Positions 1-64,000 of a stretch of DNA of 64,000 bases are shown piece by piece (positions within the stretch are counted from its first letter, which is position 1; every line of letters starts with the position of its first letter). A model generated the notes under the pieces. The model was not told the origin of the DNA. It saw nothing but the letters and a program-made list of their open reading frames with translations, and made no database searches. Origin of the DNA: Escherichia coli (lineage in GTDB: Bacteria; Pseudomonadota; Gammaproteobacteria; Enterobacterales; Enterobacteriaceae). Location of the stretch: assembly GCF_001677475.2 (NCBI RefSeq), contig NZ_CP015229.1. The stretch is one strand, 5' to 3'. Position numbers and translations under genes: made by a program.

Positions 1-2107
<2,107 letters not shown>

Positions 2108-2108
<1 letters not shown>

Positions 2109-3481
2109 TGACCACGCGCCTGACTCGCTGGCTAACCACGCTGGATAATTTTGAAGCCAAAATGGCGCAGTTGCCTGCGGTACGTCGCTACGGGCGATTA
2201 ACTCGCGCTACCGGGCTGGTGCTGGAAGCCACCGGATTACAATTGCCGCTCGGCGCAACCTGTGTCATTGAGCGCCAGAACGGCAGCGAAACGCACGAAG
2301 TAGAAAGCGAAGTAGTCGGCTTTAACGGTCAACGGCTGTTTTTAATGCCGCTGGAGGAAGTGGAAGGTGTCCTGCCCGGCGCGCGGGTTTATGCCAAAAA
2401 CATTTCGGCTGAAGGACTGCAAAGCGGCAAGCAGTTGCCGCTCGGTCCGGCGTTATTAGGTCGTGTTCTGGACGGCAGCGGTAAACCGCTCGATGGCCTC
2501 CCCTCCCCCGATACGACGGAAACCGGTGCGCTGATTACCCCGCCATTTAACCCGTTGCAACGTACACCGATTGAACATGTGCTGGACACCGGCGTGCGCC
2601 CAATCAATGCCTTGCTTACCGTCGGACGCGGGCAGCGTATGGGGCTGTTTGCCGGGTCCGGCGTTGGTAAAAGTGTGCTGCTGGGGATGATGGCCCGTTA
2701 CACCCGTGCCGATGTCATTGTCGTGGGTTTGATTGGTGAACGTGGGCGCGAAGTAAAAGATTTTATTGAGAATATCCTCGGTGCTGAAGGGCGTGCACGC
2801 TCAGTAGTGATTGCCGCTCCGGCGGATGTTTCTCCGCTCCTGCGAATGCAGGGTGCCGCCTATGCCACGCGCATTGCCGAAGATTTTCGCGATCGTGGTC
2901 AGCATGTGTTGCTGATTATGGACTCCCTCACCCGCTACGCGATGGCCCAGCGTGAGATTGCGCTGGCGATTGGCGAACCACCCGCCACTAAAGGTTATCC
3001 ACCGTCGGTGTTTGCCAAATTACCGGCACTGGTCGAGCGTGCCGGAAATGGCATTAGCGGCGGCGGATCGATTACCGCGTTTTATACCGTGCTCACCGAA
3101 GGCGATGACCAGCAGGACCCCATTGCTGACTCCGCACGGGCAATCCTCGACGGTCATATTGTGCTGTCTCGCCGACTGGCGGAAGCCGGACACTATCCGG
3201 CTATCGATATTGAAGCGTCGATCAGCCGCGCAATGACGGCGTTGATCAGTGAGCAACATTACGCGCGAGTGCGCACCTTCAAACAGCTGTTGTCGAGTTT
3301 TCAGCGTAACCGCGATCTGGTTAGCGTCGGCGCGTATGCCAAAGGCAGCGATCCGATGCTCGATAAAGCCATCGCCCTGTGGCCGCAGCTGGAGGGATAT
3401 TTGCAACAAGGCATTTTTGAACGTGCGGACTGGGAAGCGTCTCTCCAGGGGCTGGAGCGTATTTTCCCGACAGTGTCATAA
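2108..3481 (+). CDS. fliI: flagellum-specific ATP synthase FliI
   Basis: 457-aa ORF with Walker A GSGVGKS; operon position. Confidence 0.95.
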
Positions 3482-3499
3482 CCCAGGAGATAACGGCAG

Positions 3500-3943
3500 A
3501 TGGCAGAACATGGCGCGCTGGCGACCCTGAAAGATCTGGCAGAAAAAGAGGTAGAGGATGCCGCGCGCCTGCTGGGTGAAATGCGTCGCGGATGTCAGCA
3601 GGCGGAAGAACAGCTCAAAATGCTGATCGATTATCAGAATGAATATCGCAATAACCTCAACAGCGATATGAGTGCCGGGATGACCAGCAACCGCTGGATC
3701 AACTATCAGCAGTTTATCCAGACGCTGGAAAAAGCCATTACTCAGCATCGCCAGCAACTTAATCAGTGGACGCAGAAAGTTGACATTGCCCTGAACAGCT
3801 GGCGAGAAAAGAAACAACGTTTGCAGGCCTGGCAGACACTGCAGGAACGGCAATCCACGGCGGCACTGCTTGCAGAAAACCGCCTCGATCAGAAAAAGAT
3901 GGATGAGTTCGCCCAGCGCGCCGCCATGAGGAAACCTGAATGA
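3500..3943 (+). CDS. fliJ: flagellar export chaperone FliJ
   Basis: 147-aa ORF after fliI. Confidence 0.9.
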
Positions 3944-5067
3944 TTCGCTTAGCGCCCTTGATTACCGCCGACGTTGACACCACCACATTACCTGGCGGCA
4001 AAGCCAGCGATGCTGCACAAGATTTTCTCGCGTTGTTGAGCGAAGCATTCGCAGGCGCGACAACAACCGACAAAGCGGCCCCCCAGTTGCTGGTGGCAAC
4101 TGATAAGCCCTCGGCAAAAGGCGAGCCGCTGGTCAGCGATATTCTTTCAGACGCGCAACAAGCAGATTTACTGATCCCTGTGGATGAAACACCGCCTGTC
4201 ATCAACGACGAACAATCCACATCAACACCGTTAACCACCGCTCAGACGATAACGTTGGCTGCGGCGGCTGACAACAATACGGCAAAAGACGAAAAAGCGG
4301 ATGATCTGAATGAAGACGTCACCGCCAGCCTGAGTGCCCTTTTTGCGATGTTGCCGGGTTTTGACAATACGCCCAAAGTGACTGATGCACCGTCAACCGT
4401 ATTACCGACAGAGAAACCAACGCTCTTCACAAAACTGACTTCTGCGCAACTCACAACAGCACAGCCTGATGACGCCCCCGGCACATCAGCTCAGCCATTA
4501 ACACCGCTGGTAGCAGAATCCCAGAGTAAAGCGGAAGTCATCAGCACACCTTCGCCGGTGACTGCTGCCGCCAGCCCGCTAATCACTCCACACCAGACAC
4601 AGCCACTGCCCACCGTCGCCGCGCCTGTTTTGAGTGCACCGCTGGGTTCTCACGAATGGCAACAATCATTAAGCCAGCATATTTCGCTGTTTACCCGCCA
4701 GGGGCAACAAAGCGCAGAGTTGCGTCTGCACCCGCAGGATTTAGGTGAAGTGCAAATCTCCCTCAAAGTGGATGATAACCAGGCGCAAATCCAGATGGTT
4801 TCACCGCATCAACACGTACGCGCCGCGCTGGAAGCAGCGCTTCCGGTACTGCGTACGCAGCTGGCCGAAAGTGGCATTCAGTTAGGGCAAAGCAACATCA
4901 GTGGCGAAAGCTTTAGTGGTCAACAGCAGGCAGCTTCCCAGCAACAGCAAAGCCAACGCACAGCAAACCATGAACCTCTGGCGGGGGAAGACGACGATAC
5001 GCTTCCGGTTCCCGTCTCTTTACAAGGGCGTGTAACAGGCAACAGCGGCGTTGATATTTTCGCCTAA
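3940..5067 (+). CDS. fliK: flagellar hook-length control protein FliK
   Basis: 375-aa Pro/Thr/Ala-rich ORF overlapping fliJ stop. Confidence 0.9.
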
Positions 5068-5171
5068 CGTCAGAGGTAGCACCGTAATCCGCGTCTTTTC
5101 CCCGCTTTGTTGCGCTCAAGACGCAGGATAATTAGCCGATAAGCAGTAGCGACACAGGAAGACCGCAACAC

Positions 5172-5636
5172 ATGACTGATTACGCGATAAGCAAGAAAAG
5201 CAAGCGATCGCTTTGGATCCCGATTCTGGTATTCATTACCCTCGCGGCCTGTGCCAGCGCAGGTTACAGCTACTGGCATTCGCATCAGGTTGCCGCTGAA
5301 GACAAAGCGCAGCAACGCGTCGTGCCCTCCCCGGTCTTCTATGCGCTGGATACCTTTACGGTCAATTTGGGCGATGCGGATCGCGTGCTTTATATCGGCA
5401 TAACCCTGCGCCTGAAAGATGAAGCTACCCGCTCGCGGCTGAGTGAGTATTTGCCGGAAGTCCGTAGCCGTTTGCTGTTACTGTTTTCGCGTCAGGATGC
5501 TGCCGTACTGGCGACAGAAGAAGGCAAGAAAAACCTGATTGCCGAGATTAAAACCACACTTTCCACCCCGCTTGTTGCCGGGCAACCGAAACAGGATGTC
5601 ACCGACGTGCTGTATACCGCTTTTATTCTGCGATAA
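5172..5636 (+). CDS. fliL: flagellar basal body-associated protein FliL
   Basis: 154-aa ORF with N-terminal TM segment; first gene of fliL operon. Confidence 0.9.
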
Positions 5637-5640
5637 CGAC

Positions 5641-6645
5641 ATGGGCGATAGTATTCTTTCTCAAGCTGAAATTGATGCGCTGTTGAATGGTGACAGCGAA
5701 GTCAAAGACGAACCGACAGCCAGTGTTAGCGGCGAAAGTGACATTCGTCCGTACGATCCGAATACCCAACGACGGGTTGTGCGCGAACGTTTGCAGGCGC
5801 TGGAAATCATTAATGAGCGCTTTGCCCGCCATTTTCGTATGGGGCTGTTCAACCTGCTGCGTCGTAGCCCGGATATAACCGTCGGGGCCATCCGCATTCA
5901 GCCGTACCATGAATTTGCCCGCAACCTGCCGGTGCCGACCAACCTGAACCTTATCCATCTGAAACCGCTGCGCGGCACAGGGCTGGTGGTGTTCTCACCG
6001 AGTCTGGTGTTTATCGCCGTGGATAACCTGTTTGGCGGCGATGGACGCTTCCCGACCAAAGTGGAAGGTCGCGAGTTTACCCATACCGAACAGCGCGTCA
6101 TCAACCGCATGTTAAAGCTGGCGCTTGAAGGCTATAGCGACGCCTGGAAGGCGATTAATCCGCTGGAAGTTGAGTACGTGCGTTCGGAAATGCAGGTGAA
6201 ATTTACCAATATCACCACCTCGCCGAACGACATTGTGGTTAACACGCCGTTCCATGTGGAGATTGGCAACCTGACCGGCGAATTTAATATCTGCCTGCCA
6301 TTCAGCATGATCGAACCGCTACGAGAATTGTTGGTTAACCCGCCGCTGGAAAACTCGCGTAATGAAGATCAGAACTGGCGCGATAACCTGGTGCGCCAGG
6401 TGCAGCATTCACAGCTGGAGCTGGTCGCCAACTTTGCCGATATCTCGCTACGCCTGTCGCAGATTTTAAAACTGAAACCTGGCGATGTCCTGCCGATAGA
6501 AAAACCCGATCGCATCATCGCTCATGTTGACGGCGTTCCGGTGCTGACCAGTCAGTACGGCACCCTCAACGGTCAATATGCGTTACGAATAGAACATTTG
6601 ATTAACCCGATTTTAAATTCTCTGAACGAGGAACAGCCCAAATGA
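5641..6645 (+). CDS. fliM: flagellar motor switch protein FliM
   Basis: ORF 5539-6645; start placed at MGDSILSQAEIDALL (334 aa) just after fliL stop. Confidence 0.9.
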   Translation: MGDSILSQAEIDALLNGDSEVKDEPTASVSGESDIRPYDPNTQRRVVRERLQALEIINERFARHFRMGLFNLLRRSPDITVGAIRIQPYHEFARNLPVPTNLNLIHLKPLRGTGLVVFSPSLVFIAVDNLFGGDGRFPTKVEGREFTHTEQRVINRMLKLALEGYSDAWKAINPLEVEYVRSEMQVKFTNITTSPNDIVVNTPFHVEIGNLTGEFNICLPFSMIEPLRELLVNPPLENSRNEDQNWRDNLVRQVQHSQLELVANFADISLRLSQILKLKPGDVLPIEKPDRIIAHVDGVPVLTSQYGTLNGQYALRIEHLINPILNSLNEEQPK

Positions 6646-7055
6646 GTGACATGAATAATCCGGCCGATGACAACAACGGCGCAATGGACGATCTGTGGGC
6701 TGAAGCGTTGAGCGAACAAAAATCAACCAGCGGCAAAAGCGCTGCCGACGCGGTGTTCCAGCAATTTGGCGGTGGTGATGTCAGCGGAACGTTGCAGGAT
6801 ATCGACCTGATTATGGATATTCCGGTCAAGCTGACCGTCGAGCTGGGCCGCACACGAATGACCATCAAAGAGCTGTTGCGTCTGACGCAAGGGTCAGTCG
6901 TGGCGCTGGACGGTCTGGCGGGCGAACCGCTGGATATTCTGATCAACGGTTATTTAATCGCCCAGGGCGAAGTGGTGGTCGTTGCCGATAAATATGGCGT
7001 GCGGATCACCGATATCATTACTCCGTCTGAGCGAATGCGTCGCCTGAGCCGTTAG
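6642..7055 (+). CDS. fliN: flagellar motor switch protein FliN
   Basis: 137-aa ORF overlapping fliM stop. Confidence 0.9.
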   Translation: MSDMNNPADDNNGAMDDLWAEALSEQKSTSGKSAADAVFQQFGGGDVSGTLQDIDLIMDIPVKLTVELGRTRMTIKELLRLTQGSVVALDGLAGEPLDILINGYLIAQGEVVVVADKYGVRITDIITPSERMRRLSR

Positions 7056-7423
7056 TGATGAATAACCACGCTACTGTGCAATCTTCCGCGCCGGTTTCTG
7101 CTGCGCCACTGCTGCAGGTGAGCGGCGCACTCATCGCCATTATTGCCCTGATCCTCGCTGCTGCCTGGCTGGTAAAACGGCTGGGATTTGCCCCTAAACG
7201 AACTGGCGTTAACGGTCTGAAAATTAGTGCCAGTACTTCGCTGGGCGCGCGTGAACGGGTCGTGGTGGTCGATGTGGAAGATGCACGGCTGGTGCTCGGC
7301 GTTACCGCAGGGCAAATCAATCTGCTGCATAAACTTCCCCCTTCAGCACCAACGGAAGAGATACTGCAGACCGATTTTCAGTCGGTCATGAAAAACTTGC
7401 TTAAGCGTAGCGGGAGATCCTGA
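7055..7423 (+). CDS. fliO: flagellar biosynthesis protein FliO
   Basis: 122-aa ORF with TM segment between fliN and fliP. Confidence 0.85.
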
Positions 7424-8160
7424 TGCGTCGTTTGTTGTCTGTCGCACCTGTCCTTCTCTGTCTGGTTACGCCCCTCGCCTTCGCGCAACTGCCGGGTATC
7501 ACCAGCCAGCCGCTGCCTGGCGGTGGACAAAGCTGGTCGCTCCCGGTGCAGACGCTGGTGTTCATCACCTCGTTGACGTTTATTCCGGCAATTTTACTGA
7601 TGATGACCAGTTTCACCCGCATCATCATTGTTTTTGGTTTATTGCGTAACGCACTGGGAACACCCTCCGCGCCACCTAACCAGGTATTGCTGGGGCTGGC
7701 ACTGTTTTTGACCTTTTTTATTATGTCACCGGTGATCGACAAAATTTATGTCGATGCGTACCAGCCATTCAGCGAAGAGAAAATATCAATGCAGGAGGCG
7801 CTGGAAAAAGGGGCGCAGCCGCTACGTGAGTTTATGCTGCGTCAGACCCGTGAGGCGGATTTAGGGTTGTTTGCCAGACTAGCGAATACCGGCCCGTTGC
7901 AGGGACCTGAAGCCGTGCCGATGCGCATTTTGCTCCCGGCCTACGTGACCAGCGAGTTGAAAACCGCATTTCAGATAGGCTTCACGATTTTCATCCCTTT
8001 TTTAATTATCGACCTGGTGATTGCCAGCGTGTTGATGGCATTGGGGATGATGATGGTCCCCCCCGCCACCATTGCTCTGCCCTTTAAACTGATGCTGTTT
8101 GTACTGGTGGATGGTTGGCAATTGCTGGTCGGTTCGCTGGCGCAGAGCTTTTACAGCTAG
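7423..8160 (+). CDS. fliP: flagellar export apparatus protein FliP
   Basis: 245-aa polytopic membrane ORF. Confidence 0.95.
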
Positions 8161-8169
8161 AGAGGCAAA

Positions 8170-8439
8170 ATGACACCTGAATCGGTCATGATGATGGGGA
8201 CTGAAGCGATGAAAGTCGCGCTGGCACTGGCTGCCCCGCTGTTGCTGGTGGCACTGGTCACTGGCCTTATCATCAGTATTTTGCAGGCCGCTACACAGAT
8301 TAACGAAATGACGCTGTCGTTTATTCCGAAAATCATCGCCGTATTTATCGCCATTATTATTGCCGGACCGTGGATGCTCAATCTGTTGCTGGATTACGTC
8401 CGCACCTTGTTCACTAACCTGCCATATATCATCGGGTAG
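8170..8439 (+). CDS. fliQ: flagellar export apparatus protein FliQ
   Basis: 89-aa hydrophobic ORF. Confidence 0.95.
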
Positions 8440-8447
8440 CCCGTACA

Positions 8448-9233
8448 ATGATGCAGGTGACAAGCGATCAATGGCTTTCCTGGCTAAGTCTGTACTTCTG
8501 GCCGTTACTGCGCGTGCTGGCGCTCATTTCTACCGCGCCAATTCTGAGCGAACGCAGCGTGCCGAAACGGGTAAAACTGGGTCTGGCAATGATGATCACG
8601 TTCGCCATTGCCCCATCATTACCTGCCAACGATGTTCCTGTTTTTTCGTTCTTTGCTCTGTGGCTGGCCGTGCAGCAGATCCTGATCGGCATTGCGCTTG
8701 GTTTTACCATGCAATTTGCCTTTGCCGCTGTGCGAACCGCTGGCGAAATTATCGGTCTGCAAATGGGGCTGTCATTTGCGACATTTGTCGATCCGGCCAG
8801 CCATCTTAATATGCCCGTTTTAGCGCGTATCATGGATATGCTGGCGTTACTGCTGTTCCTGACATTTAACGGTCATTTATGGTTGATTTCACTGCTGGTC
8901 GATACCTTTCACACCCTGCCGATTGGTGGCGAACCGTTGAACAGCAATGCGTTTCTGGCACTCACCAAAGCAGGGAGTTTGATTTTCCTTAACGGGCTGA
9001 TGCTGGCGTTACCGCTCATTACTCTGCTGCTGACACTGAATCTGGCATTAGGTTTACTTAATCGTATGGCCCCGCAATTATCCATTTTTGTTATTGGATT
9101 TCCATTAACTCTGACTGTCGGCATCTCTTTAATGGCGGCATTAATGCCGTTAATTGCGCCTTTTTGCGAACATTTATTCAGTGAAATTTTTAATTTGCTG
9201 GCGGATATTATTAGTGAATTGCCATTAATATAA
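8448..9233 (+). CDS. fliR: flagellar export apparatus protein FliR
   Basis: 261-aa polytopic membrane ORF ending the operon. Confidence 0.95.
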
Positions 9234-9522
9234 TTCCGTAACGTTTATCATGTTATCCTAAGGATTATCCGAAAAATAATACCTGCGAACATCTTCCAGG
9301 ATACTCCTGTGGCGAAATATTTGTTTTAAGCTCACTCACATATCGCAACATTTACTTTACTTTAAGACAATTCCAGGCAAATTATACAACACTTTACGGG
9401 ATAGTAAGTCCGCCTGAAAAATCGCGAGAGTGGCGCATTAGGTGACCCATGTTGTTCCGTTTAGTCATGATGAAATATTCAGGTAAGGGGAATTATCGTT
9501 ACGCATTGAGTGAGGGTATGCC

Positions 9523-10146
9523 ATGTCAACGATTATTATGGATTTATGTAGTTACACCCGACTAGGTTTAACCGGGTATCTGTTGAGTAGAGGGGTTAAA
9601 AAAAGAGAAATCAACGACATTGAAACCGTTGATGACCTTGCCATAGCTTGTGATTCACAGCGCCCTTCAGTGGTGTTTATTAATGAGGACTGTTTCATCC
9701 ACGATGCTTCTAACAGTCAGCGTATCAAGCTCATCATTAATCAACATCCCAATACGTTATTTATCGTTTTTATGGCAATTGCCAATGTTCATTTTGATGA
9801 ATATCTATTGGTCAGGAAAAATTTATTGATCAGTTCTAAATCGATCAAACCGGAATCTCTCGACGATATCCTTGGCGATATTCTGAAAAAAGAGACAACG
9901 GTAACCTCGTTTTTAAATATGCCGACGTTATCATTGAGCCGAACCGAATCGAGTATGTTGCGAATGTGGATGGCAGGTCAGGGAACAATTCAAATCTCCG
10001 ACCAAATGAATATCAAAGCCAAGACCGTTTCATCGCATAAAGGTAATATTAAACGTAAGATCAAAACGCATAATAAACAGGTTATCTACCATGTCGTCCG
10101 ACTGACGGATAATGTAACTAATGGTATTTTTGTCAACATGCGCTAA
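9523..10146 (+). CDS. rcsA: LuxR-family capsule synthesis regulator RcsA
   Basis: 207-aa ORF with C-terminal LuxR-type HTH; long AT-rich upstream region. Confidence 0.9.
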
Positions 10147-10152
10147 CACATT

Positions 10153-10178
10153 CTGACTGGTGGTTTCCCACCAGTCAG
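10153..10178. terminator. bidirectional intrinsic terminator between rcsA and dsrB
   Basis: perfect hairpin CTGACTGGTGG-TTTC-CCACCAGTCAG between convergent genes. Confidence 0.6.
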
Positions 10179-10189
10179 GCTGAATAAGA

Positions 10190-10468
<279 letters not shown>

Positions 10469-10540
10469 CTATACTTAAGAGATGCCAGGCGGACTTAACG
10501 ACTGGCGGCAACAACAGAGTAACGGTTGCGAGGAAAGATG

Positions 10541-10768
10541 ATGAAAACCGCAAAAGAGTACAGCGATACCGCAAAACGTGAGGTCAGCGTCGATGTCGAT
10601 GCCCTGCTGGCGGCGATCAATGAAATTAGCGAAAGCGAAGTTCATCGCAGCCAGAACGATTCTGAACACGTTAGCGTCGATGGACGTGAATATCATACAT
10701 GGCGTGAATTGGCGGATGCCTTCGAACTGGATATTCATGACTTCAGCGTCTCTGAAGTGAATCGTTGA
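10541..10768 (+). CDS. yodD: small stress-induced protein YodD
   Basis: ORF 10526-10768; start placed at MKTAKEYSDTAKREV (75 aa). Confidence 0.8.
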   Translation: MKTAKEYSDTAKREVSVDVDALLAAINEISESEVHRSQNDSEHVSVDGREYHTWRELADAFELDIHDFSVSEVNR

Positions 10769-10781
10769 ATGCACAATAAAA

Positions 10782-10868
10782 AAATCCCGACCCTGAGGGG
10801 GTCGGGATGAAACTTGCTTAAGCAAGAAGCACTTAAAAAATTCGTTACACCAGGAAATCTGATGTGTT
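10782..10868 (-). ncRNA. dsrA: Hfq-dependent sRNA DsrA
   Basis: reverse complement reads AACACATCAGATTTCCTGGTGTAACGAATTTTTTAAGTGCTTCTTGCTTAAGCAAGTTTCATCCCGACCCCCTCAGGGTCGGGATTT with terminal hairpin and U-run. Confidence 0.85.
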
Positions 10869-11047
10869 CATCACCTTATCCGCAATTTTTTTCGCTGACA
10901 AGAAAATATTCGCTATATAAATGATTAACGCTACTTATGAATAGAAATGTGACGCACGTCACCCCTTGGTGGCTCTGGCGTCAACGGGATCGCTCCCGAA
11001 AAGATCGTCTTTGATTATTTGTGCTGTTTTGAGAATCATCCTGGTAA

Positions 11048-13572
<2,525 letters not shown>

Positions 13573-13742
13573 CCTGACGACTCCCAACCTGCTTTTTTAT
13601 GATTCTGGCATAACCCGGCGATAACGTACCGCAAAACAGCGATAATTTTATAATGGTGGCATGATAAGACGCGACTATCATTCATTGCAGGCATTGGCAC
13701 ACCAGGCTGGATGTGATCCGGCCTGGTGTTAATGATACCCTT

Positions 13743-13925
13743 TCAAACTTCTTCCGCAGGACGACTCCCCTCCCCCGGAACAAGCTCGGTTTCATGAAAA
13801 GCTTCGCGCTTGACCCCGTAACCGTCATACCAACGACACTCAACCATACCGCTGGAGTATCCAGTGACAATCATCCGCGGGCCGCCCTCTTTAACCGTAA
13901 CTTCCTCACTAACCATAAAGCTCAT
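13743..13925 (-). CDS. yodC: small protein YodC
   Basis: 60-aa ORF in conserved position. Confidence 0.7.
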   Translation of the reverse strand: MSFMVSEEVTVKEGGPRMIVTGYSSGMVECRWYDGYGVKREAFHETELVPGEGSRPAEEV

Positions 13926-14003
13926 ACTCGCCTCCTTTTTTCGAGTGAAACTTGTTCACCTTAGTTGAAGATGGCGAATTTTGCATAATAGCCAGTGCGA
14001 GTA

Positions 14004-14921
14004 TTAATGTGCCTGACCGCGCATTTTCGCTACTGCTTTCACTCCCAGCACCACGATGCCGCCGATGATAAATCCAAGAATCAGATTTAAAATAGTCGGT
14101 AATATCATCGCCACCACTGCACTTTGCTGCCCGGCGAAATGTTCAATGGCGTGATGCAACGGCGCAATACCATGTACCACAATCCCGCCGCCGACGAGGA
14201 ACATCGCCAGCGTACCGACAATCGATAACGCTTTCATCAACCAGGGCGCGATAATCAATAACCCTTTACCTAATGCCTGCATCAGCGCGCTGGATTTTTC
14301 CGCCAGCCAATACCCCAGGTCATCAATCTTAACGATAACCCCTACCAGACCGTAGACGCCCACGGTCACTACCAGCGCGATGCCTGAAAGCACCAGCACC
14401 TGATTAAGCAACGGCGCTTCTGCCACAATCCCCAGCGTGATGGCGACGATTTCCGCAGACAATATAAAATCGGTACGAATCGCCCCTTTTATTTTGTCCT
14501 TTTCAAACTTCAGCGGATCCTGCGCCGCCAGCTTCTCCAGACGCTGCTGACTCTGCGCCGGATCTTCTTTATGTTTACGCGCCTCCAGCATATGCAGCAC
14601 TTTCTCTACCCCTTCAAAGCAGAGAAACGCGCCGCCAATCATCAACAGTGGTGTAATCGCCCACGGGATAAACGCACTGATGATCAGCGCCAGCGGCACC
14701 AGAATCACTTTATTGATCAGCGATCCTTTCGCCACGCCCCAGACCACGGGAAGTTCCCGGTTGGCCCGCACGCCTGAAACTTGTTGCGCATTGAGCGATA
14801 AGTCATCCCCTAATACACCGGCGGTTTTCTTCGCCGCCAGTTTGCCCATCACGGAAATATCGTCCAGCAGTGTGGCGATATCATCGAGCAACGTCAGTAA
14901 ACTACTCCCGGCCAAAAGCAT
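14004..14921 (-). CDS. yedI: DUF808 inner membrane protein YedI
   Basis: 305-aa polytopic membrane ORF. Confidence 0.85.
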
Positions 14922-15093
14922 TCCCTCTCATTTTTATTGTTGAAGGGTGTAAGTATGAAGCAAAAACGGCAGCTCTGATACTTGCTTCACAGGTCAACAT
15001 TTTTTTAACAATCAAGTGCAATTATATCTCTCGCCAGCAGAATGATTTTCACGTTTACTATGACCCACCTTTTTATTTCCACCGTGAGGGATT

Positions 15094-16014
15094 ATGCGTT
15101 TCCGCCAGTTATTACCGCTTTTTGGCGCGCTGTTTGCGTTGTATATCATTTGGGGCTCAACCTATTTTGTCATTCGGATTGGCGTGGAAAGCTGGCCGCC
15201 GTTAATGATGGCGGGCGTGCGATTCCTGGCAGCCGGTATTTTATTGCTGGCATTTTTGCTACTGCGCGGACACAAACTTCCCCCGCTACGTCCGCTGCTC
15301 AATGCCGCGCTGATTGGCCTGTTATTGCTGGCTGTCGGTAATGGCATGGTGACGGTTGCCGAACATCAAAATGTTCCTTCCGGCATCGCCGCCGTAGTGG
15401 TTGCAACCGTGCCTCTCTTTACCCTGTGCTTCAGCCGCCTGTTTGGCATTAAAACGCGCAAACTGGAATGGGTGGGTATCGCCATTGGGCTTGCCGGAAT
15501 CATCATGCTCAATAGCGGTGGAAATTTAAGCGGCAATCCGTGGGGCGCGATTCTGATTTTAATCGGCTCGATTAGCTGGGCGTTTGGCTCGGTTTATGGC
15601 TCGCGCATTACCTTACCTGTAGGGATGATGGCGGGTGCGATTGAGATGCTGGCGGCAGGCGTGGTGTTAATGATTGCGTCGATGATTGCGGGTGAAAAAC
15701 TGACGGCGCTCCCTTCTCTTTCAGGCTTCCTTGCGGTCGGCTATCTGGCGCTGTTTGGTTCGATTATCGCCATTAACGCTTATATGTATTTAATCCGCAA
15801 CGTCAGTCCGGCTCTCGCCACCAGCTACGCCTACGTTAACCCGGTGGTCGCGGTCTTGCTGGGTACGGGACTGGGCGGAGAGACGCTGTCGAAGATTGAA
15901 TGGCTGGCGCTCGGCGTAATTGTCTTCGCAGTGGTACTGGTCACGTTGGGAAAATATCTCTTCCCGGCCAAACCCGTAGTTGCGCCAGTTATTCAGGACG
16001 CATCAAGCGAGTAA
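15094..16014 (+). CDS. yedA: EamA/DMT-family transporter YedA
   Basis: 306-aa ORF, about 10 TM segments. Confidence 0.85.
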   Translation: MRFRQLLPLFGALFALYIIWGSTYFVIRIGVESWPPLMMAGVRFLAAGILLLAFLLLRGHKLPPLRPLLNAALIGLLLLAVGNGMVTVAEHQNVPSGIAAVVVATVPLFTLCFSRLFGIKTRKLEWVGIAIGLAGIIMLNSGGNLSGNPWGAILILIGSISWAFGSVYGSRITLPVGMMAGAIEMLAAGVVLMIASMIAGEKLTALPSLSGFLAVGYLALFGSIIAINAYMYLIRNVSPALATSYAYVNPVVAVLLGTGLGGETLSKIEWLALGVIVFAVVLVTLGKYLFPAKPVVAPVIQDASSE

Positions 16015-16473
16015 TTGAATCCCCTGCGTGTCGATCTGCGCGCTGGCACCTTCGCCGCAGATCCACTCTTCCAGACGCTCGCTAAGCGCTTCATCCGTCA
16101 GCTTCTCGCGCCCACGTAACGCACACTCCCAGACAATCAGTACGCGCCAGCCAAGCTCCTGCAATCGACTGAGATCACGGCGATCCCGCTCAACATTTTT
16201 ACTTATCTTCTCCAGCCAGAACTCGGTTCGAGTCGCAGGCACTTTAAACAGATAGCAGTGATGATGATGCCAGAAGCAGCCATGGGTAAATATCACGCAG
16301 CGATATTCATCAACGACAAAATCCGGGCGTCCGGGGAGATCCGCGTCCTGAACGCGAAACGCCAGGCCCTGCCCGGTTAACAGACTGGCCAGGCGCTTCT
16401 CAATCGCCGTATCACGCGTGGCAATCGCGCGCATATTTTTGCTGCGAGTGGCCTTATCGTGAACGTCGGCCAT
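16003..16473 (-). CDS. vsr: very short patch repair endonuclease Vsr
   Basis: ORF 16003-16635; start placed at [12 protein letters not shown] (156 aa); overlaps dcm 3' end as in known dcm-vsr pair. Confidence 0.9.
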
Positions 16474-17872
16474 GTTGTGCCTCTTGCTGACGCAACGCCA
16501 CCGCCTGTTTGATTTTTGGCTCAAGCAGTTTTGCCACCGCGGCAAAGACCGGCACGACCACCGAGTTACCGAACTGGCGATAGGCCTGAGTGTCCGAAAC
16601 CGGAATGCGGAATTTCGCTTCTCCCGGCGCTTCAAAACCCATTAAGCGCGCGCATTCACGGGGCGTTAACCGACGTGGACGATGTTGCTGATTCTGCGGA
16701 TCGTCAAAGTCTTTCTCACCTTTGGCCATATCCCAGCCGCGATCGATTAAAATTTCCGCGCCATCTTTGTAATAACGCGCAGACAGCGTACGCGTGACGC
16801 TTTGCGGATTGTTCGGATAAACCATTCCATAACCGAAGCCGTTACCGCGCGCCTGATGTTTTTTCGCATATCGATAGAGGTACTTCCACAGCACCGGCGT
16901 CAGGATATATTTCGCCTCGACCATCGGGTCCAGCAGCTGCGCCAGCGTCACTCGCTGCGCAGGGAAACATTCGCTGATATCACGCAGGGTAAAATCGGCT
17001 TTCAGATTCAGATCGCGACGAAAACCCACCAGCACGATGCGTTCACGGTGCTGCGGCAGAAAATGTTTGCCGTCGATGATTTTCGGATCGTCTGGCCCGT
17101 TATCTTCTGCATCAGCCACGTCATAGCCCAGTTCGTCCAGCGTCTGCATGATGATGCGGAACGTTTTACCCTGGTCGTGACTTTTCAGGTTTTTGACGTT
17201 TTCGAGCACAAACATCGCCGGACGACGCGCGTCGATAATGCGTACCACATCAAAGAACAGCGTGCCCTGGGTATCGCAGGCAAAACCGTGCGCCCGCCCG
17301 AGCGAGTTCTTTTTCGATACGCCAGCCAGCGAAAATGGCTGACAAGGGAAACCGGCCAGTAAAACATCGTGTTCAGGAATGTGTTGACGAATATGTTCCG
17401 CCGCCGCCTCATCACTCACTCCTTCTTTATGGCTGAGGGTGATGTCGCGGACATCTTCATTAAAACGATGCGTCGCCGGGTCGCAATAATGATTGGCTTT
17501 ATAAGTGCGTACCGCATGTTTGTTCCATTCGCTGGTAAACACGCACTGTCCGCCAATCGATTCAAAACCGCGACGGATGCCGCCAATTCCGGCGAATAGA
17601 TCGATAAAGCGAAACGCATAATGCGGATGATGTGCCGGTGGTTTGGGTAACAACGTTTGCAGATGGGCGAACTCTTTCTCACTTAAACGGTGCCATGCCG
17701 AGTCATTCGCCAGCGCACGTTTTAAAATTGCCGCGCTCCAGTGATTCTCACCCACACCATTAAGCTGCGCCACCAGCGTTTTAACATCATAAATTTGCAG
17801 CAGTTTCTCCAGCATTGCCTGTGCGGCATTCCCGGTGCTGTATGAATCGGTTACTGATATATTTTCCTGCAT
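16454..17872 (-). CDS. dcm: DNA cytosine-5 methyltransferase Dcm
   Basis: 472-aa ORF with C5-MTase motifs (FAGIGG, PCQ, ENV). Confidence 0.95.
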
Positions 17873-17938
17873 AGATTTAACCGGCCATCTGAGATGGCCG
17901 ACAGGTTAACATAATTACAGCCATTTAGGGCCACGCGC

Positions 17939-30048: not shown

Positions 30049-31548
30049 GTGACGCTCAATACTTCTCAGGTCAGTTACTATATGACTCAGCGTAAGAAAG
30101 GTATAACTCAGCATATCTCGGCCATGAAGGCTGGTATCTCAGTCCGTTCTGGTCGTCGGATCGAAAAAGGAGAGTGGGCAAAAAACAGTGTTCGGCACTG
30201 GCGCACACGCAAAGATCCTCTGGAAGCTGTGTGGGACAGCATGCTTGTTCCTCTGTTGAAAGAGAGGCCGGCTCTGACACCAACAACTCTACTGGAGATG
30301 CTACAGGATAAATATCCCGGCCAGTACCCCAACAGCCTTCGAAGAACAATGCAACGGCGGGTTCGCGAATGGAAACTACAGTATGGTACAGAGCAGGAGG
30401 TCATGTTCCGCCAGCAACATCAGCCCGGCCTGCGAGGCCTGTCGGACTTTACTGAACTGAAAGGTGTAGTTGTCACCATCGCCGGTAAGTTGTTGGCGCA
30501 TAAGTTGTATCACTTCCGTCTGGAATGGAGCCACTGGAGCTGGATGCGGGTTGTTCTGGGTGGTGAGAGCTTCTCTGCTCTGGCTGAAGGCCTGCAGGAA
30601 GCCCTCGGACAACTGGGCGGAGTGCCGGTAGAACATAAAACGGACAGCCTGAGGGCAGCATGGAAACAACAGGGCGAAGATGGACGCCGCGAGCTGACTG
30701 AGCGTTATGCTACTCTCTGTCAGCACTACGGAATGCAGGGCGTACACAATAATGCCGGTCGGGGCCACGAAAATGGCTCGGTTGAAAGTGCCCACGGACA
30801 TCTGAAAAGGCGTATCTGTCAGGCGCTGATACTGCGGGGCAGTAACGACTTCAGCACCATAGAAGAATATCAGGCCTTCATCACTCAGCAGGTTATGCGG
30901 CACAACCGTAACAATCAGGATCTGGTCAAGGAAGAACGTCTTCATCTGAAACCGCTGCCGCTTCGTCGCAGTGCTGACTATGATGAGCTGACTGTGAGGG
31001 TTAGTCGCAGCAGTACCATCAATGTGAAGCACGTCGTCTACAGCGTACCTTCCCGGCTTGTAGGTCAACTGTTACGGGTCAGGTTATGGGACGATCGTCT
31101 GAGCTGTTACGTTGGCAGCAGCGAGGTCATGAGCTGCCCTCGCGTCAGACCAGAAAAAGGGAAGACGCGGGCCCGTCGTATCGACTTCCGACATGTGATC
31201 GACAGTCTGGCAAAAAAGCCCGGTGCGTTCTGCCATGCAACGCTGAGAAATGACATCCTGCCGGACGATGAATGGCGGAGGCTGTGGCGTCGCTTATGTA
31301 ATCATCTGGAGCCCGATATGGCAGGAAGGCTGATGGTACATGCCCTGAAACTGGCTGCAGGATACGACGATATCTCAGTCGTGGCAAAAGGTATGGAGCA
31401 GATGCTGAATACCCCGGGAAACGTGGATCTGCACCGGCTGATGCGCTTCCTGGGTATAAAAGAAAAGGCGTTGCCGGTAGTCAATGTGATACAGCATAAC
31501 CTGAGCAGTTATGAGCAACTACTGCGTGGCAAGGGAGGTTCGCAGTGA
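30049..31548 (+). CDS. istA: IS21-family transposase IstA
   Basis: 499-aa ORF, N-terminal HTH, overlaps istB. Confidence 0.8.
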   Translation: MTLNTSQVSYYMTQRKKGITQHISAMKAGISVRSGRRIEKGEWAKNSVRHWRTRKDPLEAVWDSMLVPLLKERPALTPTTLLEMLQDKYPGQYPNSLRRTMQRRVREWKLQYGTEQEVMFRQQHQPGLRGLSDFTELKGVVVTIAGKLLAHKLYHFRLEWSHWSWMRVVLGGESFSALAEGLQEALGQLGGVPVEHKTDSLRAAWKQQGEDGRRELTERYATLCQHYGMQGVHNNAGRGHENGSVESAHGHLKRRICQALILRGSNDFSTIEEYQAFITQQVMRHNRNNQDLVKEERLHLKPLPLRRSADYDELTVRVSRSSTINVKHVVYSVPSRLVGQLLRVRLWDDRLSCYVGSSEVMSCPRVRPEKGKTRARRIDFRHVIDSLAKKPGAFCHATLRNDILPDDEWRRLWRRLCNHLEPDMAGRLMVHALKLAAGYDDISVVAKGMEQMLNTPGNVDLHRLMRFLGIKEKALPVVNVIQHNLSSYEQLLRGKGGSQ

Positions 31549-32300
31549 GCAATATCCATCACCTTGAACATAGCCTGCGTAAACTACGCCTGACACGAGT
31601 TGGAGCTGAATGGCACGCTCTGGAAAAACGAGCGCTGGCAGAAGGCTGGACACCATCGCGCTATCTTCTGACGCTATGCAATGAAGAACTCCTGTGGCGC
31701 GAGAGTGAAAAACTGCGTCGTTATAAAAAGGAGGCCCGGTTGCCAGTTGCCAAAACGCTGAGCGAATACGACTTCAGTCAGGTGCCGGAACTGAATGGAG
31801 CTCAGTTCCGGCAACTCTGTGAAACGACAGACTGGGTTGATGCAGGAGAAAACGTTCTGCTGTTCGGAGCCAGCGGGTTGGGGAAAAGCCATCTGGCGGC
31901 AGCGATCGTGGATGGCGTAGTAGGTCAGGGCTACCGGGCCCGGTTCTACAGCGCAGGAGAGCTGTTGCAGGAACTACGTAAAGCCAGAGCTCAGTTGAAA
32001 CTGAATGAGCTGCTACTGAAACTGGATCGCTACCGGGTGATAGTGGTGGATGATCTTGGCTATGTCAAACGCGATAGTGCCGAAACGGGTGTGCTGTTCG
32101 AGTTAATAGCGCATCGCTATGAACGTGGGAGCCTGGTGATAACCAGTAACCATCCGTTCAGCATGTGGGGCAGCATCTTCGTGGATGAGACTATGGCGGT
32201 GGCTGCGGCAGACAGGCTGATCCATCACGGATATATGTTCGAACTGAAAGGGGAAAGCTACAGGAAAAAGACAGCGAAGGCAGTAACAAGCGCGACTTGA
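31545..32300 (+). CDS. istB: IS21-family helper ATPase IstB
   Basis: 251-aa ORF with Walker A GASGLGKSHL and Walker B VVDDLG. Confidence 0.9.
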   Translation: MSNIHHLEHSLRKLRLTRVGAEWHALEKRALAEGWTPSRYLLTLCNEELLWRESEKLRRYKKEARLPVAKTLSEYDFSQVPELNGAQFRQLCETTDWVDAGENVLLFGASGLGKSHLAAAIVDGVVGQGYRARFYSAGELLQELRKARAQLKLNELLLKLDRYRVIVVDDLGYVKRDSAETGVLFELIAHRYERGSLVITSNHPFSMWGSIFVDETMAVAAADRLIHHGYMFELKGESYRKKTAKAVTSAT

Positions 32301-32450
32301 TGTCGCCCTGAAGGGTGCGGCCAGTATAGTTGGCGCGAGTCGGCAAAACTAGTTGACGTCTAATAGTTTAAATTTTATCTGGAGCAACACGGCTGGATCG
32401 TTGCCCGTAAAGAACAACTGGTGGAACGGTTGATGCGGTTTTAATGCATG

Positions 32451-32481
32451 CAAAACCCCGGATGATCACCGGGGTTAATTT
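32451..32481. terminator. bidirectional hairpin terminator downstream of tfa
   Basis: CCCCGGATGATCACCGGGG hairpin flanked by A-run and T-run. Confidence 0.55.
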
Positions 32482-33068
32482 TATCGAGCGTGATTGCCGC
32501 TAATCGCCATCTCTCTGATTGAGCGTAAATCATCCAGGCTGCTCAGTTCCTCTTTCATCTCCCGCTGACGTTCGTGGATTTTAAAGCCCTCCGCCACCAT
32601 GGCCACCATCATGGCATCGTTCAGCGCAATAAGTTTCTCCCTGGTCAGTACGACGTTATTATTATCCGCATCAGTCCAGAAAAATCCCTCCGGAAGCAGT
32701 CCGGCCTGTGCTGTTGCAACCACGGGGGCAAGGCGTGACTGCGAGGTTTTTCCGCCATCAAAACGACGGCCATCAAACGTGAAAATAAACTCAACGTTTT
32801 CCTGACTGTCGCGCCATGCCTCAATTTCCCGCCTTTTGGCATCCTTTGCCGCTGCAATAAGTTCCGGCGTGACGGTGAACGGGGCGATTTCGCCCCATTT
32901 CCCGCTTTGCAGCTCCTGCCAGACATGCTGGCCTGTCGGGGCCATATCATCCTGTATGGCGGTATACAGGACGAACTCCGTTTCACCTTCAAATAACACC
33001 TCGCAGTCAACCGCACCATTTTCAAGATAATGCGCGTTTCTGATGCCTTTCACCGCTCTGATTTTCAT
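32481..33068 (-). CDS. tfa: tail fiber assembly protein Tfa
   Basis: 195-aa ORF directly downstream of side tail fiber gene. Confidence 0.8.
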   Translation of the reverse strand: MKIRAVKGIRNAHYLENGAVDCEVLFEGETEFVLYTAIQDDMAPTGQHVWQELQSGKWGEIAPFTVTPELIAAAKDAKRREIEAWRDSQENVEFIFTFDGRRFDGGKTSQSRLAPVVATAQAGLLPEGFFWTDADNNNVVLTREKLIALNDAMMVAMVAEGFKIHERQREMKEELSSLDDLRSIREMAISGNHAR

Positions 33069-33082
33069 GTCTTATTTCCTTA

Positions 33083-35179
33083 TTACTCAATGCGTACAAA
33101 AAGACCGATATAGCCACGCGTTGTATCGTGACTAATGCGGGTCCCCGAAAGCGCCGTGTAACGACCGGGGAAGTTGTATTCACCAGCACCGCCAATCACA
33201 ACCTGCGGTGAGGATGCGTATGTCCCTGTATCGCTAACCCGTGCACTCATAGCCAGAGGGCCAAGACGGGAACCCGGCACAATATCACCGAGCCCCAGAG
33301 ACGCATCTGCACCAAAACTCTCCCCCTGATATGCCGCCATAATCGGCACACCAACGGCCGGGTATTTATAATATGAGCCTGAGCCCGCCATCCTGGACAG
33401 CAGGTACGCCAGTGAATCTCCGTCGTATACAACTACCCGCGATGACATGTTCCAGCTGTTATCGCTGTCGTTGTACCGGTACTGCATATAGTGAATACAG
33501 TGTTCACCCTGATAATACTGGTTGTAGCACATCAGGGTTTTAAATTTGCGGACTGTGTCGGATTCACTGTTGGCGTACGGTGACCACATCACATCAATAA
33601 TGCCGTTAAATTGCGTGGTACCGGTAAGCAGTTGCGAGGAGTCTGTAATACTGACCGCATACCGCCCCGGCGTGACTTTCTTCAACCACTCAACGAAATC
33701 AGACAGCCCCTCAAACGCCAGAGCGTCAGTGCTGGTGAATGCCTGTCCAAACCCATACATCCCGGACAGGGCCAGCCTGCCCGGTGTGCGGTCACGGATA
33801 TCACTCTGGGGTTCCATCGTCGCAGCCGCGTTCAGCTCAAGCTCCGTGCGCATGGCTTCAGCCGTGTCATGCGCCAGTAATGCGCGGCCCTTCTCTGACA
33901 GCAGAGACAGTGAGGCATTCCCGTCTGTATTGAAGTACAGAAGATTATCTGCCCGTTGCGTCAGTGCGCTGATTGCCGTTAAGACGTCATTAAGCGGTTG
34001 TTTGCCTGCCAGCGCGTTTGTGATTGTCGTCGCAAAGTTCGGGTCATTGCCCAGCGCCGCTGCCAGCTCGTTCAGGGTGTCCAGAACTTCCGGCGATGAG
34101 CCAACCAGCGCAGCAAGCAGTTTGCGCACAAACGCTGCGTTCGCTGCTTCCAGACCGGCGGCATCATCCGGTGGGGTTGGGGTGGTTGGGGTGCCGGTGA
34201 AGGCCGGACTGTCCAGTGGCGCTTTTGTTTTCGCCTCGTCCATGACGTCTTTGACAGCCTTTGGCGTGGCAGCCAGTTCCTCGCTGTCGTTGTCCGTATC
34301 ACTACAGAGTTGCACCAGACCTTTTTCTGTCGTGGAGGCATTTGTTGCATTCAGGTCATCAACTATCTGCTGCGCCTCATCCCTGTACTGTTTCGCTTCC
34401 TGCGCATTGTCTGCACCTGCATCCTGGCTGGCTTTAGCCTGTCGGGCGTATTCGGCGGCACTGTTTTTGTGCCCCAGCGCCGCATTTGCCGACAGTTCTG
34501 AACTGGTCGCTGCTGATGATGCGGCATTATGATAAAGGCGGGCGCGTTCGGCGGCATCGACTGATTCGTCCCGCGCTGTGCCTGATGACTGTGCGCTGTT
34601 TTCTGCCTCACCCGCAAAACGTTCCGCATCATCACGGGCCGTTGCGGTTGTCGTCACATCCTGTGCCGTCTGCTGTGCGTTTCCGGCTGCAGCTTCGGCG
34701 CTCTGCTGTGTCTGATTTTTTAGCTCTTCTGCCTCATCCTTACTAACCGCCGCAGATGTTGCTGCATTGATTGCATCATCAGCAGCTGTTTCTGCTCTCT
34801 CCCTGTCACTGACCACCTGCTCAGACAAGCGAACAACGGTATTTACCATTTCCTCAAAACGCTTCATTACCTCAGGGCGTAAATCACCCTCCTTTGGTGC
34901 ATCCAGAAAAGCATTCAGCGTATCCGGCTCATCTGTCGGTGCAACATAAATTTCCCCCGCCTTTACAGGAGGATGCCCTGAGCGGGACAAAAATACATCA
35001 TAAAATCCCGGCTCAGCATTAATAGTATACCCGCCATCACTTCCCGTAAGACAGGTTGCCACAATATTAACCACAACTGTCGGACTGGTTCTTCTGGCTC
35101 GCAATTCAATCGCACAGTTTACGACAGGCTCACCCGCTCCGTCCTTCAGGACACCTGAAATCTTTACTGCCATATTCAC
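33083..35179 (-). CDS. stf: side tail fiber protein Stf
   Basis: 698 aa; N-terminus MAVKISGVLKDG... matches conserved lambda Stf N-terminal domain; Ala/Ser-rich shaft. Confidence 0.85.
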   Translation of the reverse strand: MNMAVKISGVLKDGAGEPVVNCAIELRARRTSPTVVVNIVATCLTGSDGGYTINAEPGFYDVFLSRSGHPPVKAGEIYVAPTDEPDTLNAFLDAPKEGDLRPEVMKRFEEMVNTVVRLSEQVVSDRERAETAADDAINAATSAAVSKDEAEELKNQTQQSAEAAAGNAQQTAQDVTTTATARDDAERFAGEAENSAQSSGTARDESVDAAERARLYHNAASSAATSSELSANAALGHKNSAAEYARQAKASQDAGADNAQEAKQYRDEAQQIVDDLNATNASTTEKGLVQLCSDTDNDSEELAATPKAVKDVMDEAKTKAPLDSPAFTGTPTTPTPPDDAAGLEAANAAFVRKLLAALVGSSPEVLDTLNELAAALGNDPNFATTITNALAGKQPLNDVLTAISALTQRADNLLYFNTDGNASLSLLSEKGRALLAHDTAEAMRTELELNAAATMEPQSDIRDRTPGRLALSGMYGFGQAFTSTDALAFEGLSDFVEWLKKVTPGRYAVSITDSSQLLTGTTQFNGIIDVMWSPYANSESDTVRKFKTLMCYNQYYQGEHCIHYMQYRYNDSDNSWNMSSRVVVYDGDSLAYLLSRMAGSGSYYKYPAVGVPIMAAYQGESFGADASLGLGDIVPGSRLGPLAMSARVSDTGTYASSPQVVIGGAGEYNFPGRYTALSGTRISHDTTRGYIGLFVRIE

Positions 35180-35238
35180 CCCACAAAAAAGCCCGCCTGA
35201 ACCCGGCGGGCTGTCATAACACTGTGTTACCTGGCTAA

Positions 35239-35838
35239 TCAGAACTTATAACCGACACCCACGATGAAACCGTCAGTGCGCCAGTCGCCACTGCCGGAGC
35301 CTTCATAAGCAATATCAATAGCCACGGATTCGGTCGGGTTAAACTGCACGCCAGCTCCCCACGCCAGAGACGTGTTGCTGTGGCGACCGTCATCACTTCC
35401 GGTCAGCACATCGTGCGTTTTCCCCTTATTGTCAGTTACGCGGAGATAATCCCCGGAGAAAGTCGACACACGGCTGTAAGCCACACCCGCCATCGCATAC
35501 GCGCTGAACCATTCATTCACGCGCACAGACGGCCCCGCCATTACGCTGAACCAGCGGTTACGAACGGAATCTTCATGCCAGCGGGTATCGCTGTAACGGG
35601 TCAGCTGGCGATTCTTGTCTCCTGCATAGCTGAATGACGTCACCATACCCAGTGTGTCCGTAAACTCATAACGGTATTTCACGTTAATCCCGTTCAGATC
35701 ATCGCTGCCGGGAACGTTCGTCGAGACATGAAGATACCCCGCGCTCAGCGTGGACTGATGTTCAGACGCCCATGCAGGCGCACCGGATAAGGCCAGACAA
35801 ATGGCTGCGGACAAAATGGCGGCATAAAGTTTACGCAT
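35239..35838 (-). CDS. lom: Lom/Ail-family outer membrane protein
   Basis: 199-aa ORF with signal peptide and C-terminal GVGYKF; lambda position between J and stf. Confidence 0.85.
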   Translation of the reverse strand: MRKLYAAILSAAICLALSGAPAWASEHQSTLSAGYLHVSTNVPGSDDLNGINVKYRYEFTDTLGMVTSFSYAGDKNRQLTRYSDTRWHEDSVRNRWFSVMAGPSVRVNEWFSAYAMAGVAYSRVSTFSGDYLRVTDNKGKTHDVLTGSDDGRHSNTSLAWGAGVQFNPTESVAIDIAYEGSGSGDWRTDGFIVGVGYKF

Positions 35839-35904
35839 AATTACCTCTCGCTTTTCTGCAATAAAAAAGGCGTCATTTCTGACGCCCGTTATGGGTTATA
35901 AAAT

Positions 35905-38900
35905 TCAGCTGATACTGATACCTGCTGTGGATTTCTTCATCACCACAACCAGCAGATCGCTGATACTGGTTGTTGGTGTCCAGTTATTCGCTCCTGATGA
36001 AGATACGGTGAATGTCAGTGTCAGCGCCCCCTGTCCGGCAGGCATATCTATAACTGAGGAAAATACGCCCTGAGCATCCGTCGTGGACTGATTAAAAATC
36101 TCCTGACCATTGCGGGTCACTCTTAACCGGCAGGTTGAATACCAGTATGACTGTTGGTTATTACTGTTGAAATTCTCATGCTTACCACCACGGAACAACA
36201 CTGGCGGTATCATGACCTGCCGGTCAAATTTCTGATCATCACTGATTCTTACCGTGATGGTGCCACTGGCATAACTGTTCGTGCGGGGGAAAGACTTGCT
36301 GACCGTTTTGACAATATCGCCTTCAATCTGGTTGGCTGACAGTTTCCCCTTAATCTGACAGTTCTCATTTATCGTGACGTTGTTGAGCGTCCCGGAGTTC
36401 GCATTCACGTTACCGCTGATATCGGCATTTTTAGCGGTCAGCTTTCCGTCCGGTGTCAGGGAAAATGCAGGAGGATTACCGCCGCTGGTAATGGTGGGAG
36501 CCGTCAGATATTTCAGGAACACTTCATTCATGAATATCTGATCACCCTGACCAACAAACATCGGTTTTGTGTTGCCATTTGCAGGATTAATCATCGCAAT
36601 CCTGTCTGCCGCCAGCAGCACCTGACTCTGCATGCCGTCGGGGGTGTTCTCAATACCGGCACCGATACCCGCAATATAAAGGCGACCATCCTGCATCTGC
36701 TGCAGTTTCACGGCCCACATACTGTTCAGGTTATTACTGGTGTCCGTCTGAACCTTTTGTATCTGCTGGATGGTGGCCTCCTGATCTCCCAGCTTCTGGT
36801 CCGTTGTCGTCATGATTTCACTGCTTTTTTGATCCACATACTGGCGAACCTGCGCTATCTGGCGTGCATTCTCCTCATTACTCTGACTGACCGTCTGCGT
36901 GAGTTCGCTGCTGACGTTATCCACTCTCTGGCTCACCTGTGATATACCCAGTGACAGCTCATCATTTTTTTTCGCAACCAGCTGCGTGAGGCTGTTTTCT
37001 GTCTCCCCGATTTTTTGGGTCACTTCAGCAATATCACTCTCTATCTGCTGATTGATCTCATCCTCCAGTTGCTCAACTTCACTGCGCAATGCCGAGGCAT
37101 TAATACGATCGTTCAGCTCCTGCCCCAGCAGGGTGCTGTTTATTTTCCCTTCAAAAAAATGGAGATATTTCTCAGCATCGTTACCCGGCTGGCCAACAGC
37201 CTCCACAAATGCCGATTTGCCGACGGTATTCACACTGCGAACGTAAAAATAATAATTATTGCCCGGCTCAATATCCGGTCCGGAGGCTATCCAGTACAGC
37301 GCCGTACCAAGATAGCGGGCTGTGGTTTCAACCTGCCTGATATCGATAATCCGCTTTTCCGATAACCAGAACTCAAACTGTACCGTCGGGTCATATACAG
37401 CCAGTTTCGGGACCGCCGTTATCTGAAAATACCCCGGTATCAGTTCAATAGTGACAGGCGCTACCGGTGCCGCAATCCGGAACGATACCGACGCCGGATC
37501 ACCCTGCTGCCCCCGGGCATTTACCGCCCGGACCGTCAGCATATAACGCCCCAGCGCCAGTTGTCTGAAGCGGTATGTGGTTTCCGTCGTCCGGGCTGTG
37601 CTGACCAGCCGCTCACTGCCGTCGTCCGCTGCCACGGTCAGGCGAAGCATGAAGCTCACGCCCTTCACCACCTTCGGCGTGTCCCAGCGGGCCAGTACCT
37701 GATACTCCCCGCTGTCTGCGGTGACTTCGGCGGTAAGGTGCTGCACCGCTGGCGGCGTGACACCATTCACCGTGCCGCTCTGGTCGCCGTCAAAGTGCGC
37801 CCCGTTATCCACGATGGCTTCTTTTTCCGGTACATGCTGCACGGCAGTGATGGCATACGTGCCGTCGTCGTTCTCACGGATACTCACGCAGCGGAACAGG
37901 CGCTGGCGCAGCGTCGGCAGCTTCAGCCCCCACACGCTGTATTCTGCAACGCCGTCAGGAACACGGCTCACTTTCACCTTCATGCCGTCGGTGACGGACT
38001 GAACCTCCACGCTGACCGGATTGCCATTTCCGTCAACCAGGCTTATCAGAGTGGTGCCGGAGGATGGCAGCGTGATTTCACGGTCGAGCGTCAGCGTCCG
38101 GGTCTGGCTGTTCACCGCCAGCACGCGACCACCGATGCTGATACCCGCATAGTCATCATCGCAGATTTCAATGATATCGCCCGGCACATGGCGAAGCCCT
38201 TCGGCACCCACGCTGAAGTCCACGGTCTGCGTTTCCAGCAGTTCCGTTTTAATCAGCCACAGCCCGGCGCGGTGCGCCTGCCCCCGGCTGGTACAGCCAA
38301 AGGCATCCATCTTCGTGACGTTACGACCGTAACGGGCAATGGCCTGCGTGTCCTCCACAAGCTCTGTTGCCGTCTCCCAGCCGTTGTCCGGGTCAATCCA
38401 GTTCACCTCAACGGCATTATGGCGGTCCTTCAGGGCGCTGAAGCTGTAGCGGAACGGCGCGCCGTCATCCGGCATCACCACATTACTGCGGTTATAGGTC
38501 CACACCTTATCCGACGGCCGGTCCTGCACGAACGTCAGCGTCTGCCCGTTCCATACCGGCATACAGCGCATCGCCGAGCAGAAATCACTGAGCACATCCC
38601 ACGCCTTACGCTGTGTTGTCAGGTAAGCATTACAGGTGATGCGCGGCTCCGTGCCGCCAAAGCCGTCCGGCACTGACTGGTCGCAGTACTGGCCGATGAC
38701 ATACAGCGCCCATTTATCCACATCCGCCGCACCAAGACGTTTCCCCATGCCGTAGCGCGGATGGGTCAGCATATCCCACAGACACCAGGCCATGTTGTTG
38801 CTGTATGCCGGTTTAAACGTTCCGTCCCAGATACTGCTGTATTGCCGCGTCTGCGGGTTATAGTTCGACGGCACCTGCAGAATGCGCCCGCGAAGATGAT

Positions 38901-39606
38901 AATTACGACTCACCTGCTGGCTGCCGAACTGCTCCGAGTCCACCTGTACACCGACCAGTGCCGTGTTCGGGTAGCCCTGTTTCACATCGATGATTTCGGT
39001 GTATGACGACCAGAGCGTTTTGTTCTGCAGCTGGTCTGTAGTGCTGTCCGGCGTCATCCTGCGCATCCGGATACTGAACGGGCGCGGCGGCAGGTTACCC
39101 ACCACCACCGAGGCCAGATACTGTGAGGTGGTTTTTCCCTTAATGGTGATGTCTTTTTCCGTCACCCAGCCACCGTTACGTTGTATCTGAACCAGCAGGC
39201 GGACTTCCGACGGATTCCGGTCCCCCTTTGAGGTGGTTTCCACCAGTGCCTGCACACCGAAGGTAAAGCGCAGACGGTCGATGTTTGCAGACGTGATGGT
39301 CCGGGTAATCGGCGTGTCGTACTTCACTTCCGTACCCAGCACCGTCTCGGAGCCGGAGGATTCAAATCCCTCCGGCGGTGTCTGCTCCTGCTCACCTGCA
39401 CGGAACACCACCGTGACACCGGAGATATTGGTATTCCCCTCACTGTCCAGCACCGGCGTACTGTTCAGCAGCACGCTTTTTAATCCATCCACCGGACCTT
39501 CAACCGGCCCTTCGCTGATGGCATCGATCACACTCAGCAACTGCGTGGACTTCAGGTTATCCTTCGCTTCGCGCGGGGTATGCCCCTTACTGCTGCCTTT
39601 ACCCAT
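35905..39606 (-). CDS. host specificity (central tail fiber) protein J
   Basis: 1233-aa ORF with lambda J-like N-terminus and fibronectin-like middle. Confidence 0.9.
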
Positions 39607-39666
39607 TCCTCACGCTCCATAAACGACAAAACCGCCCGCAGGCGGTTTCACATAAAACATTTTGCA

Positions 39667-40338
39667 TCAGCGACCAATCACCACAACCTGACCACCGTCC
39701 CCCTCGTCTGCCGTGCTGATCTCCTGAGAAGCCACCCGCGACCCCACGCGCATTTCACCGTACAGAACAGGCAGAACATTGCCCTGGGCAACCATGTTAT
39801 CCAGTGAGGAGAAATAGGTGTTCTGCTTACCGTTATCCGTTGTCTGTGTACGGGGAGTTCTGGCTTTCGGTGCCAGCATCTGCGCCACACCACCAAGTAC
39901 CATACTGGCACCGAGAGAAAACAGGATACCGGTCATACCACCGGCCCCAATGGCTGCCCCCCATGCTGCAAGGGTGGCTCCGGCAGTAAAGAATGATCCG
40001 GCAATGGCGGCAGCCCCCAGGACAATCTGGAATACGCCACCTGACTTGGCCCCGGCGACTCTGGGAACAATATGAATCACAGCGCCATCAGGCAGAGTCT
40101 CATGTAACTGCGCCGTTAACCCGGACGTGCTGACGTCCCGCCCGGCAATCCGTACCTGATACCAGCCGTCGCTCAGTTTCTGACGAAACGCCGGGATCTG
40201 CATGACCAGCGCCCGGATGGCTTCGGCCCCCGTTTTCACACGAAGGTCGATGCGGCGGCCAAATCGTTGTAAATCCCCGTAAAGGCAGATGCGTGCCATG
40301 CCCGGTGACGCCAGAGGGAGTGTGTGCGTCGCTGCCAT
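39667..40338 (-). CDS. tail assembly protein I
   Basis: 223-aa ORF, lambda I position, Gly/Ala-rich hydrophobic C-terminal half. Confidence 0.8.
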   Translation of the reverse strand: MAATHTLPLASPGMARICLYGDLQRFGRRIDLRVKTGAEAIRALVMQIPAFRQKLSDGWYQVRIAGRDVSTSGLTAQLHETLPDGAVIHIVPRVAGAKSGGVFQIVLGAAAIAGSFFTAGATLAAWGAAIGAGGMTGILFSLGASMVLGGVAQMLAPKARTPRTQTTDNGKQNTYFSSLDNMVAQGNVLPVLYGEMRVGSRVASQEISTADEGDGGQVVVIGR

Positions 40339-40979
40339 TTGTCGGTATACCTCTCTCGTTTGCTCAGTTGTTCAGGAATATGGTGCAGCAGCTCGCCGTC
40401 GCCGCAGTAAATGGCGGCATGATTCGGCACCGATGAACCAAAACAGCACAGCAGCACATCGCCCGGTTGTGCTGATGACAACGGCACCTGATACAGCCCT
40501 GTGGCCTCCAGATTATCCAGATAGAGATTCTGGCCGTTACGCCACCAGTCATCCCCGCGATGAAAATCCGGCATCTCAATCCCCGCCAGATGGTAAGCAT
40601 CCCGGAACAGCGTGTAACAGTCCGTCACCCCGTACTCAAAGCGTCGCCCGGTAAGATGTGGCACACAGCGGAACTTGTGAATCGCCCCCCGGCAGACCAG
40701 CCACCACGGCAAATCACTCTGCACCTGCAGCCGCCTGTCGGCCTCACTCAGCCAGGGCAGTCCACCGGGGTGGCTGTGGACCAGCGCCACAATCTCACCC
40801 TGCATTTCTGCCCGCAGCCAGTCCTCCGGCGACATCCGGAAATACGCCTCCGGCTCACCGGAGATATTCACGCAGGGAAGATACCTGTCTCCCTCCGGCG
40901 TTCTCACCACGAAGCCGCACGATTCCGCAGGCGAACACCGCCGGGCGTGCGCCAGAATCGCTGATTCAGTCTGTGTCAT
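40236..40979 (-). CDS. tail assembly protein K (JAB/MPN + NlpC/P60 peptidase)
   Basis: ORF 40236-41027; start placed at MTQTESAILAHA; HSHP JAB motif and Cys-His peptidase motif. Confidence 0.8.
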   Translation of the reverse strand: MTQTESAILAHARRCSPAESCGFVVRTPEGDRYLPCVNISGEPEAYFRMSPEDWLRAEMQGEIVALVHSHPGGLPWLSEADRRLQVQSDLPWWLVCRGAIHKFRCVPHLTGRRFEYGVTDCYTLFRDAYHLAGIEMPDFHRGDDWWRNGQNLYLDNLEATGLYQVPLSSAQPGDVLLCCFGSSVPNHAAIYCGDGELLHHIPEQLSKRERYTDKWQRRTHSLWRHRAWHASAFTGIYNDLAAASTFV

Positions 40980-40989
40980 AAAATGGGAT

Positions 40990-41688
40990 TTACTGCGAAA
41001 GTTTGTTAATGGAAAGGAAGCCGCCAAAGTTGCCGACGTTATTGCGGTACTTACAACCGCTCAGGCATTTGCTGCATTTATCCTTCGTGATATCGGACGT
41101 TGGCTGGTCATATTCATCCGCGACCGCCGGACCGTGATAACCGCACTCATCGCCGCGATAGGTCCAGGTGCAGGTGTTGGCCAGCATGATACGTCCCGGA
41201 AAAACAGCGCCGTCCGTTTCCGTCGGCGTGGACAGTACAAAAGAGGCACTCACCGCGCTCAGTTCGCTGCACTGCTCAATGCGCCAGCGGCTGATCACCT
41301 CCTGCTCCGGATCGGCGTCACTGTTTCCGTTGACGAAGTTCACCGCATCCAGAAAACGGGCGTAAACCTTACGCCGGACCACCGTTCCGCCGACCAGACT
41401 CTGCAGATCTTCCGCCATCCCGGTGACCATACCGTACAGGTTAGAAACCGTCAGCGTGGGGCGCGTACTGGTGCCTTTGCCATTCAGTTCGAAACCACTC
41501 CCCTGAATGGGATACGCCTGATACTGTCGCCCCTGCCAGGTGACCGGCTCACCTTTTTCGTTCTGCTCATTACAGAAAAAATAACGTTCTCCACCAACCT
41601 CTGTCAGATCGATTTCCCAGAGCACCACGCTGGCCGACTGCTCCGCACGGGTGCATTCATTCAGTGTTTCCTGTCGGATATCCTGCAT
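40990..41688 (-). CDS. minor tail protein L
   Basis: 232-aa ORF with C-terminal Cys cluster; lambda order. Confidence 0.85.
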   Translation of the reverse strand: MQDIRQETLNECTRAEQSASVVLWEIDLTEVGGERYFFCNEQNEKGEPVTWQGRQYQAYPIQGSGFELNGKGTSTRPTLTVSNLYGMVTGMAEDLQSLVGGTVVRRKVYARFLDAVNFVNGNSDADPEQEVISRWRIEQCSELSAVSASFVLSTPTETDGAVFPGRIMLANTCTWTYRGDECGYHGPAVADEYDQPTSDITKDKCSKCLSGCKYRNNVGNFGGFLSINKLSQ

Positions 41689-42017
41689 CAGTTCACCACC
41701 TGTTCAAACTCTGCGCTGAACTCAACACGCAACATACTGACCCGCGACGACCATTTTGCGCAGGTCACCTTTATCTGCCGGTAGCCATAAGGCGGCGTCC
41801 ACAGAAAGGATTTCCAGCCCCCGTGCTCAGCCAGAAACGACTCAAGCGCCGTGGCCTCCCAACGGGGAACAGAAAGCGTCACGCTGTACGTTTTCAGGTC
41901 GGCATTCAGCCCGGCAGGCGCTCGCTGGGAATAGCCATCACCAAAGCGCACCTTTCTTACGGAAGGGGCCGAAGCCACATCCATACCGGGTTTCACTTTC
42001 CAGCGGAAGGTTTTCAT
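41688..42017 (-). CDS. minor tail protein M
   Basis: 109-aa ORF, lambda order. Confidence 0.85.
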   Translation of the reverse strand: MKTFRWKVKPGMDVASAPSVRKVRFGDGYSQRAPAGLNADLKTYSVTLSVPRWEATALESFLAEHGGWKSFLWTPPYGYRQIKVTCAKWSSRVSMLRVEFSAEFEQVVN

Positions 42018-44635
42018 CGTCCACCTCCGGAGAACAGACCACCATCGCGCATCTGCCCGGTCACAACATCCATTGCCGCCTTACGGGCTACGTCATAAAC
42101 AGCCTTCAGTGCCTGTGGCCCTATCTGACCGTTCGTGCCGTCGTTGTTAATCACCACATGGTTATTCTGCTCAAACGTCCCGGACGCCTGCGACCGGCTG
42201 TCCGCCATGCTGCCCGGTGTACCGACATAACCGCCGGTGGCATAGCCGCGCATCAGCCGGTAAAGATTTCCCACGCCAATCCGGCTGGTTGCCTCCTTCG
42301 TGAAGACAAACTCACCACGGTGAACAATCCCCGCTGGCTCATATTTGCCGCCGGTTCCCGTAAATCCTCCGGTCGCAAAATGGAATTTCGCCGCAGCTGC
42401 CTGAATGGCTGTACCACCTGACGCTGATGAGCCGCCACCGGCAGCACCGCCAATGGCGCTGCCGATACTCCCGACAATTCCCACCATTGCCTGCTTAAGC
42501 AGAATTTCTGTCATCATGGACAGCACGGAACGGGTGAAGCTGCGCCAGTTCTGCTCACTGCCGGTCAGCATCGCCGCCATATTCTGCGCAATACCATCAA
42601 AGGTCTGCGTGGCAGCACTTTTAACCTGCGACATACTGTCCGTGGCAGTCTCTTTCCACTCGCTCCAGCCGGACCTGAGGCCTGCCATCCAGCTCCCGCG
42701 AAGCTGGTCTTCAGCTGCCCAGGTCTTTTTCTGCTCTGACATGACGTTATTCAGCGCCAGCGGATTATCGCCATACTGTTCCTTCAGGCGCTGTTCCGTG
42801 GCTTCCCGTTCTGCCTGCCGGTCAGTCAGCCCCCGGCTTTTCGCATCAATAGCGGCCCGTTTTGCCCGTTGCTGCTGTGCGAATTTATCCGCCTGCTGCG
42901 CCAGCGCGTTCAGGCGCTCCTGATACGTAACCTTGTCGCCAAGTGCAGCCAGCTGGCGTTTATACTCCAGCGTCTCATCTTTATGCGCCAGCAGGGATTT
43001 CTCCTGTGCAGACAGCTGGCGACGTTGCGCCGCCTCCTCCAGTACCGCGAACTGACTCTCCGCCTTCCACAAATCCCGGCGCTGCTGGCTGATTTTCTCA
43101 TTCGCTCCGGCATGCTTCTCCAGCGTCCGGAGTTCTGCCTGAAGCGTCAGCAGGGCAGCATGAGCACTGTCTTCCTGACGATCGCCCGCAGACACCTTCA
43201 CGCCGGACTGTTTCGGCTTTTTCAGCGTCGCTTCATAATCCTTTTTCGCCGCCGCCATCAGCGTGTTGTAATCTGCCTGCAGGATTTTCCCGTCTTTCAG
43301 TGCCTTATTCAGTTCTTCCTGACGGGCGGTATATTTCTCCAGTGGCGTCAGCAGGCGCTCATACGCCTTCTGCGCCTCTCCGGTATACTTCAGCTGTGAC
43401 GCCTCACGCTCAGCCCGGTCCCTTGCCACCAGTTCACCGGCTTTTTCCATATCCGACTGCAGCGTGGCTGCCGCCAGCCCCAGACGGGCATTTTCACGGT
43501 CATCCCATGCACCCTGAAGGTTGGCACGGAAAGAGGAGGTCTTTCCCCGGCTCTGACTCCGGCTCTGGTACCACTGCCATTTTTTATCCGCCTCATCAAA
43601 TGCCTTCTGCGCACTGGCGAGCATATCCGCTGAGGATTCAGGACGACCGATATCCAGGATGGCATCCCACATCAATTTGAATGCCTTCCCGGTTTTATCC
43701 GCCCAGGTTTCCAGCGTCCCCATGTTTTCTTTCAGGCGACGGGTCTGCTCATCAAAGCCTTTTGTGGCGATATCGTTCGCCGCCTGTAAGGCCCCTGCCT
43801 CATCACCCGAACGCTGCAGCTGCGCAACATACGCAATCTGCTCTGCCGTCACGTTACGGAACTGGCGCGCCATAGCCATCAGTCCCGACGTCGGGTCGGT
43901 GGTCAGCTTTCCAAAAGCCTCTGCAACCTTGTCCACTTCCACACCGGATACAGAAGCAAAACGCGCCACACTCTGGTTGATGGCATCAAACTGCTCACCA
44001 CCACGCACACCGGCATTCACCAGGGCTGCCAGTGACTCACTCGCCTGGTTAAACGTCAGCCCTGCTGCCTGTCCGGCTCTGGAGAGCGTCAGCATGCGAT
44101 CGGCAGTCAGTCCGGACTGATTACCGGAAAGAACAAGGGTTTTATTAAACGCTGAAAGCGTGGAATCCCCCTGGTACCAGGCATACGCCAGCGCACCTGT
44201 CGCCACCGCCAGCGAGGTGACCCCGACCATCGGCAGGGTGATCGCACCGGCAAGCCCCCTGAACATGGGGAGCATCCCGCCGAAGGCGTCCTTCACCTGA
44301 CCGCCCTGTTGCAGCAGAATAAGCCAGGGATTCTGACCACCGGCAAGCTGCGTGGCGATATCCGTAAACTGTGCAGGCAGGGTACGCATGGCCGCTTTAT
44401 ACTGCCCGACGGAAATCCCGGCTTTTTGTGCAGCCAGCGCCTGACGGCTCAGGCCCTGTTCAACGGCAGTGGCCTGTTTCTTAAAAGACTGGCTGACACG
44501 CCCGGCCATCAAATCCGCAAGGTCACTGGTTTCACCCAGTTCTTTCTTTACCCGTGCAGCCTCTTCAGAAAAACGGGTTGAATCCAGTGTAAGAACAGCT
44601 GTCAGATCGGCAAAATTACCCGCCATAGCGTACAC
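42014..44635 (-). CDS. tail tape measure protein H
   Basis: 873-aa ORF with long coiled-coil middle and Gly-rich C-terminus. Confidence 0.85.
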   Translation of the reverse strand: MYAMAGNFADLTAVLTLDSTRFSEEAARVKKELGETSDLADLMAGRVSQSFKKQATAVEQGLSRQALAAQKAGISVGQYKAAMRTLPAQFTDIATQLAGGQNPWLILLQQGGQVKDAFGGMLPMFRGLAGAITLPMVGVTSLAVATGALAYAWYQGDSTLSAFNKTLVLSGNQSGLTADRMLTLSRAGQAAGLTFNQASESLAALVNAGVRGGEQFDAINQSVARFASVSGVEVDKVAEAFGKLTTDPTSGLMAMARQFRNVTAEQIAYVAQLQRSGDEAGALQAANDIATKGFDEQTRRLKENMGTLETWADKTGKAFKLMWDAILDIGRPESSADMLASAQKAFDEADKKWQWYQSRSQSRGKTSSFRANLQGAWDDRENARLGLAAATLQSDMEKAGELVARDRAEREASQLKYTGEAQKAYERLLTPLEKYTARQEELNKALKDGKILQADYNTLMAAAKKDYEATLKKPKQSGVKVSAGDRQEDSAHAALLTLQAELRTLEKHAGANEKISQQRRDLWKAESQFAVLEEAAQRRQLSAQEKSLLAHKDETLEYKRQLAALGDKVTYQERLNALAQQADKFAQQQRAKRAAIDAKSRGLTDRQAEREATEQRLKEQYGDNPLALNNVMSEQKKTWAAEDQLRGSWMAGLRSGWSEWKETATDSMSQVKSAATQTFDGIAQNMAAMLTGSEQNWRSFTRSVLSMMTEILLKQAMVGIVGSIGSAIGGAAGGGSSASGGTAIQAAAAKFHFATGGFTGTGGKYEPAGIVHRGEFVFTKEATSRIGVGNLYRLMRGYATGGYVGTPGSMADSRSQASGTFEQNNHVVINNDGTNGQIGPQALKAVYDVARKAAMDVVTGQMRDGGLFSGGGR

Positions 44636-45020
44636 CTCCTGGAATTCCCTCAGACACCATCATCAGCATGGCTTCATCCTCTGTACTGCTCCGCATGTCA
44701 TCACTGACCGTAACGATTTCCTTCCCGTCAGCCCCAAAGCGGACACCACCAGAAAGTCCTGCCGCTTTCCGCATCAGCATATCGTCCTCATCCGGCATCT
44801 CCGTCTGCTCATCATCACGTCGGGGTGCAAGCAGACTGAAATCCGCCGGATGCATATCCGGATCGCAAAAAAACAGGCTGAGTACGGCGTACATCAGCCC
44901 GGAAAAATGCATATCCAGCTGGGTATCCTGAAAATAATGCGTGCGGTAAAAACGGTGCCAGTCGGCATATTCGGTGGATGTCATCCCGGCAAGCATGGTG
45001 CGCCAGTCAGGCCTCCCCAT
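44616..45020 (-). CDS. tail assembly chaperone T segment (expressed as G-T fusion by -1 frameshift)
   Basis: ORF is open in the -1 frame from the slippery site at the end of G. Confidence 0.75.
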   Translation of the reverse strand: MGRPDWRTMLAGMTSTEYADWHRFYRTHYFQDTQLDMHFSGLMYAVLSLFFCDPDMHPADFSLLAPRRDDEQTEMPDEDDMLMRKAAGLSGGVRFGADGKEIVTVSDDMRSSTEDEAMLMMVSEGIPGGVRYGG

Positions 45021-45046
45021 CTCACGCGCCAGTCTGAGGGCAAAAT

Positions 45047-45478
45047 TCAGCTCGCCGTCGAAGACTTTCCCGCAGAAAAATCATCATCAGTAAGCGCATT
45101 ATTTTTCGCCACTTCGGTGATATCCGTATCCACATGAACAGGCTCACTCATCCCGGACAGACGCAACACCACGTCTTCCGCCCGGGCAATGGCATCAGCA
45201 GGCCAGGTGGTCAGGACTTCCTGCTCAATCTGCATCACAGCCTCATTCATTGACGGTGACTCCGTTTTCTGTGGATGGTTATGCCACAGGGACATCGCCA
45301 CCAGAAACGCCCCGGTTCTGACAAGGTCTTCCACGCTCACCTGCAGGTTGCCGCTGGCTTCAGCCTCTTCTGCCCGCCGTTTCAGGAGGGCAAGATGCTC
45401 AATACGCTGCAGCGCAGACAGTTCGGAAAGGGTGACGGACACGCCGTTATATTCAAATTGTTCTGTTTTCAGAAACAT
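45047..45478 (-). CDS. tail assembly chaperone G
   Basis: 143-aa ORF matching lambda G (MFLKTE...). Confidence 0.85.
   Translation of the reverse strand: MFLKTEQFEYNGVSVTLSELSALQRIEHLALLKRRAEEAEASGNLQVSVEDLVRTGAFLVAMSLWHNHPQKTESPSMNEAVMQIEQEVLTTWPADAIARAEDVVLRLSGMSEPVHVDTDITEVAKNNALTDDDFSAGKSSTAS
45065..45071 (-). promoter_or_regulatory. programmed -1 ribosomal frameshift heptamer GGGAAAG (G to GT)
   Basis: G-GGA-AAG in G zero frame 5 codons before its stop; -1 frame continues into T ORF. Confidence 0.75.
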
Positions 45479-45498
45479 GCTTTTATCACTCCCTCAGC

Positions 45499-46248
45499 TT
45501 AACCCGCAACACCATCCGTGACGGTAATTTCTGCCACTGCCGCAAACTGACCATTTCCGGTCACCACAGGGATCTGCGCTTTACCGGCCGCAACACCTTT
45601 CACCGTGATCGTGTTCCCTTTCACGGTAATGGTGGCGAAATTCTGATTCGCTGACGTGGCGCGGAAGGTTTTATCCGTCGCCCCTTCCGGCTGAACGGCC
45701 ACAGTCAGGGTGATATTCTGACCTTTTGCCACATTGCCCGTTGATGGCGTCACGGTAATACCGGTGACCGGCGTGATGTCCCCCTGATCTTCCGCCAGCG
45801 ACGGACGGCCGATATTGGTGATCTTCACGGTACGGGTGATCACCTCTTTGGCGGTCACCGCTTTACCAATGGCGCTCACCCAGCCACGGAACACATCCAC
45901 CGTGCCGTTCGGGAAACGGATTTTGTAGGCCCGGCTCTCACTGCTGTCAAACCAGGCGATCAAATCGCGCTGCCCTTTCTCGCCGGGCTTCCAGGCCAGC
46001 GTAAAACTGGTATCCCCTGCTGATTTCTGCCCCTGCCCGGTGGATACCCAGTCCGCATCATCATCATCCAGATAGTTATCATCGTAGGATTCTGCCGTCA
46101 TCTCGCCGGGTGTCAGATCCTTTATTTTTGCCAGGCGCGTCCACTCATCGTCTGACAGCGGGTTTGCATAAGCATCACCAGTGCCGGTGTACACCCATAG
46201 TGTGGTGCCGGAACCTTTCACCGGCTCAAGAGGATTTGGTATTGCCAT
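45499..46248 (-). CDS. major tail protein V (with C-terminal Ig-like domain)
   Basis: 249-aa ORF closely resembling lambda V. Confidence 0.9.
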
Positions 46249-46255
46249 ATCGTCC

Positions 46256-46654
46256 TCACATCTCGTAGGTAATTTTCCACAGGAGATCTGCCGATCCCCA
46301 CATCATAAACTCATCATCCCGGCGGTAGTCATACCCCTGAAGATTCATCTTCAGCAGTAACGCACTGAGGCCGGGAACCGCCTCCAGCGCAGGAAGGATT
46401 TTCTCTTCCATCCACATATCCAGTGCCGAGTCCGATTCTTTTGCCCTGAGAAAAACTTCAATATGCAGTGTCGCCTCCCAGGTCCCCTCATCAACGAACT
46501 CGTCAGCAGCAGACGCATCAGTCAGGTAAACAGCAACAGCAGGTAGTTCCTGTTCATCAATAAAAACCGGGCGGCCGTCAAACCAGCTCACCCGCTCAGA
46601 AATATTTTCTTTCAGGGCAGACAGAACTGCCGCCCGTATTTCACGGTGTTTCAT
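46256..46654 (-). CDS. tail terminator protein U
   Basis: 132-aa ORF resembling lambda U (MKH.ELRAAVL...YDYRRDD). Confidence 0.85.
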
Positions 46655-46666
46655 ACCCCCTCCCTG

Positions 46667-47290
46667 TCATTTTCTTTTCAGCACCAGGCGTAACTGATGC
46701 GTCATGGCTTTCATCATCTGCACCGGTAATTTTTCCCGGTACATCCGGTCCCGTTCACGTTCAAAGGTTTCTGCCAGCGGTCCGGCAGTCGGAATCTTCA
46801 CCACTTCGATCGGCAGACGGTGGCGTTTCGTCCTCCCTTTGCTGTCCGCACCGGTGGACGATGATGCCCACGGCATACGCTGCATCACATGCCACCGGCC
46901 ATTTTCCAGCCGGGTAATAAAAGCATTCGGGATCCGCCGTTTCCCGACAATCAGCACACTGCTACCGCCTTTCGTGACCGAACGCTCACCTTTCTTTCGC
47001 CGCTTTCTGCGGGAAAGCCGCACGCTGGCCGTCCCCAGTTTTATGGCGGGCAGATTACCGGTGTTGATGATGACCTTCGCATAAACCCTGTCTGCGCTGG
47101 CCCGTTGCAGGCGGATACGCTCACGGATGAGACGGCGTGGGACCGCCAGCTCCCGGGCAACCGAAGAGGCCGTTTTCGCGATGATGGACTCCGCCACACG
47201 GTTAAGCGTCGTGGCGGCAGCCCGGGGAACGGCACGGCGGTTAATCGCATCCAGATTTTTCATGGCCTGCGCCAGACCTTTTATCGCCAT
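46667..47290 (-). CDS. tail completion protein Z
   Basis: 207-aa ORF resembling lambda Z (MAIKGL...NGRWHVMQR). Confidence 0.85.
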   Translation of the reverse strand: MAIKGLAQAMKNLDAINRRAVPRAAATTLNRVAESIIAKTASSVARELAVPRRLIRERIRLQRASADRVYAKVIINTGNLPAIKLGTASVRLSRRKRRKKGERSVTKGGSSVLIVGKRRIPNAFITRLENGRWHVMQRMPWASSSTGADSKGRTKRHRLPIEVVKIPTAGPLAETFERERDRMYREKLPVQMMKAMTHQLRLVLKRK

Positions 47291-47292
47291 AC

Positions 47293-47574
47293 TTATTCCT
47301 GTTCGACAAAAATCCGGGGATTACCGTTGTACGTGTCATAACGGGTCACCACCAGTGAGCGACCGTCAAACACAACCACATCATCGCGGGCCGGCCGGTA
47401 CTGCGCTGAAAACACCACCAGTGACAACTGACTGCCGGAAAGCGCCCCCATATCCGCAGACTCATACTCCGGTATCACGTCATACACTACGCCGTTAATC
47501 TCCGCCGTTTTCCCCATCATGCGTACGGTCGCCAGGTCCATCCGGCTGCACATTCGCGCAAACAGATCAGGCAT
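47293..47574 (-). CDS. head-tail joining protein (FII-like)
   Basis: ORF 47293-47643; start placed at MPDLFARM to avoid overlap; weak FII-like N-terminus. Confidence 0.6.
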   Translation of the reverse strand: MPDLFARMCSRMDLATVRMMGKTAEINGVVYDVIPEYESADMGALSGSQLSLVVFSAQYRPARDDVVVFDGRSLVVTRYDTYNGNPRIFVEQE

Positions 47575-47893
47575 TGATTTTAACCGCCACCGTGGTGGTG
47601 CCTGACGGCGCATGCTCCCATGCCATTCCCGCCGCCACTGCACCGTCTGCGGCAGGCTGCACAGTCCCGTCCTTCAGATAAACCGCCACACCGGCCTGAA
47701 TATCGTCGGCAGACTGTTTGGGCAGCAGGAACACGCCTTCGGCGAACCCGTCACCAGTCTCCCCGGCAGGAATATCGGTAATGGTCACTGCCACCATGCT
47801 GCCAACCACCACAGCGGCACCGCTCAGAATGGTCTGATCCCCGGCATTCACCAGCTCAATGGTGGTGCCGTCCTGTACAAAATTTTTAGCCAT
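47567..47893 (-). CDS. DUF2190-like head protein (possible head decoration/connector)
   Basis: ORF 47567-47938; start placed at MAKNFVQDG after RBS; position between capsid and FII. Confidence 0.55.
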   Translation of the reverse strand: MAKNFVQDGTTIELVNAGDQTILSGAAVVVGSMVAVTITDIPAGETGDGFAEGVFLLPKQSADDIQAGVAVYLKDGTVQPAADGAVAAGMAWEHAPSGTTTVAVKINA

Positions 47894-47979
47894 AATGCTG
47901 TCTCTCCGGACAGCCCCCGGGGGGCTGTTTTCAGGCATAAAAAAAGCCCTTTCGGGCAGTGATTGTGATAACGCGGTTA

Positions 47980-49959
47980 TCAGGCCACCGACGAACGCAC
48001 CAGCCCGCGCCAGTCAAGTGGTGCCACACCGGCATCAATACGGATTTTTGTGGCGATACCGTCAGTGGTGAAACCTTCCTGCTGGTCAATGTAGGGGGTG
48101 TCCACACCATCGAGCCAGGCCACTTCAATGGTGTCGGTGCCCTGTGCCGCAGCCAGGTACCAGGTTTTCGGATCTGCCGCATCAAGACGCGCTTCCGCAA
48201 TTACTTCGGCAAAGTTCTGGATCGGGTTAATGACACCGGCGTTTGCATCCGCCCCTTTCACACTGGCCGATTTGATGGTCTGGTTCGCCACCGTCTCCAG
48301 TGACACCGGCACCAGCATAAAGGCCGGACGGATATTCAGGGCGCGATCGCCTTCTTTCTGCAGGCGCATCATCTGACGGGCCGCATCCAGCCCGGAAACG
48401 GAGATCCCGCCGGTGGCTATATTTTTGTGATCGGTATGGAACAGGGCCTTACCGTCTGACAGTTTCGGGTTATCCGTCAGCACCTTGTAAACCAGGTCAC
48501 CAATCGTTGCCTTCGCCGCACGCCCCATCTTCATCGGCACGTCCACCAGCATATTCAGATCATCATTGATAATGGCCTGGCGGGTGATGGAGAAAATCTC
48601 CCCGTAGGTGGCCAGAGCAATGGTCTCCTTGCGATCTGAGGTGGTGATGTATTTATACTCCGCCCCCTCACGAACCTGACGCAGAGAACCAAAACCGCCC
48701 ATCCCCACGCGATACGCTGTTTTGAAGTCTGACAGGCGTCCCTTACGGGTCCACTTCTGGAAGGTTTCTTCTGATTCCTCCCAGCCCTGGATCAGCCCCT
48801 TGTTCGACACATCCAGCAGAATATTGCCAAAATCAGAGGTGCTGTGCGTCAGCGCCAGCCCGACCATCTGCATGGGGTTATAACTGGCCACCCCAATACC
48901 ACGCTCGGTCAGTGACATGCGAGCCCATTCACGCAGGGTCATCCCGTTATAGACATTATCCTTCTCGACATTTTCATATCCGGCACGGGCCAGCATCGCC
49001 TGGCGGATCCCGTCTCCCACAAAATTGCCGTTTCCGGCATAAATATGGGCCGGTGTGTTTTTGTTGGTCGGCGAGGACTCCTTGCCCATTTCATTCAGAA
49101 GGCGCTCGCGGGCCATTTCCAGCGAACAGTCAGGATCGGCCACACACTGCGCCTGAAGCGCCTGATAGCGCCCGCCAAACATGGCAAACAGATCGTTAAT
49201 GCCTGACATGCGGGCTTTCTGCTCAGCCATAACGCGGGCGCGAATGGTCGCCTCATCAGACACTGCCGGTACCGGTGATGGTTCTGTTACCGCCGGTGCA
49301 GGGATTGTCACTGTGGTATCACGCGGGGCACTGTTGTGTGGCTGCGTGATCATATTTCGGATGGATTCCGGCATCTTTTTAAATTCCTCTGTACGTGTTG
49401 ACTGAATACATGCCATTGCCTTAACGGCTGGCGTCACCTGGTCAGCAAATCCGTGTGCCAGACACTCGGCACCGGACATCCAGGTCTCATCCGCCAGCAT
49501 GGCGGCAATTTCATCGGTAGTTTTTCCGGTTTTCTGCGCATATACCGGCACCATAACCGACTCAAGTTTGTCCAGACGTTCGGCATAAGTGCGCATTTTC
49601 TCCGCATCACCACCGCTGATCCCCCAGGGTTTATGGATCATCATGAAGGCATTTTCCGGCATAATGACCGTGTCACCGGCCATCGCAATCAGGGATGCCA
49701 TCGAGGCGGCAACGCCATCCACATACACGGTAATGGCCGCACCGTGATTTTTCAGGGCATTAAAAATGGCGATGCCTTCAAAGACATCGCCACCCGGTGA
49801 GTTGATGTGGAGATTAATGTGGGTGATATCACCCAGGGCATTCATATCGCTGACAAACTGCTTCGCGGTGACGCCCCAGAAACCAATCTCGTCATAAATA
49901 TAAATATCCGCCTCACCCTGACCCCCCGCCTGCATCCTGAACCAGGATTTATTCTTCAT
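47980..49959 (-). CDS. prohead protease (ClpP/S49-like) fused to major capsid protein
   Basis: single ORF (47980-50196); start placed at MKNKSWFRMQAGG next to portal stop; protease-like N-terminal domain, capsid-like C-terminal domain. Confidence 0.75.
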   Translation of the reverse strand: MKNKSWFRMQAGGQGEADIYIYDEIGFWGVTAKQFVSDMNALGDITHINLHINSPGGDVFEGIAIFNALKNHGAAITVYVDGVAASMASLIAMAGDTVIMPENAFMMIHKPWGISGGDAEKMRTYAERLDKLESVMVPVYAQKTGKTTDEIAAMLADETWMSGAECLAHGFADQVTPAVKAMACIQSTRTEEFKKMPESIRNMITQPHNSAPRDTTVTIPAPAVTEPSPVPAVSDEATIRARVMAEQKARMSGINDLFAMFGGRYQALQAQCVADPDCSLEMARERLLNEMGKESSPTNKNTPAHIYAGNGNFVGDGIRQAMLARAGYENVEKDNVYNGMTLREWARMSLTERGIGVASYNPMQMVGLALTHSTSDFGNILLDVSNKGLIQGWEESEETFQKWTRKGRLSDFKTAYRVGMGGFGSLRQVREGAEYKYITTSDRKETIALATYGEIFSITRQAIINDDLNMLVDVPMKMGRAAKATIGDLVYKVLTDNPKLSDGKALFHTDHKNIATGGISVSGLDAARQMMRLQKEGDRALNIRPAFMLVPVSLETVANQTIKSASVKGADANAGVINPIQNFAEVIAEARLDAADPKTWYLAAAQGTDTIEVAWLDGVDTPYIDQQEGFTTDGIATKIRIDAGVAPLDWRGLVRSSVA

Positions 49960-51451
49960 GCTGGCTGTCGGTGGCCTGCTGACGCTGTTGTTCAGTTCCG
50001 GCACTGTTGCCTCCTTTGTCGTTGGCGGGGTCAGTATCAAAGACCAGCCCCAGCCTGCGGTTTTCCTCAGTTTCCGCCTTACGGCGACGTTTGACCTCAT
50101 CCGGGTTGCGCCCGCCTGCGCGGATCCAGTCGGATTCCGTCGCGGCACCACCCCGGATCTGTATCCGCCAGGCTTCAGCCTCCTTAACCGGGTCAATCCA
50201 CGGCATCACCGGACCGGAATACGTCGCGTTATATAGCGTCTTCATCTCCACATCCGCCGGAATTTTCAGCAGACCTGCCGCAACCACCATATTCAGCCAT
50301 GTCCGGTACACCGGGCGGGTTACCGCACCAATAAAACAGTCCTGCAGGATCAGGTAACCATCCGTGGACTCGACCAGCTCCTGCCGCTGGGCGCTGTAGG
50401 TGCCGTTATAGTTACGCGCCGCACTGGAAAAGCTCAGACGACTGCCAGCTGCCACTGCACGCAACTGGCCGTTGCGGAAAGTTTCAAGGTTGGGATTGGG
50501 ACGATCGGATTTGACCATGCCGATATCCTCGCCCTTGCGCAAATCGTCATAAATAATTCCCGGGGTGATATGGACTTCCCGCTCGGTTTCTTTGCTCCCC
50601 GGATCTTCATAGTCCTGTCCGTCACCTTTACGGATATACAGTCCCAGCGCCGCAGCAATACGCGCCGCTGTCAGTTCCGCATCCTCATACTCCTTAAGGG
50701 CACTGATCCGCATCAGCACCCCCGATAACATGGATGAGCCTCGCGTCTGATGCAGACGACGAGTGAACTTCAGGTGGATCATTTTTCCGGCGGCGATTTC
50801 TTTCGTATCACTCTGCCGACCACTGACCGGATAATTTTTATAAACCAGATATTTTTTCGGTCTGCCCCACTCATCAAGAAAAACCCCCTGATTCAGCCCG
50901 GCGGATTCATCACTGCGCATGGGAACAAAATCCGGCTCCATCGCTTCAAGCCAGAATGGCACTCCCGCCGTCCGTTCCAGACCGTTTCCCGCACCACTGA
51001 CCATCTGCGCAAACACTTCACCATCCCGCAGCCAGGTCCGCAGCAGTAAACGCTCAAGCACGGGACGGGTATACTGCCCTGTCACATCCGGACTCACGGA
51101 CCATTCAGCCCACAACCGGCGGATATCCGCAGCCAGCTCTGCCGCCATTTCCCCGTTTTTTCGTAATGGCTGAGGCTCCACAGTAATTCCTCTGGCACCA
51201 ATCACCCGCTCTTCAAGCTTGTCAAACACACCAATCACCAGGTCATGATTGATATCCAGAAAACGGGCCTGCTCCCGCAGGGAAACCGCGCCATATTTAC
51301 TGAGTTGATCAGCAGATCGATTTTCACGCCGGGCTTTATGTGTCCGGGTCGGTTTCACCGCCTCATAGGCCATGATTAACGCCCTTGAACGCAGTCTGGC
51401 CGCTTTCCAGCCTGGAGAGAACACGCCTATCACATCATCAATAATTGCCAT
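49949..51451 (-). CDS. portal protein (lambda B-like)
   Basis: 500-aa ORF between W-like gene and protease-capsid gene. Confidence 0.85.
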   Translation of the reverse strand: MAIIDDVIGVFSPGWKAARLRSRALIMAYEAVKPTRTHKARRENRSADQLSKYGAVSLREQARFLDINHDLVIGVFDKLEERVIGARGITVEPQPLRKNGEMAAELAADIRRLWAEWSVSPDVTGQYTRPVLERLLLRTWLRDGEVFAQMVSGAGNGLERTAGVPFWLEAMEPDFVPMRSDESAGLNQGVFLDEWGRPKKYLVYKNYPVSGRQSDTKEIAAGKMIHLKFTRRLHQTRGSSMLSGVLMRISALKEYEDAELTAARIAAALGLYIRKGDGQDYEDPGSKETEREVHITPGIIYDDLRKGEDIGMVKSDRPNPNLETFRNGQLRAVAAGSRLSFSSAARNYNGTYSAQRQELVESTDGYLILQDCFIGAVTRPVYRTWLNMVVAAGLLKIPADVEMKTLYNATYSGPVMPWIDPVKEAEAWRIQIRGGAATESDWIRAGGRNPDEVKRRRKAETEENRRLGLVFDTDPANDKGGNSAGTEQQRQQATDSQHEE

Positions 51452-51687
51452 TAAAACCTCGCCAGTTTAAATCCCGGTTTTCCCCGCCTGCGGCTCACCA
51501 TCGCGGCAAGCCTGCGTTCCCACTCCTGACGTCCGGCGCGGATCTGAGAAAGGCTTTCCAGCGTCAGTTGCTGTCCGTTGAAGGTGACAGACTTCCCCTC
51601 CAGTACGGCCATTTCCGCTTCACGGTACCGCTGTATCATTTCTCTGGCTTCTTCTGTGCTCACAACCAGCCTCCTGATGTTATCCAT
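51451..51687 (-). CDS. head-tail joining protein W-like
   Basis: 78-aa ORF between terminase large subunit and portal; C-terminal RRRGKPGF resembles lambda W. Confidence 0.65.
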   Translation of the reverse strand: MDNIRRLVVSTEEAREMIQRYREAEMAVLEGKSVTFNGQQLTLESLSQIRAGRQEWERRLAAMVSRRRGKPGFKLARF

Positions 51688-60339: not shown

Positions 60340-60885
60340 TTATCTGCCAACGTAACTATTTCACCCGCAGTATGCTCAAAACGTTCAGACTCAAGTTCAA
60401 CGCTTAACGCCATGCCCCCAAGTGCCAGCGCTGCTTTTATTATGGAGCCTGATCCCATGAAAAAGTCGGCAACCAAATCTCCCGGACGCAAACAGAATGC
60501 GCTCTGTTGCCGGGAAATACGCCCGCAGGCTTTCCTTGTTGCACCCGTTCCAGCGCCCGGACAGCTTCGCCCAGATAATGTGGTTCAGCACATTAAAGCG
60601 CTCACGCATCATGATTTCGATATCAGATGCCAGGCGATGACCACAGAACAGGTAAAGACTTCCGGCGGGTTTTAATACCCACCAGAACTGCGCCAGACAC
60701 TGATCCAGCCATTTCAGGTAATCATCGTCGCCCTTCCACTGGTTATCCCAGCCCTCGGGCTTCACTTTAAAGTATGGCGGGTCTGTGACTATCAGATCGA
60801 CAGAGTTTTCCGGTAAGGTCTGGATAAATTCCAGGAAATCAGCGTTGATTAACTCGCAGCTGGATATTTTTACAGTATTAGCCAT
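60340..60885 (-). pseudogene. DNA N6-adenine/N4-cytosine methyltransferase, frameshifted
   Basis: DPPY motif in called ORF (60397-60885); FFMGSGS motif and C-terminus in another frame ending at 60340. Confidence 0.6.
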
Positions 60886-61035
60886 AGATCAATAAGCACT
60901 TCTCTGATAGGCTCATACCGCTTTTGCGCAAAGCAGATGGGCCTGAGGTTTGCTTGTGACCCCAACGCATGAGCAGATGGCTGGCAGGTGCCGCTAACAC
61001 CCACCAGCCGCCCATTACCACAAATTAAAAAGCCT

Positions 61036-61233
61036 TCACTGCGGAAGGCGTCTGTAACAACCGAACTGATAATCTGCCAGACCCGCCATAACAAGCTGAG
61101 TCAGTATTAACTGGCAGCGCTCGCGTGAAAGGTAAGTATTCTGCGCAATCTCCCCGACGGTCGCCGGTTCGGTGACGCTTAATTCATTAAACACCACTCT
61201 GGCGGTTTCGGTCATATCCTGCTGTTTTAGCAT
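61036..61233 (-). CDS. hypothetical small winged-helix DNA-binding protein (PapI/FaeA-like by pattern)
   Basis: ORF 61036-61326; start placed at MLKQQDMTETARV (66 aa) with AAGGGA RBS. Confidence 0.4.
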   Translation of the reverse strand: MLKQQDMTETARVVFNELSVTEPATVGEIAQNTYLSRERCQLILTQLVMAGLADYQFGCYRRLPQ

Positions 61234-61354
61234 GTCTTTTTCCCTTTTCTGGTTAACGTGACATACCAATAACTCTTGTCGAAAAAGCCAGCAAGCAGAA
61301 AGACCAGTATTAATAACCACCAGCACATTTAACGCACTGCGCTACTTTGCGGGC

Positions 61355-61381
61355 ACAAAAAACCCGCTCAGAGGAGGCGGG
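61355..61381 (-). terminator. intrinsic terminator downstream of CPBP gene
   Basis: minus strand CCCGCCTCCTCTGAGCGGG hairpin followed by TTTTTTGTG. Confidence 0.55.
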
Positions 61382-61521
61382 TTCAGGCTATGCAGTGAAA
61401 TAACCACTCTTAAAAGCATACATGATTTTTTACGTACGTAAATGCTTTGCCGTGCATATTTTTCATGCAAATGTCACATACTGCTATTTTCAGTGTTATA
61501 AATTTAAAGCCATAGAAAAAA

Positions 61522-62346
61522 TCAATTATGTTTTAAGAATGGATAGGTAAAGAATAACAAGTGACACAGATTCAGACCAAAATGGAAAAGGGTTGCCACC
61601 CACAAGCGCCCACTCCACATCCATGACAATCCATACACAACACCAGATAACGTGGCAAATAATACAAGTAAAGCACCACCTGAATAGTGATAAAAACCAA
61701 ACAACAAAGACGCCACAATTAACGCAACCAATGGAGACGTCACTTCTGATAGCCGTGATTGAATATACCCTCTAAATAATGACTCCTCTGCCAGAGACAC
61801 AAAAAACAAATTAGCCAATATAAACTCTGGCAACCACTCTGGAAAATGAATCTCTGGCTTTAACCCACCAAAAAAAACAGCCAAAAACAGGATAAGAGGA
61901 ACAGAGAGCAACAGAGCCGCCCATTTCCACAAAGACACTTCTGATTTCACTTCTTTTTTAAAAAAAGAAGCTGTACACAGGACTAACAAAAATGGCACCA
62001 GCGCTTTATCAAAATTAAAATACATTGTATAGGGAGTGCTTTGAGGTCCGACAGTGACAGACTTTAGCACTACAGGATTGTGAAACCCTGGCCATAAATG
62101 AAAAGATAATGCTATGGCTGATAAAACTATGCCAGCTTCATATATGGATTTAGCCCAGGCGTTATATTTCCAGTTGAACTTCAAAATAATAAAAAAAACG
62201 ATTGTAGCAACAAAAAACAACACCGGCCAATCAATAATATCATTAAGCACAGCCAGGACAACAGACACCGTCAACAATGAAAAAGCCACTACCTTATGCC
62301 AACTGAGAGTTGACAGTGACAGTGCTAACACAATCCACATAAACAC
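61522..62346 (-). CDS. CPBP-family (CAAX protease / Abi-domain) intramembrane metalloprotease
   Basis: 274-aa polytopic ORF with EESLFRGY and FGFYHY motifs; visibly AT-rich. Confidence 0.7.
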   Translation of the reverse strand: MFMWIVLALSLSTLSWHKVVAFSLLTVSVVLAVLNDIIDWPVLFFVATIVFFIILKFNWKYNAWAKSIYEAGIVLSAIALSFHLWPGFHNPVVLKSVTVGPQSTPYTMYFNFDKALVPFLLVLCTASFFKKEVKSEVSLWKWAALLLSVPLILFLAVFFGGLKPEIHFPEWLPEFILANLFFVSLAEESLFRGYIQSRLSEVTSPLVALIVASLLFGFYHYSGGALLVLFATLSGVVYGLSWMWSGRLWVATLFHFGLNLCHLLFFTYPFLKHN

Positions 62347-62494
62347 TCCTTTTATTTAATGATGAAGATTGATTATCAATATTTTCAATTCACCTGGCAA
62401 CATTTTGTTTACCTTCCATAAAATTCATGACCATCAAAAAAATAAACATATTAATTATAAACACAGAAAACATAACCCTCGTCACTATATATCC

Positions 62495-62869
62495 CTACCG
62501 CATATCCATATCTAACCGGACATTCAGAGCCATAAGCATTCCTTCAATAATACCTTCAGCTTTATAAAGTCTTTTACCAATAAGCCCATCAGAACATCTA
62601 TGCTTACGTGCAAGAGCCATAAATGTCATTCCACCTACGTAATAATCGACCAACAAATCGTGCAAATACTGATTATTCTTGTTTAATCGTGCCATACAGC
62701 CACAAATTATCATGGCGTCATCATCAGAACACTGAGGACGTGATTTCACTTTAGTTGGGATTAATCCTTTAAAACCAGCAGCTATCGAGGACCATGTTAC
62801 ATCTTCATGATTATTTGCTGCCCATGCTCCCCACCGCTCCATAACCAGCTGAATATCACGCAACATCAT
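62495..62869 (-). CDS. late-gene antiterminator Q
   Basis: 124-aa ORF downstream of rusA; resembles 127-aa Q proteins of E. coli lambdoid prophages ([24 protein letters not shown]...). Confidence 0.75.
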
Positions 62870-63227
62870 TACATCCTCTTATTACGAATATATTCACGCC
62901 CAGTCGCCCACCGCAAACAGGCAGACCATGCACAATATTGATTTCATCAAACTGCTCGTCGTCTATAAGCAGCCCCGCATGTGTCAGCGCATCCAGCAGT
63001 GCTTTCAGGATATTGTCCAGGTCACGACGGCGCTTATCCGGTGGATCTGCAATAATCTTTATCGCCAGCCTTCCGGACAGGTTTAATTTCAACCGCTGCT
63101 GGCGAACAATGAGCACCACATCACGGCGATAACGCTCACCGGCTTTTGATACAAAATATGTGCTGCCATAACGTCGCCAGTAGGTGTTCACCGTCGGCGG
63201 GTAAGGCAAAACAAACTCTATACGCAT
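62856..63227 (-). CDS. rusA: Holliday junction resolvase RusA
   Basis: 123-aa [20 protein letters not shown]...; overlaps Q start. Confidence 0.85.
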
Positions 63228-63239
63228 CAGTAACCTCTT

Positions 63240-63947
63240 TTACCCAAGCACGCCGGTTGCAAAGGCGTGATCAAGAAAACGAAAAATTAAATCAATCTGG
63301 GAACCATGGTTTTCTTCGAACGCCAGCAGATCCGCATGAAGTTCGTTGTGATGCTCCCGGCACAGCGGTAGTGTAAAAATATCGTGGGCCTTTGTTCCCA
63401 TTCCGCCCTGACCATGACCAATCAGGTGATGGGGATCGTCGGCTGGCTTACCACAACACGCACACGGCTGTGTCTTTACCCAGCGCGTGTATTTCTCATT
63501 TACCCAGCGGCGACGTTTAGGTCGCCTCATGAACGATTCAGGAGACTCCGGATCAACGGCGATACTGACAACCGTTTTTTTCTGTGGTGGATTTTGTTGC
63601 TGGTGGACGTGAAGTGGCAGCGCAATATTTTTTGTGCGCTGCTTCAGTATGCTGGTGGCTGTCGGTTCTCCCGGTATGATGTCGCTCTCGCGGTACACCG
63701 AGCAAATTTTCTCTGCACGTAACCCCAGAGAACGACGTAATACTGTCTCCGGTAGCGCGTCCGCCACCTGATTGCAGACCGCCCACCAGGATAATTCAGC
63801 CAAAGATAATTCACGCTCCTGCGTACCGCTTATTGCGTGACCGATGACGTCAATCATCCATGCTGACAGGTTTTGATGAGCAAGTTGCTCGAGTGATTCG
63901 GATGTCTGGTCACGCAGCTGGTTGTCGCAGTGCCAGCACAACACCAT
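63240..63947 (-). CDS. nin-region protein with C-terminal Cys/His-rich (HNH/zinc-finger-like) motif
   Basis: 235-aa ORF; motif CACCGKP...DPHHLIGHG...PLCREHHNELH; family assignment uncertain. Confidence 0.55.
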   Translation of the reverse strand: MVLCWHCDNQLRDQTSESLEQLAHQNLSAWMIDVIGHAISGTQERELSLAELSWWAVCNQVADALPETVLRRSLGLRAEKICSVYRESDIIPGEPTATSILKQRTKNIALPLHVHQQQNPPQKKTVVSIAVDPESPESFMRRPKRRRWVNEKYTRWVKTQPCACCGKPADDPHHLIGHGQGGMGTKAHDIFTLPLCREHHNELHADLLAFEENHGSQIDLIFRFLDHAFATGVLG

Positions 63948-64000
63948 TGCGCCGGTACCATAACGGTGAATGACGGTTTCGCTGTGATGATAATCGCCGT

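What the first reader, a model, noticed from the sequence alone, without database searches (positions are those of the whole stretch)
45047..45071. Conserved G/GT programmed frameshift site
The lambda slippery heptamer GGGAAAG occurs in the G zero frame five codons before its stop, and the -1 frame runs without a stop into the T ORF. This is textbook conservation, included as a check that the tail module is intact.
Basis: partly seen in the sequence, partly recalled or inferred. Interest (0 to 1): 0.2.

Follow-up and report, generated by a model that had tools for sequence, protein, structure and literature searches.

The report
Lambda-type G/GT tail-chaperone frameshift site
This is the well-known ribosomal "slip" site that lets a lambda-like prophage of E. 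coli make two tail-assembly helper proteins (G and the longer GT) from one message; it is intact and entirely ordinary.

Summary
GGGAAAG lies at 45071→45065 in the phase G GGA AAG of a 143-aa gpG homologue (45478→45047). Five sense codons and a TGA follow it. The -1 frame then runs 151 codons without a stop to TAA at 44618→44616 and encodes a gpT homologue.

The inferred 287-aa GT fusion aligns colinearly with lambda gpGT across the junction (70% identity, E 2e-144). The gene order is Z-U-V-G-T-H-M-L-K-I-J, all full length.

The bare heptamer is not enriched in the window (9 found, 7.8 expected). The evidence is context and homology:
- The heptamer, its phase and its distance to the stop are identical in 79 of 81 sequences examined, including lambda.
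- Substitutions in the overlap favour the -1 frame.
- NCBI's curated T model matches 11 positions upstream of the ATG that RefSeq uses as the T start.

No convincing RNA stimulator was found downstream.

Verdict: this is a textbook -1 programmed ribosomal frameshift, already known, and matches to this segment occur in 3,488 of 5,426 complete E. coli genomes. Production of the fusion is inferred by homology and was not shown here. Interest is very low. The only practical point is that RefSeq annotates G and T as separate genes rather than as a slippage product.

The parts
45047..45478 (-). Gene G: tail assembly chaperone gpG homologue, 143 aa, the zero-frame product
   Evidence: ORF and translation; PF06894 E 2.6e-50; TIGR01674 equivalog, 166.6 bits; 87% mean DNA column identity to lambda G-T
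45065..45071 (-). Slippery heptamer G GGA AAG (X XXY YYZ), the inferred site of the -1 tandem tRNA slip (Gly-Lys in both frames)
   Evidence: Position and phase; identical to lambda's at J02459 10109..10115; conserved in 79 of 81 sequences examined; lambda slippery sequence given as GGGAAAG in PMC3296357 Table 1
45047..45064 (-). Zero-frame tail of G after the heptamer: TCT TCG ACG GCG AGC + TGA (SSTAS*), overlapping the first -1 frame codons of the T segment
   Evidence: All 4 variable sites here are non-synonymous in the zero frame, while 3 of 4 fall on third positions of the -1 frame
44616..45071 (-). -1 frame reading from GGG AAA through the T segment to TAA (151 codons + stop); the T domain exists only as the C-terminal part of GT
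   Evidence: Translation without a stop; PF06223 E 1.1e-13; TIGR01715 matches profile positions 1-110 only when sequence upstream of the ATG is included
44616..45478 (-). Whole G-T unit encoding the inferred 287-aa GT fusion (G residues 1-138 + 149 residues in the -1 frame)
   Evidence: Fusion built; 70% identity to lambda gpGT (279 aa), colinear, E 2e-144
45018..45020 (-). Internal ATG that RefSeq/PGAP uses as the start of a separate 'tail assembly protein T' (134 aa); probably not a real initiation codon
   Evidence: ORF list; RefSeq annotation of the 99.9% identical N96 locus; the -1 frame peptide upstream of it is conserved with lambda and belongs to the curated T profile; only GTGAG lies directly next to the ATG, with no spaced Shine-Dalgarno (read)
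45081..45089 (-). Three tandem TGA codons in the -1 frame (TGATGATGA; zero frame ..T DDD..) ending 9 nt upstream of the heptamer, so the -1 ORF opens only at TTT TTC TGC GGG
   Evidence: -1 frame reads ...***FFCGKVFD...; present in all non-lambda contexts
42014..44626 (-). Gene H: tape measure protein, ATG at 44626 with AGGAGG at 44640..44635, overlapping the end of T by 11 nt; the binding partner of G and GT
   Evidence: PF06791 E 2.1e-68 and PF09718; start read and consistent with the 2613-nt RefSeq CDS
45499..46248 (-). Gene V: major tail tube protein with a C-terminal Big_2 domain, immediately upstream of G; the partner of the T domain
   Evidence: PF16461 E 8.3e-67 and PF02368

Best explanation
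This is the G/GT -1 programmed ribosomal frameshift site of a lambda-type tail module in an E. coli prophage. Most ribosomes translating G read G GGA AAG in the zero frame, add SSTAS and stop, giving the 143-aa chaperone G. A small minority (about 3-4% in lambda) slip back one base while the Gly and Lys tRNAs sit on GGA AAG and re-pair with GGG AAA. They then continue in the -1 frame for 149 more codons and make a 287-aa GT fusion. By analogy with lambda, many G molecules and a few GT molecules coat the tape measure protein H through their G part, and the T part recruits the tube protein V. The roughly 30:1 ratio fixed by the slip frequency is what tail assembly requires. Shown here: the sequence anatomy, the homology, the synteny, the conservation and the frame-specific selection. 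Inferred from lambda: that slipping occurs, its frequency and the chaperone roles.
For: Heptamer position, phase and open -1 frame. G and T belong to the curated lambda G and T families above their cutoffs. Order V-G-T-H within a complete Z..J tail module. DNA alignment with lambda shows a conserved stretch TTTCTGCGGGAAAGT.TTCGACGG.GAGCTGA directly after a highly divergent, indel-containing G C-terminal region. The fusion aligns with lambda gpGT across the junction, 70% identity, E 2e-144. In 79 of 81 sequences examined (the window, lambda, E. coli N96 and 76 of 78 IMG/VR loci; 18 distinct 90-nt contexts) the heptamer is identical, in phase and 5 codons before the stop. The overlap evolves as -1 frame coding sequence: there are 6 different zero-frame tails (SSTAS, PSTAS, SSKAS, SSTVS, FSTAS, CSTVS), while the -1 peptide GKVFDGELNFALRLAREMGR is nearly invariant. 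TIGR01715 matches from profile position 1 and scores 200.1 bits with the pre-ATG sequence, but only from position 12 and 184.3 bits when started at the ATG. Literature on lambda: slippery GGGAAAG, about 96% zero frame, dependence on tRNA-Lys mnm5s2U (PMC3296357; PMC7618472); 30:1 ratio, G binds H and T binds V (PMC5009743).
Against: No expression or protein data exist for this locus. The heptamer alone is at chance frequency in the window. The related loci are close relatives and not independent, so the conservation counts overstate the evidence. An ATG preceded by GTGAG exists in the T frame and RefSeq annotates T from it. It is not known whether this prophage is inducible. An IS21-type element sits next to its tail-fibre end.
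Confidence: 0.93

Rival explanations
1. G and T are two independent genes: T is translated on its own from ATG 45020, as RefSeq annotates it, and the in-phase heptamer is irrelevant.
For: A 134-aa ATG-started ORF exists. RefSeq/PGAP annotates 'phage tail assembly protein T' from that ATG in the 99.9% identical N96 locus and other genomes.
Against: The 17 -1 frame codons between the heptamer and the ATG are conserved as protein with lambda (2 differences) while the zero-frame reading of the same bases varies freely. The curated T profile extends 11 positions upstream of the ATG and scores higher with them. No properly spaced Shine-Dalgarno precedes the ATG, in contrast to AGGAGG 8 nt before the H start. 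In lambda the T sequence is described only as part of the frameshift product gpGT (PMC5009743).
Confidence: 0.04
2. Chance or relic: the heptamer and the open -1 frame are inherited sequence in a decaying, never-expressed prophage, so there is no functioning recoding event today.
For: The heptamer occurs at chance frequency. 8.7% of ORF ends in the window have a -1 frame open for at least 151 codons. Two related loci carry lesions (L004 has a 1-nt deletion in the T-run, L003 a premature stop in G). An IS21-like element abuts the prophage end.
Against: All tail genes are full length. The site is exactly conserved with frame-specific purifying selection. This reading concerns whether the prophage is expressed, not what the site is.
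Confidence: 0.02
3. The GT fusion arises by transcriptional slippage (RNA polymerase stuttering) rather than by ribosomal slippage.
For: Short homopolymer runs are present (AAA in the heptamer, TTTTT 5 nt upstream).
Against: Established knowledge: productive transcriptional slippage needs runs of about 7 or more identical bases, and the runs here are 3 and 5. In lambda the ratio responds to the modification state of tRNA-Lys, which is a translational effect (PMC3296357).
Confidence: 0.01

Closest known systems
Bacteriophage lambda G/GT -1 programmed ribosomal frameshift (Levin, Hendrix & Casjens 1993; J02459 heptamer at 10109..10115)
   Same: Identical heptamer GGGAAAG, the same phase, the same 5 codons to a TGA stop, the same conserved flanks (TTTCTGC upstream, T.TTCGACGG.GAGCTGA downstream), the same gene order V-G-T-H, and T ending inside the H start. 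GT is 70% identical over its full length.
   Different: G is 143 aa rather than 140 and GT is 287 aa rather than 279, because of indels in the variable G linker and in the acidic T region. The zero-frame tail is SSTAS rather than CSTVS. This clade has TGATGATGA plus a T5 run just upstream, which lambda lacks. The tail module is joined to a non-lambda head module with a ClpP-capsid fusion.
Conserved tail assembly chaperone frameshift of long-tailed dsDNA phages (Xu, Hendrix & Duda 2004), e.g. TP901-1 gpG/gpGT
   Same: [quoted passage not shown]
   Different: Those cases share position and logic but usually have no detectable sequence similarity and use other slippery sequences. Here sequence-level homology to lambda is direct.
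E. coli dnaX -1 frameshift (A AAA AAG; gamma/tau subunits)
   Same: A bacterial -1 tandem slip with tRNA-Lys on AAG in the A site, producing two products from one gene.
   Different: From general knowledge, dnaX frameshifts at about 50% with an upstream Shine-Dalgarno-like element and a downstream stem-loop as stimulators. Here no SD-like element is seen in the 20 nt upstream, the downstream fold is not significant, and the expected efficiency is a few percent.

Membership tests
Lambda-type G/GT tail assembly chaperone -1 programmed frameshift | Upstream ORF is a gpG-family tail assembly chaperone | tested here: met
   PF06894 E 2.6e-50; TIGR01674 equivalog, 166.6 bits against a cutoff of 74.45
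Lambda-type G/GT tail assembly chaperone -1 programmed frameshift | Downstream overlapping ORF in the -1 frame is a gpT-family sequence | tested here: met
   PF06223 E 1.1e-13; TIGR01715 equivalog, 200.1 bits against a cutoff of 77.35 on the fusion; the frame relation is shown
Lambda-type G/GT tail assembly chaperone -1 programmed frameshift | The pair lies between the major tail tube gene and the tape measure gene | tested here: met
   V (PF16461) at 45499-46248 and H (PF06791, PF09718) at 42014-44626 flank G-T on the same strand
Lambda-type G/GT tail assembly chaperone -1 programmed frameshift | Slippery heptamer X XXY YYZ in zero-frame phase near the 3' end of G | tested here: met
   G GGA AAG at 45071..45065, 5 codons before the stop; identical to lambda
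Lambda-type G/GT tail assembly chaperone -1 programmed frameshift | -1 frame open from the heptamer to the end of T | tested here: met
   151 codons without a stop
Lambda-type G/GT tail assembly chaperone -1 programmed frameshift | Site conserved among relatives, with selection on the -1 frame across the overlap | tested here: met
   79 of 81 sequences keep the heptamer, phase and spacing; 3 of 4 variable overlap sites fall on -1 frame third positions and all 4 are non-synonymous in the zero frame. Caveat: the relatives are close and not independent.
Lambda-type G/GT tail assembly chaperone -1 programmed frameshift | T has no independent translation start and is made only as the GT fusion | tested here: inconclusive
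   An ATG exists at 45020 and RefSeq uses it. Conserved -1 coding sequence and the T profile extend upstream of it, and no spaced SD is visible. Absence of initiation cannot be proved from sequence.
Lambda-type G/GT tail assembly chaperone -1 programmed frameshift | A GT fusion protein is actually produced at a low fixed ratio (about 1:30) and is required for tail assembly | not testable with these tools
   Needs expression, immunoblot or mass spectrometry, and genetics. Known for lambda only (PMC5009743; PMC3296357).
Stimulator-dependent -1 PRF (dnaX or retrovirus type: downstream stem-loop or pseudoknot, or upstream SD) | Significantly stable or covarying RNA structure 5-9 nt downstream of the heptamer | tested here: inconclusive
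   Both the window and lambda MFE folds contain an 8-bp helix (CGGCGAGC / GCUUGCCG) starting 7 nt after the heptamer. However, the fold z-scores are -0.76 and -1.55, and across 14 unique sequences there are only one-sided changes (C-G to U-G) and no compensatory pair. Both arms encode conserved T residues.

The most novel reading that the evidence does not exclude
In this E. coli prophage clade, but not in lambda, the heptamer is preceded by GAT GAT GAT TTT TCT: three -1 frame TGA stops and then a T5 run, with the -1 frame opening exactly at TTT TTC TGC GGG. A P-site slip of tRNA-Phe on U UUU would also enter the open T frame. The clade might therefore use two adjacent shift-prone sites and so have a different G:GT ratio from lambda, with the triple stop discarding any earlier slips. 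Nothing here tests this. The arrangement may simply reflect the Asp-Asp-Asp-Phe-Ser coding sequence of the G linker.
Probability: 0.04. Interest if true: 0.2.

Novelty: already known. Interest (0 to 1): 0.04.

Why it matters
It matters little as a discovery. It confirms that this prophage's lambda-type tail module, including its recoding signal, is intact, which is consistent with a prophage still able to build tails. The practical value concerns annotation. RefSeq lists G and a 134-aa T started at an internal ATG as separate genes, although matches to this segment occur in 3,488 of 5,426 complete E. coli genomes. The 287-aa GT fusion is thus absent from the annotation checked, and T is annotated about 17 residues short at its N-terminal side.

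Tried and rejected
1. Enrichment of the bare heptamer gave none (9 found, 7.84 expected), so it cannot be used as evidence.
2. A mechanical scan for other in-phase slippery sites with long -1 extensions gave three further hits. T TTA AAT at 6612 is the fliM/fliN ATGA junction. A AAA AAA at about 23717 is the hprR/hprS TAATG junction. CCCTTTC at 47947 is on the non-coding strand of the head genes. None is supported as recoding.
3. A downstream stimulatory RNA structure was tested. The folds are no better than shuffles, and a shared 8-bp helix has no compensatory changes, so this stays inconclusive and is not claimed.
4. No upstream SD-like stimulator is visible in the 20 nt before the heptamer.
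5. Transcriptional slippage was rejected because the homopolymer runs are too short.
6. Independent initiation of T was judged unlikely.
7. Xu et al. 2013 (PMC3762263) is not held in the library. Levin et al. 1993 is cited only through reviews.
8. A search for terminal inverted repeats of the IS21-like element found none convincing.
9. I ran no further search on more distant relatives, because the answer would not change.

Full report
**Observation.** All genes around the finding run on the minus strand. The ORF 45478→45047 encodes 143 aa, from MFLKTEQFEYNGV to DDDFSAGKSSTAS. GGGAAAG occurs once in it, at offset 407 (window 45071→45065). Since 407 mod 3 = 2, the zero-frame phase is G GGA AAG. 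It is followed by TCT TCG ACG GCG AGC TGA, which is five sense codons and the stop at 45049→45047. Read from GGG, the -1 frame gives GKVFDGELNFALRLAREMGRPDWRTMLAGM...GGVRYGG, 151 codons with no stop before TAA at 44618→44616.

**Is it more than chance?** The heptamer on its own is not. It occurs 9 times in the window against 7.84 ± 2.87 in dinucleotide-preserving shuffles. A mechanical scan looked for any in-phase X XXY YYZ in the last 40 codons of an ORF of at least 100 codons, with at least 100 open -1 codons. It returned 4 sites among 172 ORFs. Two of the other three are ordinary gene junctions: fliM/fliN at 6612 and hprR/hprS at about 23717. The third is a shadow ORF on the non-coding strand. 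A -1 frame open for at least 151 codons has a random expectation of 0.25% but is seen at 8.7% of ORF ends here, because neighbouring genes often lie in that frame. The significance therefore rests on homology, synteny and conservation.

**What it is.** The upstream protein is a lambda gpG equivalog (PF06894, E 2.6e-50; TIGR01674, 166.6 bits against a cutoff of 74.45). The -1 frame product is a gpT equivalog (PF06223, E 1.1e-13; TIGR01715). The flanking genes are:
- a lambda-type tail tube protein V with a Big_2 domain (45499-46248);
- the tape measure protein H (42014-44626; PF06791 and PF09718);
- U and Z upstream, and M, L, K, I, J, lom, a side tail fibre and a DUF4376 fibre-assembly protein downstream.

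All of these are full-length ORFs. H starts at ATG 44626, behind AGGAGG, and overlaps the end of T by 11 nt. This agrees with the RefSeq CDS in the 99.9% identical locus of E. coli N96.

**Comparison with lambda.** I aligned the 863-nt G-T segment with lambda 9711-10549 (J02459). The last ~60 nt of G before the site are highly divergent and contain indels. Identity then returns abruptly at TTTCTGCGGGAAAGT(C/G)TTCGACGG(C/T)GAGCTGA and continues into T. Lambda's heptamer lies at 10109-10115, in the same phase and also 5 codons before a TGA. The GenBank T feature starts at 10115. The inferred 287-aa fusion (G residues 1-138 plus 149 residues in the -1 frame) aligns colinearly with lambda gpGT (279 aa). 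Identity is 70%, E is 2e-144, and the junction ...SAGKVFDGEL... is matched exactly.

**Conservation and frame-specific selection.**
- A scan of IMG/VR returned 80 related loci.
- The end of G could be examined in 81 sequences: the window, lambda, E. coli N96 and 78 IMG/VR loci. Of these, 79 carry GGGAAAG in phase, 5 codons before the stop, with 18 distinct 90-nt contexts.
- The two exceptions are damaged copies or assembly errors. L004 has a 1-nt deletion in the upstream T-run and L003 has a premature stop in G.
- In the 18-nt overlap all four variable sites change the G tail, giving SSTAS, PSTAS, SSKAS, SSTVS, FSTAS and CSTVS. Three of the four are third positions in the -1 frame, where GKVFDGELNFALRLAREMGR is nearly invariant.
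- NCBI's curated T model matches profile positions 1-110 and scores 200.1 bits when the pre-ATG -1 sequence is included. On the ATG-started ORF it matches only positions 12-110 and scores 184.3 bits.
- Together these results show that the T reading frame is translated from upstream of the ATG at 45020, that is, by entry from G.
- These relatives are close (64-99% identical) and not independent, so the counts overstate the evidence.

**Mechanism.** Shown here: a canonical tandem-slip heptamer in phase, an open and conserved -1 frame, and homology to the lambda proteins. Inferred from lambda:
- About 96% of ribosomes stay in frame and make G. A few percent slip back one base, with the Gly and Lys tRNAs moving from GGA AAG to GGG AAA, and make GT (PMC3296357).
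- The slip frequency depends on the mnm5s2U34 modification of tRNA-Lys (PMC3296357; PMC7618472).
- The G:GT ratio of about 30:1 is critical for tail assembly. G and the G part of GT bind the tape measure protein, and the T part binds the major tail protein. Neither G nor GT is in the virion (PMC5009743; PMC4493119).

**Stimulators.** No SD-like element lies in the 20 nt upstream. The 100 nt downstream fold no better than shuffles, with z = -0.76 for the window and -1.55 for lambda. Both MFE folds share an 8-bp helix, CGGCGAGC/GCUUGCCG, that starts 7 nt after the heptamer. Across 14 unique sequences it shows only one-sided changes and no compensatory pairs, and both arms encode conserved T residues. 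I leave it as inconclusive.

**Rivals.**
- Independent initiation of T at ATG 45020 is what RefSeq annotates. It is contradicted by the conserved pre-ATG coding sequence and by the lack of a spaced SD.
- A chance or relic reading is contradicted by the exact conservation and the complete module.
- Transcriptional slippage is implausible with homopolymer runs of only 3 and 5 bases.

**Context.** Positions 1 to about 29200 of the window are E. coli chromosome, running from the fli operon to hchA, hprRS, hiuH, msrPQ, zinT and yodB. The prophage occupies the rest. Its lambda-type tail module is joined to a non-lambda head module with a ClpP-like protease/major capsid fusion, a cement protein, a lambda-family portal and a gpA-type terminase. 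Matches to the G-T segment occur in 3,488 of 5,426 complete E. coli genomes, with a median of 2 copies per genome that has any.

**Verdict.** This is the textbook lambda G/GT programmed -1 frameshift in a common E. coli lambdoid prophage. It is already known and of very low interest. The only useful by-product is that RefSeq annotates T as a separate ATG-started gene rather than as a slippage product.

Noticed in passing
window 45018-45020 (minus); L002 6459-6863: RefSeq/PGAP annotates G and a 134-aa 'tail assembly protein T' started at an internal ATG as separate genes, with no ribosomal-slippage join. Matches to this segment occur in 3,488 of 5,426 complete E. coli genomes, so the GT fusion is missing from the annotation checked.
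   Followed up: partly
window 45076-45089 (minus): Three tandem -1 frame TGA codons (TGATGATGA) and a T5 run lie directly upstream of the heptamer, so the T frame opens only 9 nt before the slip site. This is present in all non-lambda relatives and absent from lambda. It could be a second weak shift site, or it could just be the DDDFS coding sequence.
   Followed up: partly
window 44987-45057 (minus): An 8-bp helix CGGCGAGC/GCUUGCCG starting 7 nt after the heptamer is predicted in both the window and lambda. It is conserved in 14 unique sequences but has no compensatory changes, and the fold z-scores are not significant.
   Followed up: yes
window 6612-6645 (plus): T TTA AAT lies in phase 8 codons before the fliM stop, with the -1 frame running into fliN (ATGA overlap). 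A slip there would give a FliM-FliN fusion. It is most likely coincidence at an ordinary coupled gene junction.
   Followed up: partly
window 23705-23720 (minus): A AAA AAA lies immediately before the hprR stop, which overlaps the hprS start (TAATG). It was flagged by the mechanical scan but is an ordinary translationally coupled junction of a two-component system.
   Followed up: yes
window 30049-32300 (plus): An IS21-family pair (a 499-aa transposase-like ORF with a Mu-transposase C domain, plus a 251-aa IstB ATPase) sits between the chromosomal yodB side and the prophage tail-fibre assembly gene. The equivalent locus of E. coli GB089 lacks it. No terminal inverted repeats were found with the settings used.
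   Followed up: partly
window 47980-50196 (minus): The head module is not lambda-like. A single 738-aa ORF fuses a ClpP-like prohead protease to the major capsid protein, followed by a cement protein (47567-47938) and a Gifsy-2-type head-tail protein. The prophage is therefore a mosaic of a non-lambda head and a lambda tail.
   Followed up: partly
L004 ~1885-1910; L003 1501-1875: Two related IMG/VR loci have lesions at or near the site. L004 has lost one T from the T5 run, which throws G into the +1 frame. L003 has a premature stop in G upstream of an otherwise intact heptamer. These may be decay or assembly errors.
   Followed up: no
window 61522-62346 and 60397-60885 (minus); 29468-29971 (plus): Accessory genes in or beside the prophage: an Rce1-like CAAX protease-family membrane protein, a short DNA methylase-domain ORF (162 aa, matching only half of the profile) and an ORF6N-domain protein at the chromosome junction.
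   Followed up: no

What the first reader, a model, noticed from the sequence alone, without database searches (positions are those of the whole stretch)
47980..49959. Single-polypeptide prohead protease and major capsid protein
Where lambda has separate C, Nu3, D and E genes, this prophage has one 659-aa ORF with a ClpP/S49-like N-terminal domain and a capsid-like C-terminal domain, followed by a DUF2190-like small head protein. This fusion arrangement is known in some E. coli prophages but is worth confirming.
Basis: partly seen in the sequence, partly recalled or inferred. Interest (0 to 1): 0.3.

Follow-up and report, generated by a model that had tools for sequence, protein, structure and literature searches.

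The report
Phage protease-capsid fusion gene, already known
This is an intact copy of a well-known phage head gene that encodes the head-maturation protease, a scaffold-like segment and the major capsid protein as one polypeptide, as in Salmonella phage Gifsy-2, so it is ordinary.

Summary

- **Domains:** Pfam finds a ClpP-like protease domain (residues 30-176) and a phage capsid domain (369-656).
- **Catalytic residues:** Ser86 and His109 are invariant in 96 diverse relatives.
- **Family:** it scores 993 bits (cutoff 475) on NCBIfam NF045540, [quoted passage not shown]. It is 61% identical over its full length to the Gifsy-2 "tripartite capsid gene" (Effantin 2010). A 2.8-kb query spanning it matches 2,069 of 5,426 complete E. 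coli genomes.
- **Downstream gene:** the small gene (47567-47893) is a capsid cement/decoration protein (Pfam PF09956, formerly DUF2190).

- The likelier start is GTG 50004, giving 674 aa. It has a strong Shine-Dalgarno, and the position holds a start codon in all 9 lineages checked.
- The protease is S14 ClpP-like, not S49.

A nested in-frame start at Met196 is a weakly supported possibility.

Verdict: real, correctly interpreted, already known, low interest.

The parts
47980..50004 (-). Fusion gene for the ClpP-like prohead protease, scaffold-like segment and major capsid protein. Preferred start is GTG 50004 (674 aa). The PGAP/first-reader start is ATG 49959 (659 aa). Stop is TGA 47982-47980.
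   Evidence: Continuous ORF. NF045540 993 bits vs cutoff 475. phrog_133 matches the full length. Start-codon comparison across 9 lineages.
49345..49959 (-). ClpP-fold serine protease domain (residues 1-205, 659-aa numbering). Catalytic Ser86 is at 49704-49702, His109 at 49635-49633, and the acidic residue Glu158 at 49488-49486.
49255..49344 (-). Poorly conserved Pro/Ala/Thr-rich linker (residues 206-235).
   Evidence: AlphaFold pLDDT below 50 for residues 208-233. Lowest column conservation in the alignment, 0.16-0.28.
48850..49254 (-). Mostly helical middle segment (residues 236-370, 14.9 kDa). It is the inferred internal scaffold, analogous to the HK97 delta domain and lambda Nu3.
   Evidence: AlphaFold helices at 236-259, 266-274, 280-293, 313-326, 342-351 and 362-371. 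It lies N-terminal to the point where solved Mu gpT-type capsid chains begin to align, about residue 371. The scaffold role is inferred, not tested.
47983..48849 (-). HK97-fold major capsid protein domain (residues 371-659, 31.5 kDa).
47567..47893 (-). Capsid cement/decoration protein gene (108 aa, 10.7 kDa; DUF2190 = Pfam Phage_cement_2). It is the functional counterpart of lambda gpD.
   Evidence: PF09956 69.4 bits vs cutoff 24, and phrog_122 'head decoration'. AlphaFold pLDDT 91.4, all-beta. Foldseek best match is chain C of the phiCD508 capsid entries, TM 0.82; partial matches to lambda gpD 1c5e and phage 21 SHP 1td0 at probability 0.97. PGAP start in N96.
49949..51451 (-). Lambda-family portal protein gene immediately upstream. 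Its 3' end overlaps the start of the fusion gene.
   Evidence: Pfam Phage_portal_2 E 6.2e-81. ORF coordinates.
47910..47957 (-). Conserved two-hairpin intergenic element between the fusion and decoration genes. Hairpin 1 is GCCCgaaaGGGC (47957-47946) followed by T7 (47945-47939). Hairpin 2 is ACAGCCCC-ccg-GGGGCTGT (47928-47910).
   Evidence: Sequence. Same layout in 7 other lineages, with compensatory changes in hairpin 2. Hairpin 1 is annotated as a rho-independent terminator in the mEp460 and mEp213 records.

Best explanation
The gene is a Gifsy-2-type 'tripartite capsid gene' of a lambdoid prophage. One polypeptide of 674 aa (659 aa by the PGAP start) carries three parts: an N-terminal ClpP-fold serine protease, a flexible linker plus helical scaffold-like segment, and a C-terminal HK97-fold major capsid protein.

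Proposed mechanism:
1. The capsid domains co-assemble on the portal into a T=7 procapsid, with the protease and scaffold parts tethered inside.
2. The concentrated protease domains (Ser86/His109/Glu158) cut away the N-terminal roughly 370 residues.
3. The fragments leave, the roughly 31-kDa capsid domain shell expands during DNA packaging, and trimers of the downstream 108-aa cement protein bind and stabilise it.

Shown here: the ORF, the three-part architecture, the conserved catalytic residues, family membership, and the gene order (terminase, adaptor, portal, fusion, decoration, then lambda-like tail genes).

Inferred from the Gifsy-2, HK97 and lambda literature: the assembly steps, self-cleavage, the cleavage position, T=7 geometry and trimeric decoration.
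For: - Continuous ORF.
- Pfam CLP_protease plus Phage_capsid_4.
- Full-length match to phrog_133.
- NF045540 'ClpP-like prohead protease/major capsid protein fusion protein' at 993 bits vs cutoff 475.
- PGAP gives the same name in E. coli N96 at 99.9% identity, and 2,069 of 5,426 complete E. coli genomes match the 2.8-kb query spanning the gene.
- 61.4% identity over residues 3-658 to the Gifsy-2 gene, with the same neighbours: portal upstream; decoration, Z, U, V and G/T downstream.
- PMC8538268 lists Gifsy-2 among phages with a trimeric cement protein at the 3-fold axes.
- PMC8814770 lists Gifsy-2 as T=7.
- Ser86 and His109 are invariant and residue 158 is acidic in 92/96 relatives, aligned with ClpP sequences; the assignment to ClpP's Ser/His/Asp catalytic positions is from my own knowledge of ClpP.
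- The decoration protein model matches chains of solved capsid entries.
- More than 100 distinct 50%-identity clusters keep the full-length fusion.
Against: - Nothing here contradicts this explanation.
- No experiment on this prophage exists.
- The Effantin 2010 paper could not be read, so the processing details rest on citing papers and my recollection of its abstract.
- The cleavage site or sites are unknown.
- This prophage's ability to form particles is untested. An IS21-family element sits next to its tail-fibre end, and the related N96 prophage carries IS66 insertions.
Confidence: 0.93

Rival explanations
1. The gene makes two nested in-frame products. One is the full-length protease-scaffold-capsid chain. 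The other, starting internally at Met196 (ATG 49374-49372; 464 aa, 50.6 kDa), is a scaffold-capsid chain. This would let the phage set a protease-to-capsid ratio below 1:1, as lambda C/Nu3, Mu I/Z and herpesvirus UL26/UL26.5 do (those parallels are from my own knowledge).
For: - ATG at codon 196 is invariant in all 9 enterobacterial/Pseudomonas lineages, while residues 194-195 and 198-199 vary.
- A GAGGA(A/G) motif lies 9-11 nt upstream in all of them. The first Glu codon is GAG in 8/8.
- The 9-codon window 188-196 has the second-highest synonymous-codon identity in the gene: 0.74 vs a mean of 0.48, above the 99th percentile.
- The site lies at the end of the protease domain, just before the disordered linker.
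Against: - In the broad family, position 196 is V/A/I/P/T in most members and Met in only 6/96. It sits in a conserved protein motif, F-x-x-h-P, so Met may simply be one tolerated hydrophobic residue fixed in this clade.
- The SD-like motif is short (GAGG), sits at a long spacing, and also encodes Glu-Glu.
- The synonymous-constraint test used only 8 related sequences and 5 scored columns.
- The two apparent standalone scaffold-capsid genes that begin at this Met are artefacts.
Confidence: 0.12
2. The single ORF is an artefact or a decayed pseudogene. On this view there are really two genes (protease, and scaffold-capsid) joined by a sequencing error or mutation, or the ORF is a non-functional relic of a defective prophage.
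For: - Some database relatives appear as separate protease and capsid genes, e.g. L008 with a 201-aa Clp protease gene followed by a 443-aa capsid gene.
- Related prophages carry IS insertions; the VT1-Sakai copy is split by IS629.
Against: - The separate-gene cases are themselves artefacts. L008 is a frameshifted fusion in a draft assembly, because the alternative frame still encodes the homologous junction residues. L007 is cut by a contig end.
- The fused ORF is intact in the window, in 1,955 E. coli genomes whose match covers at least 80% of the query, in cultured phages (mEp460, mEp213, cdtI, F10, Gifsy-2), and in more than 100 divergent clusters.
- The catalytic residues are invariant.
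Confidence: 0.02
3. The N-terminal domain is a housekeeping-type ATP-dependent ClpP, or an S49 lambda-gpC-type protease, rather than a dedicated phage head-maturation protease.
Against: - All bona fide ClpP models score far below their cutoffs, e.g. TIGR00493 64.5 vs 308.6 bits. SppA_dom scores 27.6 vs 155.
- The phage-specific model NF045542, 'head maturation protease, ClpP-related', passes at 220.8 vs 120.
- The domain is covalently joined to a capsid protein and sits between the portal and decoration genes.
Confidence: 0.02

Closest known systems
Salmonella phage Gifsy-2 'tripartite capsid gene' (STM1034.3n.Gifsy2 in NC_010393; Effantin et al. 2010, Virology 402:355)
   Same: 61.4% identity over essentially the full length. 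Same three-part order: ClpP-like protease, middle segment, capsid protein. Same neighbours: lambda-family portal upstream; DUF2190 decoration gene, FII-like gene and Z/U/V/G-T tail genes downstream. Same conserved two-hairpin spacer after the gene. The start codon is at the homologous position if the window's GTG 50004 is used.
   Different: Different host (E. coli). About 39% of residues differ. The Gifsy-2 N-terminal leader is about 10 residues longer, and the linker sequence is unrelated. No structural or biochemical data exist for the window's copy.
NCBIfam NF045540 (scaf_prot_MCP1) / PHROG 133: ClpP-like prohead protease/major capsid protein fusion proteins of E. coli lambdoid phages and prophages (CP-1639, long-tailed Stx phages, mEp460, mEp213, mEp043, cdtI, LLS)
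   Same: Scores 993 bits vs cutoff 475 over profile positions 2-651 of 652. 96-99% identical to the CP-1639 and Stx2a-phage copies, and about 76% to the mEp460 group. PGAP gives this exact name to the 99.9%-identical N96 gene.
   Different: Nothing of substance. It is one allele among thousands.
Phage lambda head genes C, Nu3, D and E
   Same: Same position in a lambda-like late operon, after the gpA-type terminase, the W-like adaptor and the lambda-family portal, and before Z-U-V-G-T-H. Same logic of protease plus scaffold plus HK97-fold capsid protein plus a cement protein; that logic, and the lambda gene details under 'different', are from my own knowledge.
   Different: Lambda uses separate genes. 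Its protease is S49-type rather than ClpP-like (SppA model not met here). Its capsid protein gpE belongs to a different Pfam family. D precedes E in lambda, whereas here the decoration gene follows. The decoration protein is PF09956, not the gpD family, and shows only partial fold similarity to gpD (59 aligned columns).
Phage HK97 gp4 protease and gp5 (delta domain fused to capsid protein)
   Same: The scaffold function is covalently attached to the N-terminus of an HK97-fold capsid protein and removed by the phage protease. This is inferred here; the helical segment preceding the capsid domain is, and the HK97 details are from my own knowledge.
   Different: The HK97 protease is a separate gene of a different (herpesvirus-like) protease family. 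HK97 has no decoration protein and stabilises the shell by covalent cross-links instead.
Mu-type head module (gpI protease / nested gpZ scaffold / gpT capsid protein) and NF045541 (scaf_prot_MCP2) fusions
   Same: The capsid domain is related to Mu gpT: Pfam Mu-like_gpT E 1e-10 and solved gpT-domain capsids at E 1.3e-11. Residues 200-656 match NF045541 strongly (415 bits).
   Different: The NF045541 cutoff of 525 bits is not reached, and only the scaffold and capsid part aligns, so the protease part is of another type. In Mu the capsid protein is a separate gene (own knowledge).

Membership tests
NCBIfam NF045540, ClpP-like prohead protease/major capsid protein fusion protein (Gifsy-2 type) | Whole-protein score above the curated cutoff, with end-to-end coverage of the profile | tested here: met
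   993.2 bits vs cutoff 475; residues 17-657 match profile positions 2-651 of 652.
NCBIfam NF045540, ClpP-like prohead protease/major capsid protein fusion protein (Gifsy-2 type) | Protease and capsid domains in one uninterrupted reading frame | tested here: met
   No stop between 50196 and 47983 in this frame. Same CDS in RefSeq N96.
NCBIfam NF045540, ClpP-like prohead protease/major capsid protein fusion protein (Gifsy-2 type) | N-terminal ClpP-fold domain with catalytic Ser and His (plus an acidic residue) | tested here: met
NCBIfam NF045540, ClpP-like prohead protease/major capsid protein fusion protein (Gifsy-2 type) | C-terminal HK97-fold major capsid protein domain | tested here: met
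NCBIfam NF045540, ClpP-like prohead protease/major capsid protein fusion protein (Gifsy-2 type) | Head-module synteny: portal upstream, small cement/decoration gene downstream | tested here: met
   Portal at 49949-51451 and PF09956 gene at 47567-47893. Same order in Gifsy-2, F10, mEp460, Fels-1, mEp213 and cdtI.
NCBIfam NF045540, ClpP-like prohead protease/major capsid protein fusion protein (Gifsy-2 type) | Self-processing that releases a capsid protein of about 31 kDa, which forms a T=7 decorated shell | not testable with these tools
   Known only for Gifsy-2, through papers citing Effantin 2010. Testing it needs particle purification and mass spectrometry.
Bona fide ATP-dependent ClpP (TIGR00493 and related equivalogs) | Score above the equivalog cutoff | tested here: not met
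   TIGR00493 64.5 vs 308.6 bits. All other ClpP models are also far below their cutoffs. It shares the fold but is not a ClpP orthologue.
Lambda gpC / SppA-type (S49) prohead protease | Match to S49/SppA models above the cutoff | tested here: not met
NCBIfam NF045541 (scaf_prot_MCP2), the second prohead protease/capsid fusion family | Score above the curated cutoff | tested here: not met
   415.3 vs 525 bits; only residues 200-656 align.
Pfam PF09956 Phage_cement_2 (DUF2190) capsid cement proteins (the downstream gene) | Score above the gathering cutoff, and a fold like chains of solved capsid structures | tested here: met
   69.4 vs 24 bits. phrog_122 'head decoration' E 2.7e-36. AlphaFold pLDDT 91.4. 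TM 0.82 to chain C of the phiCD508 capsid entries.

The most novel reading that the evidence does not exclude
In this enterobacterial/Pseudomonas clade the fused gene may be read twice in the same frame. One reading runs from the 5' start and gives protease-scaffold-capsid. The other starts at the invariant Met196 (ATG 49374) and gives a protease-less scaffold-capsid chain of 50.6 kDa, which would make up the bulk of the shell. This would be a three-domain version of the nested protease/scaffold gene pairs of lambda (C/Nu3), Mu (I/Z) and herpesviruses (UL26/UL26.5). The support is an invariant ATG, a conserved GAGGA motif and unusually high synonymous-site conservation just upstream. Against it, most of the wider family has no start codon at this position.
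Probability: 0.12. Interest if true: 0.35.

Novelty: already known. Interest (0 to 1): 0.08.

Why it matters
It matters little beyond correct annotation.

- The architecture was described for Gifsy-2 in 2010, has its own NCBIfam and PHROG families, and a 2.8-kb query spanning the gene finds a match in over a third of complete E. coli genomes.
- The one practical point is that such genes are often labelled only 'Clp protease' or 'head maturation protease'. Automated pipelines can then miss the major capsid protein; PMC8814770 could not retrieve an HK97-fold capsid protein for Gifsy-2.
- The annotated start codon is inconsistent across records: relatives are annotated at lengths from 652 to 706 aa.
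- If the nested internal start were real, it would explain how a covalent protease-capsid fusion avoids a 1:1 protease-to-capsid ratio. That idea is speculative.

Tried and rejected
1. Natural split genes. Short relatives P0162 (443 aa) and P0210 (468 aa) begin exactly at the Met196 position and looked like standalone scaffold-capsid genes. The DNA shows that L008 is a frameshifted fusion gene in a draft assembly, since the other frame still encodes the homologous '...SNRIKDFHN-MPPS'. L007 is cut by the contig end. I rejected both as evidence of a natural split.

2. Other internal starts. Scanning the whole ORF found no in-frame start between residues 180 and 385 with a strong Shine-Dalgarno.

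3. The Effantin 2010 paper is not held. Its content was taken only from citing papers and from my recollection.

5. Plain sequence searches of the PDB found nothing meaningful for the decoration protein and only weak hits for the capsid part. One call failed on a frame error.

6. Rfam has no family for the intergenic hairpins or anything else in 47400-50300. Folding of the spacer alone gave only z = -1.98.

7. I first assumed the whole window was collinear with E. coli N96. It is not outside the head/tail module, so N96-derived coordinates for the flanks were discarded.
Full report
**Observation**

The minus strand carries one uninterrupted reading frame that ends with TGA at 47982-47980. The longest ORF reaches 50196 (738 codons). 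RefSeq/PGAP annotates the same 659-aa CDS in a 99.9%-identical prophage of E. coli N96 and names it [quoted passage not shown].

**Domain content**

- Pfam finds CLP_protease at residues 30-176 (E 1.5e-36) and Phage_capsid_4 at 369-656 (E 1.8e-55), with a weaker Mu-like_gpT match.
- PHROG 133 (668 profile positions) matches from end to end.
- NCBIfam has a dedicated model, NF045540 (scaf_prot_MCP1). It scores 993 bits against a cutoff of 475.
- The phage-specific protease-domain model NF045542, "head maturation protease, ClpP-related", passes at 220.8 vs 120 bits.
- All genuine ClpP equivalogs and the SppA (S49) domain model fall far below their cutoffs. The protease therefore has the ClpP fold but is neither a ClpP orthologue nor a lambda-gpC-type S49 enzyme.

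**Catalytic residues**

Alignment with solved ClpP chains places Ser86 (in AASMA) and His109 (in IHKP) at ClpP's catalytic Ser and His, and Glu158 at the position of ClpP's Asp; which ClpP residues are catalytic is from my own knowledge. In a 96-sequence alignment of full-length relatives that are 34-96% identical to the query, Ser86 and His109 are invariant, and residue 158 is Glu or Asp in 92 of 96.

**Structure**

AlphaFold2 on that alignment gives mean pLDDT 89.2. The model has four regions:
- a compact domain to about residue 205;
- a disordered, poorly conserved Pro/Ala/Thr-rich linker (residues 208-233, pLDDT below 50);
- a run of helices between 236 and about 371;
- a large alpha/beta domain with a long helix at 468-496.

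**Relatives and literature**

- The protein is 96-99% identical to copies in phage CP-1639, several long-tailed Stx2 phages and VT1-Sakai. In VT1-Sakai the gene is split by IS629.
- It is about 76% identical to the copies in mEp460, mEp213, mEp043, cdtI and LLS, about 62% to Fels-1 and a Providencia phage, 61.4% to Gifsy-2, and 57% to Pseudomonas phage F10 and its relatives. All of these matches cover the full length.
- Gifsy-2 is the studied prototype. [quoted passage not shown] 2010. [quoted passage not shown] PMC8814770 lists it as T=7.
- The primary paper is not held. My recollection of its abstract is a ClpP-like protease, a central domain of about 200 residues with a possible scaffolding role, and a C-terminal capsid protein, with capsids modelled using HK97 gp5 and lambda gpD. 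This agrees with what is found here.
- A Paracoccus virome study describes the same fusion in 34% of its siphovirus-type prophages (PMC6536676).
- In the 50%-clustered protein library, more than 100 distinct clusters align over the full length at 35-59% identity.
- In complete E. coli genomes, 2,069 of 5,426 match the 2.8-kb query spanning the gene, 1,955 of them over at least 80% of it.

**Context**

The order on the minus strand is:
- gpA-type large terminase (51660-53783);
- a small head-tail adaptor (51451-51687);
- lambda-family portal (49949-51451);
- the fusion gene;
- the decoration gene (47567-47893);
- a Gifsy-2-family/FII-like gene;
- lambda-like Z, U and V, ORFs in the positions of lambda G and T, and the tape-measure ORF (the G, T and tape-measure identities come from the names PGAP gives in the near-identical N96 module).

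This matches Gifsy-2 gene for gene. Lambda's C, Nu3 and E are replaced by one gene. The gpD counterpart remains separate and lies after the capsid gene rather than before it.

**The small head protein**

PF09956 is now named Phage_cement_2 (formerly DUF2190). It scores 69.4 bits vs a cutoff of 24, and phrog_122 is "head decoration". The PGAP start, ATG 47893, is preceded by GGAGAG and gives 108 aa, and the family profiles begin there. Its AlphaFold model (pLDDT 91.4, all beta) best matches chain C of the phiCD508 capsid structures (TM 0.82). Other matches are chains of the T1, Sf11, TW1 and Pam3 capsid entries, and partial matches to lambda gpD and phage 21 SHP (59 columns, probability 0.97).

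**Start codon**

An in-frame GTG at 50004 lies 5 nt after AAGGAGG, whereas the ATG at 49959 has no Shine-Dalgarno.
- The annotated ATG starts of Gifsy-2, F10 and Fels-1 fall at the homologous place.
- mEp460, cdtI, mEp213 and Kp4865-4 have the same (A/G)AGGAGG-N5-GTG.
- Providencia phage PSTCR8lys has an ATG there with only a marginal Shine-Dalgarno (AAAGGTAG).
- The 49959 ATG exists only in the window's own lineage.
- Most gene calls in the family begin "MP.." 19 residues before the conserved SW motif, and large clusters are 674 aa long.

I therefore prefer 47980-50004 (674 aa, 73.3 kDa), which overlaps the portal gene by 56 nt. One caveat is that the Shine-Dalgarno lies inside portal coding sequence, so its conservation is not independent evidence.

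**Possible nested start**

Met196 lies at the end of the protease domain.
- For: it is ATG in all nine lineages whose DNA I examined, while the flanking residues vary. A GAGGA(A/G) motif lies 9-11 nt upstream. The preceding nine codons have the second-highest synonymous-codon identity in the gene (0.74 vs a mean of 0.48).
- Against: in the broad family this position is V/A/I/P/T within a conserved F-x-x-h-P motif, and Met in only 6 of 96. The motif also encodes Glu-Glu. The two apparent standalone genes starting at this Met are artefacts.

I rate a nested scaffold-capsid product at about 12%.

**Mechanism**

By homology with Gifsy-2, and by analogy with HK97 and lambda, the likely pathway is:
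1. The capsid domains assemble on the portal, with the protease and scaffold parts inside.
2. The protease removes roughly the first 370 residues.
3. The shell expands on DNA packaging.
4. Cement-protein trimers bind the shell.

Only the parts list and the catalytic competence are shown here. The pathway itself is inferred.

**Verdict**

It is already known, named and very common. The refinements are the likely start codon, the protease class, and the middle scaffold-like segment.

Noticed in passing
window 47910-47957 (minus strand), between the fusion gene stop and the decoration gene start: A conserved two-hairpin spacer. Hairpin 1 is GCCCgaaaGGGC followed directly by T7, which looks like a terminator; the mEp460 and mEp213 records annotate it as one. 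After CCTGAAA comes a GC-rich second hairpin, whose sequence differs between lineages while pairing is kept (compensatory changes in 4 pairs). Then comes the decoration gene's Shine-Dalgarno. The same layout occurs in mEp460, mEp213, cdtI, Gifsy-2, Fels-1, PSTCR8lys and Kp4865-4. Rfam has no matching family. It may be a partial terminator or an mRNA 3'-end stabiliser inside the late operon.
   Followed up: partly
window 49372-49389 (minus strand), codons 191-196 of the fusion gene: An invariant in-frame ATG (Met196) preceded by a conserved GAGGA(A/G) motif, with unusually high synonymous-site conservation, located exactly at the protease/linker boundary. It could be a nested start for a protease-less scaffold-capsid product, although most distant family members have no start codon there.
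   Followed up: partly
window 47293-47574 (minus strand): PGAP names the gene after the decoration gene 'DNA breaking-rejoining protein', and the matching Pfam family PF13856 ('Gifsy-2') is described as an 'ATP-binding sugar transporter'. By position it sits between the head genes and gpZ. It matches phrog_153 'minor tail protein' and weakly matches the lambda FII head-tail attachment family (E 0.009). It is more likely a head-tail joining protein, so both names look like misnomers.
   Followed up: no
window 30049-32300 (plus strand): An IS21-family element (a 499-aa ORF with a Mu-transposase C-terminal domain, plus an IstB ATPase) lies next to the prophage's tail-fibre end (DUF4376 gene 32481-33068, tail fibre 33083-35179, intact Lom 35239-35838). 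The closest complete genome, N96, instead has IS66 copies and a truncated lom here. The window is not collinear with any complete E. coli genome in the collection and looks like a mosaic prophage.
   Followed up: partly
window 60068-60221 (minus strand): Two phage-borne tRNA genes, tRNA-Gly (TCC) and tRNA-Thr (TGT), lie in the prophage late-regulatory region, between the DUF968 (63240-63947) and Rce1-like/CPBP (61522-62346) genes on one side and the terminase genes on the other.
   Followed up: no
locus L014 (phage VT1-Sakai, AP000400.1), positions 625-3893: The orthologous fusion gene of the Stx1 prophage of E. coli O157:H7 Sakai is interrupted by IS629. It is annotated as two separate ORFs, 'scaffolding protein' and 'hypothetical protein', so that prophage should be unable to build its own heads.
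   Followed up: no

Follow-up and report, generated by a model that had tools for sequence, protein, structure and literature searches.

In the 64,000-nucleotide window of Escherichia coli DNA that we analysed, the interval 60340–62495 is probably made up of three units of a lambdoid prophage juxtaposed around the late promoter, and does not form a single functional island. The first-pass annotation had grouped its genes as one island. All three of those genes were found, each on the minus strand, as is every feature described below, and the identities given to them (CPBP protease, winged-helix protein and beta-class adenine methyltransferase) are essentially right. Their grouping, however, does not agree with their distribution, as the CPBP gene is linked to the allele of the antiterminator gene Q and not to the winged-helix and methylase genes. 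Of 5426 complete E. coli genomes, 571, O157:H7 included, have the CPBP gene together with the Q-proximal spacer, and always with this Q. The contiguous winged-helix and methylase pair occurs in 1878 E. coli genomes, mostly without CPBP. An Stx1d phage has the order Q–CPBP–stx1d and neither the winged-helix gene nor the methylase, and the reverse holds for phages 1720a-02 and phiP27, where both of these genes are present and CPBP is absent. The interval is ordinary prophage content, and its genes are already annotated in RefSeq.

The methyltransferase is present as a remnant in two frames. The N-terminal part (60397–60885) contains codons 1–133 with motif IV (DPPY) followed by an out-of-frame tail, and shares 93% identity over 134 aa with the intact enzyme of strain C8, which is 348 aa long. 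The C-terminal part (60336–60491) contains motif I (FFMGSGS) in another frame and is 64% identical to residues 301–344 of the intact enzyme. Comparison with phage 1720a-02, with the junction placed from BLAST coordinates, locates the joint at 60479–60495 (CTGTTTGCG^TCCGGGAG), where 503 nt (gene nt ~400 to ~902) are missing with a 2-nt microhomology. Codons 1–133 are thereby joined to about codon 301, about codons 134–300 being deleted. The enzyme had been described as a frameshifted beta-class methyltransferase; the class is upheld by the motif order, DPPY N-terminal and FxGxG C-terminal, but the lesion is an internal deletion and not a simple frameshift. Because this deletion removed the target-recognition domain and changed the frame, the methylase is dead in this prophage, and in strain GB089 the PGAP annotation lists it as a partial pseudogene. 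The next genes of the late transcript would be tRNA-Thr(TGT) and tRNA-Gly(TCC) (60068–60221; ARAGORN, with Rfam tRNA matches of 65 bits each).

An intact relative of the methylase matches PF01555 at 7.8e-41. The gene is 89% identical in nucleotides to that of phage 1720a-02, the C8 enzyme is 84% identical in amino acids to the 1720a-02 enzyme, and the latter has been called very similar to M.EcoGII (PMC5778455). By sequence, the methylase probably belongs to the M.EcoGII family of non-specific N6-adenine methyltransferases, a relation traced via the 1720a-02 enzyme and not via the M.EcoGII sequence itself. A non-specific methylase of this type suits anti-restriction, and not site-specific phase variation.

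The winged-helix gene (61036–61233) is the first gene after the inferred terminator tR' described below. Its 65-aa product matches phrog_331 at 1.4e-37, and the AF2 model (pLDDT 92.6) has helices at residues 9–16, 26–33 and 37–49 and strands at 53–56 and 59–62. The model resembles MarR/IclR-type folds with TM scores up to 0.81 (OhrR), and its top 50 Foldseek matches in the PDB are winged-helix domains of O-methyltransferases, MarR/OhrR and IclR regulators, SelB and MotA, with no PapI entry among them. Likewise, PF04703 (FaeA/PapI) is not among the seven Pfam domains listed at E≤10, the best of which is TrmB (E 0.0027). The protein is a generic winged helix and is not PapI-like. Of its earlier description as a 66-aa PapI/FaeA-like winged-helix ORF, the fold is confirmed for a protein of 65 aa, and the PapI/FaeA kinship finds support neither by profile nor by fold.

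The small gene is very well conserved. A manual count gave 8 synonymous and 2 non-synonymous differences from the phage 1720a-02 gene, both of the latter at the C-terminal end, and 50 of 78 viral contigs code for exactly the same protein. The terminator scan detected a second terminator-like hairpin (61027–61049; −9.4 kcal/mol) that overlaps the stop codon, with a stem that is conserved and a loop that varies between alleles. Upstream of the gene lies a near-invariant leader segment (61251–61295) that is conserved in all 42 distinct leaders. A small ORF extended at the N-terminus to 96–106 aa was considered and rejected, as its frame is lost in relatives through −2, −1 and +1 nt indels within the purine run that precedes the ATG; because these indels fall between the segment and the ATG, the segment is non-coding.

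The co-occurrence of the methylase and the winged-helix gene, noted in the first-pass annotation, is real: the 5' part of the methylase is found in 1874 genomes, against the 1878 with the contiguous pair, and the two genes are adjacent in 79 of 79 viral loci. This near-perfect linkage could be a functional partnership and is unexplained by the three-unit model. The winged-helix protein would then be a dedicated partner of an M.EcoGII-type methylase, acting as a regulator, in toxicity control or as a targeting factor, a reading that is compatible with the three-unit model and that we hold to be unlikely, although it fares better than the other alternatives below. It draws on the constant presence of the winged-helix gene ~154 nt upstream of the methylase, and on the identity of the small protein across most loci while the methylase varies between 88 and 100%; the near-invariant leader segment could be a winged-helix operator, and constitutive M.EcoGII is harmful to cells (PMC5778455). 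However, the winged-helix gene occurs at about 4100 places and the methylase 5' part at about 2500, and the former is therefore often followed by other genes, among them one for a 237-aa HTH protein in O157:H7 and DUF3927. Moreover, strain C8 combines an intact methylase with a winged-helix gene disrupted by a 7-nt deletion, M.EcoGII shows activity by itself in vitro (PMC5778455), and the linkage may be no more than the result of insertion at a fixed point beside a backbone gene.

The block between the CPBP and winged-helix genes, comprising the 61355–61383 hairpin, the TTTACG-16-TATGCT element and the conserved leader, is probably the late promoter pR' together with tR', judging from its sequence and conservation. 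The putative pR' (61415–61442; −35 TTTACG, −10 TATGCT) is placed by the start of the conserved unit and by fixed spacing, and the dyad in its spacer, TACGTACGTA, is a candidate Q-binding element. It is followed by the presumed initial transcribed region of the late transcript (TTTAAGAGTGGTTATTTCAC...; 61384–61414), placed by the conservation of TTAAGAGTGGTTA, and by the putative intrinsic terminator tR' (61355–61383; AACCCGC-loop-GCGGGTT plus a T-run), placed by fold and conservation. The leader RNA with this hairpin folds at −22.5 kcal/mol (z −3.3). With the TTTACG-16-TATGCT block taken as pR', the CPBP gene would lie between Q and pR'.

The unit of promoter-like element, leader and hairpin recurs in phages 434B and PA-2, where it follows a porin gene in reverse orientation, immediately precedes holin S and begins exactly at the −35; in phage 1720a-02 it begins 6 nt past the Q stop codon. 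In every variant the distance between a NANNNT hexamer and the conserved leader is constant, and over 101 loci the spacer sequence changes from one Q subgroup to another. Across Q21-family phages TTAAGAGTGGTTA is kept despite different upstream cargo and downstream genes. A hairpin plus T-run, with varying stems, is present in nearly all 42 distinct leaders, where automatic scoring undercounts terminators by sometimes picking a T-run inside the loop. In front of the winged-helix gene such hairpins, with stems of different sequence, follow no fewer than five types of promoter. One of these types occurs at locus L062, which has a lambda-family Q and where the equivalent place is taken by the lambda pR' −10 and the pause element TAAATT-N6-AACGATGGG, followed by a hairpin and the winged-helix leader. 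The winged-helix/methylase module common to 1720a-02 and phiP27 reaches 61413–61420 and therefore includes the hairpin. The hairpin had earlier been assigned to CPBP as its own terminator (61355–61381), which its conservation upstream of the winged-helix gene in phages without CPBP contradicts; we infer that the CPBP gene has no terminator of its own and uses tR'.

The putative pR' has 8 of 12 consensus matches and was missed by the promoter scan. Its alignment to lambda pR' (AAAATTGG, GGTTAnTTC) is collinear by eye and no better than shuffles, and the resemblance was dropped as evidence. No clear −10-like hexamer of a sigma-dependent pause element was found in the conserved leader. We also rejected an assignment of 61357–61437 as isrK RNA, which scores 19.6 bits in Rfam against a gathering score of 50 and is driven by the terminator hairpin. 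A full-text search for AAGAGTGGTTA returned an unrelated kdpD primer as its sole E. coli match, and the comparative pR' paper PMC6266700 makes no mention of these genes.

One of the two best sigma-70 sites lies directly downstream of Q, where lambda has its pR', an observation that runs against the three-unit model. This site (62372–62400; TTGCCA-17-GATAAT), found by the promoter scan and predicted to be the promoter of the CPBP gene, shares the best promoter-like score in 57000–63000 with 10 of 12 consensus matches, and neither of its hexamers varies among four alleles, one of them the 86.5%-identical allele of the Stx1d phage. If it were instead pR', CPBP would head the late genes and, like lambda 6S RNA, be transcribed constitutively as far as the hairpin, and 61442–61355 would be a conserved terminator and leader only. 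The strength and conservation of the site, its lambda-like position right after Q, and the inseparability of Q, spacer and CPBP in the 571 genomes all favour such an arrangement. We nevertheless regard it as improbable, because the 61442–61355 block keeps its −35 and −10 at fixed spacing in phages without CPBP, begins just past the Q stop codon in 1720a-02, and has a spacer that differs with the Q subgroup. Furthermore, relatives with an 81–86% identical Q have unrelated Q-proximal sequence and a reverse-oriented porin or lipoprotein gene at the place of CPBP, followed by the same promoter-terminator block.

The Q gene itself (62495–62869) encodes a 124-aa antiterminator of the Q21 family, with matches to PF06530 (3.6e-51), to the Q21 structures 6P18/6JNX (2.6e-8) and to phrog_79. 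Its GC content of 0.405 makes it AT-rich as well. Altogether 591 genomes match this Q stretch; the 20 that lack CPBP match inside the Q gene only, those listed at ~86% identity. Between Q and the putative pR', relatives have either an empty slot or other cargo that would benefit the lysogen, namely Kiwa (KwaA 1.9e-83, KwaB 3.9e-148), PD-Lambda-1 (phiP27 L22, 2.1e-89) or an lc/nmpC porin, and several of these cargo genes are reverse-oriented. About 10% of complete E. coli genomes carry CPBP in this slot, including O157:H7 EDL933 and 86-24.

The gene that fills the slot here (61522–62340) encodes a 272-aa CPBP/Rce1-like intramembrane glutamic endopeptidase. It matches the Rce1-like family PF02517 over residues 169–258 (i-Evalue 7.9e-20), several NCBIfam CPBP models, all below their own cut-offs, and phrog_13291, a family without assigned function. 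The EExxxR/FxxxH/HxxxN motifs are present as EESLFR, FGFYH and HFGLN, and E185, E186, R190, F214, H218, H253 and N257 are invariant across 25 homologues of 47–85% identity. The AF2 model (pLDDT 94.4) has Rce1 4CAD and SpdC 6U0O as its top three PDB matches (E 0.016–0.078, TM 0.30–0.49). By its motifs the protein is predicted to be a catalytically intact protease. The gene is AT-rich, as had been pointed out, with a GC content of 0.39 against 0.51 for the window. It has the features of a moron: presence or absence in related phages, deviant GC and a predicted promoter of its own. No defence family of PADLOC-DB v2 matched CPBP at E≤0.01, and a PADLOC search of the winged-helix protein, TerB, IraM and the 180-aa ORF gave no relevant match. 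Our literature search found no report of CPBP in E. coli prophages.

CPBP could also be an orphan bacteriocin or microcin self-immunity protein analogous to McsI, PlnI and SagE. McsI, a CPBP-family protein, makes E. coli immune to microcin S (PMC3316575), CPBP here has kept its catalytic motifs, and its gene is placed for expression in the lysogen. We doubt this assignment, since no bacteriocin or export gene lies near CPBP in the window, in strains GB089, C8, 86-24 and C311, or beside the chromosomal homologues. In addition, CPBP has no E. coli plasmid relative at E≤1e-3, except a mis-assigned EDL933 record, and is therefore not close to McsI. Its full-length, ~50% identical homologues adjoin unrelated genes on the chromosome or on islands and have neither a common partner nor conserved neighbours in the Salmonella and Enterobacter contexts read, which argues for a housekeeping-type envelope role.

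That a single accessory island of CPBP, a PapI-like protein and the methylase acts as an adenine-methylation epigenetic switch or exclusion module is very improbable: the three genes are adjacent, two of them co-occur almost perfectly and the CPBP slot is occupied by defence genes elsewhere, but CPBP is distributed independently of the pair, a terminator and a putative promoter separate it from the other two genes, the small protein has no FaeA/PapI match by profile or fold, and the methylase belongs to a sequence-non-specific family silent in lysogens (PMC5778455) and is here out of frame and without its target-recognition domain. The exclusion idea retains some indirect support for CPBP alone, from Kiwa and PD-Lambda-1 in the same slot of related phages. 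The first-pass annotation had named three findings that would count against it; CPBP is in effect common prophage cargo and the methylase a common orphan, as two of these supposed, and the small ORF is conserved, contrary to the third.

In the three-unit model that we favour, CPBP is cargo between Q and pR' with its own predicted sigma-70 promoter, 61442–61355 is a late regulatory cassette of pR', short leader and tR', and the winged-helix protein and M.EcoGII-family methylase would be encoded by the first Q-dependent late genes. In the lysogen, only CPBP of these would be transcribed, and its transcript would end at tR'. Upon induction, Q would load at pR' and RNA polymerase would read through both tR' and the hairpin at the winged-helix stop codon, leading to expression of the winged-helix and methylase genes, the tRNAs and the lysis genes. 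In relatives with an intact methylase, the enzyme would protect progeny DNA from restriction by hypermethylating it. Silence of the methylase in the lysogen fits the reported non-expression of M.EcoGI and M.EcoGII there (PMC5778455).

The Q-to-lysis interval would offer two different places for cargo. A gene upstream of pR' can be active in the lysogen and is kept apart from late transcription, and cargo downstream of tR', the position of stx, is Q-dependent. The upstream slot holds known defence systems in relatives, so that it is reasonable to test the widespread EHEC CPBP gene for a phenotype. We tentatively propose that the Q/pR' junction of Q21-family phages is a hotspot for lysogen-protective cargo, that CPBP is a new lysogen-expressed factor against phage or bacteriocins, and that the winged-helix protein may be an obligatory partner of M.EcoGII-type enzymes; the literature searched contains no description of this junction as a defence hotspot. 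The M.EcoGII family, which includes a reagent enzyme, always travels with a tiny, extremely conserved winged-helix gene. The window itself matters little, with annotated genes, a methylase pseudogene and no epigenetic switch.

Among known systems, M.EcoGI and M.EcoGII (PMC5778455) are probably of the same family as the methylase, share its beta-class motif order, and are likewise prophage-borne and downstream of Q. By contrast, the copy here is a pseudogene that has lost its central target-recognition domain and has the AdoMet motif in another frame, and PMC5778455 gives neither an upstream winged-helix gene nor a position behind tR' for its enzymes. PapI and FaeA are, like the 65-aa protein, small winged helices of about 65–77 aa. 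The protein here, however, has no PF04703 match and no structural preference for PapI, and its locus has no pap-like GATC/Lrp context, the adjacent methylase being non-specific and not Dam. With McsI, the PlnI/SagE-type proteins, SpdC/LyrA, MroQ and Rce1, CPBP has PF02517 and all three catalytic motifs in common. It has no partner gene, is distant from McsI, and represents a distinct enterobacterial subfamily that is conserved over its full length, including the N-terminal half.

The Q–pR' slot resembles the P2/P4 hotspots (PMC9122126) and the loci recovered by functional selection in E. coli (PMC9519451) in being a fixed backbone position with alternative cargo. Unlike the P2/P4 hotspots, it sits in lambdoid phages; its cargo includes the validated defence systems Kiwa and PD-Lambda-1, whereas CPBP is not among known defence genes, having no PADLOC model. 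Close parallels to CPBP are lc of phage PA-2 and nmpC of DLP12/434B, which occupy the same slot between a Q21-family Q and the same promoter-terminator block, show presence/absence polymorphism among similar phages and encode envelope proteins. These porin genes are transcribed in reverse, whereas the CPBP gene is co-directional and encodes an inner-membrane protease.

Finally, the architecture of Q gene, pR', pause element and terminator is that described for lambda-type cassettes (10.1101/651190), and here too a Q21-family Q, a promoter-like element, a short conserved leader and an intrinsic terminator precede the late genes. Different Q alleles go with different sequences between −35 and −10, as would be expected if a Q-binding element lay there. 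The cassette here lies 1.05 kb from the Q gene because a cargo gene is in between, and its leader is only ~50 nt long, compared with 194 nt in lambda.

The genes considered here all lie on the minus strand of the window, and gene order therefore runs from high to low coordinates. RusA (62856-63227), placed from the ORF list and the RefSeq annotation of near-identical strains, is followed by the late antiterminator gene Q (62495-62869), whose product matches PF06530 at 3.6e-51 and the Q21 structures 6P18 and 6JNX at 2.6e-8. A 154-nt AT-rich spacer (62341-62494) leads to the gene for a 272-aa CPBP/Rce1-like protein (61522-62340). Beyond it lie a non-coding stretch with a GC hairpin (61355-61383) and T-run, a 65-aa winged-helix ORF belonging to phrog_331 (61036-61233), two methyltransferase pieces in different frames (60397-60885 and 60336-60491), and tRNA-Thr(TGT) with tRNA-Gly(TCC) (60068-60221). 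The first-pass annotation described CPBP as AT-rich and of the CPBP family, and both points stand: its GC is 0.39, while the whole window has 0.51 (Q, at 0.405, is AT-rich too), and the protein matches PF02517 at 7.9e-20 as well as phrog_13291, of unknown function. E. coli GB089 is 99.8-100% identical to the window and carries the whole Q-to-holin stretch twice, as near-identical copies in two different prophages (loci L001 and L003, at 2.47 Mb and 1.49 Mb). RefSeq names the three genes a CPBP family intramembrane glutamic endopeptidase, a hypothetical protein or TrmB family regulator, and a partial DNA-methyltransferase; the window content is ordinary prophage material that has been annotated already.

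Several other features accompany these genes. IS1 adjoins the lysis genes in one of the two GB089 copies. The tRNA pair (60068-60221, minus strand) occupies the position of ileZ-argN-argO in Stx phages. Between the tRNAs and TerB is a 180-aa ORF of phrog_5091 (59181-59723, minus strand), for which NCBIfam and PADLOC searches returned no match. A TerB-family protein (phrog_632) and then a 54-aa DUF3927/TciB-like protein (phrog_1470) are encoded at 58384-58970 (minus strand) and form a further cargo pair within the Q-to-lysis interval. The sRNA family STnc100 (RF02076) has a strong Rfam match at 58167-58342 (minus strand; 93.7 bits against a gathering score of 47), directly upstream of the holin gene and with a terminator-like hairpin at its end. 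An IraM-like anti-adaptor ORF (57787-58122, plus strand; NF007393 at 1.2e-48, over the curated cut-off) separates the TerB cassette from the holin and is encoded against the direction of late transcription.

Homology to phages 1720a-02 and phiP27 covers the methylase and the winged-helix gene and reaches 61413-61420, past the hairpin, and homology to the CPBP-bearing Stx1d phage extends down to 61373. Phages 434B and PA-2 share the stretch 61442-61358 as well; in them it comes after an lc/nmpC porin gene in reverse orientation and lies about 120 nt ahead of holin S. The unit conserved there starts exactly at TTTACG and continues with a 16-nt spacer, TATGCT, GTTAAGAGTGGTTACTTCG..., the GC hairpin and the T-run; the equivalent unit of 1720a-02 begins 6 nt past the Q stop codon. 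The hairpin had been taken for CPBP's own terminator, a reading contradicted by the same terminator in phages that have no CPBP.

In 101 loci whose Q is of the Q21 family, the spacer sequence that separates the -35-like from the -10-like hexamer varies with the Q subgroup. It has TACGTACGTA, TACGATCGTA or TACAATCGTA for alleles at least 80% identical to the window's Q, and GGAATTCC, GCGGTCCGC or ACGCGTACGC for other subgroups, and a NANNNT hexamer always lies one base upstream of TTAAGAGTGG. The winged-helix leader also occurs behind other promoter types, each time with a hairpin and T-run next. In one such locus, L062, a lambda-family Q is followed by TAAATT-N6-AACGATGGG. In lambda pR' this sequence forms the -10 and the pause element, a function established by work on lambda Q. 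Because of the conserved unit, the Q-subgroup spacers, the lambda-type element of L062 and the known general architecture of Q gene, pR', pause element, terminator and late genes (10.1101/651190), we infer from this comparative anatomy that 61415-61442 is the late promoter pR', 61384-61414 the start of the late transcript and 61355-61383 the terminator tR'. The putative pR' has 8 of 12 consensus positions and was missed by the promoter scan; its resemblance to lambda pR' was not significant in a shuffle test, and no clear pause element was identified in the conserved unit.

CPBP would thus sit behind the Q gene and ahead of pR'. A promoter of its own is predicted at 62400-62372 (minus strand): TTGCCA-17-GATAAT, which has the joint best score in a 6-kb scan and whose two hexamers are invariant even in an 86.5%-identical allele. 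We found no terminator between CPBP and tR', and a CPBP transcript would therefore cross pR' and end at tR'. Related phages of the Q21 family carry other cargo in this slot, often pointing the opposite way. The slot is empty in 1720a-02, whereas in phiP27 it holds PD-Lambda-1 (protein L22, positions 4962-6191 of locus L005; PADLOC 2.1e-89), and in IMG/VR contig 2778261588_000008 (L035) a complete Kiwa system (KwaA 1.9e-83, KwaB 3.9e-148) lies between Q and the promoter block. Porins of the lc/nmpC type, a lipoprotein or one of several unknown proteins fill it elsewhere, as do two further ORFs, one of 187 aa, whose candidate-defence match is weak, and one of 151 aa, hydrophobic over an N-terminal stretch. 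Since this cargo includes Kiwa and PD-Lambda-1, guilt by location suggests, by analogy, a role for CPBP in protecting the lysogen.

CPBP has all three catalytic motifs, which do not vary among 25 homologues; nor do the N-terminal residues H81, N88 and Y107-N109-D111-K112. The confident AF2 model (pLDDT 94.4) finds its best solved-structure matches, weakly, in Rce1 and SpdC, and a PADLOC search with CPBP gave no match. Homologues that are full-length and about 50% identical occur widely in other Enterobacterales. We read two of their contexts: IS elements adjoin the homologue in Salmonella, and in Enterobacter an EAL-domain gene flanks it on one side and an ABC transporter on the other; in neither was there a partner gene or bacteriocin neighbour. 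Our view is that CPBP is a lysogen-expressed envelope protease derived from an enterobacterial chromosome, and that its benefit to the lysogen is most likely protection from phage or bacteriocins.

The methylase is a remnant. Its intact relatives have 348-352 aa, with a PF01555 match at 7.8e-41. The N-terminal 134 residues share 93% identity with the intact enzyme from strain C8, and the second piece aligns to residues 301-344 at 64% identity. The motif order, DPPY first and FxGxG last, is that of the beta class, in agreement with the first-pass annotation. That annotation also called the gene frameshifted; the frame does differ, and the cause is a 503-nt internal deletion rather than a simple frameshift. 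The junction, CTGTTTGCG^TCCGGGAG at 60479-60495 (BLAST coordinates against 1720a-02), has a 2-nt overlap, and the missing 503 nt take out approximately codons 134-300, the target-recognition domain, besides shifting the frame. Indirectly, through the 1720a-02 enzyme, the methylase is assigned to the M.EcoGI/M.EcoGII family. M.EcoGII is a prophage-encoded non-specific adenine methyltransferase, unexpressed in the lysogen and harmful if constitutive, and the 1720a-02 enzyme has been named as very similar to it (PMC5778455). The 1720a-02 gene has 89% nucleotide identity to the 5' part of the window methylase, and its product is 84% identical to the C8 enzyme. Among 5426 complete E. coli genomes, 1874 have the 5' part and only 6 the deleted allele. 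The C-terminal remnant (60336-60488, minus strand) is far more divergent (78% nt, 64% aa) than the N-terminal part (89-96% nt), and megablast found no parent allele for it in complete E. coli genomes, which together suggest a mosaic or recombinant origin.

The small ORF had been described as a 66-aa PapI/FaeA-like winged-helix protein. The winged helix is confirmed by the AF2 model of the 65-aa protein (pLDDT 92.6; three helices and a wing). The PapI/FaeA likeness is not, because the matches are generic: Pfam gives TrmB, MarR and DprA_WH, all weakly, and no FaeA profile, while the top 50 PDB folds comprise MarR/OhrR and IclR regulators and N-terminal winged helices of O-methyltransferases, with no PapI. 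Relative to 1720a-02, we counted 8 synonymous and 2 non-synonymous differences, the latter both at the C-terminal end; phiP27 protein L23 is identical, the same 65 residues are encoded in 50 of 78 viral contigs, and a set of 1.8 billion clustered proteins contains only 61 representatives. Some pipelines call longer ORFs, of 96-106 aa; these are ruled out by purine-run indels of -2, -1 and +1 nt before the ATG that break the frame. The gene has been inactivated independently by a 1-nt deletion in O157:H7 86-24 (L006, 5641-5837) and a 7-nt deletion in C8 (L002, 5672-5862). Between tR' and its start codon, a near-invariant 45-nt non-coding segment (61251-61295, minus strand) is kept in 42 of 42 distinct leaders, even with everything upstream replaced, and might serve as an operator or an RNA element.

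The three genes do not move as a unit, and their proposed union in a single epigenetic or exclusion island is not supported. CPBP with the Q-proximal spacer occurs in 571 genomes (10.5% of 5426 complete E. coli), including O157:H7 EDL933 and 86-24 and strains of O145, O111, O103 and O55:H7. These same 571 are among the 591 genomes matching the window's Q stretch; the remaining 20 match within the Q gene only, at about 86% identity among the matches listed. The order is Q, CPBP, winged-helix gene (with the 1-nt deletion), 237-aa HTH protein, tRNAs and NanS-p in 86-24; Q, CPBP and stx1d in the Stx1d phage of strain C311; Q, GIY-YIG protein, winged-helix gene, methylase, tRNAs and stx2e in phiP27; and Q, winged-helix gene, methylase and stx2 in 1720a-02. 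The HTH-domain protein of O157:H7 (phrog_1450) occupies the methylase position.

The winged-helix region is found in 2145 genomes, and the gene joined to the methylase 5' part in 1878. As that part itself occurs in 1874, a methylase lacking the winged-helix gene upstream is essentially never seen; among IMG/VR contigs, 79 of 79 loci have the gene ahead of the methylase, always about 154 nt away. A functional partnership of the two products nevertheless seems unlikely. The winged-helix gene is frequently present without the methylase and, having more match places (4099 vs 2538), must often precede other genes; strain C8 has an intact methylase beside a broken winged-helix gene; and M.EcoGII is active by itself in vitro (PMC5778455).

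We propose that, without Q, transcripts from pR' would stop at tR'. A second hairpin (61027-61049), its stem kept and its loop variable, overlaps the winged-helix stop codon and may be a second terminator; with tR', it would thus doubly shield the methylase. Such shielding fits the reported silence of M.EcoGI and M.EcoGII in the lysogen and their harm if expressed (PMC5778455). With Q, the winged-helix protein, methylase, tRNAs and lysis genes would be transcribed. The likely benefit of the methylase, proposed by the authors of the M.EcoGII study (PMC5778455), is that progeny DNA becomes adenine-methylated non-specifically; the window prophage has lost this function.

The first-pass observation was thus largely correct, with three corrections (the internal deletion, the shared terminator and the absence of PapI likeness). 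What remains of interest is the Q-to-pR' cargo slot, CPBP as a candidate protective gene, and the winged-helix/methylase linkage. Defence systems are known to collect at prophage positions (PMC9519451; PMC9122126); we found no literature description of this slot in particular. McsI, a CPBP protein, confers microcin S immunity in E. coli (PMC3316575), and the window CPBP is not close to it. Nor is CPBP cargo where stx sits, as had been thought: stx lies downstream of tR', whereas CPBP lies upstream of the putative pR', hence in another place.

Follow-up and report, generated by a model that had tools for sequence, protein, structure and literature searches.

A probable deletion pseudogene of a prophage beta-class DNA methyltransferase in Escherichia coli

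A methyltransferase remnant in an Escherichia coli prophage is, with high probability, a deletion pseudogene of a beta-class DNA methyltransferase gene that has lost 503 bp, and not a working gene. The window (the whole stretch of 64,000 nucleotides of contig NZ_CP015229.1 that was analysed) carries the remnant in the late region of a lambdoid prophage. Here the minus-strand order is DUF968, RusA, antiterminator Q, a CPBP-family membrane protease, a small hypothetical gene and the methylase remnant, followed by tRNA-Thr, tRNA-Gly, a hypothetical gene, TerB, DUF3927, IraM and a holin. The parts of the remnant and the two tRNA genes next to it are as follows.

60488..60885, minus strand: 5′ remnant of the methyltransferase gene (start codon 60885..60883, codons 1–133, motif IV DPPY)
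60487..60488, minus strand: deletion junction, TTTGC-G-TCCGGG, at which homology breaks from both sides
60397..60486, minus strand: out-of-frame tail of the 162-aa ORF (SGRFGCRLFHGIRLHNKSSAGTWGHGVKR + stop), which is 3′ gene sequence in the wrong frame
60336..60488, minus strand: 3′ remnant in the other frame (RPGDLVADFFMGSGS...TLADN + stop), with motif I FMGSG and PF01555 positions 180–218
60221..60146, minus strand: tRNA-Thr(UGU)
60142..60068, minus strand: tRNA-Gly(UCC)

The minus-strand ORF at 60885..60397 encodes 162 aa, with DPPY at residues 35–38 (window 60783..60772), and matches profile positions 1–105 of Pfam PF01555 (N6_N4_Mtase; E=2e-15). A second minus-strand frame, whose last sense codon ends at 60339 and whose stop lies at 60338..60336, matches positions 180–218 of the same profile (E=2.4e-8). 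It is shifted one base from the DPPY ORF and holds FMGSG (motif I, FxGxG) at 60461..60447 (minus strand), DNA that reads ...RLFHGIRLH... in the DPPY frame. The translations and the PF01555 matches therefore bear out the preliminary description of the locus, which had placed DPPY in the frame of the 162-aa ORF and FxGxG in another. It had also given both frames as open between about 60460 and 60530, and they are, but the real overlap is wider, at 188 nt (60584..60397). The last 29 residues of the 162-aa ORF are a wrong-frame tail: Pfam and PHROG matches stop at residue 134, and neither resource gave any homology for the tail in its own frame. The sole ATG of the C-terminal fragment, at 60458, falls inside the FxGxG motif, and inspection of the sequence revealed no Shine-Dalgarno at the proper distance from it. 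Scanned for promoters and terminators, 59900–61600 gave no more sites than shuffled sequence did, and nothing that would serve this fragment as a start signal. Judged by the Pfam E-values and by 93–98% DNA identity to annotated phage methylase genes, the match lies beyond chance. The original view of the locus as a disrupted phage (prophage) DNA methyltransferase gene was correct.

That view attributed the disruption to one indel causing a frameshift, and here the comparison with intact homologues, which had been proposed as a way of locating the lesion, leads to a different description. The intact homologues examined are 348–352 aa long and each is encoded in one frame. Three of them were aligned with the window: the nearest intact allele in complete E. 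coli genomes, from strain 52F4 (L004:3216-4262, 1047 bp, 348 aa, WP_097316156.1), the putative DNA methylase L24 of phiP27 (CAC83542.1, 352 aa) and a DNA methylase of an Stx2a phage (BCI49001.1, 352 aa). The first 398 nt of the gene in the window are 98% identical to the 52F4 gene, up to the junction base, and 93–94% identical to the two phage genes, and all three proteins share DPPY and FxGxG. All three genes lie in the same slot as the remnant, 3′ of Q and a small hypothetical gene and 5′ of phage tRNAs, and all are intact and in a single frame with 503 more central bases than the window, whereas their last ~90 nt and their downstream tRNAs are unlike those of the window allele. Each of the three shows the 503 bp absent from the window at one junction (gene nt ~399–901). 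In the pairwise alignments the window is collinear with the phage methylase genes to gene nt 398 and picks up at nt 901, and the offset against the 52F4 gene is the same. The 503-bp gap falls at window 60488/60487, inside the interval 60460–60530 in which a disruption had been expected, and the breakpoint is ambiguous by 1–2 nt (CG microhomology). Homology on the left side (to L004, P27 and Stx2_14040) stops at this junction and homology on the right side (to L006, described below, P27 and Stx2_14040) begins there. Adding 503 bp to the 550 bp in the window gives 1053 bp, an in-frame gene of 350 codons.

On these alignments the lesion is a 503-bp internal deletion of the prophage DNA methyltransferase gene and not a small indel. 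The frame change is a by-product of the length of the deletion, since 503 is 167 × 3 + 2 and codons 134–300 plus 2 nt are gone, so that ‘frameshift’ in the description of the locus is to be corrected to ‘503-bp internal deletion’. The 162-aa product is not the full-length form, because intact copies (at least 80% of the gene covered) are present in 1873 of 5426 E. coli genomes, and the intact homologues run to 348–352 aa. Longer intact homologues and the loss of essential sequence are both seen here, as expected of a deletion pseudogene, and of the explanations first put forward a genuine pseudogene is the one that the 503-bp loss favours.

Lost with the deletion are the last part of the protein's first conserved block, the entire family-specific middle and the opening of the second block, which includes HPCEKP. 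In the intact protein PF01555 matches as a single stretch (residues 29–339, profile positions 1–218), of which positions 106–179, about a third of the domain, are missing from the window. The solved beta-class enzymes M.RsrI (1eg2), M.MboIIA (1g60), CcrM (6pbd) and DpnA (5hfj) match the intact homologue with E=1e-15 to 1e-24 in two blocks (residues ~8–148 and 270–340) and have its motif order, with IV before I. They are distant relatives, as the phage family has its own middle region of ~120 aa. In beta-class enzymes the middle region is the target-recognition region. The copy in the window is missing this middle part as well as the inner edge of each conserved block. Thus the 162-aa ORF has motif IV, (D/S)PP(Y/F), but FxGxG is not on the same polypeptide, and the complete domain with a recognition region between motifs IV–VIII and X–I is wanting, residues 134–300 being absent; as it stands, the remnant does not hold the complete PF01555 domain in one frame that the beta class requires. 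Neither the N-terminal nor the C-terminal piece would be expected to methylate DNA. A literature search found no specificity assigned to this phage methylase family and no usable function for the methylase beside stx, the only enzymes mentioned there being a different, IS629-interrupted adenine methyltransferase and the host Dam. In PHROGs the full-length methylase is phrog_67, with separate families for the N-terminal half (phrog_6025, 192 positions) and the C-terminal half (phrog_6952, 181 positions), which suggests that split or truncated methylase copies are common in deposited phage genomes.

The same junction, within a 1101-bp segment around the locus, occurs in six complete E. coli genomes among the 5426. 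Identity over the segment is 100% in GB089, 09-00049, RM9088 and OkiPb01715, 99.6% in N96 and 98.5% in OkiPb01695, and the sources of these strains include beef, lettuce, crow, Japanese cattle and Tibetan pig. The OkiPb01695 copy differs at 14 of 550 positions with an identical junction, and its prophage has a different lysis cassette.

The 3′ part of the remnant has relatives of its own. When the locus was compared with phage records by megablast, matching was confined to the leading 434 nt of the query (window 60920..60487), which were 90–94% identical to the ‘DNA methylase’ genes (1059 bp, 352 aa) of phiP27 (L24) and many Stx2 phages, and this limit was the first hint that the 3′ part belongs to another allele. 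The 3′ remnant is 74–84% identical to the 3′ ends of the P27, Stx2_14040 and L004 genes; against L004 it is 84% identical over 57 nt and then unalignable. Against locus L006 of E. coli 08-00022, in contrast, it is 93% identical from the junction base, and L006 runs on upstream into sequence that the window lacks. This rare 3′ allele (...SERFEHTAGEIVTLADN; including GAACGTTTTGAGCATACTGCGGGTGAAATAGTTACGTTGGCAGATAATTAA) was found only in the six junction carriers and L006. The L006 gene, CP48_RS09140 (protein P0001, 146 aa, on 47 contigs), is an N-terminally truncated methyltransferase remnant, also a deletion pseudogene, followed by the same tRNA-Thr/tRNA-Gly pair; an independent deletion cost this gene its 5′ two-thirds, along with part of the gene upstream, but spared codons that are absent from the window. 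At L006:3271-3651 (NZ_CP013662.1) the last 126 methylase codons remain, fused to sequence from the beginning of the small gene upstream. Loss of the methylase from this slot seems to have happened repeatedly. No intact gene with the 3′ allele of the window was found in complete E. coli genomes, which gave the six deleted copies and the one N-terminally truncated copy. When the L006 fragment was used to query the protein database, every protein retrieved was short or partial (≤220 aa) and no intact parent appeared, with none above 86% identity at ≥95% query coverage except the truncated P0001 itself, and tblastn of phages for the 3′ allele reached ~80% identity at best, again with no intact parent.

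The direct parent of the deleted gene is therefore one that we infer. The ancestor would have been a beta-class DNA methyltransferase gene of ~350 codons (motif IV, recognition region, motif I) in the late region of a lambdoid prophage, 3′ of antiterminator Q and 5′ of the tRNA pair. A single deletion of 503 bp between sites sharing 1–2 nt (CG), probably microhomology-mediated, would have removed codons 134–300 and shifted the frame, leaving a DPPY N-terminal piece that runs into 29 nonsense codons and an FxGxG C-terminal piece with no start signal of its own, and this remnant would now be drifting. A rival history, which we think rather unlikely, is that illegitimate recombination joined the 5′ 398 nt of one methylase allele to the 3′ 152 nt of another at non-equivalent positions, with the same pseudogene as its outcome. 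The closest relatives do differ by side (L004 at 98% for the 5′ part, L006 at 93% for the 3′ part) and lambdoid late regions are mosaic, but a mosaic parent, L004-like at its 5′ end and L006-like at its 3′ end, would look the same after a simple deletion, and L006 and L004 are 89.5% identical over nt 673–958, so that the allele types are not very distant. As intact alleles commonly diverge after gene nt ~956–998, the simplest history is that a mosaic parent then underwent a simple deletion.

Whichever history holds, the deleted copies carry substitutions of their own. Relative to the three intact alleles the window has C17F, R69W and P108L, carried by none of the three, and beside motif I it has a T-to-I change (GSGST to GSGSI) and an R-to-G change; the OkiPb01695 copy is without the changes of the window and has its own A2V, N3D and T23A. 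Between the two deleted copies there are six nonsynonymous and eight synonymous changes, as against two and ~20 between intact alleles (Fisher p=0.036, on few changes and sequences that are not independent), suggesting that constraint on the deleted copies may have been relaxed. It is very improbable that the deleted allele has been kept for a function, whether through its 133-residue N-fragment as a non-catalytic DNA-binding or regulatory protein or through a late transcript shorter by 503 nt that alters expression of tRNA-Thr/tRNA-Gly and the lysis genes; if true, this would explain the presence of the allele in two prophage backbones. The chance that the 162-aa product, or both fragments together, function as a truncated or split protein, such as a regulatory or DNA-binding remnant, is slimmer still. 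The start codon and upstream region are retained and the allele has persisted into two backbones with different lysis cassettes (L003 and L005), but motif I, which binds AdoMet, is missing from the N-fragment, whose last residues are nonsense, the C-fragment is without a convincing start, the three substitutions in the window are radical, and purifying selection on the 162-aa ORF was not seen here.

A sequencing or assembly error, by which a collapsed region or a miscalled homopolymer would have split an intact gene, was among the explanations first offered and is now barely credible. It would have had a reasonable prior for a one-base indel, and the two-frame overlap does hold homopolymers (T5, A4 and G5 only), but all of these lie away from the junction, where there is none, and the lesion is of 503 bp. 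Six complete genomes, each assembled independently, share the junction at 98.5–100% identity, and one of them has diverged by 1.5%; this recurrence excludes error and marks the lesion as real. The last of the early suggestions, programmed ribosomal frameshifting (of the dnaX, prfB or IS1 insAB type) that would join the DPPY and FxGxG frames into a functional short methyltransferase, can for practical purposes be dismissed: the two frames are open together, as noted above, but a scan of the overlap over 60540..60397 for an XXXYYYZ heptamer found no slippery site, the two-frame arrangement is not conserved (six of the 5426 genomes, against a single-frame gene in 1873, with every phage homologue examined single-frame), non-conservative substitutions are accumulating, and a frameshift would not restore the enzyme, as the frame-corrected product would still be without a third of the catalytic domain (PF01555 positions 106–179) and the whole recognition region.

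That the gene is a pseudogene was already known, being flagged in public E. coli annotation. The RefSeq locus CO57_RS08865 of strain GB089 (NZ_CP013663.1 1489968-1490366), whose DNA is 100% identical to window 60000–61100, is a pseudogene annotated as ‘DNA-methyltransferase; incomplete; missing C-terminus’; its equivalent span is 60885..60487, so that it ends at the base equivalent to the junction at window 60487, and ACZ5DF_RS05510 of OkiPb01695 has the same call. The RefSeq note on CO57_RS08865 omits the out-of-frame C-terminal 50 codons that are still present. RefSeq also has a 40-aa ‘hypothetical protein’, WP_236922851.1 (MGSGSIIKAALALGG...TLADN), at 60336–60458 on the minus strand, which is an annotation artefact, namely the out-of-frame C-terminus of the methylase pseudogene. 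For annotation pipelines the point is that half-motifs in two frames need not signal a one-base error. The remnant itself is ordinary and of little importance, a further case of gene decay in the moron and late region of lambdoid prophages, at the site occupied by stx in Stx phages.

In phiP27 and the Stx2a phages the methylase has Q on one side and the tRNA and stx genes on the other. The tRNA-Thr/tRNA-Gly pair directly 3′ of the remnant occupies the slot that in Stx phages holds the Ile/Met, Arg and Arg tRNAs, after which stx follows; the pair is 92–96% identical to other temperate coliphage pairs and ~84% identical to part of a T4-like phage tRNA cluster. On the other side of the methylase module, between it and antiterminator Q, is the CPBP-family intramembrane protease gene (274 aa, 61522–62346, minus strand), which occurs at the deletion-carrying loci L003 and L005 but not at L004, where the methylase allele is intact; at its position phiP27 has an unrelated 409-aa ORF (L22). 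Window 56445–63998 is 99.5% identical to GB089, with the Q–methylase–tRNA module at 99.5–100%, whereas the remaining prophage, structural genes included, is only 84–95% identical, and the two prophages are thus related by module-level mosaicism. The lysis region of GB089 has an IS1 insertion of ~770 bp (L007:20408-21175) that is absent from the window (~56445–56452). Also within the late region, adjoining the IraM-like gene, is a match to the Rfam sRNA STnc100 (RF02076) at 58167–58342 on the minus strand, with 93.7 bits against a gathering score of 47.
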